The notes beneath the pieces are model-generated. The model was not told the origin of the DNA. It ran no database searches and saw only the letters and a list, made by a program, of their open reading frames with translations. Shown here piece by piece: positions 1-64,000 of a stretch of 64,000 bases of DNA (positions are counted from its first letter, which is position 1; every line of letters begins with the position of its first letter). A program made the position numbers and the translations under genes. Source of the DNA: Pirellulales bacterium (GTDB lineage Bacteria > Planctomycetota > Planctomycetia > Pirellulales > PALSA-1355); the NCBI GenBank assembly GCA_963733035.1, contig CAVTBU010000005.1, positions 1,408,001 through 1,472,000 on the forward strand, in the 5' to 3' direction.

Positions 1-893
1 GGGATTTCATGCTCGATCACGACAAACATATCGGCTATGTGCGGATTACCGCCTTTGGCCGCGAAACGGCGGGCGACCTGAAGAAAGCTTTGGAAGAATT
101 GCAGCAGGAAGGCCTGAAGGGGCTGATTATCGACTTGCGCTTCAACCCCGGCGGACTGTTGAGCGCCGCCATCGATGTCAGTGATCTGTTCCTGTCGAGC
201 GGTAAGATCGTGAGTACCAAGGGCCGCAACACGCCGGAGCGGACGTGGGAAGCCCAGAAAGAAGGCACCTTCGAAGGGTTCCCGATCGTGGTTCTGGTGA
301 ATCACTACAGCGCAAGCGCAAGCGAAATCCTTTCGGCGGCCCTGCAAGACCATCACCGTGCGGTTGTTATCGGCGAGCGCACTTGGGGTAAAGGTAGCGT
401 GCAAAACGTGATTGAACTCGAGGAAGGCAAGAGCGCCCTCAAGCTCACCACGGCAGGCTACCACCGTCCCAGCGGCAAGAACATCCATCGCTATCCAGAC
501 GCCAAGGATAGCGATGAGTGGGGCGTCATGCCCGACAAGGACTACGAAGTGAAGATGAACGGCAGCCAAACGGCGCGGCTACTCGAGCATCGCCGCCGCC
601 GCGACATCCTGATTGGCCAGCATGAAAAGGCCTTGGCCGCCACCGATACGTCAGAAGCGGAAAGGCCCGCCGCAAGCGAAGAAAAGTCGACCGTGGAAAG
701 CGCGCCGGCCGAGGCCGATCAGAAGAAGCCAGAGGGCACCGAAGCGGCAGAGCAAAAGCCAAGCGAAAAGCCACCCGAGCACCCGCCAGTGGAGGACACC
801 GCCGATGCCAGCGACACGGATGTACCATTTGTCGACACGCAATTGCAGAAGGCCGTCGATTATCTGAGTTCCGAGCTGGCCAAGGCCGAATAG
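1..893 (+). CDS. ctpA: S41 family C-terminal processing peptidase (5' end outside window)
   Basis: Motifs [19 protein letters not shown] and [11 protein letters not shown]; acidic low-complexity insert near the C-terminus. Confidence 0.9.
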
Positions 894-921
894 GCGATAC
901 GATTTCTTTCTGTCAGGCACA

Positions 922-949
922 AAGACCCGTCACCCGGACGGCGTTTTTT
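922..949 (+). terminator. Probable intrinsic terminator
   Basis: CCGTC-ACCCG-GACGG stem followed by a T run, just after the ctpA stop. Confidence 0.55.
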
Positions 950-1074
950 GGCGCGGCATGGATCAAAAGAACCGGTGCGTCCAGAATCTTCATTCGCGGT
1001 CCATTGACCAACGCACTACCGGGACGAGACTATAGATAGCCTGTCTTCGCCACTCAAGCTCGCCATGCACGACC

Positions 1075-2106
1075 ATGCGGCGCATCCTGATTCTGGAAAC
1101 CACCTGCGATGAAACGGCCGCGGCTGTCGTCACCGACGATCTCGAGGTTCTTGGCTCGGTCGTCGCCTCGCAAGATGAACTGCACAAAAAGTATGGTGGG
1201 GTCGTGCCCGAGATTGCGTCGCGGGCACATGTCGAGCGAATTCTGCCGGTGATTGACGAAACGCTGCGGAGAGCCAAACTGACTGTCCGTGACATCGATG
1301 CGGTGGCCGTGGCCAATACGCCCGGACTGGCTGGGTCGCTGCTCGTTGGGCTCTCGGCCGCAAAAACATTGTGCCTGGCGCTCGGAGTGCCACTGCTCGC
1401 CGTGAATCACTTGCAGGCGCATATCTACGCCTGCCAGTTGGCAGCCCGGCGCGAAGTATTTCCTTGCCTGGGCCTGATTGTTAGCGGTGGGCATTCCAGC
1501 CTCTATCGCTGTCACTCGCCGCTGGACTTCGAATTGCTGGGGGGCACCATTGACGATGCTGCCGGCGAAGCGTTCGACAAAGTTGCCAGCCTCCTCGGCC
1601 TTCCGTTTCCTGGCGGTCCGGCAATGGATCAAGCCGCCAAACAAGGGAATTCGCAAGCTTTCGACCTGCCGCGACCGCTGCTTGACTCGGACCGGCTGGA
1701 CTTCAGCTTTAGCGGCCTGAAGACAGCCGTGCGGTACCGCATCTGTCGTCCTGGCGAAAGCGTGCCAACGTCGCTCGATCCGCAATTGGTGGCCGACCTT
1801 GCGGCCAGCTTCACCGAGGCGGTCGTGGACTGCTTGTGGGGGAAGACCAAACTCGCCCTCGAACGGACAGGGCTGAAAAGGCTTTGCGTTGGTGGAGGTG
1901 TGGCTGCTAATTCGAGGCTTCGCCAGCGGTTGGAACAGCAGTGCACGGATCTGGGCATCGAGCTGTTCATCCCGCCCATGCGGCTATGCACGGACAACGC
2001 CGTGATGGGAGCGATTGCTGTGGAACGATTGCGTGCTGGAATGACCGAGCCCCTGGACTTGGACGCCCACCCTGGGCTAATGCGCCCTATTCGGGCTGGC
2101 TCCTAG
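1075..2106 (+). CDS. tsaD: tRNA N6-adenosine threonylcarbamoyltransferase
   Basis: ETTCDET, GGVVPEIASRAH, HLQAH, VSGGHS, DDAAGEAFDK, GGVAAN and CTDNAVM motifs. Confidence 0.97.
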   Translation: MRRILILETTCDETAAAVVTDDLEVLGSVVASQDELHKKYGGVVPEIASRAHVERILPVIDETLRRAKLTVRDIDAVAVANTPGLAGSLLVGLSAAKTLCLALGVPLLAVNHLQAHIYACQLAARREVFPCLGLIVSGGHSSLYRCHSPLDFELLGGTIDDAAGEAFDKVASLLGLPFPGGPAMDQAAKQGNSQAFDLPRPLLDSDRLDFSFSGLKTAVRYRICRPGESVPTSLDPQLVADLAASFTEAVVDCLWGKTKLALERTGLKRLCVGGGVAANSRLRQRLEQQCTDLGIELFIPPMRLCTDNAVMGAIAVERLRAGMTEPLDLDAHPGLMRPIRAGS

Positions 2107-2175
2107 CGCGCCTTCGGTCAACAAGTTCGCGCTGGACGGCGGGCAGCCGATACGTGGTCAAATCGCGAGGAACGC

Positions 2176-5100
2176 TCAGAAAGAGCCGCTACCGGAACTA
2201 CCGCTGCTACCTGAACTCGTACCGGTGCTGCCGCTAATCAGGTTGAATGTTGTGACATCGCCGACACCAGTGAAAAAGGGCATGGGCGAGACCCGGATGT
2301 ACCGGCGATCCGCCGAAACCACGCCCGACCCCATCAACGTAGCGCCCGAGGGAAGCACGGTAATGACCGGCTGATATCCGACGGCCTGATTGGCGAACGG
2401 AATGCCGAGCTTTCCCGCACGCGAAACACCCAGACGGCCGTTGGCGCCCTGCGAGGAATTTGCCTCTTCGTTGACGAGTTGAGACACGATGGCCTGATTG
2501 ACGGCCAACTGTGTCTGGGCAGCATTCACCAATTGGTGTTCGGCGAGCGGCTCTTTCCGGCGTCCTTCGGGCAAGTCGAACACCATCAAAGCGTCCTGTT
2601 GGCCGAGCGGGATTTGGTCCCGCATGTGTTTTTCTTGTGGTGTGCCGTAGTGTGCATACAGGTCGACCGTGACCTTGCCTGCCGTGATCTTGCCCCACAC
2701 GCGGCGGATCAGCACGCGGTAGGTACCGGCGAAGGCCTCGGGACACTCGTACGTCTCGGTCGTCGATCCTTCAACTCCACTCCGATCGTCGGAACTGCTA
2801 TCGCCCAGCAATACACCGCCGTCGGCAGTGCGCGGGTTTCGGAAAGTGCAGATCGTCCCCGACGGTCCTTCAACCATCAAGTCAACGTCGGCATCGCCGG
2901 TCCAGGTGACTTTGACAATGCAGTCGCGAATGGAAGCCTTGTCGAGTGCCGCTTGGAAACGCTCGGCTTCCTCGTTACGATTTTCGCTCTTCAGTTGGGC
3001 GATGGCCGCGGTGGCGGCACGTTTGGCTTGGCTGACGACTTTTGCCTTATCCTTCGGCCAGGCCTGTTTGAGAATTCCCAGGCTCGACCAGCGAACACCG
3101 TCCATGTCGCCGACCCGCTGGGCCAATTGCAGACCATACAAATACGGCTCGGGCCGCAGGGGCTCGAGCAGGGCAACATGGTGAAACACCTTCAAGGCCC
3201 GCGATTCAAGGCCGCTACGCCCCATGTATTGCGCTGCGTAGAGAAGTTCATCAGTTGAATCGCTGAAATCAACGGCCGACATCAGAGCTCGTTCGATCTC
3301 GCTCCGAGGGCTGCCGGCAGCCTGCATCGCCAGCGACACCGCTTCGTACATCCACGGCTGCGGGTGCCCTTGCCGCAAGGCAGCCCGGATGAGACCCACG
3401 GCGTCATCGAACTTGTGAGCTTGCATGAGCTTCCGAACCGTCGCGCGGACGTCCGCATCGGAAACGTCTTTGTGGCTGTCGAAGTAGTCACTCCAAGCCG
3501 TTTCCGAATCGACACCGGTCGCGATAGCCAGCTCGATCGCGACGGGTTTTTTGGCCGGCTTACGAACGGTCTTAGCAACTGGCTGCGGAACGGGCTTCGC
3601 GGGTGCGGCCGGAGCTTTTGTGGCGGCCGATTGAGTCTTGGACTTGGGTCCGAGCTTGAGGTCATCAGGCACGGCAAACATGCCGCCACCCATGCCACCG
3701 CCCATGCCACCCATGCCACCGCCCATGCCACCTCCCATGCCGCCCATGCCACCTCCCATGCCGCCCATGCCACCTCCCATGCCGCCCATCATGCCACCGC
3801 CCATCATGCCACCGCCCATCATTCCGCCACCCATCGACTGCACGGGAATGACCAGGTCGGCAACGGGATAGGCTTTTGTAACCAGCTCGGTTTCCGCCTT
3901 GTCCTGCGTGGTGATCAAGAGCACTTCATCCTTGATGAGGTATGTCAGGTCGTACTCGCCAAGCAGCAACCGCAAGGCCGACTTGAGCGAGATTCCATTC
4001 ACGTTTCGCGTAACGGGTGTTTCGGAACCAACGCCCGCATCTTCCAAAGCACGATTATCGAGTTGGATTTCAATGTCGTGGTAGTCCTTCAAATAAGCCA
4101 CCGCATCGCTCAGGGGCATTTCGGTGAATTCCATTCGCGTGGGGCTCTCCAGCGCGTCGCGAATCTTCTTCTCGATCGCCGAAACTTTCTTGAGGTCGGT
4201 CGACGTGTACCGTTTTCGGCGTTCGGTCATTTCCTGCCAGAGGTCGGCCGGCGGGTAAACCACCGGTTGATCATCCGGGAACGGCATTAGGGCAACTTCC
4301 ACGGTACCGAGCGTATCGACGACCGCCTTTTGCCGAGCCATCCGCAGCGCCAGGTCCGCCTCACGAGCGCCGGTCATGTGGGCCGTCAAGGCCGCCGATT
4401 GCCCGATCGGCAGATTGGGGTCCAGGCGTGCCACTTCCATCTCGCCAATTTCGTCGGCCGCCACGTAGCGCCCCTCTTCCATCAGCGAATTGAAGCGATC
4501 CATCAACTGCTTGATCTTCTCTTCTTTGCGAATCAAGTTGTTCGCAATCCGCAAACGGTCAAGCGCACCGGCTTGCGCCAATTCGTGCTGCTGTTGGAGA
4601 ATGTCCTTCGTGGCCGACCGGCGGGCCGACTCGCGCAAGGCCGCTTCCAATTGTCCGCGAAGTTGTGCCCGCACCTCGGCCTTCAGTTCCGGCGAGTGAA
4701 CCACGCGACCCAGCAACATCTTGAGGTCGTCCTCGATGGCGGCCGGGTCGGATTCCATACGGGCGCGAGCGGCGCGGAGCGCATCGTCTACTTCCGTGCG
4801 AATCAGGTCGGTCATGAGCCGATTGTGCTGCTCGATATTCTCCAAGAGTCGACCTTCGCCTTCGTTCACCTCATCGACTTCCGGAGTTGCTGGGCCAAGA
4901 ATCTCAGCCGGAGCCGGAGGCGTCGCCAGCCTGGGTGCAGCCGTGGTTGGTGCCGGTGGAGTCGCCTGTTCATTGGAGAACTCCCGGACTTCCAGCCCGT
5001 CCCGGGCCTTCGCGGCAACCGTGCCGCCGGTACGCTGTTTGTCGAGTTGTTTTCGCACCGCCAGGGCGGCTTCATCGTGAGGATCGCGACGCAAGGCTTC

Positions 5101-6228
5101 ATCGGACAAGCGAGTTGCTGTCTCCAAGTTGCCGGAAATAAGTGCTTGCTGGCTCAATTGACCCAGCAAATGCGTCCCTTCGTTGACCATCCGCCGCGCT
5201 TCCTGCAGGCCACGGGTACCCAGAGTCATCAGCCGCACGCCGCCATCGACGTGGGAGGCCTCAACCAACACTGGCAGGAAGGCATAGTCAGGATTCGCCT
5301 CGCCAACGTCGAGCGTCCAGCGGAACGTCTGATCCTTGGTGCCGGCACGGGCAACCATTTCGACCGAGAACTCATGGGGCAATTCCGCTCCCGCCTTTCC
5401 GAGCACGATCGTATCCCGATCGGTCCGCAAAGGGGGCATCTTTTGCGGGTAGATTTCCGCCACGGCTTCCGGCCATGCCGTGCTGGTCGGCCATAGCACG
5501 GTGCCGCGCACGGCACTTGCCAGGAAGCTTCCGGCCTGTTTCGGGTCGATGCTGTCGTCATCAATCGCCAACATGCCGCCGGTTTGATTCGCCAGGCAGG
5601 CCATCAATTGACCATCGACTTGCGGGCCGATTGCATAACTCGACACCGAAACCCGCGCGTTAACCAATTCGTCGACTAACTCACGAAATTGTTCCACGCC
5701 CAAATAGGAGGCGGCGCTCACGCCATCGCCGATGTATACGACTGTCCGCTGCGCCGTGCTGTTGCCATCGAATTTTGCAACTGCTGCTCGCAGGGCACCG
5801 GCCAAGTCCGTCGCGCCCAGGGGAACACGTTCACGAAGCGACTGAAGAGCAAGCTTGACTTGGTCGCCCTGCGGCGATGCAAAACCCGGCGAAAGCGGCA
5901 CGGCATCCAAATCGACGGCCATCAGCTGAACGCGATCGGTAGACGCAAGACCGGCCACGAGCGCGTCCAGCGATTCAAGCGCTTTCTCGCGAATGATGCC
6001 GGTCTGGCTAGCCGACGTGTCGAACAAAATGACGACGTCGCGCGGCCCAGTCGCGGGTACAGTCGCGTTGGGCGCCAGATTCAAGGCGAAATAGGTCGTG
6101 CCATCGGCAGCAGTATAGCTCTGCAACGACGGTTCGGGGATTGCCGTATCCGCCTTCGCGAAAAGACCAACCAGGGACGCCCCGACAAACAGCGCGAGCG
6201 CGGTCAAACGAAACTGGTGCCTCGACAT
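2176..6228 (-). CDS. Large exported VWA-domain protein with helical/TPR-like region, secretin N-domain-like segment, Gly-Met tract and secretin-like C-terminal motif
   Basis: Signal peptide from MSRHQF, MIDAS motif DTSAS..T..D, EMPLSDAVAYLKDYHDIEIQLD segment, C-terminal VVSADRRYIRVSPMPFF. Confidence 0.75.
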   Translation of the reverse strand: MSRHQFRLTALALFVGASLVGLFAKADTAIPEPSLQSYTAADGTTYFALNLAPNATVPATGPRDVVILFDTSASQTGIIREKALESLDALVAGLASTDRVQLMAVDLDAVPLSPGFASPQGDQVKLALQSLRERVPLGATDLAGALRAAVAKFDGNSTAQRTVVYIGDGVSAASYLGVEQFRELVDELVNARVSVSSYAIGPQVDGQLMACLANQTGGMLAIDDDSIDPKQAGSFLASAVRGTVLWPTSTAWPEAVAEIYPQKMPPLRTDRDTIVLGKAGAELPHEFSVEMVARAGTKDQTFRWTLDVGEANPDYAFLPVLVEASHVDGGVRLMTLGTRGLQEARRMVNEGTHLLGQLSQQALISGNLETATRLSDEALRRDPHDEAALAVRKQLDKQRTGGTVAAKARDGLEVREFSNEQATPPAPTTAAPRLATPPAPAEILGPATPEVDEVNEGEGRLLENIEQHNRLMTDLIRTEVDDALRAARARMESDPAAIEDDLKMLLGRVVHSPELKAEVRAQLRGQLEAALRESARRSATKDILQQQHELAQAGALDRLRIANNLIRKEEKIKQLMDRFNSLMEEGRYVAADEIGEMEVARLDPNLPIGQSAALTAHMTGAREADLALRMARQKAVVDTLGTVEVALMPFPDDQPVVYPPADLWQEMTERRKRYTSTDLKKVSAIEKKIRDALESPTRMEFTEMPLSDAVAYLKDYHDIEIQLDNRALEDAGVGSETPVTRNVNGISLKSALRLLLGEYDLTYLIKDEVLLITTQDKAETELVTKAYPVADLVIPVQSMGGGMMGGGMMGGGMMGGMGGGMGGMGGGMGGMGGGMGGGMGGMGGGMGGGMFAVPDDLKLGPKSKTQSAATKAPAAPAKPVPQPVAKTVRKPAKKPVAIELAIATGVDSETAWSDYFDSHKDVSDADVRATVRKLMQAHKFDDAVGLIRAALRQGHPQPWMYEAVSLAMQAAGSPRSEIERALMSAVDFSDSTDELLYAAQYMGRSGLESRALKVFHHVALLEPLRPEPYLYGLQLAQRVGDMDGVRWSSLGILKQAWPKDKAKVVSQAKRAATAAIAQLKSENRNEEAERFQAALDKASIRDCIVKVTWTGDADVDLMVEGPSGTICTFRNPRTADGGVLLGDSSSDDRSGVEGSTTETYECPEAFAGTYRVLIRRVWGKITAGKVTVDLYAHYGTPQEKHMRDQIPLGQQDALMVFDLPEGRRKEPLAEHQLVNAAQTQLAVNQAIVSQLVNEEANSSQGANGRLGVSRAGKLGIPFANQAVGYQPVITVLPSGATLMGSGVVSADRRYIRVSPMPFFTGVGDVTTFNLISGSTGTSSGSSGSSGSGSF
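3680..3835 (-). repeat. Tandem coding repeats (GGM/GGGM units, including 21-nt copies)
   Basis: Repeated ccatgccacctcccatgccgc and ccatcatgccaccgc units encoding a Gly/Met tract of about 50 aa. Confidence 0.9.
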
Positions 6229-6686
6229 CGACGTGTCTCCACTCACAAAGTGCCGGCGGCCAGGCATACATCGTGTTCCGATAGCGATGGCCAAAGCGCG
6301 CGGATTGAGTTGCTAGAACAAGCGGCCGGGGAGTTCCCTGCCCGAACGCCTATTCTATTCGGTCAACAGAAGTTACGCCAGAAAATTCGCCGAAAATTGT
6401 CGTCTTGATTGGGCCGGATAGTCGGCCGGGACGACGGCGATCTTGCGTACGCACACCGCGTGGTGTCGCAAATCTCGTGAAATTCGCCTGCGGCCCACTT
6501 TTCTCGTCGGCGCCAAGTAAAATTGCGGCCCCCGACCGCTGAGACCACAAGTCTTCTGGCCCCAAATTGGCGATTTTCGTATTTTGCGTCCCAATGCCCT
6601 AGTTTGTCCCCGTGTGTAAGGCTCGCCTGGCAGGTAACAGGCTCCTACCTAACCGGATGCCGCCTCGCGCGGCCCACAGAATTGCC

Positions 6687-7892
6687 ATGAAAAAGACCGC
6701 CCTTCTCTGCGTCCTCTCAGCCGCGGCCGGAGCATTTGGCTGGGAACTATGGCTGACTGTTTTGGCGCCATCGGCCCTGGTTGCCGAGGAACCTCGACTC
6801 CAAGCCCGCCCGGGAGCACCACGGTCCGAAAACAGCCCGATCGCGCCAGCATTTGTCGGAGCCCATCGTTTGCCCGTCCCGCCGAGCGACGACGAACTGA
6901 CACCAGAGGAGCGGATCAATGTGGCCGTCTACGAGAAGGTAAACCGGAGCGTGGTCAACATCAGGACCGAAACGGTACGCACCGATGCGTTCTTTTTTCT
7001 GGCCACCGAGGTGCCGGGTGAAGGTGCGGGCTCCGGGTCGGTGCTCGACATCCAGGGCCACGTGCTAACGAACTATCACGTCATCGACGATGCGAGGGCG
7101 ATCGAAGTCACGTTGTTCGATGGCAAGACGTACGAAGCCCGCGTCGTTGGGCACGACGAATCCAACGACATTGCAGTGCTCAAGATCGACGCGCCTGCCG
7201 ATTCGCTGGTGCCTGTCGAACTTGGCGACTCGCGATATCTGCGGGTCGGACAACGGGTGTTTGCGATCGGCAATCCGTTCGGCTTTGAACGAACGCTGTC
7301 GATCGGCATCATTTCCAGCCTGAATCGAACACTTCCGGCCCGCAACCACCGCTTAATCAAATCCGTTATTCAGATCGACGCTGCGATTAATCCGGGCAAC
7401 TCCGGGGGGCCGCTGTTGGACAGCCACGGGCGTCTGATCGGCATGAATACGGCCATTGCCAGCCCGACCGGCCAAAGCGCCGGTGTGGGATTTGCCATTC
7501 CCGCGGCAAATATTACGCGCGTCGTACCACAATTGCTGAAGCGAGGACGAGTGATTCGTCCGGACGCGGGAATTACGCATGTGTATCCAACGGATAAGGG
7601 TCTGTTGATTGCCGCCATGGCGCCGGGGGGAGCGGCGGAGAAGGCCGGGCTGCAAGGATTCCGGATTGTGCGACAGCGACGCCGCCAAGGACCGTTGTCG
7701 TACGAAACACGCACCATCGACCGTCACGCGGCGGACTTGATCATTGCCGTCGATGGCGAAGTAATCACCTCGCCGAGCGAGTTCTTGTCGCTCATCGAGG
7801 CGCGCGAACCTGGCGACGAAGTTGTATTGACAATCGTCCGAGACGGCCAACAACTGCGCGTTCCGTTACGACTCACGGCGGATGACTCGTAG
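6687..7892 (+). CDS. HtrA/DegP-like trypsin serine protease with PDZ domain
   Basis: TNYHV, DIAVLK and INPGNSGGPL catalytic motifs; N-terminal hydrophobic segment. Confidence 0.93.
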   Translation: MKKTALLCVLSAAAGAFGWELWLTVLAPSALVAEEPRLQARPGAPRSENSPIAPAFVGAHRLPVPPSDDELTPEERINVAVYEKVNRSVVNIRTETVRTDAFFFLATEVPGEGAGSGSVLDIQGHVLTNYHVIDDARAIEVTLFDGKTYEARVVGHDESNDIAVLKIDAPADSLVPVELGDSRYLRVGQRVFAIGNPFGFERTLSIGIISSLNRTLPARNHRLIKSVIQIDAAINPGNSGGPLLDSHGRLIGMNTAIASPTGQSAGVGFAIPAANITRVVPQLLKRGRVIRPDAGITHVYPTDKGLLIAAMAPGGAAEKAGLQGFRIVRQRRRQGPLSYETRTIDRHAADLIIAVDGEVITSPSEFLSLIEAREPGDEVVLTIVRDGQQLRVPLRLTADDS

Positions 7893-7945
7893 TACGCCCT
7901 CAACAGTCATGCGCGAACACCAACTCATTGTGACTCGGCATGAGC

Positions 7946-8035
7946 CTACGGTCCCAGCGTCGCGCGACCCACCGCCCAAATTACTAGGAACAGAATTGCC
8001 GTAATCAGCAGCACACCCAGGGTCGAAAAGAACAT
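7946..8035 (-). CDS. Putative 29-aa single-pass membrane peptide
   Basis: MFFSTLGVLLITAILFLVIWAVGRATLGP forms one hydrophobic helix; weak RBS. Confidence 0.3.
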   Translation of the reverse strand: MFFSTLGVLLITAILFLVIWAVGRATLGP

Positions 8036-8494
8036 CGCGTCTACTTTTGTTAGTTCAGAAATCAACGCTACAAAACAAATTCGCCAACATCCTCTCGAAC
8101 TGAATCGAGACGTCAGAATGGATTTCAACGTTGTGCCGGCCGACTGTCAACGGCGAACCGAAGTCGGTCGGGAGGAGGATTCGCGAAGCCATTCCAACGG
8201 GTCCTCGATGTGCTCGTTCACTCCGGTCTGACATTCGTCTCTGACGAAGTGCGCCCCCGACACTGACTTTCATCGCCCGACGTAAAGTTAGCACACGAAG
8301 TGCTTTAGGCGCAATGGGTCACGCCGACCCCCCAACATCGGGTATTTCGCGCAATCTTGAAAATTTTCTCACAAAATTCGAAACGATTGCGACGCGGCGC
8401 GGTTTGAGCGGTTACTCGGAACGGGTCGGATTCAACCGGTGCATCCGACTGTCTAAATCCGCGCGCATGGGACTATTTGCAAAGGAGCGAGCTA

Positions 8495-9394
8495 ATGAGA
8501 CTGATGAAAACCAGCGCGGCCCTGCATGTGGCCGCGGCACTCGCGTTCTTATTGGTGAGCGCGAGCGCTAGGGCGTCGATGATCAGTTGGGACGTCGACC
8601 CAAGCCAAAGTTACATCCGACTGAACCTGCCAGATCAGGCCGTCACGGTCGATACAACGACGGCTACCATTCGTCTGCGCGACGCCAATAGTACTTCGAA
8701 TTGGACGGACGCAGGCGGAAAACGAGCGTTTCTTGATGGAACGATCGCCACAGACTTTGTGGACGGCGCATCCATCGAGTTCCTCTCTGGTCTGAACAAC
8801 CTGTTTGCACTAGAGCAAACGAGTCTGCGACCCAATCCAGCCGCGTTCAACCCAAACCTGGTCGACGGTTCGAACCCAGACGGGACCTATACCGACACGA
8901 GCACGGCGCTAGCCGCCTTCGGCGCGCGGGTACGCGGATCCGTGTCAATTTTGACTCTGGACCTTGGCTATCTGGCGATCCGAGATGTCCTGTTTGACAT
9001 CGGAAGCGGCATCGTTCCTCTCGACGGCCTGGGAAACTATCTCGGCAATACGACAGCCGTGGGAATTCCGTCCTCCGTGGTCGATGTCGATGGGCTTAAT
9101 GCCGCACTCGTTGGGCAGGTGATTCCTGACGTGTACCATGCCAGCCTGACGGTGCCTAGTCAGACGAACACGGCGGGAGGCACGGTTACGAATCTGGGCG
9201 GTCTGCTGCGGCAACTTACCGTTAGCGTGAATGTGCCAATCGCGATTGACCTCGACGGGACGATCGTTACCGGAAGTGCGACGGGACAGATCGTGGCATT
9301 CGCCGTCGTCCCTGAGCCAAGCTCGCTGCTGATGGCGGGCATCGCTGCGCTTGGTCTGTGTTGGGCAGGCCGAGGGCGATTCAGTACCCGCTAA
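8495..9394 (+). CDS. PEP-CTERM sorting-domain surface protein
   Basis: AAGGAG RBS, signal peptide, C-terminal VPEPSS plus TM helix plus basic tail. Confidence 0.92.
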   Translation: MRLMKTSAALHVAAALAFLLVSASARASMISWDVDPSQSYIRLNLPDQAVTVDTTTATIRLRDANSTSNWTDAGGKRAFLDGTIATDFVDGASIEFLSGLNNLFALEQTSLRPNPAAFNPNLVDGSNPDGTYTDTSTALAAFGARVRGSVSILTLDLGYLAIRDVLFDIGSGIVPLDGLGNYLGNTTAVGIPSSVVDVDGLNAALVGQVIPDVYHASLTVPSQTNTAGGTVTNLGGLLRQLTVSVNVPIAIDLDGTIVTGSATGQIVAFAVVPEPSSLLMAGIAALGLCWAGRGRFSTR

Positions 9395-9424
9395 ACAACT
9401 CGCGTTCCTTGTCTAGCGGAGACT

Positions 9425-9459
9425 GCGTGGCAGGCACCTACGCGCGGTGCCTGCCACGC
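9425..9459. repeat. Perfect 14-bp inverted repeat (REP-like or bidirectional terminator)
   Basis: GCGTGGCAGGCACC-N7-GGTGCCTGCCACGC between convergent genes. Confidence 0.75.
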
Positions 9460-9494
9460 TCGTCGCGTGCTCCAGGGCAGCCCAAAGTCCGTCC

Positions 9495-11195
9495 TTAGGC
9501 GGTCCGCTGAATTTCCAGCCCATGTTCGTTGATCATCAGCTCACGGATTTTGAACTTTTGAATCTTGCCCGTGACTGTTTGCGGGAATTCTTCCACGAAC
9601 TTGACATACCGCGGAACTTTGAAGTGCGCGAGGCTGGCTCGGCAAAACTGGCGTATTTCGTCCTCGGTGGCCGTGCAGCCCGCCTTCAACTTGATCCAGG
9701 CACACAACTCCTCGCCGTATTTCTTGTCGGGAACCCCTAGAACTGCCGACTGTTCAACGGCCGGATGTTCGAATAAGAACTCCTCGATCTCGCGTGGATA
9801 AATGTTCTCGCCACCGCGAATCACCATTTCCTTAATACGCCCGGTAATTTTGTAGTAGCCGTTCGGGAGCCGGACCGCCAGGTCGCCGGAATGCAACCAG
9901 CCATCAGCGTCGATCGCTGCGTGCGTGGCCTCAGGGTTCTTGTAGTAGCCGATCATGATGTTATGACCTCTCGCGCAGAGCTCCCCTTGCTGATTGTCGC
10001 CGAGAGTGCTGCCGGTGGCCGGATCGATGATTTTGCACTCAACGCCCGGGAACAACGTACCCACGGTCTCGACCCGTAGTTCCAGCGGGTCGGTCGTGCG
10101 GCTTTGTGTAATCAGGGGAGAAGCTTCGGTAAGTCCGTAGCCGATCGTCACTTCCCGGGCGCCCATCACTTCAATAACCTGCTTCATGACCTCGATCGGA
10201 CAGGGACTGCCGGCCATGATGCCGGTGCGCAGCGACTTCAGATTGCGCTCGGGCAGCGAGGGGTGTTGAAGCTGTGCGATAAACATCGTGGGTACGCCGT
10301 ACAGCGCCGTGGCACGCTCTTTCTCAATGGCCGCGAGCGTCGCCTCGGCGTTGAAGCTCTCGGCCGGCACGACCATCGCGGCCCCGTGAACGACCGCCGT
10401 AATCGTTCCCAACACGCACCCAAAGCAGTGATAGAACGGCACTGGAATGCAAATCCGGTCTTCGGCCGTCAATGCCTGGCACATCCCGGCGTAATATCCA
10501 TTGAGCAGCAGATTGCGGTGGCTGAGCGTGGCCGCCTTGGGAAAGCCGGTCGTTCCGGAGGTGTACTGGATATTGACCGGCTGAGTGGCCTCGAGGCGTT
10601 TTTCGACCGCGGACAGTTGCTCGTCGCTTACCCGCTCGCCGCGCTTCAGCATCTCGTTCCATGTGATACCGCCGTGCGGGCCTGCGTCCTCCAGGGCGAC
10701 GACCCAGCGGAGGCAAGGAAAATCCTTGGCTTCCAACTCTCCAGGCTCTGAACGGCCTAGTTCGTGACAAACTTCGGACAACATTTCGAAATAGTCTGAC
10801 GTCTTGAAGCGATGTACGAGAAACAAGGCGACTGAATCGCTTTGGTTCAGCACGTATTTGAGTTCGAACGGACGATACGCAGGGTTGATGTTTACTAACA
10901 CTGCACCAATCCGTGCGGTGGCGAACTGCAGGATCACCCACTCCGGCACGTTGGTAGCCCAAATTGCCACGTGCTGGCCGGTCTCAATGCCCAGGGCTAA
11001 CAATCCCCGTGCAGCCCGATCGACTTGGGCGTCGAACTCGTGGTAGCTCATCTTGAGCCCCAGCGCCGGAAACACCAGCGCGTCGTTTGCCGGATGTTGC
11101 CGTGCAATGCTGCGGAGCACTTCCCCTAAGGTAAGACCATCCACCCAGGGCATGGCCTGCCGATCCGCCGCGGGAGTACGCTTGGTCGTGGACAT
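9495..11195 (-). CDS. AMP-binding acyl-CoA synthetase
   Basis: YTSGTTGFPK, GYGLTE, GWLHSGD and TGKIQK motifs. Confidence 0.95.
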   Translation of the reverse strand: MSTTKRTPAADRQAMPWVDGLTLGEVLRSIARQHPANDALVFPALGLKMSYHEFDAQVDRAARGLLALGIETGQHVAIWATNVPEWVILQFATARIGAVLVNINPAYRPFELKYVLNQSDSVALFLVHRFKTSDYFEMLSEVCHELGRSEPGELEAKDFPCLRWVVALEDAGPHGGITWNEMLKRGERVSDEQLSAVEKRLEATQPVNIQYTSGTTGFPKAATLSHRNLLLNGYYAGMCQALTAEDRICIPVPFYHCFGCVLGTITAVVHGAAMVVPAESFNAEATLAAIEKERATALYGVPTMFIAQLQHPSLPERNLKSLRTGIMAGSPCPIEVMKQVIEVMGAREVTIGYGLTEASPLITQSRTTDPLELRVETVGTLFPGVECKIIDPATGSTLGDNQQGELCARGHNIMIGYYKNPEATHAAIDADGWLHSGDLAVRLPNGYYKITGRIKEMVIRGGENIYPREIEEFLFEHPAVEQSAVLGVPDKKYGEELCAWIKLKAGCTATEDEIRQFCRASLAHFKVPRYVKFVEEFPQTVTGKIQKFKIRELMINEHGLEIQRTA

Positions 11196-11223
11196 TCTTG
11201 GATCCGCCCTCCCCGAAAAGTTG

Positions 11224-12414
11224 TTACTCCCTGAGCGGTGCCGAAATAGCCACCGCGCAAGGCACAAAGATCATCAACGGCAGCCAGGCGGCCAGCGACG
11301 GCTCAAGCAGGTAGCTGGCGCCGAGAAAACGACAACCGAGGACGACTAACATGAACGCCACCACCAGCGCCAGGCACAATCCGATTGCCATAAACACATT
11401 ACGGTTTGACCGAGAAAGTACCAGCGGCAACCCCAAAAACAGAAGCGTCAGGTCGAGTACCGGTTGAACGATCCGCGAATGGATAGCCATCCGCTCGCCG
11501 GCGCCGTAGTCGAGACTGCGATTCCGCAAGCCGCGTATCAACTCCCAGGTACTGGACAATTGCCGCCAATTGCTGTCCGCCGCAAGATACTCGAAGCCGA
11601 CGTCGCTCGCCACAAAACACTGCCCCGGTTTCAACCAATCGTAGTCCCGTGGCGTAAGCAACACCGGCGGTCCATCGCCCAGGCCTAGCGACTTTCGCTG
11701 GTCTAGGTCGACCGGCTGGGTCACGCCGGCCATCAGATAGCCGCCCGGCCGGTCTCCTTCCGGCGGCTGATAAAACGCGTTTTCCGCCACGACGCGCGGA
11801 CCATACCGATCTAACCCGGCAGGCATCTGAAAATCGGGTTTGTGGATTCGCTTCTCGTCTCCGTAAACCTGGTCGGACGCACGGAGCAACACGCCGGTTT
11901 CGTAGTCGTAGCGCGGGATCAGTTGTTTTCCGCGACTTCCGCCCAGATTCTGCGCGTTGTGGCTCAGGTTTTGTCGTACCGTGGAGATCGGTATGACCAG
12001 CTCGCGATTGGCCACCTTAAGCCCGATAATCACAATCGCCGTGGCGATCAACGGCTTGATTACGCGCGATTTGGGAATGCCCGCGGCTTCAAGTGCGGTT
12101 AACTCGTTGTGCCGCTGAATCCAGGTTACGGTGAACATGGCCGCGATCAACGTGACGATCGGACTTGTGCTATCGAAGAACGACAACGCGCGGTAAGCGT
12201 AATACTGGCCCATCACCGTCGTAAGGCTGCTGTTGTCGCGCGAGTAGGTAATGAATTCTTCCAGGTTCGTAAAGGCGTCGATGACAATATACAAGCCCGT
12301 CAGGCTGCAAAAGCAAATCAAAAAGGTTTGTACGAACTGCCGCAGCAAATAGCGATCGACGATCAACAACCCGCGCACCGGACGAGGTGTTGCGATGGGA
12401 TTCGAGTTCGCCAC
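11224..12414 (-). CDS. LptF/LptG family LPS export permease
   Basis: DRYLLRQF start, HNELTALEAAGI, 3+3 TM layout, AAWLP C-terminus. Confidence 0.88.
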   Translation of the reverse strand: MANSNPIATPRPVRGLLIVDRYLLRQFVQTFLICFCSLTGLYIVIDAFTNLEEFITYSRDNSSLTTVMGQYYAYRALSFFDSTSPIVTLIAAMFTVTWIQRHNELTALEAAGIPKSRVIKPLIATAIVIIGLKVANRELVIPISTVRQNLSHNAQNLGGSRGKQLIPRYDYETGVLLRASDQVYGDEKRIHKPDFQMPAGLDRYGPRVVAENAFYQPPEGDRPGGYLMAGVTQPVDLDQRKSLGLGDGPPVLLTPRDYDWLKPGQCFVASDVGFEYLAADSNWRQLSSTWELIRGLRNRSLDYGAGERMAIHSRIVQPVLDLTLLFLGLPLVLSRSNRNVFMAIGLCLALVVAFMLVVLGCRFLGASYLLEPSLAAWLPLMIFVPCAVAISAPLRE

Positions 12415-12455
12415 GAATTATTGCCTCCTGTTAGTTCGTGGACAGCCGCTCATTC

Positions 12456-13731
12456 CTAGTGCGAACGACGAATGGCACGCGACAGGGCCTCGACCCCTCG
12501 GCGAATGTTCTCTGGCGATTGCACGCCAAAACTCAAACGAATCCGATCCTTGCGTGCGGGGAACCCAGCCGACGGATAGCAGTATTCACCAGGCACGTAG
12601 AGCACGCCCTCGGCCAGTGCATGCTCGATGAGCAATCCGCCCGGGCCAGCATCCATCCCCTCGGGTAGCTCAAGCCATACGTAGAGCCCGCCGCTGGGAC
12701 GATTCCATCGCACGCCCGCAATTCCGCCCAAAAAGTCGTCCATGGCCCCGAGCATGGCATCCATTTTCAATTGGTAGTTCTGCCGCAGAAGTGCCAGGTG
12801 AGGCTCGAACAGGCCCCGCTCAAAGACCGCCGACATTAACTGTTGATTCAGGTGCGGGGAACCGAAATCGATGGTTGCTTTCAGGCCCGAGACAGGCCCG
12901 ACCAATTCCTCGGGCAAGATGCCCCAGCCCACGCGCACGCCGGGGGAGAACGACTTGGAGAAGGTTTCGGCCACGATCACCGTTTCGCCGCTTTCGTCGA
13001 AGGCCCGCAGGCTTGGCACGTCGGTGCCCGAGTATCGCAGTTCGCGATACGCCGCGTCATCAATCACGTAGATCGGCGCGGGTTGACTGTGTCGTTTGGC
13101 AATCTCCACGATCGCCTCGCGACGTTCGACGGGAAGCGTTACCGTACTGGGATTTTCAAAGTAGCTTGTGACATAAATCGCCTTAACACGCTGCCGTTCG
13201 CCCGCTTTTTCCAGCCGTTCGAGCGATTCGCGCAGCGCCTCGGGAATGATTCCCTGTTCATCTATTGCCACGCCGACGGCCCGCGCCGAGACCGTGGAGC
13301 ATTCCCAGGAAGACAAAATAAGTCGGCGCGGCACAAAGCACGATGTCACCCGGGTCGAACAGCACTTCTCCGACCAAATGCAACAACTGATTGCTGCCGG
13401 CGGTGAGCAACACCTGGTCGACGGCGGGGCGATACCCACGGGATTCTCCATCCGCCGACAGTAATCTGGCCAACACCGCCTCACGCAGAGGTAGGTACCC
13501 CGCATTCGTACCGTATTGCAGCGCCGCTCGCCCTCGCTCAAGGTCGCCGAGCACAGCAGCTAACGCCTGCTGCGTTTCGACGACCGGCAGACTGGCCTGA
13601 TCGACAAATCCGGCTGCGAGCGAAATGAGCTCCGGCTGCGCAAGCGCGCAGCGCATCAGCTCGCTGATCGGCTGCTGATCGAAACACCGGTGCGCTGACT
13701 CAGACGTCGGGGGGCGGTCATGGAAGGGCAT
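12456..13731 (-). CDS. PLP-dependent aminotransferase class I/II (LysN-like); frameshift at about 13284
   Basis: N-half (ISLAAG, ALQYG, APTY) in ORF 13258-13731; C-half (ENPS, DDAAY, TFSKSFSPGVRVG) in ORF 12456-13541. Confidence 0.88.
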
Positions 13732-13950
13732 CGCTGGGTCGAGGATGGCGGCGAAACCTTATTTAAGCTTTTGCGGTAGGTCAAGATCGGTCAATGTCAC
13801 CCTCGACGCTCGTTCGGAGGACTGTTTGGCTGCAATGAGTGCGAACACGCGAAATTCTCAGAAATTTTCTTGTCTAAATCTAGGACCTGGATGTTGCAGC
13901 CGTTAGAATCGAGGCTGCTGGCAAGCTGACTTGCTTTACCTAACTCATAC

Positions 13951-14092
13951 CGGAACAGACCTCAGGAAAGGACGCTACTGGCGTCGTCGCGCGTAATTCG
14001 ACTTCCTTTTGCGCCGGTGTTGTTCGTCCGTTTCGTGGACTGCCAGGCTTTCCCGTCTGAGTCCTCCCGAAAGGAAGGATCCCGTCTCTCCG
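13951..14092 (+). ncRNA. Candidate structured leader RNA
   Basis: Nested complementary helices plus a GAAA-tetraloop hairpin in the intergenic region; no family recognised. Confidence 0.45.
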
Positions 14093-14186
14093 CCGCACGG
14101 CGCCCAGTTTCCAGATGCCCACTCCGGGGCGATTAGCTTCCGGTGCGATGACGCGCGACGATGTTTGGTAGGTCCGGATCGTATCT

Positions 14187-17100
14187 ATGTTGAGAAGACT
14201 GCTGAGCAGAGCATTTGGTTCTTCGCTACCGGCGCGGTCGCGCCGACAAAAACCCCGACGGCTACCGCAACATTGGCGCAGCTTTCATCCCGCAATTGAC
14301 GCGCTGGAAGACCGCCGTTTGCTCAGCGTCTCACCTGCGACGGACGAGGCTGCCTGGGTGGCCTCTCCGCTGAATGCGACGGCCGAAGTCGTGGGCAGGC
14401 GATTGTTTTACAACAATTCCCGGTTTGATGGAAATAATCCTGCAATTAACGCCACGGATGACTCGGCCATCGCCACCAACAAGATTGCACTCGTCAGCGG
14501 TCAAACGGCCACGTTCAACAACTACATCAGCTACTCAGCGGGGATCAACGGCCTGATGATCGACATCGCGGGCCTGGCGGGCACGCCAACGCTCGACGAC
14601 TTCGTGTTTCGCGTCGGAAACAAGAATGACGTCGCGTCCTGGAGCGATGCACCAGCTCCGACCGGCTTTAGCCTGCGTCCGGGTGCCGGCGTGGGCGGGT
14701 CGACGCGCATAACTATCACTTGGGCCGACGGTTCAATTCGCAATCAATGGTTGCAAGTGATGGTCTTGGCTACGCCATCCACGGGACTTGCCACTGCCGA
14801 CGTGTTTTATTTCGGGAGCGCCGTGGGAGACACAGGGAATTCGCCTTACAACGCCGCATCAAATGCCACCGATCAACTTCTCGTGCGCACGAACCCGCAT
14901 GACAATACGAATCCGGCCTTGGTTACGTCTGCCTACGACTTCAATCGCGATGGACTGGTCGATTCGTCGGATGAACTAATCTCGCGCACCGCCTACGCGA
15001 CGAACTTCGCGCTGTTGAATTTGATCACGCCGGACAATTTCAGTCCCGCCGAGGTTGTCGGCCGGCAAGTGTTTTACAACAACTCGTCGTTCGACGGCAA
15101 CAATCTGGCCGCTGGTGCCGCCGACGACAATGCGATTGCCACGGACAAAACCGCGCTGCTCCCGGGTCAGACAGCGTCTTTCGCCAACTACACATCCTAC
15201 AGTCGTGGCATCAATGGCATCATGATCGACGTCGCGGGGCTGACGGCCACGCCGACGCTCGACGACTTCGAGTTCCGCGCCGGGAACGATAATTTGCCGG
15301 ATGGTTGGAGCCTGGCGCCTGCGCCCAGCAGCATTTCGGTCCGCGCCGGAGCCGGCGCAGGAGGTTCTGCACGTGTGACACTGGTCTGGCCAGATGGCAC
15401 GATCGTGGGCAAGTGGTTGCAGGTCACGGTGAAGGCCACCGCCAACACATGGCTCGTGAAGCCCGATGTTTTTTACTTTGGCAATGCAGTCGGCGAAACC
15501 GGTAACTCCGCGTCCGACGCCAAAGTGACAACGGCCGACTACCAGGCCACCAATCAATCCGTGGGCGCGACGAATGTGGCGGTTACTTCGCCGTACGACT
15601 TCAATCGCGACGGCTCGGTGACCTCGGCAGATACGTCAATCTTAGTCGCCAATTTGGTGAATCCCGAGCTCAAGTTAATCACTCCGGCACACGCCGCGCC
15701 AGCAGTTCCCTTTAATGGCCTGCCGGCGTTCATGGATTTTGTCTCAACCGACGTGGTCAACCGCGGCATCTTCTACAATAACTCGCAGTATGACTCGCTG
15801 AATCCGCTGATCGATGCAAAAGACGACAATGCGATTGCGCCGGACAAGGTGGCGCTTTTGCCCGGCCAAACGGCTACGATGGCCAACTACACCAGTTACA
15901 CGCGCGGCATCAACGGGATCTTTGTCGATATTGCCGGCGCGCCGTACAACTTGACGCTCGACGATTTCGAGTTTCGCATCGGTAATTCGACGGATCCCTC
16001 CACCTGGTCCCAGGCCCCGGCGCCGCTACAACTTGTTGTACGCCCTGGCGCGGGCGTGAATGGCTCGCAACGGGTGATGATCGCATGGCAGGACAATGTG
16101 ATTCAAAACACCTGGTTGCAGGTAACGGTGAAGTCGACATCGGTCACCGGTCTAAAGCAAGACGACGTGTTTTATTTCGGGAACCTCATTGGCGATGCGG
16201 GAGCAAATGCCATGCTGCCCGTCGTCAATGGATCGGATCAGATTTTTACCCGTAACCAAACATATAACTTCATCAGCGCGGCCCCGATTACGCACGTGGC
16301 GGACTTTAACCGGGATATGCTGGTCAATTCAACCGACGAGTGGGCCTCGGCCCGCAATCAAGGCAAATACCTAGTGAATCTGACGGCTCCGCTGCCAAAT
16401 ACGGCCCTTGAACCGCACCTTCCGCTGCCAAATTTTTTCCAATCCGGCGACTCCGGGATTTATGTCTCCTTTGCACCGAACCTCGTAAAGACGCCGGATG
16501 GAACCATACTCTATATCGCCGAAGCGCGATCGGGCATTGGCGACGACACTGGCTACGGAATTCTCCTCAAGCGCAGTTTTGATGGCGGAGTCACATGGAC
16601 CCCGATCTCGATCATCTATCAGGAGGCGACCAACGCCATTCGAAGCCCGGCCGCGGTCGTTGACAATGTTACGGGCGAAGTGTTCTTGCTGTTTACGCGC
16701 AATGACAGCGAGATCCTCGTCACGTCTAGCAAAGACAACGGCGCCACCTGGTCTGCTCCGACCAACATCACGAACGACGTCAAAGTAACGAGCGACGGAA
16801 ATCCGAATCCCGCCGCGTTCCCTGACACACCCTGGGGTTGGTACGCTGTCGGCTCGGGTCACGGCATTCAATTGGAGCACGGTGCCTATGCCGGTCGGCT
16901 GATGATTACCGGAGACCACCGGTTGACGGCCGATCGGACTGGCCCCTCGTGGTCGCACGTCATCTACTCCGACGACCACGGCCAGACCTGGCATCTGGGC
17001 GGTGGACTTCAGCAGACGAGCGCCAACAACAACTCGAATGAAAACGTCATCGTCGAGCAAAGTAACGGCGTCCTCTACATGAACATTCGGGTGACCACCT

Positions 17101-18977
17101 CCGAGTTTCGCGCTTTCTCGCGCAGCTACGATGGCGGCATGACGTGGCAGAACATGTTCGTCACCGCACAACTGCAAACGTCCTCGGTGAATGCATCGAT
17201 TTTGCGAGTAAACGATAACACGCTCCTATTTGCTGCCCCCGACTCGAACAACGGTGGTCGGCAACGGATGACGATCTGGATCAGCCATACGGACGGCTAT
17301 AGCTGGACAAAGACGAAAGCCGTTTTCTACGGCTATGCGTCGTACTCGGACATGGTCCTGGTCGGCGACGACACCGTGTTGTTGGCGTTCGCATCCGGGC
17401 GTGTGGGGGAGGTTTCACAACAAAACAATACGCTGGTGCGATTCAACCTGCGGTGGCTCACCGAGCCTGGCGTGCCGCAATTCACCTGGCAATTCGCGGA
17501 GAAAGCCCCGGGCCAACGCGCCGAGATCGACAATACGGCGCTGATCGACGACTCGGCATGGGATAACCGTGCGATGGCCATGGCGAGTAACGCCGCATCC
17601 GCGCCCCAGTATGTCGATGGTCCCAACGGCCACACGGCGCTGCGCTTAACGGAGGGTGTCGACGCCGTCATGCTGGCAGGCACTCGAACCACAGCCTTGC
17701 AGCTGGAAAAGTCCGACAGCATGACCGTGGAAATGACTCTGCGAACAACGGACACTTCCGGCGTAATCATCGGAGCCCGCCCGGGCATTCGCGGTTGGTC
17801 GCTGCAAATCGTCAACGGACACGTCGTTTTCCTTGCCGTTGACAGTATGAGCAACTCCGCAATGGTGGTGAGTTCCGTCAACATAAGCGACGGAAGCTGG
17901 CACCGCCTGGTTGCGATCCGTGACGCAACCACCAAAATCTTGACGCTGATCGTCGACGACGTCGACATACAGACGGCTGTCGATGCGACACAAGGTACGC
18001 TTGCCAACGCAGATGCGATTATGCTCGGTGCCTACAACGATGGTACGCAACAACTCGCATTTGACATTGACGTTTTGCGTGTCACCAGAGCGGCGCTGAG
18101 CGCCGACGAATTCATGCCGGCTGATTTACCCGAGCCGCCCCGTTGGCCGGCACCCACATTCGGCAGCAATGCCCCCAATACAATCGCCGGACTGGCGTTC
18201 TGGTTGCCGGCCTATCAGCCCACGCTGTACTACGGTGACACCAATTTTACCGACACGTTGGCCGTGCATCCGACTGTCGGGTCGGTGGCCCAATCGGCCC
18301 ACGATGTCTCGCCAAATGCGTTTCGAGTGAAGGCGAATTTCGGCAACCGCGGGGTCTTGTATGCGGAGGATTCGCAAGTGGGGGCGAGCTGGCAGTTTGA
18401 ACCTGAAACGGCCGACGCCGCACACTCGCTAATTGTCAACGCTTCCAACGGAACGAAGCCGAACAGTTTCGATTTCGTGCAAAATACTGGAGAATTCACG
18501 ATTTCGACGTTTGTCAAGGTCGATCAATGGACCGGCTCATCAATGTCGTTGTTCGACAACATCAATGCCACTACCTCGAATCCGGGATTCTCGCTGATGT
18601 TACAATCAGACGGTTCATTGCGGCTGATGGTTGTTGGTTCAGCGGGGACGGTGCGATTCAATGACTCGACACCAATTGGGACGATTTCGCAACACGCGTG
18701 GTACCAGATTGCAGTGGTCGGCAACGGTCAAGGGCAACCCGTCACTTTTTACGTTACGCCGGTAACGAGTGCGGCCGTCGATGCTTACCAGTCTAGTGCC
18801 TTTGCGATCGGGAATGGACAGTATCCCACCACCAGCAGCCAGGATTTGGCGATCGGCGGCCGAATTAATTCCCAGGCCGCTTTCAATGGCGAGATGGTCG
18901 ATCAAACGATCTACAATCGAGCGCTAACGACCGCGGAAATACAGCAACTTTTCAACTACACCAAAAAAACGAACTAA
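14187..18977 (+). CDS. 1596-aa exported protein: LEDRRLL motif, 3 tandem ~215-aa dockerin-like repeats, BNR/Asp-box sialidase-like propeller, 2 LamG-like domains
   Basis: Repeats start VVGRxxFYNNSxFDG and contain YDFNRDG; Asp boxes SFDGGVTW, SKDNGATW, SDDHGQTW, SYDGGMTW; ISDGSWHRL LamG motif. Confidence 0.85.
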   Translation: MLRRLLSRAFGSSLPARSRRQKPRRLPQHWRSFHPAIDALEDRRLLSVSPATDEAAWVASPLNATAEVVGRRLFYNNSRFDGNNPAINATDDSAIATNKIALVSGQTATFNNYISYSAGINGLMIDIAGLAGTPTLDDFVFRVGNKNDVASWSDAPAPTGFSLRPGAGVGGSTRITITWADGSIRNQWLQVMVLATPSTGLATADVFYFGSAVGDTGNSPYNAASNATDQLLVRTNPHDNTNPALVTSAYDFNRDGLVDSSDELISRTAYATNFALLNLITPDNFSPAEVVGRQVFYNNSSFDGNNLAAGAADDNAIATDKTALLPGQTASFANYTSYSRGINGIMIDVAGLTATPTLDDFEFRAGNDNLPDGWSLAPAPSSISVRAGAGAGGSARVTLVWPDGTIVGKWLQVTVKATANTWLVKPDVFYFGNAVGETGNSASDAKVTTADYQATNQSVGATNVAVTSPYDFNRDGSVTSADTSILVANLVNPELKLITPAHAAPAVPFNGLPAFMDFVSTDVVNRGIFYNNSQYDSLNPLIDAKDDNAIAPDKVALLPGQTATMANYTSYTRGINGIFVDIAGAPYNLTLDDFEFRIGNSTDPSTWSQAPAPLQLVVRPGAGVNGSQRVMIAWQDNVIQNTWLQVTVKSTSVTGLKQDDVFYFGNLIGDAGANAMLPVVNGSDQIFTRNQTYNFISAAPITHVADFNRDMLVNSTDEWASARNQGKYLVNLTAPLPNTALEPHLPLPNFFQSGDSGIYVSFAPNLVKTPDGTILYIAEARSGIGDDTGYGILLKRSFDGGVTWTPISIIYQEATNAIRSPAAVVDNVTGEVFLLFTRNDSEILVTSSKDNGATWSAPTNITNDVKVTSDGNPNPAAFPDTPWGWYAVGSGHGIQLEHGAYAGRLMITGDHRLTADRTGPSWSHVIYSDDHGQTWHLGGGLQQTSANNNSNENVIVEQSNGVLYMNIRVTTSEFRAFSRSYDGGMTWQNMFVTAQLQTSSVNASILRVNDNTLLFAAPDSNNGGRQRMTIWISHTDGYSWTKTKAVFYGYASYSDMVLVGDDTVLLAFASGRVGEVSQQNNTLVRFNLRWLTEPGVPQFTWQFAEKAPGQRAEIDNTALIDDSAWDNRAMAMASNAASAPQYVDGPNGHTALRLTEGVDAVMLAGTRTTALQLEKSDSMTVEMTLRTTDTSGVIIGARPGIRGWSLQIVNGHVVFLAVDSMSNSAMVVSSVNISDGSWHRLVAIRDATTKILTLIVDDVDIQTAVDATQGTLANADAIMLGAYNDGTQQLAFDIDVLRVTRAALSADEFMPADLPEPPRWPAPTFGSNAPNTIAGLAFWLPAYQPTLYYGDTNFTDTLAVHPTVGSVAQSAHDVSPNAFRVKANFGNRGVLYAEDSQVGASWQFEPETADAAHSLIVNASNGTKPNSFDFVQNTGEFTISTFVKVDQWTGSSMSLFDNINATTSNPGFSLMLQSDGSLRLMVVGSAGTVRFNDSTPIGTISQHAWYQIAVVGNGQGQPVTFYVTPVTSAAVDAYQSSAFAIGNGQYPTTSSQDLAIGGRINSQAAFNGEMVDQTIYNRALTTAEIQQLFNYTKKTN

Positions 18978-19007
18978 CCGCCGGCATTGATGCGGCGGCT
19001 CGCCCGC

Positions 19008-19796
19008 ATGCGCCGTGCCGCACGCTCATCTCGATCTGCCTTTCCTTGCACAACGAATTGGCGGCGCACCGGCAGCCGATGGCTCGGTCTCGGCCTCAAT
19101 CTGGTCTTTCCTCCCATTTGCGCGGGATGTCAGGCGGCGATTGAACCGGGAACGGCAATTGCGTTGTGCGATCCTTGCCGCGAAAAATTCATCGACACAA
19201 GTCCTGCCTGCGACCGGTGTGGATGCAGACGGCCACCGGACGGCGCGCCAGAGGTATGTTCGCATTGTCGCCAGTGGCACCCCAAGTTCGAGCGCGTATT
19301 TCGACTGGGAAGCTATGAGGGGGAGTTGCGTAGGGCCGTTTTGAGAATCAAACGTACTCACGAACGCGCGCTGGCCATCGCGCTTGCGGAGATATTGGGC
19401 GAGGCGTTCGCCGCCCGATTCTCGCAGCAGCCTCCCGACGTCGTCATCCCCGTTCCCATGCACTGGACCCGACGCATTTGGCGCGGAACTAACAGTCCGG
19501 AAACCATCGCGACGCGGCTGGCATCCCGTTTAAATATCCCGCTGGCGACGGAAATCCTCGTGAGATCTAAACGTACGGCACCTCAGGCACCGCTCTCGCC
19601 TCCCAAGCGACGGGCCAACGTGCGCGGTGCGTTTCGTGTTCGCCCGCATAGCGATCTGCCGGGTGCTCGAATCCTTCTGGTCGACGACATTATGACGACC
19701 GGGGCCACGCTCAACGAAGCGGCTAAGGTCCTTGCCACGGCGGGAGCCGGCGAAATCACGGTCGCCGTGCTGGCGCGAGCCGAGGGACACGCCTGA
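19008..19796 (+). CDS. comF: ComF family protein (double zinc ribbon plus PRTase domain)
   Basis: Four CxxC motifs, VIPVPMH, LLVDDIMTTGATL; start uncertain. Confidence 0.88.
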   Translation: MRRAARSSRSAFPCTTNWRRTGSRWLGLGLNLVFPPICAGCQAAIEPGTAIALCDPCREKFIDTSPACDRCGCRRPPDGAPEVCSHCRQWHPKFERVFRLGSYEGELRRAVLRIKRTHERALAIALAEILGEAFAARFSQQPPDVVIPVPMHWTRRIWRGTNSPETIATRLASRLNIPLATEILVRSKRTAPQAPLSPPKRRANVRGAFRVRPHSDLPGARILLVDDIMTTGATLNEAAKVLATAGAGEITVAVLARAEGHA

Positions 19797-19886
19797 CCGC
19801 CCAAAGCGGGTTGTCGTTTCGTCGGGAATGAACAGAATAGGAAGCGACGTCCTGTCAACCTACGAACTTCGCCAAGCAGGTTTCCG

Positions 19887-20816
19887 ATGAGCGATTCGCG
19901 TCTTCGGCTCGGAACGCGGGCCAGCGCGCTTGCCCGTTGGCAAGCCGCCTGGGTCGCCGCACAGCTCCAGAATCGCGGCATCGTCGTCGAGCTCGTCCCG
20001 ATTACAACCAAGGGAGACACGCAATCTCGCGACCCGATCGGCAATCTTGGTAGTCCCGGCGTGTTCACCAAGGAGCTTCAACGGGCGCTGTTGGACGAGC
20101 GAATCGACCTGGCCGTGCACAGCCTAAAGGATTTGCCAACGGACGAAATTGATGGTCTATGCCTCACGGCCGTCCCAGAACGGGAAAGTCCACGCGATGT
20201 GCTCATCAGTCGCCAGTCGCTTGATTTCGACGCCTTACCGTCTGGTGCCGTGGTTGCCACCGGAAGCCTGAGGCGCCGCGCGCAGCTATTGCACGCCCGG
20301 CGGGACTTGCAAATGCGTGACATTCGCGGCAACGTGGACACGCGCCTGGAGAAGCTGGCCGACGGGCAATTCGATGCACTGGTGCTGGCCCATGCGGGGC
20401 TGAAACGCCTGGGCCTGGAAGGGCGAATCACCCAGATTCTTCCCGACGCCTGGATGCTGCCAGCCGTGGGGCAAGGCGCGCTTGGAATCGAATGTCGTCG
20501 CGCCGACGCGTCGACCCGCGAAGCACTCGCGGTGCTCGATCACGGTGTAACGCATCAGGCGGTTACCGCCGAGCGAACGTTGCTGGCCAAACTGTCGGGC
20601 GGATGCCTGGCGCCGATTGCAGCCTGGGGGCGAATGGCACACGATGGACAGCTACAGTTGGACGCCGCAGTTCTGGCGGCCGATGGAAGCCGCCGTATTG
20701 CCGATTCAGTTCTCGGCCCTGGCAGCGAGGCGACCCGTCTGGGAACAGAACTTGCGGCGATGTTGATCGACCAAGGGGCAAGCGAATTGATTTCGCAAGC
20801 TCGTGTTGGCGGATGA
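19887..20816 (+). CDS. hemC: Hydroxymethylbilane synthase
   Basis: GTRASALARWQ, AVHSLKDLP, IRGNVDTRL, PAVGQGAL and GGCLAPI motifs. Confidence 0.97.
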   Translation: MSDSRLRLGTRASALARWQAAWVAAQLQNRGIVVELVPITTKGDTQSRDPIGNLGSPGVFTKELQRALLDERIDLAVHSLKDLPTDEIDGLCLTAVPERESPRDVLISRQSLDFDALPSGAVVATGSLRRRAQLLHARRDLQMRDIRGNVDTRLEKLADGQFDALVLAHAGLKRLGLEGRITQILPDAWMLPAVGQGALGIECRRADASTREALAVLDHGVTHQAVTAERTLLAKLSGGCLAPIAAWGRMAHDGQLQLDAAVLAADGSRRIADSVLGPGSEATRLGTELAAMLIDQGASELISQARVGG

Positions 20817-20900
20817 ATCGAAGTGGGTGCCGACAAACTCGCTTTCGCGTCACGGCGTGGCCGCGAAGAGTTGCCGGTCCCCTACTTTCGCGCCAGGCAG

Positions 20901-20928
20901 AATAGTCTTTCCGTGGCGTAGCCGATAA
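20901..20928 (+). promoter_or_regulatory. Possible sigma-28 (FliA) promoter for fliW-csrA
   Basis: Exact GCCGATAA -10 element at 20921-20928; only a weak -35 match (AATAGTCT). Confidence 0.4.
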
Positions 20929-21109
20929 AGTCATCCCGGTTTGCCGCGCAAGCTCCAAGCCTCCTTAATTTGTGGTGCCGAGACAACTCGTGGCCGATCT
21001 AGGCTATGTGTGCTAGTACGAGTCGCGCATGCAAGAAAGGTGCCGCAGGGCGAAAGTGTCGCTGTGTTGACGGCGCCAATTGTGAGCTTCACGGACGGAA
21101 GAACACGCC

Positions 21110-21550
21110 ATGGAAATCCAAACCACCCGGTTCGGTCAGTTGGAAGTCGCCGCCGGCGATGTGCTTCGCTTTCCGGCCGGCCTACCCGGTCTGAACGATT
21201 GCACGTCGTGGGTCTTGTTGGCTGATTCCCACAACGACGCGTTGGGTTGGTTGCAGAGCATCGACCATCCCGACGTGGCGCTGGCCGTCGTAAGTCCGCA
21301 GCGATTCGTCCCCAACTACGAATTGCGTGTTGGCCGCGGCGAACTCGGCGCGGAATTGTCAAACCGAGTGGACGAACTCCACGTGCTGGTTGTCGTTAGC
21401 ACCAGTGATCGCGGAATCACCTTGAACCTGAAAGCCCCGTTGGTCATTCACCTACGAGAAGGCATCGGTCGCCAGGTGATTTCCAATAGTGACCACCCGG
21501 TACAATACGAACTGACATCCCAGGCCCCCCCGGTGAGCAAAGCCGCGTAA
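21110..21550 (+). CDS. fliW: Flagellar assembly factor FliW
   Basis: TTRFG start, FPAGLPG, WLQS, TLNLKAPLVI; adjacent to csrA. Confidence 0.92.
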   Translation: MEIQTTRFGQLEVAAGDVLRFPAGLPGLNDCTSWVLLADSHNDALGWLQSIDHPDVALAVVSPQRFVPNYELRVGRGELGAELSNRVDELHVLVVVSTSDRGITLNLKAPLVIHLREGIGRQVISNSDHPVQYELTSQAPPVSKAA

Positions 21551-21753
21551 ACGAGAGATCCCAAGAAACAAAGGGCGACCGAATGGAAATGTCGGTCGCG
21601 GCCAGATCATACGGATTAAACCACCCTCAACAACCCCGCCGCCGCCCGCGCTCACCCAAGCCCGTGCGAGGCAAGCCCCCCGGAAACACCGCCACTTTCC
21701 GGACATCCCCGCCAACGGCCCCCGTGGCCAGCGGTCTATAGGAAGGAGTCACG

Positions 21754-21999
21754 ATGCTTGTTCTGTCGAGACAGCGCGACGAAAGCATCATCATCGGCGA
21801 CAATATTGTCGTCACGATTGTCGACATCCGCGGCGACAAGGTGCGGTTGGGTATTAACGCGCCCACTGAGATTCCGGTGCATCGCCAGGAGATCTACGAA
21901 GCCATTCAACGCGAGAATCGCAGGGCCAGCCGCGTCGAACCGAAAGATATGCGGGGACTGGGTAATTCGGCTACGGATCCCAAGCGACCGACGCCTTAG
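21754..21999 (+). CDS. csrA: Carbon storage regulator CsrA
   Basis: MLVLSR..ESIIIGD..VRLGINAP..VHRQEIY. Confidence 0.96.
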   Translation: MLVLSRQRDESIIIGDNIVVTIVDIRGDKVRLGINAPTEIPVHRQEIYEAIQRENRRASRVEPKDMRGLGNSATDPKRPTP

Positions 22000-22206
22000 C
22001 CCCTCCTCTTCGAATGGAATCAACGCTGCACGCGCACCTCGGTTCGAACCGTAGTCCGACACCCGGCTATCACTTCGCCCTGCAATTCTGATTTGCGACC
22101 GGCAAATTCCCTGCCAGTGCCACGCCGTGCACCACTCCTCAATCGACGTTCTCGGCCCTATGATGGGTGAAACGAGAACCATTTGTTTGCGAGGAGACCT
22201 ACCGCG

Positions 22207-23070
22207 GTGAGCACCACGAAGACCCAAATTCGCGTCGGTCACAGTCCGGATCCAGACGACGCGTTCATGTTCCATGCGTTGGCCAACAAGAAGATCGACA
22301 CCGGCCCCTATGAGTTCCATCACGAACTCGTCGATATCGAAACTCTCAATCGTCGCGCTTTCTCAGGCGATCTCGAACTGACGGCTGTCAGCCTGCACGG
22401 CTACGCTCACCTGACCGACAAGTACATGCTCTGCCCATGTGGGGCGAGCATGGGCGACGGTTACGGTCCCATGGTGATCGCCACGCACGCCTACAGTATC
22501 AAGGACCTCAAGCGGATGACAATTGCCGTGCCCGGCACGCTAACCACCGCCTACCTGGCACTGCGGCTCTGCCTGGGCATCGACTTCAAGCACGTCGTCG
22601 TCCCGTTCGACGAAATCATTACTGCTGTCGAATCGGGGAACCACCATGGAACGCCGATTGACGCCGGGCTGATCATCCACGAAGGGCAACTTACTTATGC
22701 CGATCGAGGGCTGACGCTCATCGTCGACACGGGAAAGTGGTGGCTTGAATCCACGGGCCTGCCGCTGCCGCTGGGCGCCAACGCGATTCGCAAGGACCTT
22801 GGTCCGCAGGTGATTTCCGACGTGAACCGCCTGCTCAAACAGAGCATTCAATATGGGCTCGATCATCGCGAAGAGGCGCTCGCCTACGCGCTGCAATACG
22901 GCCGCGATTTGGATCAGAAGCGGGCCGACCGATTTGTCGGGATGTACGTGAACGACTGGACGCTCGATTTTGGCCAGAGGGGCCGCGAAGCCGTTCGCAC
23001 CTTACTTGCTCGCGGCTACGAGGCAAAAGTAATTCCAAAGTTGATCGAACCTGAGTTCGTTCAGGATTAG
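22207..23070 (+). CDS. mqnD: 1,4-dihydroxy-6-naphthoate synthase (futalosine pathway)
   Basis: GHSPDPDDAFMF, GDGYGP, IIHEGQL, LPLPLG and MYVN motifs. Confidence 0.92.
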   Translation: MSTTKTQIRVGHSPDPDDAFMFHALANKKIDTGPYEFHHELVDIETLNRRAFSGDLELTAVSLHGYAHLTDKYMLCPCGASMGDGYGPMVIATHAYSIKDLKRMTIAVPGTLTTAYLALRLCLGIDFKHVVVPFDEIITAVESGNHHGTPIDAGLIIHEGQLTYADRGLTLIVDTGKWWLESTGLPLPLGANAIRKDLGPQVISDVNRLLKQSIQYGLDHREEALAYALQYGRDLDQKRADRFVGMYVNDWTLDFGQRGREAVRTLLARGYEAKVIPKLIEPEFVQD

Positions 23071-23081
23071 AGGTCGTATTC

Positions 23082-23369
23082 GTGTCCAGTTTCCAGCCGC
23101 CCCGACGACCGGAACGGCCCGAACTGCATCGGCCAGCGCAGCCTAAAACGTCGCTATTGCCGGTCGTGTTCGTGATTGTTCCGCTAATCGTATTGATTAC
23201 GGGAGCCGTCGCTTTCGCCGGCATGGCGGGTTTGTTGATGCTGGCGGTAGTCGCCAGTGTGCCGGCATTTATGCTGCTGCACTATCTACTGTGGGGGCGC
23301 TGGCTTGGCAAAAGCATCCGTCAGCAAGTTGCCGAGGAAAAGGAACAGGACGGCCGCGAAGACGTCTAA
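23082..23369 (+). CDS. Small 2-TM hypothetical protein
   Basis: Two hydrophobic helices, HYLLWG, directly after mqnD. Confidence 0.7.
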   Translation: MSSFQPPRRPERPELHRPAQPKTSLLPVVFVIVPLIVLITGAVAFAGMAGLLMLAVVASVPAFMLLHYLLWGRWLGKSIRQQVAEEKEQDGREDV

Positions 23370-23447
23370 CCAAGACAGTTATGAGCCGACGATCAGACAT
23401 ACTCGACGTGTCGGTTACGGAAGGTAAGCGTAGACTCCTCTCCATTC

Positions 23448-24023
23448 CTAAAAGTAGTCAGGCTCACCACCCGCCTTCCACTTGATGTTGCAACCGATGC
23501 TCGGTTTCTGATCGACCAGGTCTGGTTGGCCAGCCAACACGGCGTCGAGCGCGGCGCGAAGATCCTGACCTGTTAAGGGCACACCTGAGTCCGGTCGACT
23601 GGCGTCCATCTGCCCGCGATAGACGAGCTTTTGGTTTCTGTCAAAGACGTAGAAGTCGGGTGTGCAGGCGGCGTGATAGGCTTTTGCCACCTGTTGGGTT
23701 TCGTCGTAAAGGTAGGGAAAGGTGTAGCCACGCAATTCGACTTCGTGGACCATCTGTTCCGGCGAATCAGCCGGGTGAGTCGACGCGTCATTGGCATTGA
23801 TTCCCACCACCGCGACGCCTTTAGCCTGATATTCCTGTGCCAGCTTCGCCAGTTCGGGTGCAACGTGGATGACGTACGGGCAATGATTGCACATAAAGAT
23901 AACCAACAGCGCCTTGGCATCCTTGAAGTCAGCCAGCGAAACCGTCTGGCCATCGACGTTTGGCAGCGAAAAATCTGGGGCCTTGGTACCCAGCGGCAAC
24001 ATCGTACTAGGCGTCAAAACCAT
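23448..24023 (-). CDS. Thioredoxin-fold (AhpC/TSA-like) protein
   Basis: FMCNHCPYV, AACTPDF and SIGCNIKW motifs. Confidence 0.93.
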   Translation of the reverse strand: MVLTPSTMLPLGTKAPDFSLPNVDGQTVSLADFKDAKALLVIFMCNHCPYVIHVAPELAKLAQEYQAKGVAVVGINANDASTHPADSPEQMVHEVELRGYTFPYLYDETQQVAKAYHAACTPDFYVFDRNQKLVYRGQMDASRPDSGVPLTGQDLRAALDAVLAGQPDLVDQKPSIGCNIKWKAGGEPDYF

Positions 24024-24250
24024 GAACACTCCTCCTAACGGGCATTCCCCATGGAATCTGATCTATAGTTTGTTCGGCCGAGAAGGTAGCCTCCCCCATC
24101 CGACCGTCCGCATTGCTGTGCTCATCTTAACAATGACCCAACGGCGGCAAACCCCCGTCGGTTGATTTGTTGACACCCGCGGCCAAACCACTACAGTGAA
24201 GCCCGGCACCGTAGGCGTGCCGCTTGCCCCCTATTCAAAGGAAACGAGTC

Positions 24251-24985
24251 ATGAACGAAAGCTACAATCCGTATGCCAGTTGGGGCATGGTAGCCGCCGA
24301 AGCGGAAACGAGTGATCGAGCGAAGTTCATCCGCTTGACGTACTTGCATCTCCTGGGGGCAATCCTGGCGTTCATCGGCGTTGAAGCATTCCTGCTAAGC
24401 GTTCCCGTCGTCCGCGAGACGATGATGTCGATTCTGGGCACGCGTTTTGGCTGGCTAATGGTACTGGGAGCCTTTATCGGCGTCAGCTATCTGGCCAACT
24501 ATTGGGCCAGTTCTTCCACATCGGTGGGCATGCAGTATTTGGGGCTTGTGGTTTATGTGCTGGCTGAGGCCGTGATCTTTGTTCCATTGCTGGTCGTGGC
24601 CGAGAGCTTTACCGAGGCCACTGGTACGAATGTCATCGGCATCGCGGCAGCGCTTACCATCGTCACGTTCATCGCGCTCACCGCGATCGTGTTCCTGACC
24701 GGAGCCGACTTTTCTTTCCTGGGTCCGTTTCTAGGAATCGCGGCCATCGTGGCGATGGGTGTCATCGTGTGCGGCCTCTTGTTTTCGCTGAATCTTTTCG
24801 GAATCATATTCATCGGAGCGCTCCTCCTGCTGTCAGCAGGCTACATTTTGTATGATACCAGCAACGTTTTACATCATTACCGCATCGGTCAGCATGTGGC
24901 CGCGTCGCTGGCGCTGTTCGCGTCGGTGGCACTGATGTTCTGGTATATGGTGCAGCTCGTGATGTCAGTAACGTCGCGCGATTGA
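24251..24985 (+). CDS. Bax inhibitor-1/YccA family membrane protein
   Basis: Seven TM helices, DFSFL, YILYDTS. Confidence 0.88.
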   Translation: MNESYNPYASWGMVAAEAETSDRAKFIRLTYLHLLGAILAFIGVEAFLLSVPVVRETMMSILGTRFGWLMVLGAFIGVSYLANYWASSSTSVGMQYLGLVVYVLAEAVIFVPLLVVAESFTEATGTNVIGIAAALTIVTFIALTAIVFLTGADFSFLGPFLGIAAIVAMGVIVCGLLFSLNLFGIIFIGALLLLSAGYILYDTSNVLHHYRIGQHVAASLALFASVALMFWYMVQLVMSVTSRD

Positions 24986-25167
24986 GACGAGCGATTTTCA
25001 TACATGCACTGTCACGCTTGACGCTAGGCGTGTTACATCGCACGGGTGTCCAGCATCGCGGAAGTCGGCGGTGGCCCATTGAAACTGGCCGCCAAATCTG
25101 CCGGAATCTACAATCGCGCCGCCGGACACAATTTTGCCGGTTGCGTGGCAAGAATTGCGGAAAACCC

Positions 25168-25563
25168 ATGTCCGAAACGGTCGAATACCCGCCGCTTTAC
25201 TTGGCTGGCATCGCCTTTTTCAACAACTGCGACTTTTTCGAGAGCCACGAAGCCTGGGAGGAGCTTTGGACCGACTATCGGGGCCCCTCGCGCAAATTCT
25301 ACCAGGGGCTGATTCAAGCGGCGGTGGCTTTGCACCACTTCGGCAACGGCAACATTCGCGGGGCGCGCAAGTTGTACTTCAGTACCCGCGGCTATTTGGA
25401 GCCCTATCTACCGTTGCACATGGGGCTTGACCTGGAGAAGTTCCTGCAACAATTCGAACAGTGCTTTGCCGAGGTAACCGCCAGCCAGGAGGATTTTCCT
25501 CAAATCGACATTGTGCCGGACTTGATTCCTGAAATCCACCTGAACCCACCCCCGGTGGAATAA
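25168..25563 (+). CDS. DUF309 family protein
   Basis: FFESHEAWEELW..YQGLIQAAVALHH..GN..GA. Confidence 0.9.
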   Translation: MSETVEYPPLYLAGIAFFNNCDFFESHEAWEELWTDYRGPSRKFYQGLIQAAVALHHFGNGNIRGARKLYFSTRGYLEPYLPLHMGLDLEKFLQQFEQCFAEVTASQEDFPQIDIVPDLIPEIHLNPPPVE

Positions 25564-25627
25564 AGGGTGCGAGTGCCCGGCGACGTCCATACCACCTTGG
25601 TTCCGCTTCGCCCGCTGTAAACCCACT

Positions 25628-26332
25628 ATGGCCGACCACGAAGACGACCTGACGTTTGTGCCCGACCATTTCTCAGGCCGCGCACGTTTGTTTCCACTGC
25701 CGAACCTCGTGCTGTTTCCGCACGTGATCCAGCCACTGCATATCTTTGAGCGACGCTACGTAGAGATGTTTCTCGATGCCGTCGAGGATGACCGGCTGAT
25801 CGCGATGTCCGTGCTCGAATCCGGCTGGGAGAATGACTACGACGGTCGTCCAGCAATTGCGCCGGTCGCGTGCCTGGGTCGGGTGATCACCTGGCAGGCA
25901 CAAGGCGACTCCCGCTACAACCTGCTGCTGCTTGGCCTGCAGCGCGTGCGTATCACTTGCGAGCTGCCACCGCAGCGATCGTTTCGTGAGGCCGAGGTAG
26001 AGCTGTTGCCGGATTGTTACCCGCCACAGACCGAGGAGTTGCGTCCCGCCTTGCATCAAAAACTGGTGGCGACATTTGAGCAATTGATGCCGCGAATCAA
26101 AGATGCCGACGAACTGTTCAATCAGCTATCCGTGGAAAGCGTAACGCTTGGGACGCTTACCGACGTGGTCGCCTACGCGCTCGATCTGGAACTGCACGTG
26201 AAGCGAGCGCTACTCTCTGAACCGTGCGTCGATCGCCGTGCCACCATGCTCCTATCGCATCTTTGCGGGGCCAAGCGCGATACGCGGCCATTGAGCCTGG
26301 CCGGGTTTCCACCGGCTTTTAGCACGAATTGA
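25628..26332 (+). CDS. Lon protease N-terminal substrate-binding domain protein
   Basis: LFPLPNLVLFP..PLHIFE.RY; no ATPase or protease domain. Confidence 0.88.
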   Translation: MADHEDDLTFVPDHFSGRARLFPLPNLVLFPHVIQPLHIFERRYVEMFLDAVEDDRLIAMSVLESGWENDYDGRPAIAPVACLGRVITWQAQGDSRYNLLLLGLQRVRITCELPPQRSFREAEVELLPDCYPPQTEELRPALHQKLVATFEQLMPRIKDADELFNQLSVESVTLGTLTDVVAYALDLELHVKRALLSEPCVDRRATMLLSHLCGAKRDTRPLSLAGFPPAFSTN

Positions 26333-26398
26333 TGCCCCGAAACGATCTCGGCATTGCGCCGCTTGACCGTTTGACCCGGTGGCTTTTAAGATCGATTC

Positions 26399-27064
26399 AT
26401 GCCTACCACCAACAACCAGCCCGAAGATCACACCACGACGGACGTCGGCAGCCTTGCCGGCGAGCAGGATCCTGCCCAGTTGCAGCCTGGAAGGTCACCT
26501 GTGGACGAGGCTCGCATTGCCTCGGCCGTGCGTGAAATTCTCTCAGCGGTGGGCGAAAATCCAGACCGAGAGGGTCTGCGCGAAACCCCCGCACGCGTGG
26601 GGCGAATGTACGCCGAGATGTTTAGCGGGCTGCACGAAGACCCACGCGCACACCTGCGGAAGTTCTTCACCGAGCAATACGACGAGGTCGTATTGGTTCG
26701 AGATATCAGTTTCAACAGCATGTGCGAACACCATATGCTGCCATTTATGGGGCAAGCGCACATCGGCTACATGCCGAATGGCCGCGTGATTGGTCTGAGC
26801 AAGTTGGCTCGCGTCGTCGAGGTCGTGGCCCGTCGACCGCAAGTGCAAGAGCGGATGACCGAAACGATCGCCAACTTGTTACTCGAAGAACTGGACGCCC
26901 GGGGCGTGGCCGTGGTCATCGAGGCGACACATACGTGTATGACAATCCGCGGCATTCGCAAGCCGGGAAGCCTCTGCGTGACTTCGGCCATGAAGGGAAT
27001 CTTCCGGTCAAATCTCTCCAGTCGTTCAGAAATGATGAACCTAATTTACGGCGGCCGCCGATAG
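26399..27064 (+). CDS. folE: GTP cyclohydrolase I
   Basis: REGLRETPARV, SMCEHHMLPF, GLSKLAR, QVQER and HTCMTIRG motifs. Confidence 0.97.
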   Translation: MPTTNNQPEDHTTTDVGSLAGEQDPAQLQPGRSPVDEARIASAVREILSAVGENPDREGLRETPARVGRMYAEMFSGLHEDPRAHLRKFFTEQYDEVVLVRDISFNSMCEHHMLPFMGQAHIGYMPNGRVIGLSKLARVVEVVARRPQVQERMTETIANLLLEELDARGVAVVIEATHTCMTIRGIRKPGSLCVTSAMKGIFRSNLSSRSEMMNLIYGGRR

Positions 27065-27216
27065 CGGGAACAAACTCTCAATCGTGCAAGTGCGGCTTTT
27101 TTCGGTACCCTTCTCGCCGCACGTCCAATATTGCCGCAGCCCCCTTTTCAAGGGGCGTTGATTTGGGGAAGATTTCGGCTCGCGATTGACAAAATTTTCC
27201 GCGGGACCCGTCGCTT

Positions 27217-27969
27217 GTGGCTATTCTGACACAGTTCATCTTTCGCCTCTCGTTCGGCATGGCGCTGGGTATGGCGCTTACCAGTGCGAAGCAGGTGACC
27301 AGTGGGTACTATCGCAACCATTTATATGTGCTGCTGGGCTTGAATGTCCTGGCAGCAATGGTGGCGATTACTTCCGATCAGCGATTCGATTTGTTACCTC
27401 CGATTGTGGCGGCGGTCCTAAGCTACGTCGGCGCGGTCATGTGGCTCTATGAAAAACCACGGGCGGGAGTCGTGTCGCTCGGCCTCTTGTCGGCCGTCGA
27501 TCTTTGGGGCGCCTGGGCAGCAACCAACTGGCAACCCGCCACCGATCCATTGCGAACGACGCTTGTGACCCTCGATCCGCTCACCAGCGGTCTGCTACTT
27601 GGCTTCACGATGGCGGCCATGTTCCTGGGACACTGGTACTTGAATTCGCCCGGCATGTCCATCGGTCCGCTGGAACGGCTCGTGGTGCTGATGGGGGTGG
27701 CCGTGTGCTTGCGGGCGGTCGTCGAGGGGATCATTACGGCCCTGTATCTGGCGACCGGCTGGCCCAGCACGGGACAGTTGCTGTTCATCGCACTGCGCTG
27801 GCTGTCGGGCCTGATTGGAGCCATCATTCTGGTAGTTATGACCCACAAGACGCTAAAAATCCCCAACACGCAGAGCGCCACGGGAATCCTGTACGTCTGC
27901 GTGATTGCCACATATCTGGGCGAACTCGTCTCACTGTTGCTCGACCTGCCGGCTGCTCCGCCGATTTGA
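27217..27969 (+). CDS. Multi-pass membrane protein of unknown function
   Basis: About 8 TM helices, AMFLGHWYL and NTQSATGILY motifs. Confidence 0.75.
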   Translation: MAILTQFIFRLSFGMALGMALTSAKQVTSGYYRNHLYVLLGLNVLAAMVAITSDQRFDLLPPIVAAVLSYVGAVMWLYEKPRAGVVSLGLLSAVDLWGAWAATNWQPATDPLRTTLVTLDPLTSGLLLGFTMAAMFLGHWYLNSPGMSIGPLERLVVLMGVAVCLRAVVEGIITALYLATGWPSTGQLLFIALRWLSGLIGAIILVVMTHKTLKIPNTQSATGILYVCVIATYLGELVSLLLDLPAAPPI

Positions 27970-28165
27970 AATCTGGCGCACGGAGGCCCCGCCAATGGCA
28001 TCGCCGGATCGACCTCCGCGCGACCGGCCAAAGCCCCCAATCGGAACTTTTGTTATGGCCGATGCCGCAAAGTTTTGCCAATGTGAACATTTCCCCGCGA
28101 CTGGCGTCGTCCTACAATAGAACAGGATTGTTTTGGTCGAAGTCAGTGTACAAGGAGATTCCGCA

Positions 28166-28525
28166 ATGCGCCACATGACGATTTTGGGGCTAGTCGTTGC
28201 GTCGATGATACTGACTGCTGGCCGTGCGCATGCCCAAGGCTGGTTTCAGGGAACATCGGACAACCCCGTTGGCCCCACGGTGAGTCCGTACTTGAACCTC
28301 CTACAAACGAACCAGTTTGGTGCTACGAACTACCAATCATTGGTGAAGCCGCTAGTCGACCAGCACAACGCAATCAACCGCCAGGGGAATTCGCTAAACC
28401 GCCTGCAACAGCAAGTAAACACGTTTAGTTCTGGCGCAGGCAGCGCACCTAGTGGACAGGGTACCGGCCATGTAACGTTCTTCATGAACTATTCGCACTT
28501 CTATCCGCCGCCGGCGGCCCGCTAA
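28166..28525 (+). CDS. Small exported hypothetical protein
   Basis: AAGGAG RBS, AHA signal cleavage site, PTVSPYLNL and FMNYSHFY motifs. Confidence 0.75.
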   Translation: MRHMTILGLVVASMILTAGRAHAQGWFQGTSDNPVGPTVSPYLNLLQTNQFGATNYQSLVKPLVDQHNAINRQGNSLNRLQQQVNTFSSGAGSAPSGQGTGHVTFFMNYSHFYPPPAAR

Positions 28526-28665
28526 GCCGAGCCGCGAATGCTTTTCTTCGCCGCTGGGCTGGCGTCGCGCGGGGCGTAAAGTTTGTCGCAACTTCACGGC
28601 TGTGCTAGATTGACCGGGCCGCGGTGCGTTGGCCACCGCCCAAGGTCTTTCTGGGAGCCCGTACG

Positions 28666-29253
28666 ATGAACTATCGCGCGTTTTGCCTTTTCGGGTTGCT
28701 GTGTCTCATCCAGTTCGGATGCGTTCAGCGGATGTCCGATGAAGCCGCCCATCCCCTGATTGGCAAGAAGGCCCCGCTATTCACCGGCACGTTGCTCGAC
28801 GAGAGTGTTTTCGATCTGGGCGAGCACCTGGGACAGGACGTAATCATCCTTGACTTCTGGGCCACCTGGTGCGGGCCATGCCGCGAAGCCTTGCCAACGC
28901 TTGCAAAAGTTGCCTCCGAGTATCACGATCGTGGCGTGGCGTTTTATGCCGTCGACATGGGCGAAACTGCCGCCGAGGTGCAAGCCTATCTCGACCAATC
29001 TTCGCTGCCGTTGACTGTCGTTATGGACAGCGATGGATCGGTGGCCGACGCGTACGGGGTCGAGGCAATTCCGCAAACCGTGATCATTGATCGTCGAGGG
29101 AACGTGCGTTTCGTGCATGTTGGAGTCAGCGGCGACCTGCGGCAGCGCTTGACAAGCGAACTTGACGAGTTGGTTGCTGAATCCGGTTCGGTCGAAAACG
29201 CGGCGCCGATGGCGAGGGTCAATGGCGTTCCCAAGTATTCTCAATGGAGGTAG
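28666..29253 (+). CDS. TlpA-like thiol-disulfide oxidoreductase (possible lipoprotein)
   Basis: DFWATWCGPC; N-terminal hydrophobic segment ending in FGC. Confidence 0.9.
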   Translation: MNYRAFCLFGLLCLIQFGCVQRMSDEAAHPLIGKKAPLFTGTLLDESVFDLGEHLGQDVIILDFWATWCGPCREALPTLAKVASEYHDRGVAFYAVDMGETAAEVQAYLDQSSLPLTVVMDSDGSVADAYGVEAIPQTVIIDRRGNVRFVHVGVSGDLRQRLTSELDELVAESGSVENAAPMARVNGVPKYSQWR

Positions 29254-29258
29254 TCCAG

Positions 29259-30044
29259 ATGCCAGTGCTCAGCCGTTTCGGCATATGTCTGGTGCTAGTC
29301 GCGCTCACGAACGCGGGCATCGCTCCACTTCTGCGCGCGGCCGACTTTCATCATGTGCACCTCAACTCGACCGACCCGGTCGCAGCCGCCAAATGGTACG
29401 CCGACAACTGGGGAGGCGAGGCCAAAAAGACTGGCATCTTCAGCGCAACAAGCTTTGGAAAGGTTGTGTTCATTTATTTCAAGGCCAAGCCGGGCTTTGC
29501 CGGCTCCCACGGCAGCGTCGTTGATCACATTGGCTTCTCAGTGCCGAACCTTGAGACCAAGCTAAAGCAGTTGGCCGACGCCAAGGCCGAGATCGTTTCC
29601 GGCATCGAGCAGGAAGGCTCCATCCGCTATGCCTACGCAAAGGATCCCTGGGGTACGCTCATCGAAATCCTCGAAGACCCCGAAATTCAAGGATTTCATC
29701 ACGTACACCTGGCTTCCGTCGACCCGCAGAAGACCCTCGCTTGGTATTCGTCGGCCTTTGGCGGCCAAGTAAGCCGGTTTGCGGGCCGGGTGCCCGGCAT
29801 CCGTTACGGCGATGTGTGGCTCTTGGTCAGGCCGGTGATGGAGGCGCCCGCGCCAACCAAAGGTCGATCGATCGACCATATCAGCTGGGCTTTCAAGGAC
29901 CTCGACGCCGAAGCGGCACGGCTGAAAACTGAGGACGTGAAATTCACGATGGAACCGACCAAATTCGGCTCGGGAAAGATCGCGTTCGTAATCGATCCAT
30001 CGGGAGTGCTCATCGAACTTGTCGGACCGGCCAAGGCGAATTGA
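29259..30044 (+). CDS. Exported two-domain VOC/glyoxalase family protein
   Basis: FHHVHL twice, DHIGF/DHISW, DPWG/DPSG..IE. Confidence 0.85.
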   Translation: MPVLSRFGICLVLVALTNAGIAPLLRAADFHHVHLNSTDPVAAAKWYADNWGGEAKKTGIFSATSFGKVVFIYFKAKPGFAGSHGSVVDHIGFSVPNLETKLKQLADAKAEIVSGIEQEGSIRYAYAKDPWGTLIEILEDPEIQGFHHVHLASVDPQKTLAWYSSAFGGQVSRFAGRVPGIRYGDVWLLVRPVMEAPAPTKGRSIDHISWAFKDLDAEAARLKTEDVKFTMEPTKFGSGKIAFVIDPSGVLIELVGPAKAN

Positions 30045-30072
30045 TCCTGACGCGGCGTGCGAAACCATGCCG

Positions 30073-30654
30073 CTAGGGGACATAACCGAGTCTGGCTTCG
30101 AGCCCCGACCGCACGTTCGGCCACTCGTCGACCGTAACACTGTAGATCACGGTGTCGCGAATATATCCATCCGGCCGGATCATGTGCTTGCGCAGCACGC
30201 CTTCGCGAACCGCGCCTAGTTTTTCGATGGCCCGCTGACTGTGCGCATTGCGCAGGTCGGTCTTCAGCTGCACGCGTACCGCTTTTTGATCCTCGAAGGC
30301 ATGGCGAAACAGCAGGTATTTGCATTCGGGATTGACGAGCGTGCCCTGATGCGGCTTGGCGATCCAGGTGAACCCAATTTCCACGCCACGATCGGCCGGG
30401 CGAATGTCCAGATAAGATGTCACACCGATCGCGCGTCCTGACTCACGATGCACGATTGCAAAGGGGCAATACCCGGTTGCCGAACCGAGGAACTGAATCA
30501 GTGCCGTGAAGCCGGCGGGCGAAAAATCAGGCGGCGGAAAATGGTAAGTGAACAGGTCGGGCGAGCAGGATGCCGACAGATCCCCGGCGTGACTGGCTGC
30601 CAGCGGCACGAGCCGGGCCACCCGCCCTTCAAGCGTAATTGGCCGAATGTCCAT
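30073..30654 (-). CDS. GNAT N-acetyltransferase (RimL-like)
   Basis: EIGFTW, KTDLRN..SQRAIEKLGA..EGVLR. Confidence 0.9.
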   Translation of the reverse strand: MDIRPITLEGRVARLVPLAASHAGDLSASCSPDLFTYHFPPPDFSPAGFTALIQFLGSATGYCPFAIVHRESGRAIGVTSYLDIRPADRGVEIGFTWIAKPHQGTLVNPECKYLLFRHAFEDQKAVRVQLKTDLRNAHSQRAIEKLGAVREGVLRKHMIRPDGYIRDTVIYSVTVDEWPNVRSGLEARLGYVP

Positions 30655-30711
30655 GCCGCGAATGATAACGCCAGATGATAAACTTCAAGCTCACCAACCC
30701 CGAGGACATCT

Positions 30712-31056
30712 TTATGGCTGATAGCCGCGACGCGAACTGGAGCGCGTTTCAACTTGCGGCTCGTTCGAATAGTATGCCCGGCTGCCCGGCTGTCGTTCAA
30801 CGGCACCATCTTGCGGTAACATGCCACGACTTCGTTGCCAGGAGTGCAGCCGCTGCGATACCGTCGGGGCTGGAATCGGGCCCATGCCATATCCCAAATA
30901 GAGAAACCCGTTGTGGACGTAGTAGTTGTGATTGTTGCGCGGGACTCGGCAGTTGTATCGCTCCCGCGCGCTGCAGTTTGCCGCCTGAACCAAAAGGGCC
31001 AGGAGTCCGGTCGCCACTACGATGTTCCCCTTCCACCATCGCACTTTACGGTTCAT
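30712..31056 (-). CDS. Small exported hypothetical protein
   Basis: RBS and signal-like hydrophobic segment; no family recognised. Confidence 0.5.
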   Translation of the reverse strand: MNRKVRWWKGNIVVATGLLALLVQAANCSARERYNCRVPRNNHNYYVHNGFLYLGYGMGPIPAPTVSQRLHSWQRSRGMLPQDGAVERQPGSRAYYSNEPQVETRSSSRRGYQP

Positions 31057-31253
31057 CGGCTCCCCACCTTCGTTCGCCTCGTTTACAGACGGGCTGACTG
31101 CCCTCTTCAACAGCTTCGACCGGCCACACCTCCTACTGCAGACTCTCGCCGGCCAGCGGGCAGATCGGCTCTTGGTGTACCTCGTCGCACGCGATGTGCC
31201 GCTTGTAGCGATTCACGTGTCACCAGCCCATCGGCGAACGGTGCGTCCTACGG

Positions 31254-33641
31254 CTAGCGTTCGAGTAGCTGTCCCATGGCAAGCTCTGCCAGCAGTTCAT
31301 CATCCGGTGAGGACTCGGCCGGGCGCAGCTCGGTCCCGGCGATTTTGTCCAAAACGAGCTCGTTTACTTCCCATGCGCCTGTCCGTGGTTCAGAGGTGAC
31401 ATCCGCTCGCCGAAGAATCAAACTAGCCGAGACACTCGTTGTCGCTTCTTGGCCCACAGGTAACTCGTTATCGCGCAGGGCCAATGCCGCCGCAACGGCC
31501 GCATGGCTCTCGTCCGCCGATGCGGACGCCGTTGCAACCGGTGATGGTGCGAGAGAGAGCATGTAGAGATACCCACCGTTTGTGCGTGCTATGATTTGAT
31601 CGTCGGCGTTGACGAGCCCATTTCGATCAAAGTCGCGAATGTTGGTTACGCTCTGGCCGAAGGCCAGATGAATTCGCGCGCTGATCTCGTCCACGGCATT
31701 CGTCACGGCAATCGTCGAAGATGCACCTTCGCCGGTATCTCCCACACGATTGCCGAAATAGAAAACATCGGGCGTTACCAGTCCGGTGTGTGAATTGGCG
31801 GCCGCAGTAACTTCAAGCCAGGTATTTTTGACGGCGCCGTCGTCCCAAATGATTTCTACGCGGTCGGCTCCCGATTCTCCGGCACCCGGACGAACCGAAA
31901 TCGCCGTCGGGCTCGGTGCCGCCAACCACGTGGCCGGCGAATTGTTCGTACCCATACGAAATGTGAAGTCATCGGCACTAATCGTGCCATGCGAACCGGC
32001 CAGATCGAGCATCACACCGTTAATCCCACGCGAGTAGCTAGAAATGTTGCCGAACGTGGAGATATTTAAGGTTCCTGGCAGGTAGGCCTGCTTGTCCGTT
32101 GCAATGGCACCATCATCCAGCGCACTGATTTCGGCCGTATTCCCGTCGAACGTGGAGTTGTTGTAAAAGAGCTCTCGAGCAGCAACCGTCGAGGTCAACT
32201 GGCTAAAATAGTCGTGCGGATAGTGCTGCGCCTGGAACACGAAATTGACGAATAATGAGTTGATGAGTGGGTCGGGAACTCCCAACGGCGGAATCGGATC
32301 CTCGGGGCCCAACATCACGTCGCCGGCATAAGGATTTACGTACTTCCACACCTCCTGACCGGCGGGCGTGATTTCCGTCATATTGCCGTTAACGCCGTAT
32401 GTGATAAACGTGTTGCCGTTCGGCAAGCGAATCGCCCCGGAAATGATCGCCGAAAAATTGGCCAACGGCGCTGTATACGTCCACGTCGGGCTGGCCGGTC
32501 CCCAAGCCTGGCCAGTATCCAACGTGTAGTTACCGTCTGACTGGAGCGGCGGGGTGATTTCCACGACCTGCGAGAAATCCGTTCCCGGGCGGCCGACGCC
32601 GTTGTTGAAAACGGTAATGTCGCCGGCGCCCGGCGCTCCATCGGGAATCCACCGGACGTCGTGCTGGTAGTAAAGCAGGCGATCGCTCGCATCGCCGCGA
32701 TCGTAGGTCTGTGGATTTCCCCAACGGAAGAGCAGATCGCCGCCGTGCCCCGCGTTGCCGCCCGTATGTCCAGCTGCCTCCGCGGTCGTGGTGCTGTGGT
32801 CAATGATCCAGAACTCGCTAAATTCACGCGAAGAGAGCGCGATTTGATCGAGGTCGGGGTTATAAGAAATTCCATTGGCGTGCGTCCAATCCTCGGCCTG
32901 ACCGCCGCCGTCACTAAACGATGACACATAGTTGACGTTGATCAATTGCGGATTGTCTTGGACGCCGGTAGGCCCGTAGTAGTTGGACTTCGTCGGGGCA
33001 AAGTCCTGCACGAGATGATCCCAAATGTGCCATTCCCAGACGATCGTGCCGCCGCCGTTAACATAGTCGGGCTGCACTTCGACGATGTGGTCGGGGTAGA
33101 GATACCCGGCGCCCGGCAGACTCGGATCACGTCCGGCCTGTGTCGCCTCGGCTTCGCTCTTGTATTCCCAAGCAACCAACAGGATGTTGCCGTTGGGCAT
33201 AATTTCGAAATCGTGATGCGCCAAGTGTTGCGGGCTATCGTAGGCGAACTCCCAGGTCTTGTTTCCGTTCCAATCGAAGCGTTCCAGCAACCCACCGGAG
33301 CCGGCCGCATTAATGAACCCATTGCCACTCTGGCCGTGCGGAGATGCGTCGCGAATCAGGCTGCCATCCGGCAGCAGGTGGCCCAACAAGCCCGGCACGT
33401 ACTGCGAATCCCAAGAATTGACCACCTCGCCGTCTTTGTTGATCAAATAGGTCGTGTTTGCCGTATTCGGTGCGAACAAGACGTAGCCGTCGGCCGCCTC
33501 GGCATCATGAAAGAAAAGCCCTGTCGTTTGCGCGAGCATCAAGCGATCTTCGAGCGGCTCTTTGGCAAGTCGTCGTTTCGGCGCCACGCGATTAGGACGC
33601 GTCCCGCACGCCCGCCCGGTGCCGCGCTGCTTTGCACGCAT
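31254..33641 (-). CDS. Aryl-sulfate sulfotransferase-like exported protein with C-terminal dockerin-like repeat
   Basis: LEDRLML motif, HHD, WTHAN, RWGNP, YYQHD; C-terminal domain homologous to the repeats in 14187-18977. Confidence 0.85.
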   Translation of the reverse strand: MRAKQRGTGRACGTRPNRVAPKRRLAKEPLEDRLMLAQTTGLFFHDAEAADGYVLFAPNTANTTYLINKDGEVVNSWDSQYVPGLLGHLLPDGSLIRDASPHGQSGNGFINAAGSGGLLERFDWNGNKTWEFAYDSPQHLAHHDFEIMPNGNILLVAWEYKSEAEATQAGRDPSLPGAGYLYPDHIVEVQPDYVNGGGTIVWEWHIWDHLVQDFAPTKSNYYGPTGVQDNPQLINVNYVSSFSDGGGQAEDWTHANGISYNPDLDQIALSSREFSEFWIIDHSTTTAEAAGHTGGNAGHGGDLLFRWGNPQTYDRGDASDRLLYYQHDVRWIPDGAPGAGDITVFNNGVGRPGTDFSQVVEITPPLQSDGNYTLDTGQAWGPASPTWTYTAPLANFSAIISGAIRLPNGNTFITYGVNGNMTEITPAGQEVWKYVNPYAGDVMLGPEDPIPPLGVPDPLINSLFVNFVFQAQHYPHDYFSQLTSTVAARELFYNNSTFDGNTAEISALDDGAIATDKQAYLPGTLNISTFGNISSYSRGINGVMLDLAGSHGTISADDFTFRMGTNNSPATWLAAPSPTAISVRPGAGESGADRVEIIWDDGAVKNTWLEVTAAANSHTGLVTPDVFYFGNRVGDTGEGASSTIAVTNAVDEISARIHLAFGQSVTNIRDFDRNGLVNADDQIIARTNGGYLYMLSLAPSPVATASASADESHAAVAAALALRDNELPVGQEATTSVSASLILRRADVTSEPRTGAWEVNELVLDKIAGTELRPAESSPDDELLAELAMGQLLER

Positions 33642-33796
33642 AACGATCCTCCCACGAGCCGACAATAGAATACATGGCCACCGGGCGACGAACATTCGCC
33701 CTGGCGTGCGTCATCATAGCAAGGCCCCTACCAGAGCATAAGAAAAATCCATTCGAAAGACGGGTTTTCTTGGGAGCAACAATGGGGCTCGACCGC

Positions 33797-35035
33797 TCAG
33801 TCCGAGCGCGGCGTCGAGCTTGCCAAGTCTGCTCCGCAGCGAGGGCACGCATTGACACGCCCCTGCAGCTCGGGCGGAATCTTAAGAACTGCCGGACAAT
33901 TGGGGCATTGCACGCGTCGATATCCAGCTCCCGCCAAGAATGCATCCGAAGCTTGCCGAAGACGCTGAGGTGGCGTGGTCATTTGTTCCGATGCGACGGG
34001 CGCGATTGCAGTGACCTTCTTTGTCTGTTCGAGCGTTTGCTGGCCGATCACGTGCTTGCCGGCGATCTGCTGAAACGCATGATCGTAGGCGGCGAAATCC
34101 GCGCTGCCGCCCATCGCTCGCAAGACTCGGATGCGCTCCGCGAGGGGTGGATGTGTGGAGAAGGCGCTGGAAAGACGGCGGTGCTCCCCACGATGCAGTG
34201 GCCGTACGATGTACATCGGAGCCGTCACACGGCTCTGATCCGCCTGCGGAGCTGTCGTTTGGCCCAACTTTTCCAAAGCTGATGCGAGTCCCTCTGGCCA
34301 GCGAGTAAACATTGCGCCGGAAGCATCGGCCAGATATTCGCGCCGACGCGATAACGCAAAATAGATGAGTTGTGCCAGGATCGGCGAGAGGATCAGCAGC
34401 ACGGCGGCGACCAGCATTAATATGGCCTGCGCACCACCCTGGCCTCCGCTCTGGCCGCCGCTGTCACGCGAACGACGCGCACCACCGCCAAACCACATGG
34501 CCCGCACACCGATGTCGGCCAGCAGAACGATGGCTCCCAACATAATTCCGGCGGTTGTCATCAATGCGACGTCGCGATTCTTGATATGGCCAATTTCGTG
34601 CGCGACCACGCCCTGCAATTCATCTCGATTTAGTATTTTCAGCAGCCCGATCGTCACGGCGACCGACGCTTTGTTTGGATCTCGCCCGACGGCAAAAGCA
34701 TTTGGGGCGACATCGTCCACGATAAACACCCGCGGCATCCGGGGTAGTTGCGCGGCAATTGTCATCTCTTCGACGATATTGAAGAGTTGAGGATGGTCCT
34801 GCTTTTGAATTTGCCGAGCACCAGCCATCCGCAAGAGTACGTCGTCTCCCTCCTGACGTGTGACCAGCCACATCACCAGCCAGACGACAAACGCCGCGCC
34901 GCCGCCAACCAGGGCGCCCTCCTGTTGCCCGGAAAAGAACATTCCCAGGGACATGCCGACAACGACCAGCAACACACCCATGGCGCCGACAATCAAGGCA
35001 CTTCGACGACGATTGCTCTCGATTTGCTCAAACAC
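33797..35035 (-). CDS. htpX: M48 zinc metalloprotease HtpX-like with C-terminal zinc ribbon
   Basis: PNAFA, HEIGH, SRRREYLAD, STHPP; terminal CPNC..CPRC. Confidence 0.9.
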   Translation of the reverse strand: MFEQIESNRRRSALIVGAMGVLLVVVGMSLGMFFSGQQEGALVGGGAAFVVWLVMWLVTRQEGDDVLLRMAGARQIQKQDHPQLFNIVEEMTIAAQLPRMPRVFIVDDVAPNAFAVGRDPNKASVAVTIGLLKILNRDELQGVVAHEIGHIKNRDVALMTTAGIMLGAIVLLADIGVRAMWFGGGARRSRDSGGQSGGQGGAQAILMLVAAVLLILSPILAQLIYFALSRRREYLADASGAMFTRWPEGLASALEKLGQTTAPQADQSRVTAPMYIVRPLHRGEHRRLSSAFSTHPPLAERIRVLRAMGGSADFAAYDHAFQQIAGKHVIGQQTLEQTKKVTAIAPVASEQMTTPPQRLRQASDAFLAGAGYRRVQCPNCPAVLKIPPELQGRVNACPRCGADLASSTPRSD

Positions 35036-35118
35036 CTGGGATCGATCTCCCTCGCTCCATCACGCACGTCGGCCGTTGCCGAACACAGCCTGCGTCGGGC
35101 TGGTTCCAGCGACTTGGT

Positions 35119-35676
35119 TCAGTCGAATTTGACCTGCGGCACGTCGCGCTGGGAAGCCACTTCGATCTCGAATAGTTCGGCCCGGGAAAAGCCACCGCTG
35201 ATCAGATTGGCCGGGAAAACCTCGCGGGCATTGTTGTAACGAGTGGCCGCATCATTGTAGGCCTGACGGGCAAACCCAATGCGGTTCTCAGTGCTAGCCA
35301 GTTCTTCTTGCAGCGCGAGAAAATTCTGATTCGCTTTCAATTCGGGGTATGCCTCGGCCAGCGCGAAAAGCTGTCCAAGTGCGGCTCCGAGCATTCCTTC
35401 GGCCTGTCCCGTTGCCGCCGGTCCCTTGGCCTGTACGGCTTGGTTACGAGCCTGAATCACCGCGTCGAACGTTTGTTGCTCATGCTTCGCATATCCCTTC
35501 ACCGCTTCGACGAGATTCGGAATCAGGTCATGGCGCCGCCGCAATTGCACGTCGATTTGTGCCCAGGCGTTGTCCTTTTCGTTCTTCTTGCGGACCAACC
35601 CGTTGTAGACCCCAATGAAGAACATTCCAACGACGACAGCCGCGACGATCAGCCCGACAAGAATCAACGGCGACAT
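35119..35676 (-). CDS. lemA: LemA family protein
   Basis: YNGLV, IDVQLRRRHDLIPNLV, EAYPELKAN and TENRI motifs. Confidence 0.95.
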   Translation of the reverse strand: MSPLILVGLIVAAVVVGMFFIGVYNGLVRKKNEKDNAWAQIDVQLRRRHDLIPNLVEAVKGYAKHEQQTFDAVIQARNQAVQAKGPAATGQAEGMLGAALGQLFALAEAYPELKANQNFLALQEELASTENRIGFARQAYNDAATRYNNAREVFPANLISGGFSRAELFEIEVASQRDVPQVKFD

Positions 35677-35709
35677 GATTAAGACTCCTGTAGTAGCAGG
35701 ATTAGAATT

Positions 35710-36138
35710 CTAGCGAGCCTGATCCTCAGATGCAGACGCGGGTGCAGCAAATTGCCCCAGGAAGGCGCGTACGTCCTCCAAGCCGTTTTCACTCGGATCG
35801 AGCGAGTCGGCCAGCAGGGTGCCCAGCTCGCCTTGATCAAACCAGATTCCGTGACTTCGAGGACATTGATCTAGTATCAGGTCTCCCGAGACCGAGGGAG
35901 CCCGCACCGGCACCAGCTTGCCATCACATCGCGGGCAGGTTCGGCGCGGAACGGCACGAGGCAAACGTTCTAGTTGTGTCTCAAACTCACGAAACCGCTC
36001 GTCCGCACCGGCCAGTTCGAAAAGTTGTCCCAACTCCTGGGCATCGAACCACAGACCGCGACAGTCGGGGCAGGCATCCAATTCGATGTCCCGGTATTCC
36101 ACGATGACCAATGGTTGCCGGCAGACGGGGCAGAGCAT
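35710..36138 (-). CDS. Tandem zf-TFIIB-like zinc-ribbon protein
   Basis: Two CPxC..DxCPxxxGxWFDxxEL units. Confidence 0.85.
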   Translation of the reverse strand: MLCPVCRQPLVIVEYRDIELDACPDCRGLWFDAQELGQLFELAGADERFREFETQLERLPRAVPRRTCPRCDGKLVPVRAPSVSGDLILDQCPRSHGIWFDQGELGTLLADSLDPSENGLEDVRAFLGQFAAPASASEDQAR

Positions 36139-36419
36139 TGGAACCACTTATCTGAACAGACGACACGTTGCCTCGGACGAGGATCAGGCGAGTAAGTTTA
36201 ACATCGCGGGCCATCCGACGCACGACGAGGAGGATCTGGAAACCGGAAAACCAAAGAAATGCCGTCCCACAGCAGTAAAGAAGGCATCACCATCTGTTAG
36301 AATAGACTCCAGTATGGGAGCGTAACCTTGTGACTGACCCGCTTTGGAATCGCGTGCAGCACCATCCCCGACATTCCATTTCCGTCCCGCCCGCTTCGAT
36401 CATTCCACGGCATTTTGCG

Positions 36420-38789
36420 ATGTCAGCTCGCCGCACTTTCATCTTATTCGCCTTATTCTTTTTGATGGCGAACGGTCTGCTATTCGGTGCAACGCCGTCG
36501 GTACAGTTTCATCGCGACGTACGATCGATCTTGTCGAACTACTGCTTCCGATGTCACGGACCCGACGCCGAATCACGCCAGGCCGACCTGCGACTCGATC
36601 TACGCAATGGACTATTCGGCGACGCATCGACGGGCGAGGCCGTTGTTGCACCGCAGCAGCCCGACGCGAGCGAACTGTATCGTCGTCTCACGGCCGAAGA
36701 CCCCGACCTGCGAATGCCACCAGCCGATTCGAAACTGGCGCTCAACGACCAGCAGATCGCCACGATTCGCAACTGGATTGCGACCGGCGCGCTATGGCAA
36801 GATCACTGGGCATACGTTGCACCCGTGCGGCCCACCGTGCCACAATCGCGGGGCGAAATCGCGAATCCGATCGATCGCTTCGTTCAGGATCGACTTGCCA
36901 GCGAAGATCTTACTTTCTCTCGACAGGCCGATCCGGTGACACTCGTCCGCCGCCTGTCATTCGATCTCACTGGCCTGCCCCCCAGCACGGCCGAAGTCAA
37001 AGCTTTTTGTGCAAACCCCAGCGGTGAAGCCTATGCAAGCCTCGTCGAGCGACTGCTGAATTCGCCCCAGTTTGGGGAGCGGATGGCGGTCTATTGGCTG
37101 GATCTGGTTCGATATGCCGATTCGTGCGGCTACCACAGTGATGTCCCTCAGCCGATATCTCCTTACCGCGACTACGTCATCGACGCGTTCAACGGAAACC
37201 TACCGTTCGACCAATTTACGCGAGAGCAACTCGCCGGCGACTTGTTGCCCAGCCCCACCCGAGCGCAGCAAATTGCCACGGGCTACAACCGACTCAACAA
37301 GACCACCGAGGAAGGTGGCGCTCAGGCGGGCGAATATCTGGCCAAGAGCGCGGCCGATCGGGTGCGGACCGCGTCGGGCGTGTGGATGGCAGCCACCCTC
37401 GGTTGCGCCGAGTGTCACGACCACAAGTACGATCCTTTCACGACCCATGACTTCTACAGCTTTGCCGCCTTCTTTGCCGACATCGAGGAACGTGGCGTCT
37501 ACAAATCCGGCGACCGCGAGCCGGAATTGGCGGTGCCCTCACCCCAACAAGCGGCTCGCTCGGCGGAGCTCGCGACTCGAATCACGGCCACCCGCAATCA
37601 GTTGGACGCATTGCCTGACGGAAAAACAACCGAGCGAGGCAAACTTGAGCAAGAACTCAAGACCCTGCAAGAGAGTAAGAAGAAGCTTGAAGCGTCGTTC
37701 GAGCGGACCATGATCACGGTCTCCACGACACCTCGCGAAATGCGCGTCTTGCCACGTGGCAATTGGCTCGATCCGTCGGGGGACGTCGTGCAACCAGCGA
37801 TTCCCGCCTTTCTGATTTCCGCCGTCCCAGGCAAACAACGCCTCACGCGACGTGATCTGGCCGAATGGCTCGTCGCCCGCGAAAACCCCCTCACCGCCCG
37901 CGTGTTCGTCAACCGGCTGTGGAAGTTGCTCTTCGGCGAGGGCCTGGCGCGGCAACTGGACGATTTCGGCGCTCAGGGAGAACCACCCACGCACCCGCAG
38001 CTGCTCGACTGGCTGGCGGTCGAGTTCGTCGAGTCGGGCTGGGACGTCAAGCACATGATCCGTTTGATAACCGATAGCCGTACCTACCGGCAGTCATCGG
38101 TTCCAACGACAACACTCGCCGTGCGCGATCCGCAGAACCGCCTGCTGGCTCGGCAATCGCGGTGGCGGTTGGAAGCCGAGTTCGTTCGAGATGCGGCCCT
38201 CGTGCACGGCGGCCTGCTCGTCCGCGACCTCGGCGGACCGAGTGTAAAGCCCTATCAGCCCGAGGGCTATTGGGAATTCTTGAATTTCCCGAAGCGGACT
38301 TGGAACGAGGATCGCGGGCGAAACCAATATCGCCGTGGCCTGTACACCCACTGGCAACGCACTTTCTTGCATCCCAGCTTACTGGCATTCGACGCTCCTA
38401 GCCGCGAGGAGTGCACGGCCCAGCGTGCCGTGTCCAACACACCACAAGCCGCCCTGACGCTGCTAAACGATCCGACCTACGTCGAGTGTGCTCGCAATTT
38501 CGCCGCCCGCATTCTCACGGAAGCCAGTAGCGAACAGGATGCCGATCGTATCAATTGGGCGTGGTGCGAAGCCGTGTCGCGCGAACCGCTAGCCCCAGAA
38601 CGGCAGCTGCTACTCAATCTCCTGGCCGAGAGCCGCGATCGCTTTGCAAATGAGGATTCGGCGGCGAAGGGATTGCTGAGCGTCGGTCAGACAACTAACA
38701 ACCTCAATGCGCCGTCCGCGGAACTGGCTGCTTGGACAAACGTTGCCCGGGCAATTCTGAACCTCCACGAAACGATCTCGAGGAACTGA
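36420..38789 (+). CDS. Planctomycete cytochrome c plus DUF1549 (PSCyt2) and DUF1553 (PSD1) protein
   Basis: CFRCH, CAECHDHKYDP, NPLTARVFVNR, PTHPQLLDWLA and SNTPQAALTLLN motifs. Confidence 0.92.
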   Translation: MSARRTFILFALFFLMANGLLFGATPSVQFHRDVRSILSNYCFRCHGPDAESRQADLRLDLRNGLFGDASTGEAVVAPQQPDASELYRRLTAEDPDLRMPPADSKLALNDQQIATIRNWIATGALWQDHWAYVAPVRPTVPQSRGEIANPIDRFVQDRLASEDLTFSRQADPVTLVRRLSFDLTGLPPSTAEVKAFCANPSGEAYASLVERLLNSPQFGERMAVYWLDLVRYADSCGYHSDVPQPISPYRDYVIDAFNGNLPFDQFTREQLAGDLLPSPTRAQQIATGYNRLNKTTEEGGAQAGEYLAKSAADRVRTASGVWMAATLGCAECHDHKYDPFTTHDFYSFAAFFADIEERGVYKSGDREPELAVPSPQQAARSAELATRITATRNQLDALPDGKTTERGKLEQELKTLQESKKKLEASFERTMITVSTTPREMRVLPRGNWLDPSGDVVQPAIPAFLISAVPGKQRLTRRDLAEWLVARENPLTARVFVNRLWKLLFGEGLARQLDDFGAQGEPPTHPQLLDWLAVEFVESGWDVKHMIRLITDSRTYRQSSVPTTTLAVRDPQNRLLARQSRWRLEAEFVRDAALVHGGLLVRDLGGPSVKPYQPEGYWEFLNFPKRTWNEDRGRNQYRRGLYTHWQRTFLHPSLLAFDAPSREECTAQRAVSNTPQAALTLLNDPTYVECARNFAARILTEASSEQDADRINWAWCEAVSREPLAPERQLLLNLLAESRDRFANEDSAAKGLLSVGQTTNNLNAPSAELAAWTNVARAILNLHETISRN

Positions 38790-38792
38790 GCC

Positions 38793-40256
<1,464 letters not shown>

Positions 40257-40296
40257 GCCTGCGGAAGGCCGCGACAGGTGGCAACCCAAACTCAAG

Positions 40297-40369
<73 letters not shown>

Positions 40370-41237
40370 TTGCGGGCCGGTGATCGATGCGGCCGGCTCT
40401 CATTTTGTGAACGCATCTCATTCTACTGTGCCTCCTCAGGGGCCAAAAAGGGAGCGGCGGGGGCGGGTAACGCGTGAGCCGCTGCTCCTCCGCGAGGTAA
40501 ACGCCATGGTTCATGTCACTGCATGCGCGAGTATGCGGTAAGTGCTGGCTCGGTTTCAAGCGCGCGAGCGGGCGCGACATTTTTTCGGCGTCGCGACTGC
40601 CCTGTAGGTTGCTCGCCGAGGGGCTCGCTCGGCGGCTCGTTGGCCCGGTTCGGAATTCGCAAAGTTTTCGAGTGGCCTTTTTTCGGGCTGAAAGTTGCGC
40701 GCACTTTTCTTTTCGCCTTTTGTGACCTGAAAAATGACACCTGTAGTATTCCGCAGCTTTCGCATTTTGCCCGATATGAAACATGACGGTCCTCCGAGCG
40801 GCCCCTGTGCAGAATTGGCCGACCGTAGGCTAGCCCAGGTGCTGGCCCGATTGATAGTGGCAAAGTTGCGGAGGGGCTTAGCTGACAATCCACGGCAGGA
40901 AAAATGCGGGTGAGATGCGACGCGCAGCCGCTTCGATCGAGGGCGCGAAAGCGATTGGAATACAGCTCGCTGCCGGACCTTGGACCGTGCCAGGTACGAA
41001 GCAGACACTTCGGGATGGCGCCGACACGAGAGGGCAACCGTTGACGTCCTGACCGAGGCGAACTAATTCCCGTGTTGATTTCCGGCTGCTCGGGTTCCTC
41101 CACTGGATTCGTCCGGTCCGACATTTCGCGGTGGGCATGACCGAAGGTGTGATATAGTGGTTAGATTCGAAGCTGTCGCAGTGGCAGCCTTCGACAAGGC
41201 AGTCAAGGGCTGCCGAAATGCAAGCGAGCCTCCGGCG

Positions 41238-41884
41238 ATGTACGTGCGATTTTCGCAAGCGGCCAGAACCATCATGCAACTCGCAAACAAGGAGGCCACG
41301 CGGTCGAACCATACCAATATCAAGACGATCGACATTCTCGTCGCAATCGTGGCGACGCGGGATGACGTTGGCGCCACGTTGCTCCGCGCGTGGCATCGAC
41401 TCAAGCGAGCTCAGAAGGGAGATAGCAAGGGCTTCGGCCGCTGGCTTAGGGGACGGTACGTCTCGCGCAAAAAGTATTGTTGAAGAGGCGATTAAAGTGG
41501 CGCAAGAACTCAACTATACAGAAGTGGATTCGGCACACTTACTTTTCAGCCTTTTGAACGACCAGACTTCTCTCGCGTGTCGCACACTTGTTGGATTGGG
41601 AGCGAATCTCGACCAATTGCGGTCCGAAATCCTGGAACGTCTTCCACCTGGATCGGCATCTGAACTCGCACACAGGAAATCCTTGGAAGTGCGGCTCCAA
41701 AACCACCCGCGCGCAAGCACTCAAGCAGCGCATCGAACAGTTGCAAGACGGACTTGAAAAGTCTGTGGCAGCGATGACTTTTGAAAGGGCGGCTTCGTAT
41801 CGAGACCAGCGACAGGCATTGGAGAGGACGCTGGAAGAACTCTACGCGGAATTGAATCGAGAGGAGAATGAGAATCGTCGCTAG
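41238..41884 (+). CDS. Clp N-terminal repeat plus UVR coiled-coil protein without an ATPase domain; frameshifts at about 41388 and 41710
   Basis: MYVRFSQAARTIMQLANKEA, second repeat AHLLFSLL, FERAASYRDQ, spread over three frames. Confidence 0.75.
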
Positions 41885-41907
41885 GCTTGAGCCGTGAGGG
41901 GCAGGAA

Positions 41908-41935
41908 AAAAGGGACGCGCATGTGCGTCCACTTT
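41908..41935 (+). terminator. Hairpin after the Clp_N gene
   Basis: AAAG-GGACGC-GCATGT-GCGTCC-ACTTT. Confidence 0.45.
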
Positions 41936-42011
41936 AATTACTCTCAATTCAGCATTCTAGCAGGTCGGACTACTGGCAGCGGTATGGGCGATAGCGGGCG
42001 ATGTTGTCCGA

Positions 42012-42502
42012 CTATGGCCTCGCCCCATCTGGAATATCGTGTTCCGCGATGAACGTTTCCCAGGCATCAGCATCACGCAAAAAGCACCAGACAATCAACT
42101 CCATTGGCTCGGGTTTTTCAAAGTGCGGGGATTCAAAGTCGACATGTGCTGGACATTCCTGGCGCACCAGAAGTTTGGAGAGTTGGTGCGATGCATCAGT
42201 CCCGCTCTTGACATGGCGAAACCGATAATGCAGTTCTCGCACCGCTCCAAGTGCCACAAGCCGCTGGCGGTGATACTTGTACTGATCGTAGCTTTCGCCG
42301 AGTATGTAACCCGCGAGGCCGTCGTGATGTACGTCCGGTGGATTCGCATACGTTTCGGTCCAGGCCCGTCGCATCCGCCACGCATGGTATCGAATTTGAA
42401 CTGGCTGCGAACACACGAAAACAATGACCGCGAGGCAGCACACACCACGAAACTCAGATAGACAAGCCGACGATTGCGTCGAGGATGAGAGGCTTCGCGC
42501 AT
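42012..42502 (-). CDS. Hypothetical membrane-anchored protein; frameshift at about 42442
   Basis: MREASHPRRNRRLVYLSFVV joins CLAVIVFVCSQPVQIRYHAW across a (GT)n run. Confidence 0.5.
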
Positions 42503-42559
42503 GGCAACCATTATAGTGCAGCCGGGGACCCGCAACGACGCTGGCCAGAGTCGAGGCCG

Positions 42560-42740
42560 AATGGGCCACGACTCCCCGATGGTCCGTCTTCAAAAAGTTC
42601 TTCAGCACGAAACAGGCGAACAGTTGATGCTGCGTGAACACTTTGGGACTATTCGGACGCGTGTAGAATGGCAGCACGCGCTGTGCCGCCAACAGCGCCG
42701 TCCGCGCCACCGCCGTCGGAGATTTACTGGTGCGTGCCAC
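42560..42740 (-). mobile_element. Truncated IS transposase N-terminus (IS4/IS5-like remnant)
   Basis: TSKSP..SPKVFTQHQLFACFVLKNFLKTDHRGVVAH resembles planctomycete transposase N-termini; no DDE core. Confidence 0.7.
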
Positions 42741-42905
42741 AAACCCATGACGCACCAAACTGAGCTAGCCGGCTAAGCCAGCAGAGGAGTTTTCTTTGGA
42801 GCCTTCGCGTCGCCTTTAGTTACTCCAAGTAGCCCCCTGCGGCTGTAAGTGAAGTTTGAGCAGAGATTGCCCGTAAGCGAGATCACGACAAAGCCCGGTT
42901 AGCAA

Positions 42906-43370
42906 TTGTCGGGCCTACGGTTGCGCGGACGGCGGGCGTCGGTGCGGAAAATGGGGAGGACGTTATCGGTGAAAAAAGGCGGCTTTCATGTTAAGTCGTT
43001 TCGGTTGAGGACCGAGGACGGGATTATTATACGACGGTTTTTTCGTGAACATCGCAAACTGAAGCTGGCTCAATTGCTTGTATTCCTGGCGACAATGGCA
43101 GCTTTTGTGGCGACCGCGAATTTTATGGCTGCGGTAACGCCCGACCAAGCTCTTGCGGAGTACAAGCAGCCACTACCGGCCGGCTGGACCGCGGGCGTAT
43201 GGAATCACGACCATTATTTCAGGTGGTGGACCATATCCGAACGTCCGATTCTGTTCGGGTTGTCTGTACTCACCCTCGTCATAGGAGTTCTGTTCCTCTG
43301 GAGTTCTCTCGTATTGCTTTGGTGGAAAGCAAGAGCAAGCCAACCACCTCCGATCGGGGGTGAATTGTAG
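42906..43370 (+). CDS. Hypothetical 2-TM protein; stop codon overlaps the intron end
   Basis: Two hydrophobic helices; start uncertain. Confidence 0.55.
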   Translation: MSGLRLRGRRASVRKMGRTLSVKKGGFHVKSFRLRTEDGIIIRRFFREHRKLKLAQLLVFLATMAAFVATANFMAAVTPDQALAEYKQPLPAGWTAGVWNHDHYFRWWTISERPILFGLSVLTLVIGVLFLWSSLVLLWWKARASQPPPIGGEL

Positions 43371-43680
43371 AGTCGAGAAGTGGCGCGGTGGTTTAGGTTG
43401 GGCCTATCTGTTTCCGGCTCTTTCGTTTGCCGCTGCCTCACTTGCCTGACCGTGCTCCGTTTCCACTTCCCGCTCATCGAACCGGACGGGCGGACTTCCC
43501 GCATCCGGCTCTCGGACATGGTGGTCATGCGTTCGCCCACGCGGGACTTTGCCGGAATGCACGCAGTTGGACAGCCCCAATTGCTGGTACAGCTGCGGGT
43601 CGGGAAAGCGCAGGTACCTTCCACGCTGCACCTTGTGTTTCCGCCAAAGCCACTGGCGGAGCCGGCGCGTGATCGCGTTG
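43367..43680 (-). mobile_element. 5'-truncated group II intron (maturase tail plus domains V and VI)
   Basis: DV GAGCCGGATGCGGGAAGTCCGCCCGTCCGGTTC at 43511-43479; 3' end CTCGACTCTAC; upstream RRLRQWLWRKHKV..RFPD..LYQQLGL maturase tail. Confidence 0.92.
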
Positions 43681-43922
43681 ATTCATATAAAACGAAAAGG
43701 TGGTCCAAACACCAACAGTACGGAAAAAGGGACGTCACCTTTGTCTCTTTGACAACTTTGTCCTCTTCGTTTCATCGAACTCCGACCTAGAAACCAGGCC
43801 ACCCTTTCTGGTAGTTTCCCAATGAATCAGCGAGTCGATCGCTGAACACGGTCACCGGGGGTATCCGAAGAGCTCGGCAACACGTGCCTCGCGCCCGTAG
43901 GCACCGGACAACGAGTATCCAG

Positions 43923-43979
43923 AGAGCCCGTATTCGGTGCGCGTCTTGAATGCGCGCACCGATTACGGGCTCTTTTTTT
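43923..43979 (+). terminator. Long intrinsic terminator in the toxin gene leader
   Basis: AGAGCCCGTA-T-TCGGTGCGCG / CGCGCACCGA-T-TACGGGCTCT stem followed by a T run. Confidence 0.8.
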
Positions 43980-44001
43980 GCACCCGTGAAGGGGGACATG
44001 C

Positions 44002-45475
44002 ATGGACAGGTACACAAACGCAACCGAGGTGACAAGTGATTTGCCGCCCAGCGAAGCTTGGCTTTTCGCACAAGCGATTCTCGGCAGGCCGATTTCACGA
44101 ATCGCCCGTCCTGAGGCCAAGACGAACGCCCAGTGCGAAGAACTGGGAAGGCTGGCGCGACTCTCGTGCCGGCATGCCGAGGAGTTGCGAAAGGTGCGAT
44201 CCACGGATGCCAGCGCACGTCACAATCGTGAGCTTCTGGAATGGTCAGCTCTGATCTCGACCGAGGCCCAAGGCAAACTCCGCGCGATCCAACAGATCGA
44301 GGCCCAGGAGGGCAGGGCGTGGCACGCGATCGAGCGATTCGCTGAAGCGGACTCCCCTCTTATCGAATGGAACGAGGCCGATCATCCTCGGGTGCCGAAG
44401 GGAACAGCCACCGGTGGTGAATGGGTTTCCAAGGGTGGCGGTGGGGGAGGATCACGGACGGGCAAGCCACCTTCTCTCCTCGACAAGATCAGGCAGCGCA
44501 ATCGGACGATCTCTAAATTGGGCGGCGTGGTAACGCCGAGCATGATCCGAGCGAATCGCCTCGCCAATGAATTGGAGTCGGCCGCGAAGCTTCCGGGTGA
44601 GGTCGCCCTTGCCGCAGCCGCTGGCCTTGGCACGGGCGGCAAGGCGGTGGTCAATGGCTTTGCAACGGCGGTCAAGGACGTGGCGACACTCGGATTGAGC
44701 CCTGGTCAACTTGAACTCATCGGCGTCACGAAGGAAGACCGAGAACGGGGCTACGACACGGCAGTGTCGATTTCCACGGCGAGTGGACAAATTCTCATCG
44801 CCGTCGGAACCGGCGGAATGGCGTCGGCGCTAAGCAAAGGCGGCTCGGTTGCGCGCTGCCAGTGGTGCCTTGATTGCGTACGACGCAGCAGGCAATGCCG
44901 TGGGCGTCGTCAAGGGCGTTCACGACGCGGCAACTAACGGCATAACCGTGGCCAACGGCGTGCAAGTGGCCGCTGGTGCGCTCGGACTGGGGGCAAACCT
45001 TAAGGCTGCCAAGTCTCTAGCCGCACCCACTTCACCAAATCCACCCAAGAGAAACATTCCGGCAACCAACGTCGATGATTTTGTCGGAAAGCTCCCGCGT
45101 TCATCCACACCCACAAAATCACCGGCGAATCGATATGAAATTAAGCACACCGGCCCTCACAATTACACCGTATCAGGCGGTGGAGCCAAGTTTGACATCG
45201 ACGGATATCGGGGATCGGCGATACTTGAGGCAAAGCATGTCGGCAATGCCGCGAGTAGCCCATATGTGCCCGGGTCGTCGTGTCCGGAATCCGTTCGCGC
45301 CGAAGTCCTAGAAGGCGTATCCGATCAGCTCAAAAGAGTCCGTGCGATCATCGAAAGTGGCTCAACACCTTTCCAGGAGATTGAAATCATTACAAACTCT
45401 CCCGAAGCAAAGAAGTTCTTTGAAGAGCTTCTAAAAAAGGCGGGTGTTCCTGGAAACGTACAACTTAAACCATAG
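44002..45475 (+). CDS. Polymorphic toxin of about 491 aa with C-terminal restriction-endonuclease-fold (Tox-REase-2-like) domain; frameshift at about 44853
   Basis: WNEADHPR..GGEW motif, Gly/Ala hydrophobic middle, C-terminal YEI..G..DIDG..ILEAK..SPY..IEIITN..G. Confidence 0.8.
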
Positions 45476-45489
45476 GAGCGTTGATTTTA

Positions 45490-45852
45490 ATGCATAATGT
45501 GTTACTGATGAATCCCGACGGCGACACATTTGATATCAAAGCAATTGCACGAATACTGGGGCCGGGGAATGGGTTTCGCGACGTGCGATTCGATGAGCCA
45601 GGAGGAGCTCTCATTGAGGCCGAATACATTGAGCCAGGAGGCCGGACAATTGTACGTCTCAGTGGAAGTTGTAAGAGCATTTCCTTCTCTGGAACGTCAG
45701 ATTGCGCCTTCCGCGCCGCGTTGATTCTGCAAAGGCAACTCGACATGCCACTCCGAATGGTCGATACAGACTATTCGTTTGATCTCATTCTTGACGGCGT
45801 TTCGAACGTTGAGGAGTTGCGGGCAGCGATTGAAAAAGGCCGAACGAGCTGA
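45490..45852 (+). CDS. Probable cognate immunity protein
   Basis: 120-aa ORF with AGGAG RBS overlapping the toxin stop, same strand; function inferred from position. Confidence 0.7.
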   Translation: MHNVLLMNPDGDTFDIKAIARILGPGNGFRDVRFDEPGGALIEAEYIEPGGRTIVRLSGSCKSISFSGTSDCAFRAALILQRQLDMPLRMVDTDYSFDLILDGVSNVEELRAAIEKGRTS

Positions 45853-45996
45853 ATCGACTCGCCACGAGCAGAAGGCAAGGGATCAACGGACGTGAACCTT
45901 ATTATTCCCAATTGCCTGGGCAGACGGTCCGACGGGCGGCCTGTCTCGCCCCCCGCGCGGCCGACCGAGCTGCCTCTGCAAACAATCGCAGCGTCC

Positions 45997-47183
45997 TCAA
46001 TCGCCCTGGCGGATCCAGGCTTCGTTGAAGGCGGCGTGTTTGATGCCCTTGAGGGTCGGAGGGGGTTGACCGTCGGCCGTGGTGCTTGCTTCGGGGGCGA
46101 TGAAGCAACTGTAGATGGCGTGGATCGTGCCGCCCTGGCCTTGGATAATCGCAGGGTAGTGGTAGCGGCCCTCGGCGTGCTTTTCCAGATGGCGGGTCGA
46201 GGTCCAGCTGCGGCCTTCGTCGGTGGAAATCGACACCGCCAACACGGCGCGGCTGTCTGTGTCGTCGTTATAAGCGAGCACCCAATGACCGTTGGCCAGG
46301 CGAACTCCGTCGATGCCGCTACCGGGATTCGGGAGCGAGCTGTCGCCGACCGGACTCCAGGTCAGGCCGTCGTCCTTCGATTCGGAAACGCGAATGCAAG
46401 CCCGGGGGCCGTTCTCGCGCATGTAGGCCACCAGCACGCCGTCGTTGCGTCGCAACACGGTCGGCTGAATGTTGCCGAAGCCGATCAACGGTTGGCTGGC
46501 ATACCAGGTGCGGCCCTCGTCGTCGCTGATCGCCATGATCGAAATGGCAAACGTGTCGGTATAGAGCGGCAGCAAGATCCGACCGCTGGGCAAAACGGTT
46601 GGCTTGCAGCGCGGCGCCCAACCGAGCCGCTGGTAGAGCGTGTCGTCGAGCTTGCGCACTGTTCGTCAGGACCGCCCTTGGCGCCGCGCGGCGGGCGCAG
46701 CTTGCGATCGCCCAGCAATTTGAGCGCCTCGTCGCGAAAGTTGGCGGGCTTAAGCAGGATGATCGACTCGCGATCCCATTTCGGCGCTCCGGGCTGGTCG
46801 TAGTCGGTCGAAGTCCGATAGTTCATCAAGCAGCTTTCCCACGAGTCTCCGATGACCGTGGGCCAGAACAGCCATAGCCGCCTCTTGCCGTCGATCATCA
46901 TGCAGGTGTTGCAATCGGGAAAGCCGGGTCGGTCGGCCATCATGAACGGTTTACTCCAGGCGCTTTCGCCTTTCCTCTTGCGGGCGCCCAGTATGCCGGC
47001 GTCGGACTCGGGCCCTTCGCTACCGCCGTACCATGAGGCGAGGAGATCGCCATTGGCGGTTTCGACGATGCCCGGCGCGTGCGTTTGAGGCTCAACGGGT
47101 TGAAAGATTTGTTCCGCCTCGTAGAACGGCACTTCGTCAGCCGCGGCAAAACTGACGAGCGCAAGGCAAAGCAGCAGGTTCAT
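45997..47183 (-). CDS. Exported BNR/Asp-box sialidase-like protein; frameshift at about 46658
   Basis: Signal peptide; Asp boxes SDDEGRTW, SKDDGLTW, STDEGRSW; YHYP. Confidence 0.85.
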
Positions 47184-47539
47184 GCGTCATTCCTTCCAGG
47201 GGCTCGGGACCTCGCCGCCATTGTACCTCGGCTGCCAGCCCGAAGTGAGAAGCTACCGATCGTGGGCGCTGTTTCTACCGATGGAGCCGATGACGGGGCT
47301 GGGCAGCGGCCGGTGTGGGCGGCACGCCTCGCGCGCATGTTGCCGCCGACAAAGATCGTGAAGCATCGGAAAGGGTTATCAGTAATTTCGAGCGATCGCC
47401 ATATTCGGTAATGTCCCGTTTTGCCGCCCCGATGGCAGTCGGCCATTCGCACGCTTGGATTGATATAATCGACCGCGTGATCACGGCCGCGAAGGCCGTC
47501 GTGGCGAAATGTCCTTGGGGGGCGAACGGGAACGTATTG

Positions 47540-48445
47540 ATGCCGACAAGAATCACGTTGCTGGTTTTGGCGATCGTGGTTGGCTGGTGTTCCGTTGGCG
47601 CTCGGTGCGCAGAGCCCGTTCGGCGAACGGAAGACGTGGTCTACGGGCGGAAGTTCGGGTTGGCGCTGACGATGGATGTTTTTCAGCCTGCCAATCCGAA
47701 TGGTTGCGGGTTGCTGTTCCTGGTCAATGGCGGCTGGCTTTCGAGCAAGTCGACGCCCCTGATGGTGACGGTCCGCCCGGAGGACTATCGTGTCTTTCTG
47801 GATCGCGGATATACGGTGTTCGCGATTGTCACCAGCTCGCAACCGAAGTTTACTGTTTCCGACGAGATTAAAGACGTGCTTCGCGCCGTTCGCTTTGTGC
47901 GGAGGAATGCAGCGCAATACGGCGTGCGTCCCGATCGGTTGGGGGTGATGGGGGCCAGTTCGGGCGGCCACCTCACGCTGTCGATTGCGACGCGCGGCGG
48001 GCCGGGCAAGAGTGACGCTGCCGATCCGGTCGAGCGGGAAAGCAGCGCCGTGCAAGCCGTGGCATGTTTCTTTCCTCCGACTGACTTTCTGAATTTCGGA
48101 GGTCCCGGCGTGAACGGCGTGGGAGCCGGGCCGTTGGCCGCGCTGCAAGTCGCCTTTGGTCCGCTGGCACTCACGGCGCAGGGACGCGAACAGCTCGGTC
48201 GCGAGATCTCGCCGATCAACTATGTGACCGACAAGCTACCCCCGACGTTGATCATCCACGGCGATCGTGATGAGGTTGTGCCGCTCCAGCAGTCGGAGAG
48301 CTTTGTCGCCAAGGCCCGTAGCGCAGGTGCCGCGGACATCGAGCTGATCGTGCGGTCGGGCAAAGGACACGGCTGGGGCGACTTCTGGAAGTCTGATGAC
48401 GACATCACGGCGTTTGCCGATTGGTTCGATCGTCACTTGCGATGA
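47540..48445 (+). CDS. Exported alpha/beta hydrolase (esterase/lipase)
   Basis: NGGW, GASSGGHL, HGDRD and GHG motifs. Confidence 0.9.
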   Translation: MPTRITLLVLAIVVGWCSVGARCAEPVRRTEDVVYGRKFGLALTMDVFQPANPNGCGLLFLVNGGWLSSKSTPLMVTVRPEDYRVFLDRGYTVFAIVTSSQPKFTVSDEIKDVLRAVRFVRRNAAQYGVRPDRLGVMGASSGGHLTLSIATRGGPGKSDAADPVERESSAVQAVACFFPPTDFLNFGGPGVNGVGAGPLAALQVAFGPLALTAQGREQLGREISPINYVTDKLPPTLIIHGDRDEVVPLQQSESFVAKARSAGAADIELIVRSGKGHGWGDFWKSDDDITAFADWFDRHLR

Positions 48446-48497
48446 CGCGAGCGGTTCGCGCGCCCGGCCAGTGTGCGTGTTTCGTGACGATTTCCTA

Positions 48498-48680
48498 CTA
48501 TCTGGCCGAAAGGTTTTGGAGGGCGTGCTCGAAGGCGTAGTTACGACCTTTCGTGCGTGTGAGGGCCTGTTGCAATTTGGCCAGGTACGGTCGCGTTTTC
48601 TCACCTAGCATTTCCAGAGCGTATGCCGCACGGCAGGCGGCCCACTCGTTGGGATTGTCGAGTTCGTGTCGCTCGCGCAT
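48498..48680 (-). pseudogene. Possible C-terminal HEAT-like gene fragment
   Basis: LDNPNEWAACRAAYALEMLGEK resembles a single HEAT repeat; no upstream body. Confidence 0.3.
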
Positions 48681-48772
48681 TCAGGCCGGCAGCCAATGCC
48701 AAGAGGTGTCGCCAGCCAGCGTGGGCTTGCGACACGTCTTGGTTGCATGGGTGCAAACTTGCTTGTCGGCGC

Positions 48773-50233
48773 TCACACCTGCTGCGGCACGACGAACGGC
48801 TTGCGGTACGCTCGGGTGAGCAGAGGGTTGGCCTCGTCGGCGCCGGCGCCGGTGAACTTCTCGGTTTCGGCATCGAACGCGAGCGTGCGGCCCAGCTGGT
48901 ACTTGGTTTCCGCCAGGTCGAGGCCAATGGCCTTGAGATTGTCGCGCAGGTTGCCAAAGCACTCGACGACCTGCTTGTTGTCGCCCAGCGCCGCGCCGGC
49001 TTTGTCGTAGGGCACTTGCTCGCCCAGCCGATAGGAGATATTGGCCAAGTGGCACAGCGCGGCCGAGTAGTGGGCTACTTCCGCGTTGGCGTTGTTGTCC
49101 TCGGGCTTGCGACTGCGGACGGCCTGAATGAAGCTGCCGAACGGACCGCCGGGCGTGACGCTGACTTCCGGCCCCACGAGGTCTTCGCCGTCGCTGCTAC
49201 CATGCTTGTAGAACTTGCCTTCGCGAATCAGGCCTTCGGTGGTGTAGTACTCGTTGGAGACATTGCGGGGCACGTTGCCCCGGTCCTTGTTCTCCACCAG
49301 TCCGCGCACTTCGAAGACCAGCAGCGCGTCGCCGTAATCGAACACGGCCATCTGCGTGTTGGGAGTCTGCCCTTGATCTTCGTAGCCGAAGCGGCCGCCG
49401 AGGCTCCAGACGCTTTTGGGGAGCGTGGAATCCTTGATCGCCCAGCGGGCGACGTCCATCTCGTGCACGCCCTGGTTGCCGATATCGCCGTTACCGGTGT
49501 CCCAGAACCAGTGCCAGTTGTACGGAACCAGGTTCCCGTGATAGGCCTGCTCGGGCGCGGGGCCGAGCCAGATGTTGAAATCAAGCCCGGCCGGCGGCGC
49601 TTCGGTGGGCTTGGTGCCGATGCTCCACCGCGGCTTGCAGCAATAGCCTTTCGAGACAAGCAGCTTGCCGTACTTGCCGCTTTGCAAGGCCGCGATCTCG
49701 CGCGCCCGCCCGTCGCTTGAGCGTTGCTGGGTGCCGTGCTGCACGACGCGGCCGTACTTCTTGGCGGCTTCGACGCACTGGCGTCCTTCGAAGATGTTGT
49801 GGCTGATCGGTTTTTCGACGTACACGTCCTTGCCGGCCTGGCAGGCCCAGACGGTGATCAGCGAATGCCAGTGATTGCAGGTGGCGACCGAGACGACGTC
49901 GATATTCTTGTCGTCGAGCGCGTGGCGAATGTCCTTGACGGTTTGCGGGTCGTTGCCGCCGCCTTCGGCGACGCTCGAGCTGCGCGAGCCAAACAGACGC
50001 GTGTCTGGGTCGATCAGATAGGTGACCTGCACATTTTGGTCTTTGAGCTGCTTGGCAAACGCGTCGATGTGCGATTGCCCGCGGCCACGGATGCCGGCCA
50101 CGCCCACGCGGATGGCATCGTTCGCGCCCAGCACGCGGCCCGAGGCCTTGGTGCCGGCAACGGTGAACAGGCCAAAGGCGGTGCTGGCAGCGGCGGAACG
50201 TTGGATGAATTTGCGGCGGGTGATACGGGCCAT
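48773..50233 (-). CDS. Gfo/Idh/MocA oxidoreductase with Tat signal
   Basis: TRRKFI, GIRGRG, AGKDVYVEKP, GTQQRS, NQGVHEMD. Confidence 0.93.
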   Translation of the reverse strand: MARITRRKFIQRSAAASTAFGLFTVAGTKASGRVLGANDAIRVGVAGIRGRGQSHIDAFAKQLKDQNVQVTYLIDPDTRLFGSRSSSVAEGGGNDPQTVKDIRHALDDKNIDVVSVATCNHWHSLITVWACQAGKDVYVEKPISHNIFEGRQCVEAAKKYGRVVQHGTQQRSSDGRAREIAALQSGKYGKLLVSKGYCCKPRWSIGTKPTEAPPAGLDFNIWLGPAPEQAYHGNLVPYNWHWFWDTGNGDIGNQGVHEMDVARWAIKDSTLPKSVWSLGGRFGYEDQGQTPNTQMAVFDYGDALLVFEVRGLVENKDRGNVPRNVSNEYYTTEGLIREGKFYKHGSSDGEDLVGPEVSVTPGGPFGSFIQAVRSRKPEDNNANAEVAHYSAALCHLANISYRLGEQVPYDKAGAALGDNKQVVECFGNLRDNLKAIGLDLAETKYQLGRTLAFDAETEKFTGAGADEANPLLTRAYRKPFVVPQQV

Positions 50234-50577
50234 GGTGGGGCTCCCTTGGGTGGCGGAGGGCAAAGATCCAAGCTGGCGAGCGTGCGTGGCGGCCATCGAC
50301 CAGCACCGCCCAGCGGGCACTCTGGCGGCAAGCCGATTGTAACGCAACTCCAACCCTCAAACCACCTTTTCGCATGGCAATTCGTCTTGCCTAGTGCGCC
50401 GAGTCGAGGGTAGTAAATCAGCCTGGTTGGCGCCTGGTACGTAGAATGCCGAAGGAAACCATGACACTCTTGGACTCGACCGCGGGTACTACTGACGACT
50501 AAGGAATATCTCGCGGGCCGTGCATGCAGCGGCCGTCACTGCGCAAATGGCCCACACTGGTACATAAGGAACTGTCG

Positions 50578-52377
50578 ATGACATCACGCAGAGGCCGGCC
50601 GGCAATCGGTTGGGGAAGCACCGTCGTTGCGGCATTGCTCTGGCTTGGCGTGCTGGCCAATAGTTCACTGGCGGCCGATTCGCTCGTTGGAAACAAAGCG
50701 CCTGAGTTCCGCCTGGCGGATTCGGCCGGCAACCAAATCAGCCTCGCCGATTTGAAAGACAAGCGGCTGGTCGTCGTGTTGTTCCTGGGTACCGAGTGTC
50801 CACTGGCCCGGCTTTATGCGCCGCGACTCAGTGAATTGGCCGACAAGTATGGCGAGAAGCACGTCGCGCTGATCGGCATCGATTCGAATCTGCAAGACAC
50901 GCCCGAGGAGATTGCGGACTACGTCAGCGAGCATTCGATCACGTTCCCGGTGCTCCAGGACCCCAAGAACATTGTGGCCGATGCGTTTGGAGCCGTACGA
51001 ACGCCTGAGGTGTTCGTGCTCGACGAGACGCGAACGGTCCGCTACCACGGTCGCATCGACGGCCAGTATGTGCCTGGTTTGCAAAAGTCGACGAACCCCC
51101 GGCGCGATTTGGCCCTGGCTCTCGATGAGCTGTTGGCGGGCAACGACGTGTCCGTGCCCGAGACCGAGGCGGTGGGCTGCTTCATTGGCCGAATGCCAAA
51201 GTCGACTGGCGGAGAAGTGACATACTCGCGCGAGATCGCCCGGATTTTTCAGAACCGCTGCGTGGAGTGTCACCGCGAGGGAGAAATCGGCCCATTCGCG
51301 CTCACCAGCTACGACGAAGCGATCGGCTGGGCCGAGACGGTTCGCGAGGTGGTCGATCAGGGGCGCATGCCACCCTGGTTTGCCGACCCGAAGATCGGTC
51401 ACTTTGTCAACGACGCCCGCTTGAGCGATGAGGAAAAGCGGCAGATTGGCGCTTGGGTCGATGCCGGCTGCCCGCAGGGTGATCCGCAGGATCTACCCGA
51501 ACCTCGGCAGTTCGTCGACGGCTGGAACATTCCCGAGCCGGACCTCGTGCTGCCGATGGCTAAGCAGCCGTTCCAGGTGCCGGCCGAGGGAGTGGTGGAT
51601 TACCAACACCTGGTAGTCGACCCGGGATTTACGGAAGACAAGTGGATGGTGGCCTGCGAAGCCCGACCGGGGAACCGCCAGGTCGTGCATCACATTCTGG
51701 TGTTTCTGCAATCGCCGGGGGGAGCGGTGGACTTGCTGCGTGGTTCGCTGTTGGCCGCGTACGCGCCGGGTTCTCCGCCGCGGCAGACCGAGCCAGGCAT
51801 GGCCAAACACATTCCGGCCGGCTCGAAGATCATCTTCCAGATGCACTACACGCCCAACGGCAAACCGCAGGAAGACATGAGCACGCTGGGGCTCAAGTTC
51901 TGCGACGCCAGCGAAGTGAAACAGACAGTCGAAAGCAGCTGGGCGATCAATTTCGCCTTCGCAATTCCGCCCGGAGCCAAGGATTACAAGGTCACCTCGA
52001 AGCACTTCTTCAAGGAAGACAAGCTGCTACTGAGCATGACGCCGCACATGCACATGCGCGGCAAGTCGTTTCGCTACGAGGTGATTTATCCCGACGGCCG
52101 GCGCGAAGTGCTGCTCGACGTGCCCCGCTGGGACTTCAATTGGCAGATCGACTACATCCTGGCCAAGCCGAAGCTGATTCCCAAGGGCGCGCAGCTCTAT
52201 TGCGAGGCCCACTACGACAACTCGGCAGACAACCCCACCAACCCCGACCCAACCAAGACGATTCGCTTTGGCGAACAGACTTGGGACGAAATGATGATCG
52301 GCTGGTTCACCACGGCCACGCCGCCTGAGAACGCTCGGGTAACGCAAAAACCCGACGCCACGCCCGCGGTGAAGTAG
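50578..52377 (+). CDS. Redoxin plus c-type heme plus copper type II monooxygenase-like fusion protein
   Basis: FLGTECP..GC, CVECH, VVHH, QMHY, PHMHMRG and DEMM motifs. Confidence 0.82.
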   Translation: MTSRRGRPAIGWGSTVVAALLWLGVLANSSLAADSLVGNKAPEFRLADSAGNQISLADLKDKRLVVVLFLGTECPLARLYAPRLSELADKYGEKHVALIGIDSNLQDTPEEIADYVSEHSITFPVLQDPKNIVADAFGAVRTPEVFVLDETRTVRYHGRIDGQYVPGLQKSTNPRRDLALALDELLAGNDVSVPETEAVGCFIGRMPKSTGGEVTYSREIARIFQNRCVECHREGEIGPFALTSYDEAIGWAETVREVVDQGRMPPWFADPKIGHFVNDARLSDEEKRQIGAWVDAGCPQGDPQDLPEPRQFVDGWNIPEPDLVLPMAKQPFQVPAEGVVDYQHLVVDPGFTEDKWMVACEARPGNRQVVHHILVFLQSPGGAVDLLRGSLLAAYAPGSPPRQTEPGMAKHIPAGSKIIFQMHYTPNGKPQEDMSTLGLKFCDASEVKQTVESSWAINFAFAIPPGAKDYKVTSKHFFKEDKLLLSMTPHMHMRGKSFRYEVIYPDGRREVLLDVPRWDFNWQIDYILAKPKLIPKGAQLYCEAHYDNSADNPTNPDPTKTIRFGEQTWDEMMIGWFTTATPPENARVTQKPDATPAVK

Positions 52378-52392
52378 TCGGCCGCGCGAGTG

Positions 52393-53772
52393 CTATAGCA
52401 GGTGCCGCGCCTTGATCTCGAGGTAGCGGTTTACCAGCGGGGCGGTCATCTGTTCTGGGAACACGTCGAGCGACAGCACGCCCTGGCTGTCCAAGTCGCG
52501 AAGCACGCTGGCCCGCCAATGGACGATATCTTGCGCCGCGGCGGCCTCGTAGATTTGGGCCAGTTCGTGCGACGGCGATGCCACGGCGGCGTCGAAGATC
52601 GCATGGTCTCGCAGCAGGACGCCCAGCGGCAGGTGTCGGCCCACCAGACTCGTGAGGTAGCGGCTGATCTGATTCGAGTTGACTTCATCGATGACGTTCG
52701 TAATGAGCACGACCAGCGAACGTTTTCGACAGCGGGCATTGAGATAAACGAACGCCTCGTCGTAGCGAGATTCAACCAGTCGCGGAAAGCGATCGAACGA
52801 GGCGTGCAGCAGGCGGTTCATCTGATGCATGCCGCCCCGCGGTGGGACGAAAGCCTGCACTTCGTCGGAAAAGCAGAGCAAGCCAACGGAGTCTCCCTTG
52901 TTCAGGGCGATGAAGCTGAGCATCAGCGCTGCGTTGAACGCGTGGTCGAGCAGACTAATGCCCTCGGCGGTGTTGGTCATCATGCGTCCGCAATCGACCA
53001 GGAACACGACCCGCTGGCTTTGGTTGGCCTGGAAGTCCTTGACGGTGAGCTTGCCGCGGCGGGCTGTGCTTCGCCAATCGATGAACTTGTAGTTGTCGTC
53101 AAGCGTGTAATCGCGGAGCCGCTCGAATTCGTTGTCCTGACCGATCCGCCGCGTGCGCCGCAGTCCCACCAGGTTCAAGCGGTCCACGCGAGCCAGTAGC
53201 GAGTACTCGCGCAGCTGCCGCATATCGGGATAGACGTGAAGGTCGTTTTCGGCCGGATACTGAAAGTCTCGCTGCCAGAGCCGCAGGCGGCTGATGGCGC
53301 GCAGGTAGATCGCCTGCAACTGAAACTTGCCCCGCCGCGAAGCCGTCAGCTGGTAGTGAAACGTCGAACGGCTGATGGCCGGCAGCCGCACGTGAAACTG
53401 CTCACGGTCGGCTTCGCATTCGCCCGGCACGTCGTCGCGAACCCAAACGTCCAGGTCGCGCTGTGCGCGGTTGGAGACGGTTAACTTCACCGGATGCGGA
53501 CTTTGCAGGGACGCGACGCGCTGAATCTCGCGCTGGGCGGAAAATGCCCGGTGGCGTGGCAAAGTGAATATGTCGGCGAATATTACCAGGACGACCAACG
53601 CGTCGAGAGCCAACAACGGCGGCAGCAATTGACGGCCGGCCAAAAGGGCCGTCGAGGCCAGCGCGGGCACCATCGCCAGCCAAACCGCGGCGCAACGCGG
53701 ATAGATTGACCACAGTCGGCCCAAGACGAGCAGCCCCAGCGGTAGCAGCGAGATGAGCATCAACGGGTTCAC
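52393..53772 (-). CDS. DUF58 (VWA-like) protein
   Basis: EFERLRDY..D..IDWRSTARRG, DCGRMM. Confidence 0.92.
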   Translation of the reverse strand: MNPLMLISLLPLGLLVLGRLWSIYPRCAAVWLAMVPALASTALLAGRQLLPPLLALDALVVLVIFADIFTLPRHRAFSAQREIQRVASLQSPHPVKLTVSNRAQRDLDVWVRDDVPGECEADREQFHVRLPAISRSTFHYQLTASRRGKFQLQAIYLRAISRLRLWQRDFQYPAENDLHVYPDMRQLREYSLLARVDRLNLVGLRRTRRIGQDNEFERLRDYTLDDNYKFIDWRSTARRGKLTVKDFQANQSQRVVFLVDCGRMMTNTAEGISLLDHAFNAALMLSFIALNKGDSVGLLCFSDEVQAFVPPRGGMHQMNRLLHASFDRFPRLVESRYDEAFVYLNARCRKRSLVVLITNVIDEVNSNQISRYLTSLVGRHLPLGVLLRDHAIFDAAVASPSHELAQIYEAAAAQDIVHWRASVLRDLDSQGVLSLDVFPEQMTAPLVNRYLEIKARHLL

Positions 53773-54851
53773 AGCCGCGGCACCTCGACCGAACGGACCA
53801 GGTCTCGCAATTGCTCGTCGGTGGTTTGACCCTCGACTTCCGCTTCGGCGGTGAGTATGACGCGGTGCCTGAGCGCCGGCAGCACGATGTCAACCACGTC
53901 GTCTGGCACGACGAAATCGCGGCCGCGAAATGCCGCCAGGGTCCGCGAGCCTTGCACCAACGCGATGCCCGCCCGGGGCGAAGCCCCCAGGTGGAATTGC
54001 GGCCAGGAGCGCGTCATGCGAACCAGCTGATTGATGTAGGCGAAGAGTTGATCTTCAATGTGCACACTGCTACACAACGTGGTGATCTCCACGACTTCCT
54101 CCGGCGTCGTGACCGTCTGCAGCGTACTGGCCAGTCGCGCGTCAAGGTCCCCTTGGCGTCCATGTTGCTTGAGGATTTGAATCTCCTCTTCGGCCGAGGG
54201 GTAGTTGGCGACGATCTTGAACATGAAGCGATCGAGCTGCGCCTCGGGCAGGTTGTAGGTGCCCTCGGATTCGAGCGGGTTTTGCGTGGCCAATACCAGG
54301 AACGGTCGCTTCAGCTTGTGGCTCGTGCGCTCCACCGTGACGCGGTATTCCTGCATGATCTCCAGCAGGGCCGCGTGCGTTTTGGCGGGCGAGCGGTTGA
54401 TTTCGTCGGCCAGCAGAAATTGTGTGAACACCGGCCCGGGCCGAAAGCGAAACTCCTGTTGTTTCATGTCGAAAATTGGCGCCCCGGTGATGTCCGAGGG
54501 CATCAGGTCGGCAGTAAATTGGATGCGCCCGCATTGGCAGCCAAGCACGCGCCCCAAGACTCTCACAAAGAGGGTTTTGCCCAAGCCGGGCACGCTCTCG
54601 ATCAGTACGTGTCCGCTTGCGAAGAGCGCGACGAGCGTGCCCAGCACAAGCTCGTCCTGGCCGACGTAGATCTTGGCGACTTCGCCGGTGATGCGATCGT
54701 AGAGCGATTTGATGCGTGCCACCTGGGTCGCCGTGGGACGATCGCCAGGCGCCGCGCGGTCCACGGGGGCCGGTGCCGCGGGTTGGGGATCGGTCGGTCG
54801 CGGCGCGTTGGATGGAGACCACGAAAATGGTGAGCGAGGATCTTCAGTCAT
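53769..54851 (-). CDS. moxR: MoxR family AAA+ ATPase
   Basis: PGLGKT, IQFTADLMPSD, LADEINR, ATQNP.E.EGTY.LPEAQLDRF, GASPRA. Confidence 0.96.
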   Translation of the reverse strand: MTEDPRSPFSWSPSNAPRPTDPQPAAPAPVDRAAPGDRPTATQVARIKSLYDRITGEVAKIYVGQDELVLGTLVALFASGHVLIESVPGLGKTLFVRVLGRVLGCQCGRIQFTADLMPSDITGAPIFDMKQQEFRFRPGPVFTQFLLADEINRSPAKTHAALLEIMQEYRVTVERTSHKLKRPFLVLATQNPLESEGTYNLPEAQLDRFMFKIVANYPSAEEEIQILKQHGRQGDLDARLASTLQTVTTPEEVVEITTLCSSVHIEDQLFAYINQLVRMTRSWPQFHLGASPRAGIALVQGSRTLAAFRGRDFVVPDDVVDIVLPALRHRVILTAEAEVEGQTTDEQLRDLVRSVEVPRL

Positions 54852-54857
54852 CAGCGA

Positions 54858-56093
54858 TCAATGGCCTCTCTGTTCTCGAGGAAGCGCCGGCGGTCGCCGC
54901 GCGAGATTTGCACGAGTCTCAATTGACGGAGGTATGGATGCAGTGGGCGCGCCTAGCGCGGCATGTTCCGACCTTGAAGCACCCTGCCGGGTCGCATTCG
55001 CGTCGGGAGGCAACGCCTTGGTTCTTGCCAGTAGCTTTCCCACGGCCGCCACGTGTTTGGCGAAATCGGCGGTGGACTCCGGCGGTGGTTGCTTTGGCCG
55101 CCCGAAGACCGGCCAGCGGGCAAAACAGAAGATGACCCCCACGGCGGCCAATTGCAAGAGAATCGCCCCCAGCGGCCACCCGCGAAACAAGGTCCACAGC
55201 GAATTGTCGGTGTAGGGGGGATCAATCGGCGGGCCGCCCGGACCGCTTTCGAGAAACACGACTTCCGCGGGCTCGCCGGCCGCGTCGATAAGCTTTTCGG
55301 CCAGCTTGCGACGTTCGTGGTTCACCAGCGGAAGGTTGAGCAGGAAAGAACCATTGGCTACCAGCAGAACCTGACTGTCGGCCCAGTGGCGTTTCGATAG
55401 CCGCGACACGATGGGCTCGCCTTGCGACGTAAGGAGTTGCCGCGTGGCGATGACTGGCTTCATCCGCGTGCGCAACTCCAGGTTCGCTTTGGCTGCGTCG
55501 ATTCCCCTGGCCCAAGGCCCAGCCAGATCGTGCCCCTCTCTAGCCGGTTTCTTTTCGTATCGGAACCATTCCGAGTTTGCGTCTTCCGGCAGCTTGGTGG
55601 ACGGTTCGAAGTCGGGAAGTTTTGGGAGCTTTTTTTCGTCGCCCGCGCCGGGCTGCTGTTTTTGGGATTTCTGCCGGTGCTCGGACAGGAACCTAAAGTA
55701 CTCGGGGGTAGCGCTGAAATCGCGCCCCACGTAGACCAGCGTTCGAGCGGGGTATTCCGCCAACCAGGCATCGAACCACTGGCAGACATCTTCGCTTGGC
55801 GGAGCGTAGTCATTGGGAAACCAGACCACGACATCGGCGTCGACCATCTCGTCGGTAACCAGCGTCCGGCGGAAGTGCACGTCGTGTCCCGCCTGCTCGA
55901 ACATGGCGGCCAGCACGTCCGTGCCGTTGACGCTGCCGGACTGTCCCGGCCGGCGATGCCGCCCGTAGACGGTCTCCAGTTCCTCTCGTCCACAACCCTG
56001 CAGGAGGACGGCCAGCAGCGCAAACCCAACGACCATTCGACCCGCCAACACGGGGAAGGGACGAAAAACAGTGTTTGAACGTGGCAGCATCAT
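54858..56093 (-). CDS. DUF4350-like protein (possible lipoprotein)
   Basis: LQGC lipobox-like motif, C-terminal TM plus FGRP, position in the MoxR operon. Confidence 0.7.
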   Translation of the reverse strand: MMLPRSNTVFRPFPVLAGRMVVGFALLAVLLQGCGREELETVYGRHRRPGQSGSVNGTDVLAAMFEQAGHDVHFRRTLVTDEMVDADVVVWFPNDYAPPSEDVCQWFDAWLAEYPARTLVYVGRDFSATPEYFRFLSEHRQKSQKQQPGAGDEKKLPKLPDFEPSTKLPEDANSEWFRYEKKPAREGHDLAGPWARGIDAAKANLELRTRMKPVIATRQLLTSQGEPIVSRLSKRHWADSQVLLVANGSFLLNLPLVNHERRKLAEKLIDAAGEPAEVVFLESGPGGPPIDPPYTDNSLWTLFRGWPLGAILLQLAAVGVIFCFARWPVFGRPKQPPPESTADFAKHVAAVGKLLARTKALPPDANATRQGASRSEHAALGAPTASIPPSIETRANLARRPPALPREQRGH

Positions 56094-56827
56094 GTTGGCG
56101 CCCTGAGCTCCTGTTCGAACAGGGGTAGTTCGTTCCAACAGGCTTCGAAGCCGGCGCGATCGAGCGAGCGGCTTCCGAAGAAGACGCTTTCAAAAGCGAG
56201 CAGGGTGCGCTCCAAGGGCGAACGCACCGGCGCGTTGCGCGACACCTCGCGGAGGTATTGTCGATTCGTCTTCCCCTTGGCCAGCCGAATCAGCGAAAAC
56301 TTGTCGAGAGCCAACAGCTCGTAGCTGAACAGGTAGATGATCGCCTCGCTGTAGTTGCCCGCTTCGTAGTGACGGCGCGCCTGGCCCAGCAAATCACCCC
56401 GCGGTCGCTCGGCCAAGAACGTGAGCGCCTCGACTTGATCGGGAGCAAGAACCTGGTCGGTGGTCGTTCGCTGGACCTTCGGGGCTCGCTGCTGGTTGAT
56501 GGCGAACATAATCAGCAACACAACGGCGGCTGCCAGCAGCACTCCCAACAGAGACCATGCCAGGATTTCGATCAGCGGGCCGAGATTCCAGTTCACTCGG
56601 CGTGGCGAGTCTTCCTCGATCGTGATCTCCACCGGCTGGAGCGAATCGGTCTGGCTGTCGTACCAGGGATACTCGCCGTCGGTGAGCGCCTCGCGACCGG
56701 CAACGACCGCCGGATCCTCCGAAGTCTGAGCCTCGGCGCCGCGCGCGGCATCGAACCCCGGCAAGCTCCAGGCCAGCAACAGGACCAAGACGCGCAGCAC
56801 GAGGGGTAATTGACGACTGACGCTCAT
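56090..56827 (-). CDS. DUF4129-like membrane protein
   Basis: YPWYD, TM helix, GNYSEAIIYLF, GKTNRQYLRE; ATGA overlap with the upstream gene. Confidence 0.78.
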   Translation of the reverse strand: MSVSRQLPLVLRVLVLLLAWSLPGFDAARGAEAQTSEDPAVVAGREALTDGEYPWYDSQTDSLQPVEITIEEDSPRRVNWNLGPLIEILAWSLLGVLLAAAVVLLIMFAINQQRAPKVQRTTTDQVLAPDQVEALTFLAERPRGDLLGQARRHYEAGNYSEAIIYLFSYELLALDKFSLIRLAKGKTNRQYLREVSRNAPVRSPLERTLLAFESVFFGSRSLDRAGFEACWNELPLFEQELRAPT

Positions 56828-57631
56828 GCGACCTGCCTCATCAGGCGTTCGCGCCTGCGCGCGGAGAAACAACTCCACTTCCCAACCTTCATTGCGAATT
56901 CGCTGGTCGAGGTACGTGAGAAAGCGGGCCACGGTGAAATAAACCGCCACCACCCACAACACGCATTGCAAGGAGATGACCTGTCCGACCCAGCCCTGCT
57001 GCATGCCCAGCAAGACATCGAACAGCAGCGACTGACTGATCCACATCGCCACAACCAACAAGAGCGCCAATAAACCGGTTCCCATGGCCCGCACCAGGTT
57101 GTCTCCGCCGCCGCCCCGATGCATTAGCGAATTGCGTTTCATGGTCGACATCTGTCCGCCGCGCGTGACGAGCGGGTTGCGCTCGAGCAGGATGATTTCG
57201 TTCAAGTAGGGCCACAGTCCGTAGGGCACGATCCACGTCAGAATCGGAAAGATCAGTAGCGGTCGGAGAAGGACTTGAAACAGGATCAGCTGCGGCAGGC
57301 AGCTCAAAAAATCTCGGGCAATCTTCTTCGCGTCGGGGTGCTCGACAAACAAGGCTTGCCCCAGATAGAGCGTGACGGCGGCGGTTGCCAGGGGAGCCTC
57401 GCACATGACCAGCAAAATGGCAAGCATCATGCCATCGAAATCGGCGTTCTCGTTCAGCCGACTGCCGGAGTACTGGATGATGGTGTAGTTCAAGGCGATC
57501 ATCGGTAGCACGCCGACGAGGGCCGACGTGACGATGCCGCCGGCATTGGTGCGAATGACCTGCAGCGCCAGGTCCAGATTATCAGACCAGGTGCGTTCGC
57601 GGATGGCGATGCGCGATCGATCAATCTGCAC
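56824..57631 (-). CDS. Multi-pass membrane protein; apparent extra G at about 56855 fuses it to the next gene
   Basis: YLDQRIRNEGWEVEL; removing one G gives RAQRERLMRQVA* ending in an ATGA overlap. Confidence 0.75.
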
Positions 57632-58592
57632 GGGTATCCCTCCCCAACCAGCCCAGCACAAACACGTAGAAGAACAAGACCAAAGTCGAGAGAATTGCGA
57701 TGGCAGCCTTGACGGCGTAGGGCGCGCCCGAGGGGGACAAGAAACCCTCGATCAACGCGGCGAAGCAAAAGAGCACGACCGCGGTGGCCATGGTGGGCGT
57801 GGCCTCGTCGACGGCCCTGCGCAGAGACGCGCCGCGCGAAAGCCCGCCGGTGGCGATCAGCGAAAAACCCAATCGCATGCCGGCGGCCGCGGAAAAGACG
57901 ATGGCCGTCAATTCGAAGGGACCGTGGGCGGTAACAAACGTGATGAAATTGTCGCGGGCATCGACCGTGAACATATAGCCAAACATCGTACCGAGTTGGA
58001 GGGCGTTGGAAACGGTGATAAACAGGCCCCCCACGCCCAGCAGCAAGCCGCCGGCAAAACAACGCAGCCCGATGCCCGCGTTGTGAATGACATAGAATCC
58101 GCCCATCGCGCTCGAGGCGCTGGCATTGCGACCTGTGATTGGCTTGGAGAAACTTTCTTCGAGAGAGGTTAGCGCGTCGACTCCGACCACTTCCTCGCAA
58201 AACGCCCGCGACGTGTAGCCCAGCGCGAAAGCGGCGAAGAAGATTCCCCAAAAAACCGCAAAGGCCAGCCAGACGGTGCGATCGAACAAGATCCTGCGAG
58301 GAACCTCGTGAAAGAGCTCCGCGGCCCACTCATTCCAGCGGAATAGTTTGCTGCGATAGAGTTGGTTATGCGCGCGTCCCACCAGTTCATGGAGATATTG
58401 CACGGTGTGCGGCGGCAACTGGTAGGCATCGGCCAAGGCCAGATCGGCGCACGCGCTGCGATAGGCGCTGGCGAATCGCAACACTCCCGCGGGGCCGAGT
58501 CGACGCGCGCGCCCACGTTCGAGTTCGCGGCACATGGTTTCGAGTTCGGCCCAACCCTGTTGGCGGCGCTCGAGTAGTTGCGAGACCTTCAT
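57621..58592 (-). CDS. Stage II sporulation protein M (SpoIIM) family membrane protein
   Basis: YRSACADLALA, HNAGIG, AHGPFEL and AALIEGF motifs. Confidence 0.88.
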   Translation of the reverse strand: MKVSQLLERRQQGWAELETMCRELERGRARRLGPAGVLRFASAYRSACADLALADAYQLPPHTVQYLHELVGRAHNQLYRSKLFRWNEWAAELFHEVPRRILFDRTVWLAFAVFWGIFFAAFALGYTSRAFCEEVVGVDALTSLEESFSKPITGRNASASSAMGGFYVIHNAGIGLRCFAGGLLLGVGGLFITVSNALQLGTMFGYMFTVDARDNFITFVTAHGPFELTAIVFSAAAGMRLGFSLIATGGLSRGASLRRAVDEATPTMATAVVLFCFAALIEGFLSPSGAPYAVKAAIAILSTLVLFFYVFVLGWLGRDTRAD

Positions 58593-59443
58593 CGAATGGT
58601 CACCTCGGCATCCGCCGTTGCGGCGGCCTCGACGGCGGGCGACACGACGGCATCTCCCGGCGAATCGGCGATGAAGGCGCGATAGTAGAGCGCACAAAGC
58701 AGCAGGTCGGGATTCGTCTCAAGGGGCAAGCCAAATCGAGCGACCAGCGGCTCGGAAAGCGTGCGAGCGATCTCGTAGCGCCGCGCCGGCGAAAGCCGTT
58801 CGCGGCGCGCGACGTACATGCTCAACGCTTGCGCCATGTCGCGGTGAACGACGAAGCTATGCGGCAGCTGCTGGGCAAATCGCACGACTTCCGGATGCTC
58901 GAGCGGCGCCACGCCGCGAAGCTTGCTCCGGCGTTCGACCACGACGATGGTCCCGCACGTCAGATCTCCAAGCCGCTGGTAGCGGTCGTTGAGAGACATC
59001 GCCACCAGGCCGAGCATATAGAACGGAATGCCAAGCTCGGCCGGTCCCCAGATTGGCATCGCGTCGACCGCTCGCAGCACGTTTCTCAAAATAGCCTGCA
59101 TGGCGTTGATTGGCTGGCCATCGGTACTCAACACGCGGAGCCCCATCAGCCGTTTGCCGGGGGTTTGGCCGTTCCAGAAGGTTTCGAACAGACCGAAATA
59201 GAACCAGGTGACCGCAAATGCCGCCAACAGCCACAGTCCGAAGCCCAACCCACCCGGACCACCAATCGCCGCGAACATGCCGATGACGAGTAATCCGGCC
59301 AGCAGCGTGCCGACGCAAATGGCACAATCGATCAAATAGGCCGGCAGGCGGCGGAACGGCCCGGCCAGCACATAGTGGAAGGCAATGTTCTCAGGCGTGA
59401 CAATTTCGATGCGCGAGTCGAGTTGGCGCGGCGGCTGAGACAT
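58589..59443 (-). CDS. RDD family protein
   Basis: TPENI, RRLPAYLID, GQTPGK and QRLGDL motifs. Confidence 0.92.
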   Translation of the reverse strand: MSQPPRQLDSRIEIVTPENIAFHYVLAGPFRRLPAYLIDCAICVGTLLAGLLVIGMFAAIGGPGGLGFGLWLLAAFAVTWFYFGLFETFWNGQTPGKRLMGLRVLSTDGQPINAMQAILRNVLRAVDAMPIWGPAELGIPFYMLGLVAMSLNDRYQRLGDLTCGTIVVVERRSKLRGVAPLEHPEVVRFAQQLPHSFVVHRDMAQALSMYVARRERLSPARRYEIARTLSEPLVARFGLPLETNPDLLLCALYYRAFIADSPGDAVVSPAVEAAATADAEVTIR

Positions 59444-59586
59444 GCCGTCATTATTCGCCGCCTGGGGGTAACTCGCAAGTCGGGACTCTCGGAGTGCGGC
59501 ACTTGCCAGCCCTGGCCGCGGGGCTTAAGTTTCACGGTTCCCTGGAAAGATCGACAAGACGGATTCACATGCGAGGCACGAGCGCG

Positions 59587-60318
59587 ATGCGATTGGCTGG
59601 CAAGACGGCACTGATTACTGGTGGGGCAACCGGAATTGGCCTGGCAATCGCCAAGAGCTTTGCCGGCGAAGGTTGCCGCGTGGCCATCTCTGGCCGCCGC
59701 GAAGAAAAACTCAAAGCAGCGGTTGCCACCTGGCAGGGCGAGCCGCCAATCCTCATGCACAAGGTCGACGTCGCTGACCGCGATAGCGTGGCCAAACTGG
59801 TCGCCTGGGCGGAGAAGACGCTGGGGAAGATCGACATTCTGGTGAACAACGCCGGCATCAATACGCCCAAACGTTCCATGGCCGATATTCCGCCCGAAAC
59901 CTGGGACGAGGTGATGAAAGTCAACGCCACGGGTCCGTACAACTGCATCCGAGCCGTGCTGCCGATGATGCGAGCCGCCGGCGACGGGCTAATCATCAAC
60001 ATCGATTCGATCTCCGGCGTCCGCGCCCATCCTTTGGGCGGCGTGGCCTATTGTGCCTCGAAGTTCGCGATGTCGGCCCTGAGCACCGTCGTTGGCATGG
60101 AAGAAAAAAAGCACAACATCCGCGTGACAAGCATCTGCCCGGGCGAAGTCGATACGCCCCTGCTAGATGGCCGGCCGACGCCGGTTTCGGCCGAGCATCG
60201 CGCCACGATGCTCAGGCCCGAGGACGTGGCGGATGCGGCACTGATGGTGGCTTGCTTGCCGCCGCGGGCCAACGTGCACGAGCTGATCATCAAGCCGACG
60301 ACGCAGGAATACTACTGA
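59587..60318 (+). CDS. Short-chain dehydrogenase/reductase
   Basis: TGGATGIG, NNAG, YCASK. Confidence 0.95.
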   Translation: MRLAGKTALITGGATGIGLAIAKSFAGEGCRVAISGRREEKLKAAVATWQGEPPILMHKVDVADRDSVAKLVAWAEKTLGKIDILVNNAGINTPKRSMADIPPETWDEVMKVNATGPYNCIRAVLPMMRAAGDGLIINIDSISGVRAHPLGGVAYCASKFAMSALSTVVGMEEKKHNIRVTSICPGEVDTPLLDGRPTPVSAEHRATMLRPEDVADAALMVACLPPRANVHELIIKPTTQEYY

Positions 60319-60344
60319 GCGGCGACAATCGCAGGATGGTAGAT

Positions 60345-61268
60345 TCAAGCCGCTTGCAGCCGGCGACGCAGCAGATCCCGCAAGCGTCCGGTGATGCCGG
60401 CGGCTGACTTGGCCGGCAGGCACTGCGCGATGGTGGCCGCGTGTTCGCGTGGGGCGAGCGCTTTGTAGCCAATAAGTGTATTGGTATTGGCTTCCAAGCC
60501 GATTCGCTGAGGTCCGTACGCGTAGTGTGCCACCAGGGCATCGCCCACAATGCAGCAGGGTCGGCCGGTTTCCCGCGGCAGAATTTCGGTCACCCAGGCT
60601 TCGTCGTCACTCTCAAAGCGTCTGGCCGGCTCGGCCAAATCACTGCCCAACCAGCACATCGCGTTGATCGAGAAACGTTCGTACTGGCTGAGCTGCCAGG
60701 TGGCAAAACGATAGCGCTGGAGTTGCCCGGCGGCGCAAAGCCGAAAGAACGCTTCGTGGCAATCGCGGGCCGTCTGCCAACGTCCCCAACTCACGTTGCC
60801 CAAACATTCGTATTCGATGATCGGCAATTCGGGTAGCAAACCCATTCGCTGATGGAGATGAGAGCAAAGCGAATTGTTGACCGTGTTGGGAAACACGGCC
60901 AGGTAATCTGGATTGGCCAGACGAAACGCGAGCAATCGTTCGACCGCGCCGTCATCGATCCAGACGAGGTCGTCGTCGAACTTCAAATACAGCGTGTCGT
61001 CCTCGTCGCACTTTTGCCAAAACCAGCAGATGCGCGGAACACATGCCTTTTTGGAATAGCGAGAGCTGTCGTGCACCAACCGGAAGAAGTCGGGATATGC
61101 CGCGGCCAGTTCCTTCACAAACGACAGGTCATCGGGATCGTCGGTGTTGATCCAAAAGTGGTGCTCGTCGATGAGTCCCCGCAGAGCAAGCAGATGGTGC
61201 GCCAGAATTTCGACGTAGCGATGCCGCCCATAGGGTGTCACCGACACCACTCTTCGTCCCTGATACAT
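60345..61268 (-). CDS. Glycosyltransferase-like (GT-A, DxD) hypothetical protein
   Basis: GRHRY, WINT, YLKFDDDLVW, RFSIN, DDE, HYAYGPQ. Confidence 0.6.
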   Translation of the reverse strand: MYQGRRVVSVTPYGRHRYVEILAHHLLALRGLIDEHHFWINTDDPDDLSFVKELAAAYPDFFRLVHDSSRYSKKACVPRICWFWQKCDEDDTLYLKFDDDLVWIDDGAVERLLAFRLANPDYLAVFPNTVNNSLCSHLHQRMGLLPELPIIEYECLGNVSWGRWQTARDCHEAFFRLCAAGQLQRYRFATWQLSQYERFSINAMCWLGSDLAEPARRFESDDEAWVTEILPRETGRPCCIVGDALVAHYAYGPQRIGLEANTNTLIGYKALAPREHAATIAQCLPAKSAAGITGRLRDLLRRRLQAA

Positions 61269-61370
61269 GGCTGGTACATCCGTGCGGTTGAGAGCGCCGC
61301 CCGCGTCCTCCATACCCCGAGGCGCCAGGAGGGGAATTTTGGAGAAAAGGCGGAAATCGGTCAATGGCAG

Positions 61371-62087
61371 TTACAGCACCTGGAGCAGCGAATCCACTGC
61401 TTGTTCCAGTTTTTCGCGGTCGACGCCAGAGGCGATTCGGACGCGACATGCCAATAGCAAGAGTGCCGCCTGTTCGCACGTAGCCTGACTGGGATTGCGG
61501 AGGAGTTTTGACGGTTCCGAGATATTGGACTGTGCCATTGCCTCCTTCGTAAACCGCATTAGCACGTCTGCGGTGTCCGTATCCACGTGGGCGGGGTCGG
61601 CTGCGATTCCTAACAGCTCGCCGCAGATCTCGCGAATTCGCTTTTCCCTTTTTGGAACGACGAGTGTTGCGTAATAGGTGGGTAACCCAATCAACACACC
61701 CGTGCCCAATAAGACCACGGAGATGGACAAAAGGTACTCTTGCAGCGGGTCATTTGACACTTGCGGCATCTTTGGTGATGCCACCAGCGCGATCATCAAA
61801 CCAAGAAAACCGAACATTAGCAACGCTGCGGCCACGAAGCGAATATAAGCCATGACGACAGACAGCCGATCAACGCGAGCGAGCCGCAAGCCTACTATCG
61901 AACGACTGCTTTGCGATGCGACGAGCGGAATTCCTCGTATCGATTCTTTCCCCAGCCGCGCGAGATAGTACGACTCCAGCGGGAACAAGGGGATCAACTG
62001 CAACATCACAAACTTCGTGACGACCGGGGTCGAGCCGACTTTGCGCACCGCGCCGTATGTTTCGCTGCCAGCTACGACAGTTACCAT
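61371..62087 (-). CDS. Hypothetical 2-TM protein
   Basis: VVTKF..IPLFPLESY followed by two TM helices. Confidence 0.7.
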   Translation of the reverse strand: MVTVVAGSETYGAVRKVGSTPVVTKFVMLQLIPLFPLESYYLARLGKESIRGIPLVASQSSRSIVGLRLARVDRLSVVMAYIRFVAAALLMFGFLGLMIALVASPKMPQVSNDPLQEYLLSISVVLLGTGVLIGLPTYYATLVVPKREKRIREICGELLGIAADPAHVDTDTADVLMRFTKEAMAQSNISEPSKLLRNPSQATCEQAALLLLACRVRIASGVDREKLEQAVDSLLQVL

Positions 62088-62149
62088 GCAATTACTCGCA
62101 GGCATCGGGAGTGGAGAAACAGGGAAACCACTTCAACGCCTTTCGACCT

Positions 62150-63493
62150 TTAGTTTTCGATTCCCATCCGCCGGTACTTCTCCTTGTACTTTTCCCACAG
62201 CCGCTTCTGGCGGTCGTTCAAGTCGACCTGGCGCCCTTGGATATAGGCGGCCGTCACCTGGGTGGAGATTTCCAAGGGGTCGCCAGTCGTAACGATCAGC
62301 GTGGCATCCTTCTGCGCTTCGAGCGTGCCGATTCGATCGGCCACGCCGAGTATCTGCGCCGGGTAAAGCGTGATCGCCTTGAGGGCTTCCTCGGGTTCGA
62401 GCCCGTAGGCCGCCGCCGACGCCGCATGATATGGAAGATTGCGGACATTGGCAGGACCGCCGCTCGAGGCGCCGCCGATCTCGCCCGCGATGCAGTAGCG
62501 AATGCCGGCTTCTTTTAGCCGCGCCGGAAGTGTGTAACCCGCGTCGTAGGCTTCGCTGCGCCGAAGCGGCGTGCGATAGACGCCACCGACGATGACCGGC
62601 ACGTCGTGCTTCTTGAGCAATGCCGCGCAGTCGACCGCGTCGTAGCCACCGACGATCACGGGTCGGAGGGCCTCCTGCTCGCAAAACGCGAGCGCCGACT
62701 GAATCTGTTGAATGTCCTCGGCGTCGATGAACACCCGAACTTCTCCGGCGAGGACCGGCAACATCGCTTCCCACCGCGAATCGTATTCGGGCTCGGGCGA
62801 TTTTCCGGCGGCGTGCGACTGTTTGGCCTTGTGGTAGGCCTTGGCGTCGGCAATCGCGTCGCGGATCGACTTGAGAGCGAGATCGCGACTGCGCGTTTGC
62901 TCGTCGGCCGATTCCTCGACCCACCAGGCTTCAACCGGCTGCATGCGCGGCCAACTGACGTGCAGCCCGACGCCGCGCTTGAGGCACATCTCTTCCCACG
63001 TCCAACCGTCGAGCTGCATGCAGGCCGACAGTCCCGTGATCGAACCGCCGCTGGGTACGGTGAGCACCGTGAGGACTCCGCCGGAACGTCCAACGGGAAT
63101 CAGCTCGCTATCAGGGTTCACGGCTACTTCCGCCTTGACGTTTGGATTGATCGTTCCTGTCTCTCGCGTATCGACCGTTCCACGAACCGACGGCACCTCC
63201 ACCAAGCCCATTTGGCTGTTGGCATCAATCAGCCCCGGATACACGTGCTTGCCGGAAACGTCGATGCGCTGGGCATTCTCGGGCACTGCCACTTCGCGGC
63301 CAACGGCAATAATCTTGCCTTCGTCGAAGAGCACGATGCCGCCATCGATTGACGGCCCGCTCACGGGATGGACCGTTCCGCCCACCAGCGCGATTGGTTT
63401 CTGTTGGGGAGCGCCGGGAATCTCGGGCGATGCGCTGGCTTGGTTTGCCAACACGCAGGCAAGTCCCAAGACAAGTAGACCAGCGCGATTCAT
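62150..63493 (-). CDS. Exported amidohydrolase family protein (metal ligands degenerate)
   Basis: YPGLIDANS, ALKAITLYPA, IGTLE..KDA; start could be 63520. Confidence 0.88.
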   Translation of the reverse strand: MNRAGLLVLGLACVLANQASASPEIPGAPQQKPIALVGGTVHPVSGPSIDGGIVLFDEGKIIAVGREVAVPENAQRIDVSGKHVYPGLIDANSQMGLVEVPSVRGTVDTRETGTINPNVKAEVAVNPDSELIPVGRSGGVLTVLTVPSGGSITGLSACMQLDGWTWEEMCLKRGVGLHVSWPRMQPVEAWWVEESADEQTRSRDLALKSIRDAIADAKAYHKAKQSHAAGKSPEPEYDSRWEAMLPVLAGEVRVFIDAEDIQQIQSALAFCEQEALRPVIVGGYDAVDCAALLKKHDVPVIVGGVYRTPLRRSEAYDAGYTLPARLKEAGIRYCIAGEIGGASSGGPANVRNLPYHAASAAAYGLEPEEALKAITLYPAQILGVADRIGTLEAQKDATLIVTTGDPLEISTQVTAAYIQGRQVDLNDRQKRLWEKYKEKYRRMGIEN

Positions 63494-63509
63494 GACGAGT
63501 TTCTTCCGC

Positions 63510-64000
63510 TTATTGTTCATGGTGCTCGTGCCCGCTGCGTTGTTGCTGTAAGAGAAAATGGTCGCCGTGATCGTGATGACCACAGAACAGGTCCTCGCGA
63601 GGCCAATGATCGTGATCATCCTCGCCGGGTTTTGCCGCAGGTTCGCCGGATGCCAGCACGCGCTGTACGAGCTTGGCCTTTAGCTCGGCGGCTTCTTGCC
63701 GCAGCCGTTGGTCTTCCTCCAAATCGAAATACCGTCGGCCATCGACCCAGGTTTGTTCGCAGCGGCTGAACGTCGACAGCGGCGAACCGCTCCAGACCAC
63801 CAGGTCCGCATCCTTGCCCGGCTCCAACGAACCGACGTGATCGTCGACGTGCAATTGCCTGGCCGGATTGAGCGTGACGAACTTCAGGGCCTCTTCGGGC
63901 GACACGCTGCCGTATTTGATCGCCTTCGCCGCCTCGAGGTTGAGCCGCCGCGCCAGCTCGGCGTTGTCGGAATTGAACGAGACGACGACACCCGCGTTGT
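63510..64000 (-). CDS. Amidohydrolase family protein, C-terminal part (runs out of window)
   Basis: SFNSD, ALKFVTLNPA, GSLEPGKDAD; His-rich tail. Confidence 0.88.
   Translation of the reverse strand, partial: NAGVVVSFNSDNAELARRLNLEAAKAIKYGSVSPEEALKFVTLNPARQLHVDDHVGSLEPGKDADLVVWSGSPLSTFSRCEQTWVDGRRYFDLEEDQRLRQEAAELKAKLVQRVLASGEPAAKPGEDDHDHWPREDLFCGHHDHGDHFLLQQQRSGHEHHEQ

Follow-up and report, generated by a model that had tools for sequence, protein, structure and literature searches.

The locus at 44002-45852 of the window (the whole stretch of 64,000 nucleotides analysed here, from a contig of a Pirellulales bacterium) is, in our judgement, quite probably a frame-broken copy (2 nt lost) of a gene from a polymorphic toxin family with a four-part layout and control by leader attenuation. 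The family is restricted to a few planctomycete lineages. Comparison with relatives showed a modular family in which middle modules and tips are swapped, the tip is linked to the downstream ORF C and the predicted catalytic signature is intact. In the proposed layout, a helical N-terminal domain of about 155 aa with an HPR motif would serve export, docking or processing, a Gly/Ala-rich middle module may aid membrane passage, a C-terminal tip from the Tox-REase-2 lineage, a putative PD-(D/E)xK nuclease, would cut DNA in the target cell, and the 120-aa product of ORF C would be the cognate immunity protein that blocks the tip in the producer. Transcription would pass through the leader, whose terminator stands 22 nt before the start codon, and read-through would depend on a ligand or a protein. 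As a gene the window's own copy is ordinary, and it is probably inactive; it is the family and its leader that are of interest. Coordinates of the features are given in Table 1.

Table 1. Features of the toxin locus and its upstream region, in positions of the window
Feature	Position	Strand	Description
Promoter-like block	43786..43818	+	TAGAAA, 18 nt, TAGTTT; relatives TTGAAA ... TAnnTT
5' leader RNA	43817..43991	+	about 175 nt; hairpins P1, P2 and P3, the last with an internal loop that does not vary; a long terminator hairpin at the end
Terminator	43921..43979	+	hairpin 43921-43975 and run of 7 T 43973-43979; 22 nt before the ATG
ORF A	44002-44937	+	311 aa
N-terminal family domain	44002..44466	+	residues 1-155; conserved PPSEAWLFAQAILG, two helical repeats, HPR motif, Gly-rich linker
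HPR motif	44368-44445	+	within the N-terminal domain
Middle module, 'mid 0' type	44467..45058	+	Gly/Ala-rich; frameshift inside; colinear with P0017, P0016 and P0013
ORF B	44849-45475	+	frame +1; 208 aa
Frameshift site	44851..44857	+	two bases absent after GCGCGC
Out-of-frame ORF A tail	44857..44937	+	26 residues, then stop
C-terminal toxin tip, Tox-REase-2 type	45059..45475	+	frame B; E, DG, EAK and TN residues intact
ORF C, candidate cognate immunity protein	45490..45852	+	120 aa from ATG

One gene in two reading frames

Residues 1-285 of ORF A aligned with residues 1-288 of an intact relative (P0017) at 67% identity (E 8e-123), and frame B, from 44855, aligned with residues 290-486 of the same protein at 62% identity (E 3e-88); the out-of-frame tail of ORF A has no counterpart in the alignment with P0017. 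The segment KGG[ST][VI]AR[TA]A[SG]GAL is encoded in a single frame in eight distinct relatives. At the same place the window reads GCG CGC and then T GCC AGT, which indicates that two bases of the [TA] codon are gone. Frame B is open from 44834, so that the shift must fall between 44834 and about 44860, and a GCGCGC run occupies 44851-44856. When 2 nt were restored after this run, a protein of 285+1+205 = 491 aa was obtained, colinear with the intact relatives of 479-488 aa. By this comparison ORF A and ORF B are two frames of one gene, and the colinearity with P0017 and the eight single-frame relatives bear out the preliminary description, in which the two ORFs had been joined by 2 nt at GCGCGC into a protein of about 491 aa.

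If the 2-nt loss is real, the product would be of 311 aa without the tip, and ORF C would be left as an orphan immunity gene. An error of assembly or base calling, with the organism's gene intact and encoding the full 491-aa toxin, is a possibility of some weight, although we lean against it. It would agree with the single lesion in a gene otherwise colinear with intact relatives at 62-67% identity and intact in its catalytic residues. A BNR_2 gene 1 kb downstream is likewise split in two frames, near a CGCGCGG stretch, which could point to systematic error at GC-rich repeats, and the 92.28% completeness of the 10-contig genome would fit scattered indel errors, as a hint. However, true decay is frequent among copies of the family: paralog L002 has lost about 50 residues between P0010 positions 203 and 287 and has a frame change besides, and L004 carries an in-frame TAG. 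In other genomes, drawn from several assemblies, we judged about 11 of 24 loci of the family to be broken or truncated, each at a different place. The leader upstream of the window's gene has also lost the 3' half of its hairpin P2, through an 11-nt deletion that is absent from the other 20 rows of the alignment. With half of P2 missing and the gene broken in frame, the window's copy may be dead, a possible pseudogene, which the preliminary description had not weighed. Five soil-metagenome sequencing runs had a matching share of at most 0.10 each, with no RNA run among the matches, and four of them were examined; their contigs matched 44300-44546 and 45028-45326 only, with the frameshift site outside both.

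The GC run could also be taken as a programmed frameshift or a phase-variation switch for production of the tip, the short dinucleotide run (GC)3 being a slippage-prone context. We consider this highly improbable, since the eight relatives read straight through the homologous place in a single frame and have no GC run there, and since other family loci break at other positions; three repeat units are, moreover, few for phase variation. A programmed frameshift was rejected on the relatives' single frame and the breaks elsewhere.

A common N-terminal domain

Residues 1-160 are common to 55 database proteins at E<=1e-3, and an HMM of the domain retrieved 324 representative clusters, 167 of them at E<=1e-10, with the domain always N-terminal. 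Four family copies are present in the source genome. Carriers make up 25 of 32 genomes of the taxonomic family; three other families also have members, and 26 families have none. The predicted structure of the domain is all-helical (pLDDT 69.7). The motif WNEADHPRVPKGTATGGEWVSKGGGG was found at residues 123-148 of the ORF A product and DIDGYRGSAILEAKH in the translated product, both as previously claimed. At the end of the domain the family has the motif EW[ND]xx[DK]HPRxxxGxxxGGxW/F (the HPR motif), followed by a Gly-rich linker.

The N-terminus had been described as unrecognised, and we too matched it to no known secretion adaptor or family across sequence and fold databases. Pfam, NCBIfam, PADLOC, PHROGs, PDB and BFVD gave no match to the domain: the PDB sequence search returned nothing below E 0.2, Foldseek against the PDB nothing at E<=0.001 (best E 1.9), BFVD a best E of 0.7, and a wide fold search with VIA only generic helical hairpins (best Z 5.4). 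The nearest ESM Atlas cluster, at 0.87, is unnamed. DUF6003 was hit on the N-terminus of three relatives at 16.9-20.3 bits, against a cut-off of 35.4, and was judged a chance match. A literature search of titles and abstracts found no paper describing a toxin family with this N-terminal domain.

The HPR motif also occurs in giant proteins with Phage_Mu_F, Acb1, LPD1, ART-PolyVal or Fic domains, where it is repeated 5-8 times between domains. The terms 'HPR' and 'linker' appear in none of PMC3482391, PMC5512222 and PMC5576092 in the searched portions of their text, and 'conserved motif' is absent from the corresponding portion of Jamet 2017 (PMC5576092).

Exchange of middle modules and tips

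The 35 family members of >=380 aa fell into 15 clusters by tip and 9 by middle module. The window has a middle of type 0, which was joined to four different tips (0, 1, 2 and 13), and middle type 1 was joined to tips 0, 1, 2 and 3; the G+A content of the middle modules of relatives is 32-36%. The named tips of the family are Tox-REase-2 (P0010, 29.2 bits), WHH (P0029, 31.2), AHH (P0040, 48.1) and DddA-like (L018, 60.7), and further tips are unnamed. A SUKH immunity gene follows L004, and a SUKH-type cluster was found downstream of other tips in 5 loci. Homologs thus keep the N-terminus while tips and downstream genes change, as the 15 tip clusters and 9 middle clusters attest. The shared N-terminus, the many unrelated tips and the downstream genes that track them support the layout of a polymorphic toxin-immunity locus, which the preliminary description had proposed.

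The tip of the window matched the Pfam family Tox-REase-2 (PF15646) over profile positions 2-129 of 129 with 17.6 bits (E 0.0045), a score below the gathering cut-off of 27.6; relatives at 58-69% identity do pass the cut-off (P0010 29.2, P0193 28.0, P0194 28.5), and more distant matches of the tip profile reach 44-55 bits. The earlier statement that the tip resembles Tox-REase-2 therefore stands by transitive homology through these relatives, which supports a place in the Tox-REase-2 lineage, and falls short on the tip's own score. In a search with the tip profile 89 longer proteins were found; 14 were scanned and 9 pass the Tox-REase-2 cut-off, among them one with PT-HINT (55.4 bits) and one with prePAAR-PAAR (51.4 bits), and the tip is also carried by LysM protein(s) and by one protein named RHS-associated at source. 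All six tips compared, that of the window among them, have E27, D48-G49, E57-A58-K59 and T112-N113 unchanged. The signature in the Zhang 2012 table (PMC3482391) is E, DG, [DE]xK, T, W, and the tips fit it apart from the final aromatic, which is F121, not W, in all six. The tip is described here as a putative PD-(D/E)xK nuclease that would cut DNA in the target cell.

The structure predicted for middle and tip together had a mean pLDDT of 47.2, and a fold search with it (VIA) gave only helical hairpins with Z<=6. A weak likeness of the tip to Csm5 RAMP proteins, centred on PYVPGSS, was all that the PDB sequence search gave (E 0.0016), and it was seen in PADLOC too (E 5.6e-4). For the tip PADLOC gave only weak Csm5/Csm3 rows, and PHROGs gave no match. 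One weak Colicin-DNase row (18.2 bits) was obtained for P0043.

ORF C, a candidate immunity gene

An ORF of about 120 aa directly after the toxin gene had been noted earlier, and the ATG at 45490 does give 120 aa, the length of the ORF C homologs; an alternative TTG start at 45481 would give 123 aa (45481-45852). Homologs of ORF C follow the same tip in L002, L007, L014 (4 tandem copies), L024 and L026, and the ORF C family follows a REase-2 tip in 6 loci. The family comprises 163 proteins with no Pfam domain. Identities between tips and those between ORF C proteins were correlated (r 0.92), a value reached by 1 of 720 permutations. We therefore regard ORF C as a candidate immunity protein linked to this tip. 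The PDB sequence search with ORF C returned nothing, and its nearest ESM Atlas clusters (0.93-0.95) are unnamed; the named clusters, a CDI immunity protein (0.81) and a SitI3-like protein (0.79), serve as leads only. The G+C content over the tip and ORF C is 0.50, as compared to about 0.63 in the rest of the gene, and we propose that the two may form a horizontal cassette.

A structured leader RNA upstream of the toxin gene

The leader is present ahead of the gene in 24 of 28 family loci, and 28 of 33 genomes in the taxonomic family have it. The source genome holds exactly 3 examples, every one ahead of a paralog, and the N-terminal domain lies directly downstream in 23 of the 26 loci with a strong leader. 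On the window the covariance model of the leader scored 134.4 bits (E 4.7e-33), and the window leader folds with an MFE of -82.3 kcal/mol (z -6.11 against 200 shuffles). In a plain MAFFT alignment 93.1% of cells pair, as against 33-46% with slid partners. In a larger alignment, fitted to the model, compensatory changes were found in 28 of 41 pairs as against 13.7 +/- 2.1 in shuffles; helices 5-7, which form the terminator hairpin, show such changes too, with counts inflated by about 15 reverse-strand terminator rows in that alignment, and the lower stem of P3 hardly varies, so that covariation says little about it. The alignments thus show a conserved, covarying predicted structure that ends in a hairpin and U-run before the start codon. 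An Rfam 15 scan of L001-L004 up to E 1 placed no family on the leader, and a simple terminator scan did not list its terminator.

A strong terminator at such a short distance from the start codon implies that toxin synthesis most likely needs conditional read-through, and attenuation by a ligand or a protein would be the most likely means. In folds of several truncated leaders the GGGG of P3 pairs alternatively with the CCC of the terminator arm, which only suggests an antiterminator fold. The promoter-like block is conserved in the alignment of upstream regions; its assignment as a promoter was made by eye and is inferential, and a consensus promoter scan called none at that place.

The upstream element could instead mark where a mobile cassette ends, or be a small RNA gene in its own right that happens to lie beside the toxin gene. 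In favour of these readings, the DNA is better kept than the protein (the L003 protein is 32-38% identical, its upstream DNA about 83%), a group II intron fragment at 43367-43513 on the minus strand (39.5 bits) and low-GC DNA stand just upstream, and a tRNA gene adjoins paralog L002. However, four helices are kept by compensatory base changes, the orientation is constant, the element ends 10-25 nt before a Shine-Dalgarno-like GAAGAGG and the ATG, and it finishes in a hairpin and T-run in the manner of an RNA terminator; beyond the genes no second copy of the element was seen. We hold both of these readings to be quite unlikely, and a regulatory leader is preferred. A minus-strand ORF at 42012-42758 that looks like a transposase fragment had no Pfam match, and this reading was dropped.

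Export and alternative roles

ORF A matched 0 Pfam families at E<=1 and so has no RHS, PAAR, LXG, WXG100 or MuF domain, in agreement with the absence of these domains reported before; LXG, WXG100, PAAR, RHS, MuF and VENN were also absent from 54 family proteins scanned at E<=0.01. A distant member, P0136, carries PT-HINT. The N-terminus is not signal-peptide-like (in three relatives the hydropathy over the first 40 residues peaks at 0.7-0.93), and the scanned neighbours (PSD1/PSCyt, DUF1501, Clp_N, BNR_2, alpha/beta hydrolase, GFO_IDH_MocA and AhpC/TSA) included none of a secretion kind; the lack of a signal peptide and of nearby secretion genes had both been noted, correctly. VipB, Phage_sheath_1, WXG100 and PAAR, as markers of T6SS, eCIS and T7SS, were not found in the 92%-complete source genome, and no conserved neighbour gene was found beside the family loci. 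The undescribed trafficking route proposed in the preliminary description follows only from such absences (signal peptide, T6SS/eCIS/T7SS markers and conserved neighbour) and was not upheld. The searches turned up neither export machinery nor a conserved partner gene, so that the reading of the protein as an exported toxin is one of analogy.

The lack of a signal peptide and of secretion markers in the genome would also suit a family that is not exported, in which an intracellular toxin-antitoxin or abortive-infection module is held inactive by the N-terminal domain until the HPR motif is cut, for example by a phage protease. The recurrence of the motif in phage MuF-type polyvalent proteins and an expression tightly gated by the terminator leader would fit such a module as well. 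However, the same tip is found on prePAAR-PAAR, PT-HINT and LysM proteins and on the one named RHS-associated, all secreted-toxin architectures; the 4 tandem immunity paralogs of L014 and the SUKH genes are hallmarks of inter-bacterial conflict, according to Zhang 2012 (PMC3482391); and among defence and phage families there were only the weak Csm5 rows of PADLOC and nothing in PHROGs. An intracellular role is therefore considered unlikely.

Bacteriocins of the colicin or S-pyocin type would be freed by lysis of a producing subpopulation, and the middle module would then serve uptake. Colicins have a three-part layout, no signal peptide, conditional expression and release by lysis. The locus resembles them in its three-part layout with an immunity gene at once after, in the lack of a signal peptide and secretion genes, and in the conditional expression that the leader terminator implies. 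After the immunity gene there is, however, no lysis gene, the next gene being on the other strand, and no Pfam colicin or pyocin domain was found except the weak Colicin-DNase row of P0043. This role seems doubtful, if slightly less so than the intracellular one, and we retain a polymorphic toxin acting between bacteria as the preferred reading.

A bolder proposal, which we offer as speculative and with a low though real chance of being right, is that this planctomycete clade has its own route of toxin delivery or release. The route would be marked by the helical domain of about 155 aa and by the HPR peptide as a processing or loading tag common with capsid-packaged phage polyvalent proteins, and an RNA leader of a new class, sensing a ligand or a protein and reserved for polymorphic toxin genes, would control production.

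Comparison with known systems

To our knowledge, the inter-bacterial weapons of planctomycetes have been little studied, and we know of no leader of this kind that controls polymorphic toxin genes. What is new here is the structured leader of about 175 nt with its covariation, and the recurrence of the HPR motif in giant phage MuF-type proteins. The leader is a well-supported structured RNA without a name, and it appears to control whether the toxin is expressed; a short peptide motif links bacterial toxins with phage-packaged polyvalent proteins, and a new N-terminal module without a known export system occurs in genomes where the usual machines are missing.

Nuclease colicins and S-type pyocins are modular proteins: a nuclease forms the C-terminus, the adjacent gene encodes an immunity protein that binds tightly, there is no signal peptide and expression is conditional; colicins are controlled by an SOS box. 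The proteins described here are likewise modular, with a predicted C-terminal nuclease tip and an adjacent candidate immunity gene, but they match these bacteriocins neither in sequence nor in family, a lysis gene is lacking, and regulation is apparently through a terminator-containing RNA leader.

With attenuation leaders and riboswitches the upstream element has in common a multi-helix RNA ahead of the coding sequence, a hairpin and U-run, invariant nucleotides in an internal loop and covarying stems, although the window leader belongs to no Rfam family at E<=1. The short HPR motif is common to MuF toxins and polyvalent proteins (Jamet 2017; Iyer 2017), whereas the planctomycete proteins have no MuF domain and no PHROGs match, and carry the motif once, at the end of the N-terminal domain, as compared to 5-8 times in the phage-type giants.

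As in the polymorphic toxin systems defined by Zhang, de Souza, Anantharaman, Iyer and Aravind 2012 (PMC3482391), there is a conserved N-terminal part with recombining tips, an immunity gene directly downstream, immunity arrays and a tip cassette of different G+C. The table of that paper lists Tox-REase-2 from no group but Actinobacteria and gives it no immunity protein; in the present family it occurs in Planctomycetia with a candidate immunity family, and the ORF C family would be the first such candidate for Tox-REase-2 toxins. PAAR/Rhs and PT-HINT toxins resemble the present family in that the Tox-REase-2 tip is also borne by prePAAR-PAAR, PT-HINT and LysM proteins. In contrast to the known polymorphic toxins, the N-terminal domain here is in no family library and is without a link to a known secretion system, and a second exchangeable module in the middle of the protein and an RNA leader are added.

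Gene layout and the frame break

An ORF scan of the window revealed three ORFs arranged head-to-tail on the same strand, namely ORF A and ORF B, the two frames of the broken toxin gene, and ORF C, the candidate immunity gene. Alignment with P0017, an intact relative of 488 aa, matched its residues 1-288 to residues 1-285 of ORF A (67% identity, E 8e-123) and its residues 290-486 to the second frame from 44855 (62%, E 3e-88). At the homologous site, eight distinct relatives carry KGG[ST][VI]AR[TA]A[SG]GAL uninterrupted in a single frame, while the window reads GCG CGC and then T GCC AGT. Since T GCC AGT directly follows GCG CGC, the [TA] codon is short of two bases in the window. Restoration of 2 nt, as proposed in the preliminary description, indeed joined the two ORFs into 491 aa colinear with P0017, and the motifs quoted there were found in the window sequence. 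The downstream ORF of 120 aa also held, as an ATG at 45490 gives this length, which is that of the homologs, and this ATG rather than TTG is most likely the start of ORF C. Further downstream, the BNR_2 (sialidase-like) gene at 45997-47183 (-) is divided between two reading frames, with overlapping ORFs that match profile positions 1-90 and 113-276, and is thus a second frame-broken gene at most 1 kb from the toxin break.

Coordinates of the toxin locus and of the leader copies in the same genome
Feature	Sequence	Position	Strand	Remark
Structured RNA leader	window	43817-43991	+	about 175 nt, directly upstream of ATG
ORF A	window	44002-44937	+	311 aa
ORF B	window	44849-45475	+	frame +1, 208 aa; frame open from 44834
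GCGCGC run	window	44851-44856	+	sequence
ORF C	window	45481-45852	+	123 aa if TTG start
Structured RNA leader	L002	1985-2167	-	copy before paralog
Structured RNA leader	L003	1284-1463	+	copy before paralog

The 2-nt loss may be an artefact, being the sole lesion in a gene otherwise well kept; the neighbouring BNR_2 gene is likewise frame-split, with a CGCGCGG stretch close to its break. It may also be a real lesion, as decay is frequent in the family: paralog L002 lacks about 50 residues and has a frame change, paralog L004 carries an in-frame TAG, and about 11 of 24 loci of other genomes appear truncated from a reading of open-frame lengths, all at different positions. Half of the leader hairpin P2 is also gone in the window, whereas the other 20 aligned copies keep it. 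Contigs from public runs were short and identical to the window, with a coverage that excludes 44840-44893. The homologous site in relatives is unbroken and lacks the GC run, which makes a programmed frameshift unlikely. If the loss is real, the window would yield only a 311-aa protein without the C-terminal toxin domain (tip), and ORF C would be an orphan immunity gene.

A modular family of toxins

Searching with residues 1-160 retrieved 55 proteins of 171-545 aa (E<=1e-3). A three-sequence HMM of the N-terminal domain matched 324 representative clusters among 1.84 billion (167 at E<=1e-10, 40 at E<=1e-30), with the domain at the N-terminal start in every match. The 35 members of at least 380 aa formed 9 clusters of the middle region and 15 of the tip, which are freely combined; middle type 0 occurs with four tips and type 1 with four, three of them in common. 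Pfam-named tips were Tox-REase-2, WHH, AHH, HNH-like and DddA-like deaminase, and most tips fell into no family. Apart from tip-specific small genes, no neighbouring gene was conserved from locus to locus; a SUKH-type cluster was present in five loci and the ORF C family in six. These proteins thus keep the N-terminus and exchange C-terminal tips and downstream genes, constituting a modular toxin family with interchangeable middle and tip modules. The polymorphic-toxin layout proposed earlier was borne out, with a small tip-specific gene behind the tip and swapped tips and middles, matching the definition in the accessible part of Zhang et al. 2012 (PMC3482391). No title or abstract describing the family was found in the literature searched, whose coverage leaves out most subscription journals.

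The window's genome carries four family copies. Besides the window, these are L002, with the same tip and ORF C but decayed; L003, intact, of 465 aa and with a tip without a name; and L004, with its in-frame stop and a SUKH immunity gene behind it. L002 and L003 lie about 11 kb apart on contig 6, and a tRNA gene (2287-2376, +, 31.8 bits) and a YbjN-family gene (2565-3215, +) are present just upstream of the L002 toxin locus. Of 26 loci in collections with one genome per species, 24 came from genomes labelled Planctomycetia, Pirellulales or Planctomycetaceae. A sample of 301 genomes from the order included 36 with the domain, at 1-8 matches per genome: 25/32 in the window's taxonomic family and 4/6, 4/18 and 2/12 in three others. 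The domain was absent from the 26 further families of this sample, and none of 400 other genomes drawn from across the phylum carried it.

A structured RNA leader precedes the toxin genes

The toxin gene is directly preceded by a conserved, structured leader that contains a terminator. The leader comprises, in order, hairpins P1 and P2, helix P3, whose asymmetric internal loop is invariant and whose apical insert varies, and a hairpin of about 20 bp followed by 6-8 T, which stops 10-25 nt ahead of a GAAGAGG box and the start codon. The leader is better conserved than the protein, the upstream DNA of L003 being about 83% identical and its protein 32-38%. When 21 copies were aligned with plain MAFFT, pairing was retained in 93.1% of cells, as compared to 33-46% with slid partners, and nine pairs showed compensatory changes, a number equalled by 15 of 500 shuffles. 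Among 58 distinct model-aligned rows, such changes were seen at 28 of 41 pairs, three of them in upper P3, against 13.7 ± 2.1 in shuffled alignments (0/500), this alignment being fitted to the model and about 15 of its rows being reverse-strand terminators. The window leader folded at -82.3 kcal/mol (z -6.11). It matched no Rfam family at E<=1, and neither a promoter nor the leader terminator was picked up by simple consensus scans. In folds of leaders cut before the terminator 3' arm, the GGGG of P3 pairs with CCC of the terminator 5' arm in several copies, which hints at an antiterminator. We read this RNA as a transcription-attenuation leader that would make toxin synthesis conditional.

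With a covariance model, the window's genome gave exactly three leader copies, each in front of a different one of the three less decayed paralogs; within this genome the leader is specific to the toxin family. It was found at 24 of 28 family loci (the window, L002, L003 and 21 further). Within the taxonomic family 28 of 33 genomes carried it, as against only 3 of 151 sampled over the class. The N-terminal domain lies right behind the leader at 23 of 26 strong-leader loci, some of which duplicate earlier loci; the other three were a decayed member, a contig end and a different N-terminus. The leader also occurs at L058 (G773:C31) and in G778:C4 around 2498096-2499983, where the N-terminus of the gene differs or shares the HPR part only. 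As it stands ahead of genes with another N-terminus, the range of toxin genes that the leader serves is wider. Two genomes of another family hold weak kin of the P3-plus-terminator core, with a compensatory change in P3, at L037 1501-1636 (+) and L038 1501-1642 (+) (47.6 and 36.3 bits); the genes behind them are two small ORFs and one for a subtilase (Peptidase_S8).

Upstream of the leader, window positions 43367-43513 (-) matched group II intron domains V/VI in Rfam (39.5 bits against a gathering score of 40, E 6.5e-5). This is probably a fragment, because the space before the leader is too small for a whole intron. The G+C content is 0.53-0.58 over 41250-43750, as compared to 0.61-0.65 around, and ORFs of this stretch had no Pfam match.

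The toxin tip and ORF C

The preliminary description likened the tip to Tox-REase-2. The window tip aligned with the full length of the Pfam profile at 17.6 bits, below the cut-off of 27.6, so that the rule of Pfam itself excludes it from membership; the likeness itself stood, since close relatives passed the cut-off (28.0-29.2 bits) and the signature residues are present. A six-tip profile matched 89 longer proteins, of which 14 were scanned and 9 passed the Tox-REase-2 cut-off. Distant passing proteins carried PT-HINT (55.4 bits), prePAAR-PAAR (51.4) or LysM (28.3), and one more is named RHS-associated by its source. E27, D48-G49, E57-A58-K59 and T112-N113 do not vary among the six tips, that of the window included, and fit the signature E, DG, [DE]xK, T, W given in the accessible part of Zhang 2012 (PMC3482391), with F in place of W as the last aromatic residue. 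Judged by sequence, the window tip is of the Tox-REase-2 lineage and retains an intact catalytic signature. The structure model of middle and tip was poor (pLDDT 47.2), and a PDB sequence search gave no solved relative of the tip. A weak, recurrent resemblance of the tip (e.g. residues 338-425 of P0010, a relative with a Tox-REase-2 tip) to Csm5/Csm3 RAMP proteins was seen around PYVPGSS (PDB profile search E 0.0016; PADLOC E 5.6e-4).

The ORF C family comprises 163 proteins, nearly all of 120 aa, without a Pfam domain or a name. In six cognate pairs, ORF C diverged faster (38-75% identity) than the tips (54-79%), and the two identities were correlated (r 0.92, reached by 1 of 720 permutations), which argues only weakly for pairing because linked genes have a common history. 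Over tip and ORF C (45000-45750) the G+C content is 0.50, against about 0.63 in the remaining gene and 0.61-0.65 around, as expected of an exchanged cassette. From these comparisons ORF C is a tip-linked small gene. At L014 5361-7321 (+), four tandem ORF C paralogs of 120-133 aa stand behind a single REase-2 toxin gene, forming a poly-immunity array. The accessible part of Zhang 2012 (PMC3482391) gives the range of Tox-REase-2 as Actinobacteria and lists no immunity protein for it; in the literature searched, as far as its text was accessible, the term occurred there alone.

The N-terminal domain and the HPR motif

Near its start the N-terminal domain (residues 1 to about 155) carries the strongly conserved PPSEAWLFAQAILGKPIP, followed by two helical repeats of about 40 residues (three in the relatives P0136 and P0116), and it ends with EW[ND]xx[DK]HPRxxxGxxxGGxW/F (the HPR motif) before a Gly-rich linker. 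The predicted structure was all-helical (helices 18-27, 37-52, 56-85 and 87-115; pLDDT 69.7, pTM 0.43). The domain had no match in Pfam, NCBIfam, PADLOC, PHROGs or, by sequence, the PDB, nor in the PDB with Foldseek (best E 1.9), BFVD (best E 0.7), ESM Atlas (best 0.87) or VIA (best Z 5.4, common helical hairpins). Three relatives lacked a signal-peptide-like hydrophobic start, and VipB, Phage_sheath_1, WXG100 and PAAR were not found in the window's genome (92% complete). The N-terminus is thus unrecognised, as stated earlier; these findings are absences, and give no evidence for the new trafficking route that had been proposed.

The HPR motif region alone gave 5-8 matches in each of the giant proteins P0147, P0173, P0177, P0178 and P0188 (1242-2534 aa). 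Pfam domains Phage_Mu_F, Acb1, LPD1, ART-PolyVal or Fic were present in three giants, and in P0173 the motif is located between successive domains. From their domains, we infer that the giants are phage- or plasmid-borne polyvalent proteins; a term search of the accessible text of papers on such proteins did not find the motif. A possible role of the HPR motif is that of a processing site or of a peptide for loading or docking.

Proposed working and comparison with known systems

Some signal would set off read-through of the leader. The N-terminal domain with its HPR motif would serve export, docking or processing, the Gly/Ala-rich middle would aid membrane crossing, and the tip would degrade competitor DNA, while ORF C would bind and block the tip inside the producer. 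This kind of system, the polymorphic toxin, is already known. What is new is the N-terminal family, together with the candidate immunity family for Tox-REase-2 and the HPR motif's link to phage polyvalent proteins; the dedicated RNA leader of toxin genes is the foremost novelty.
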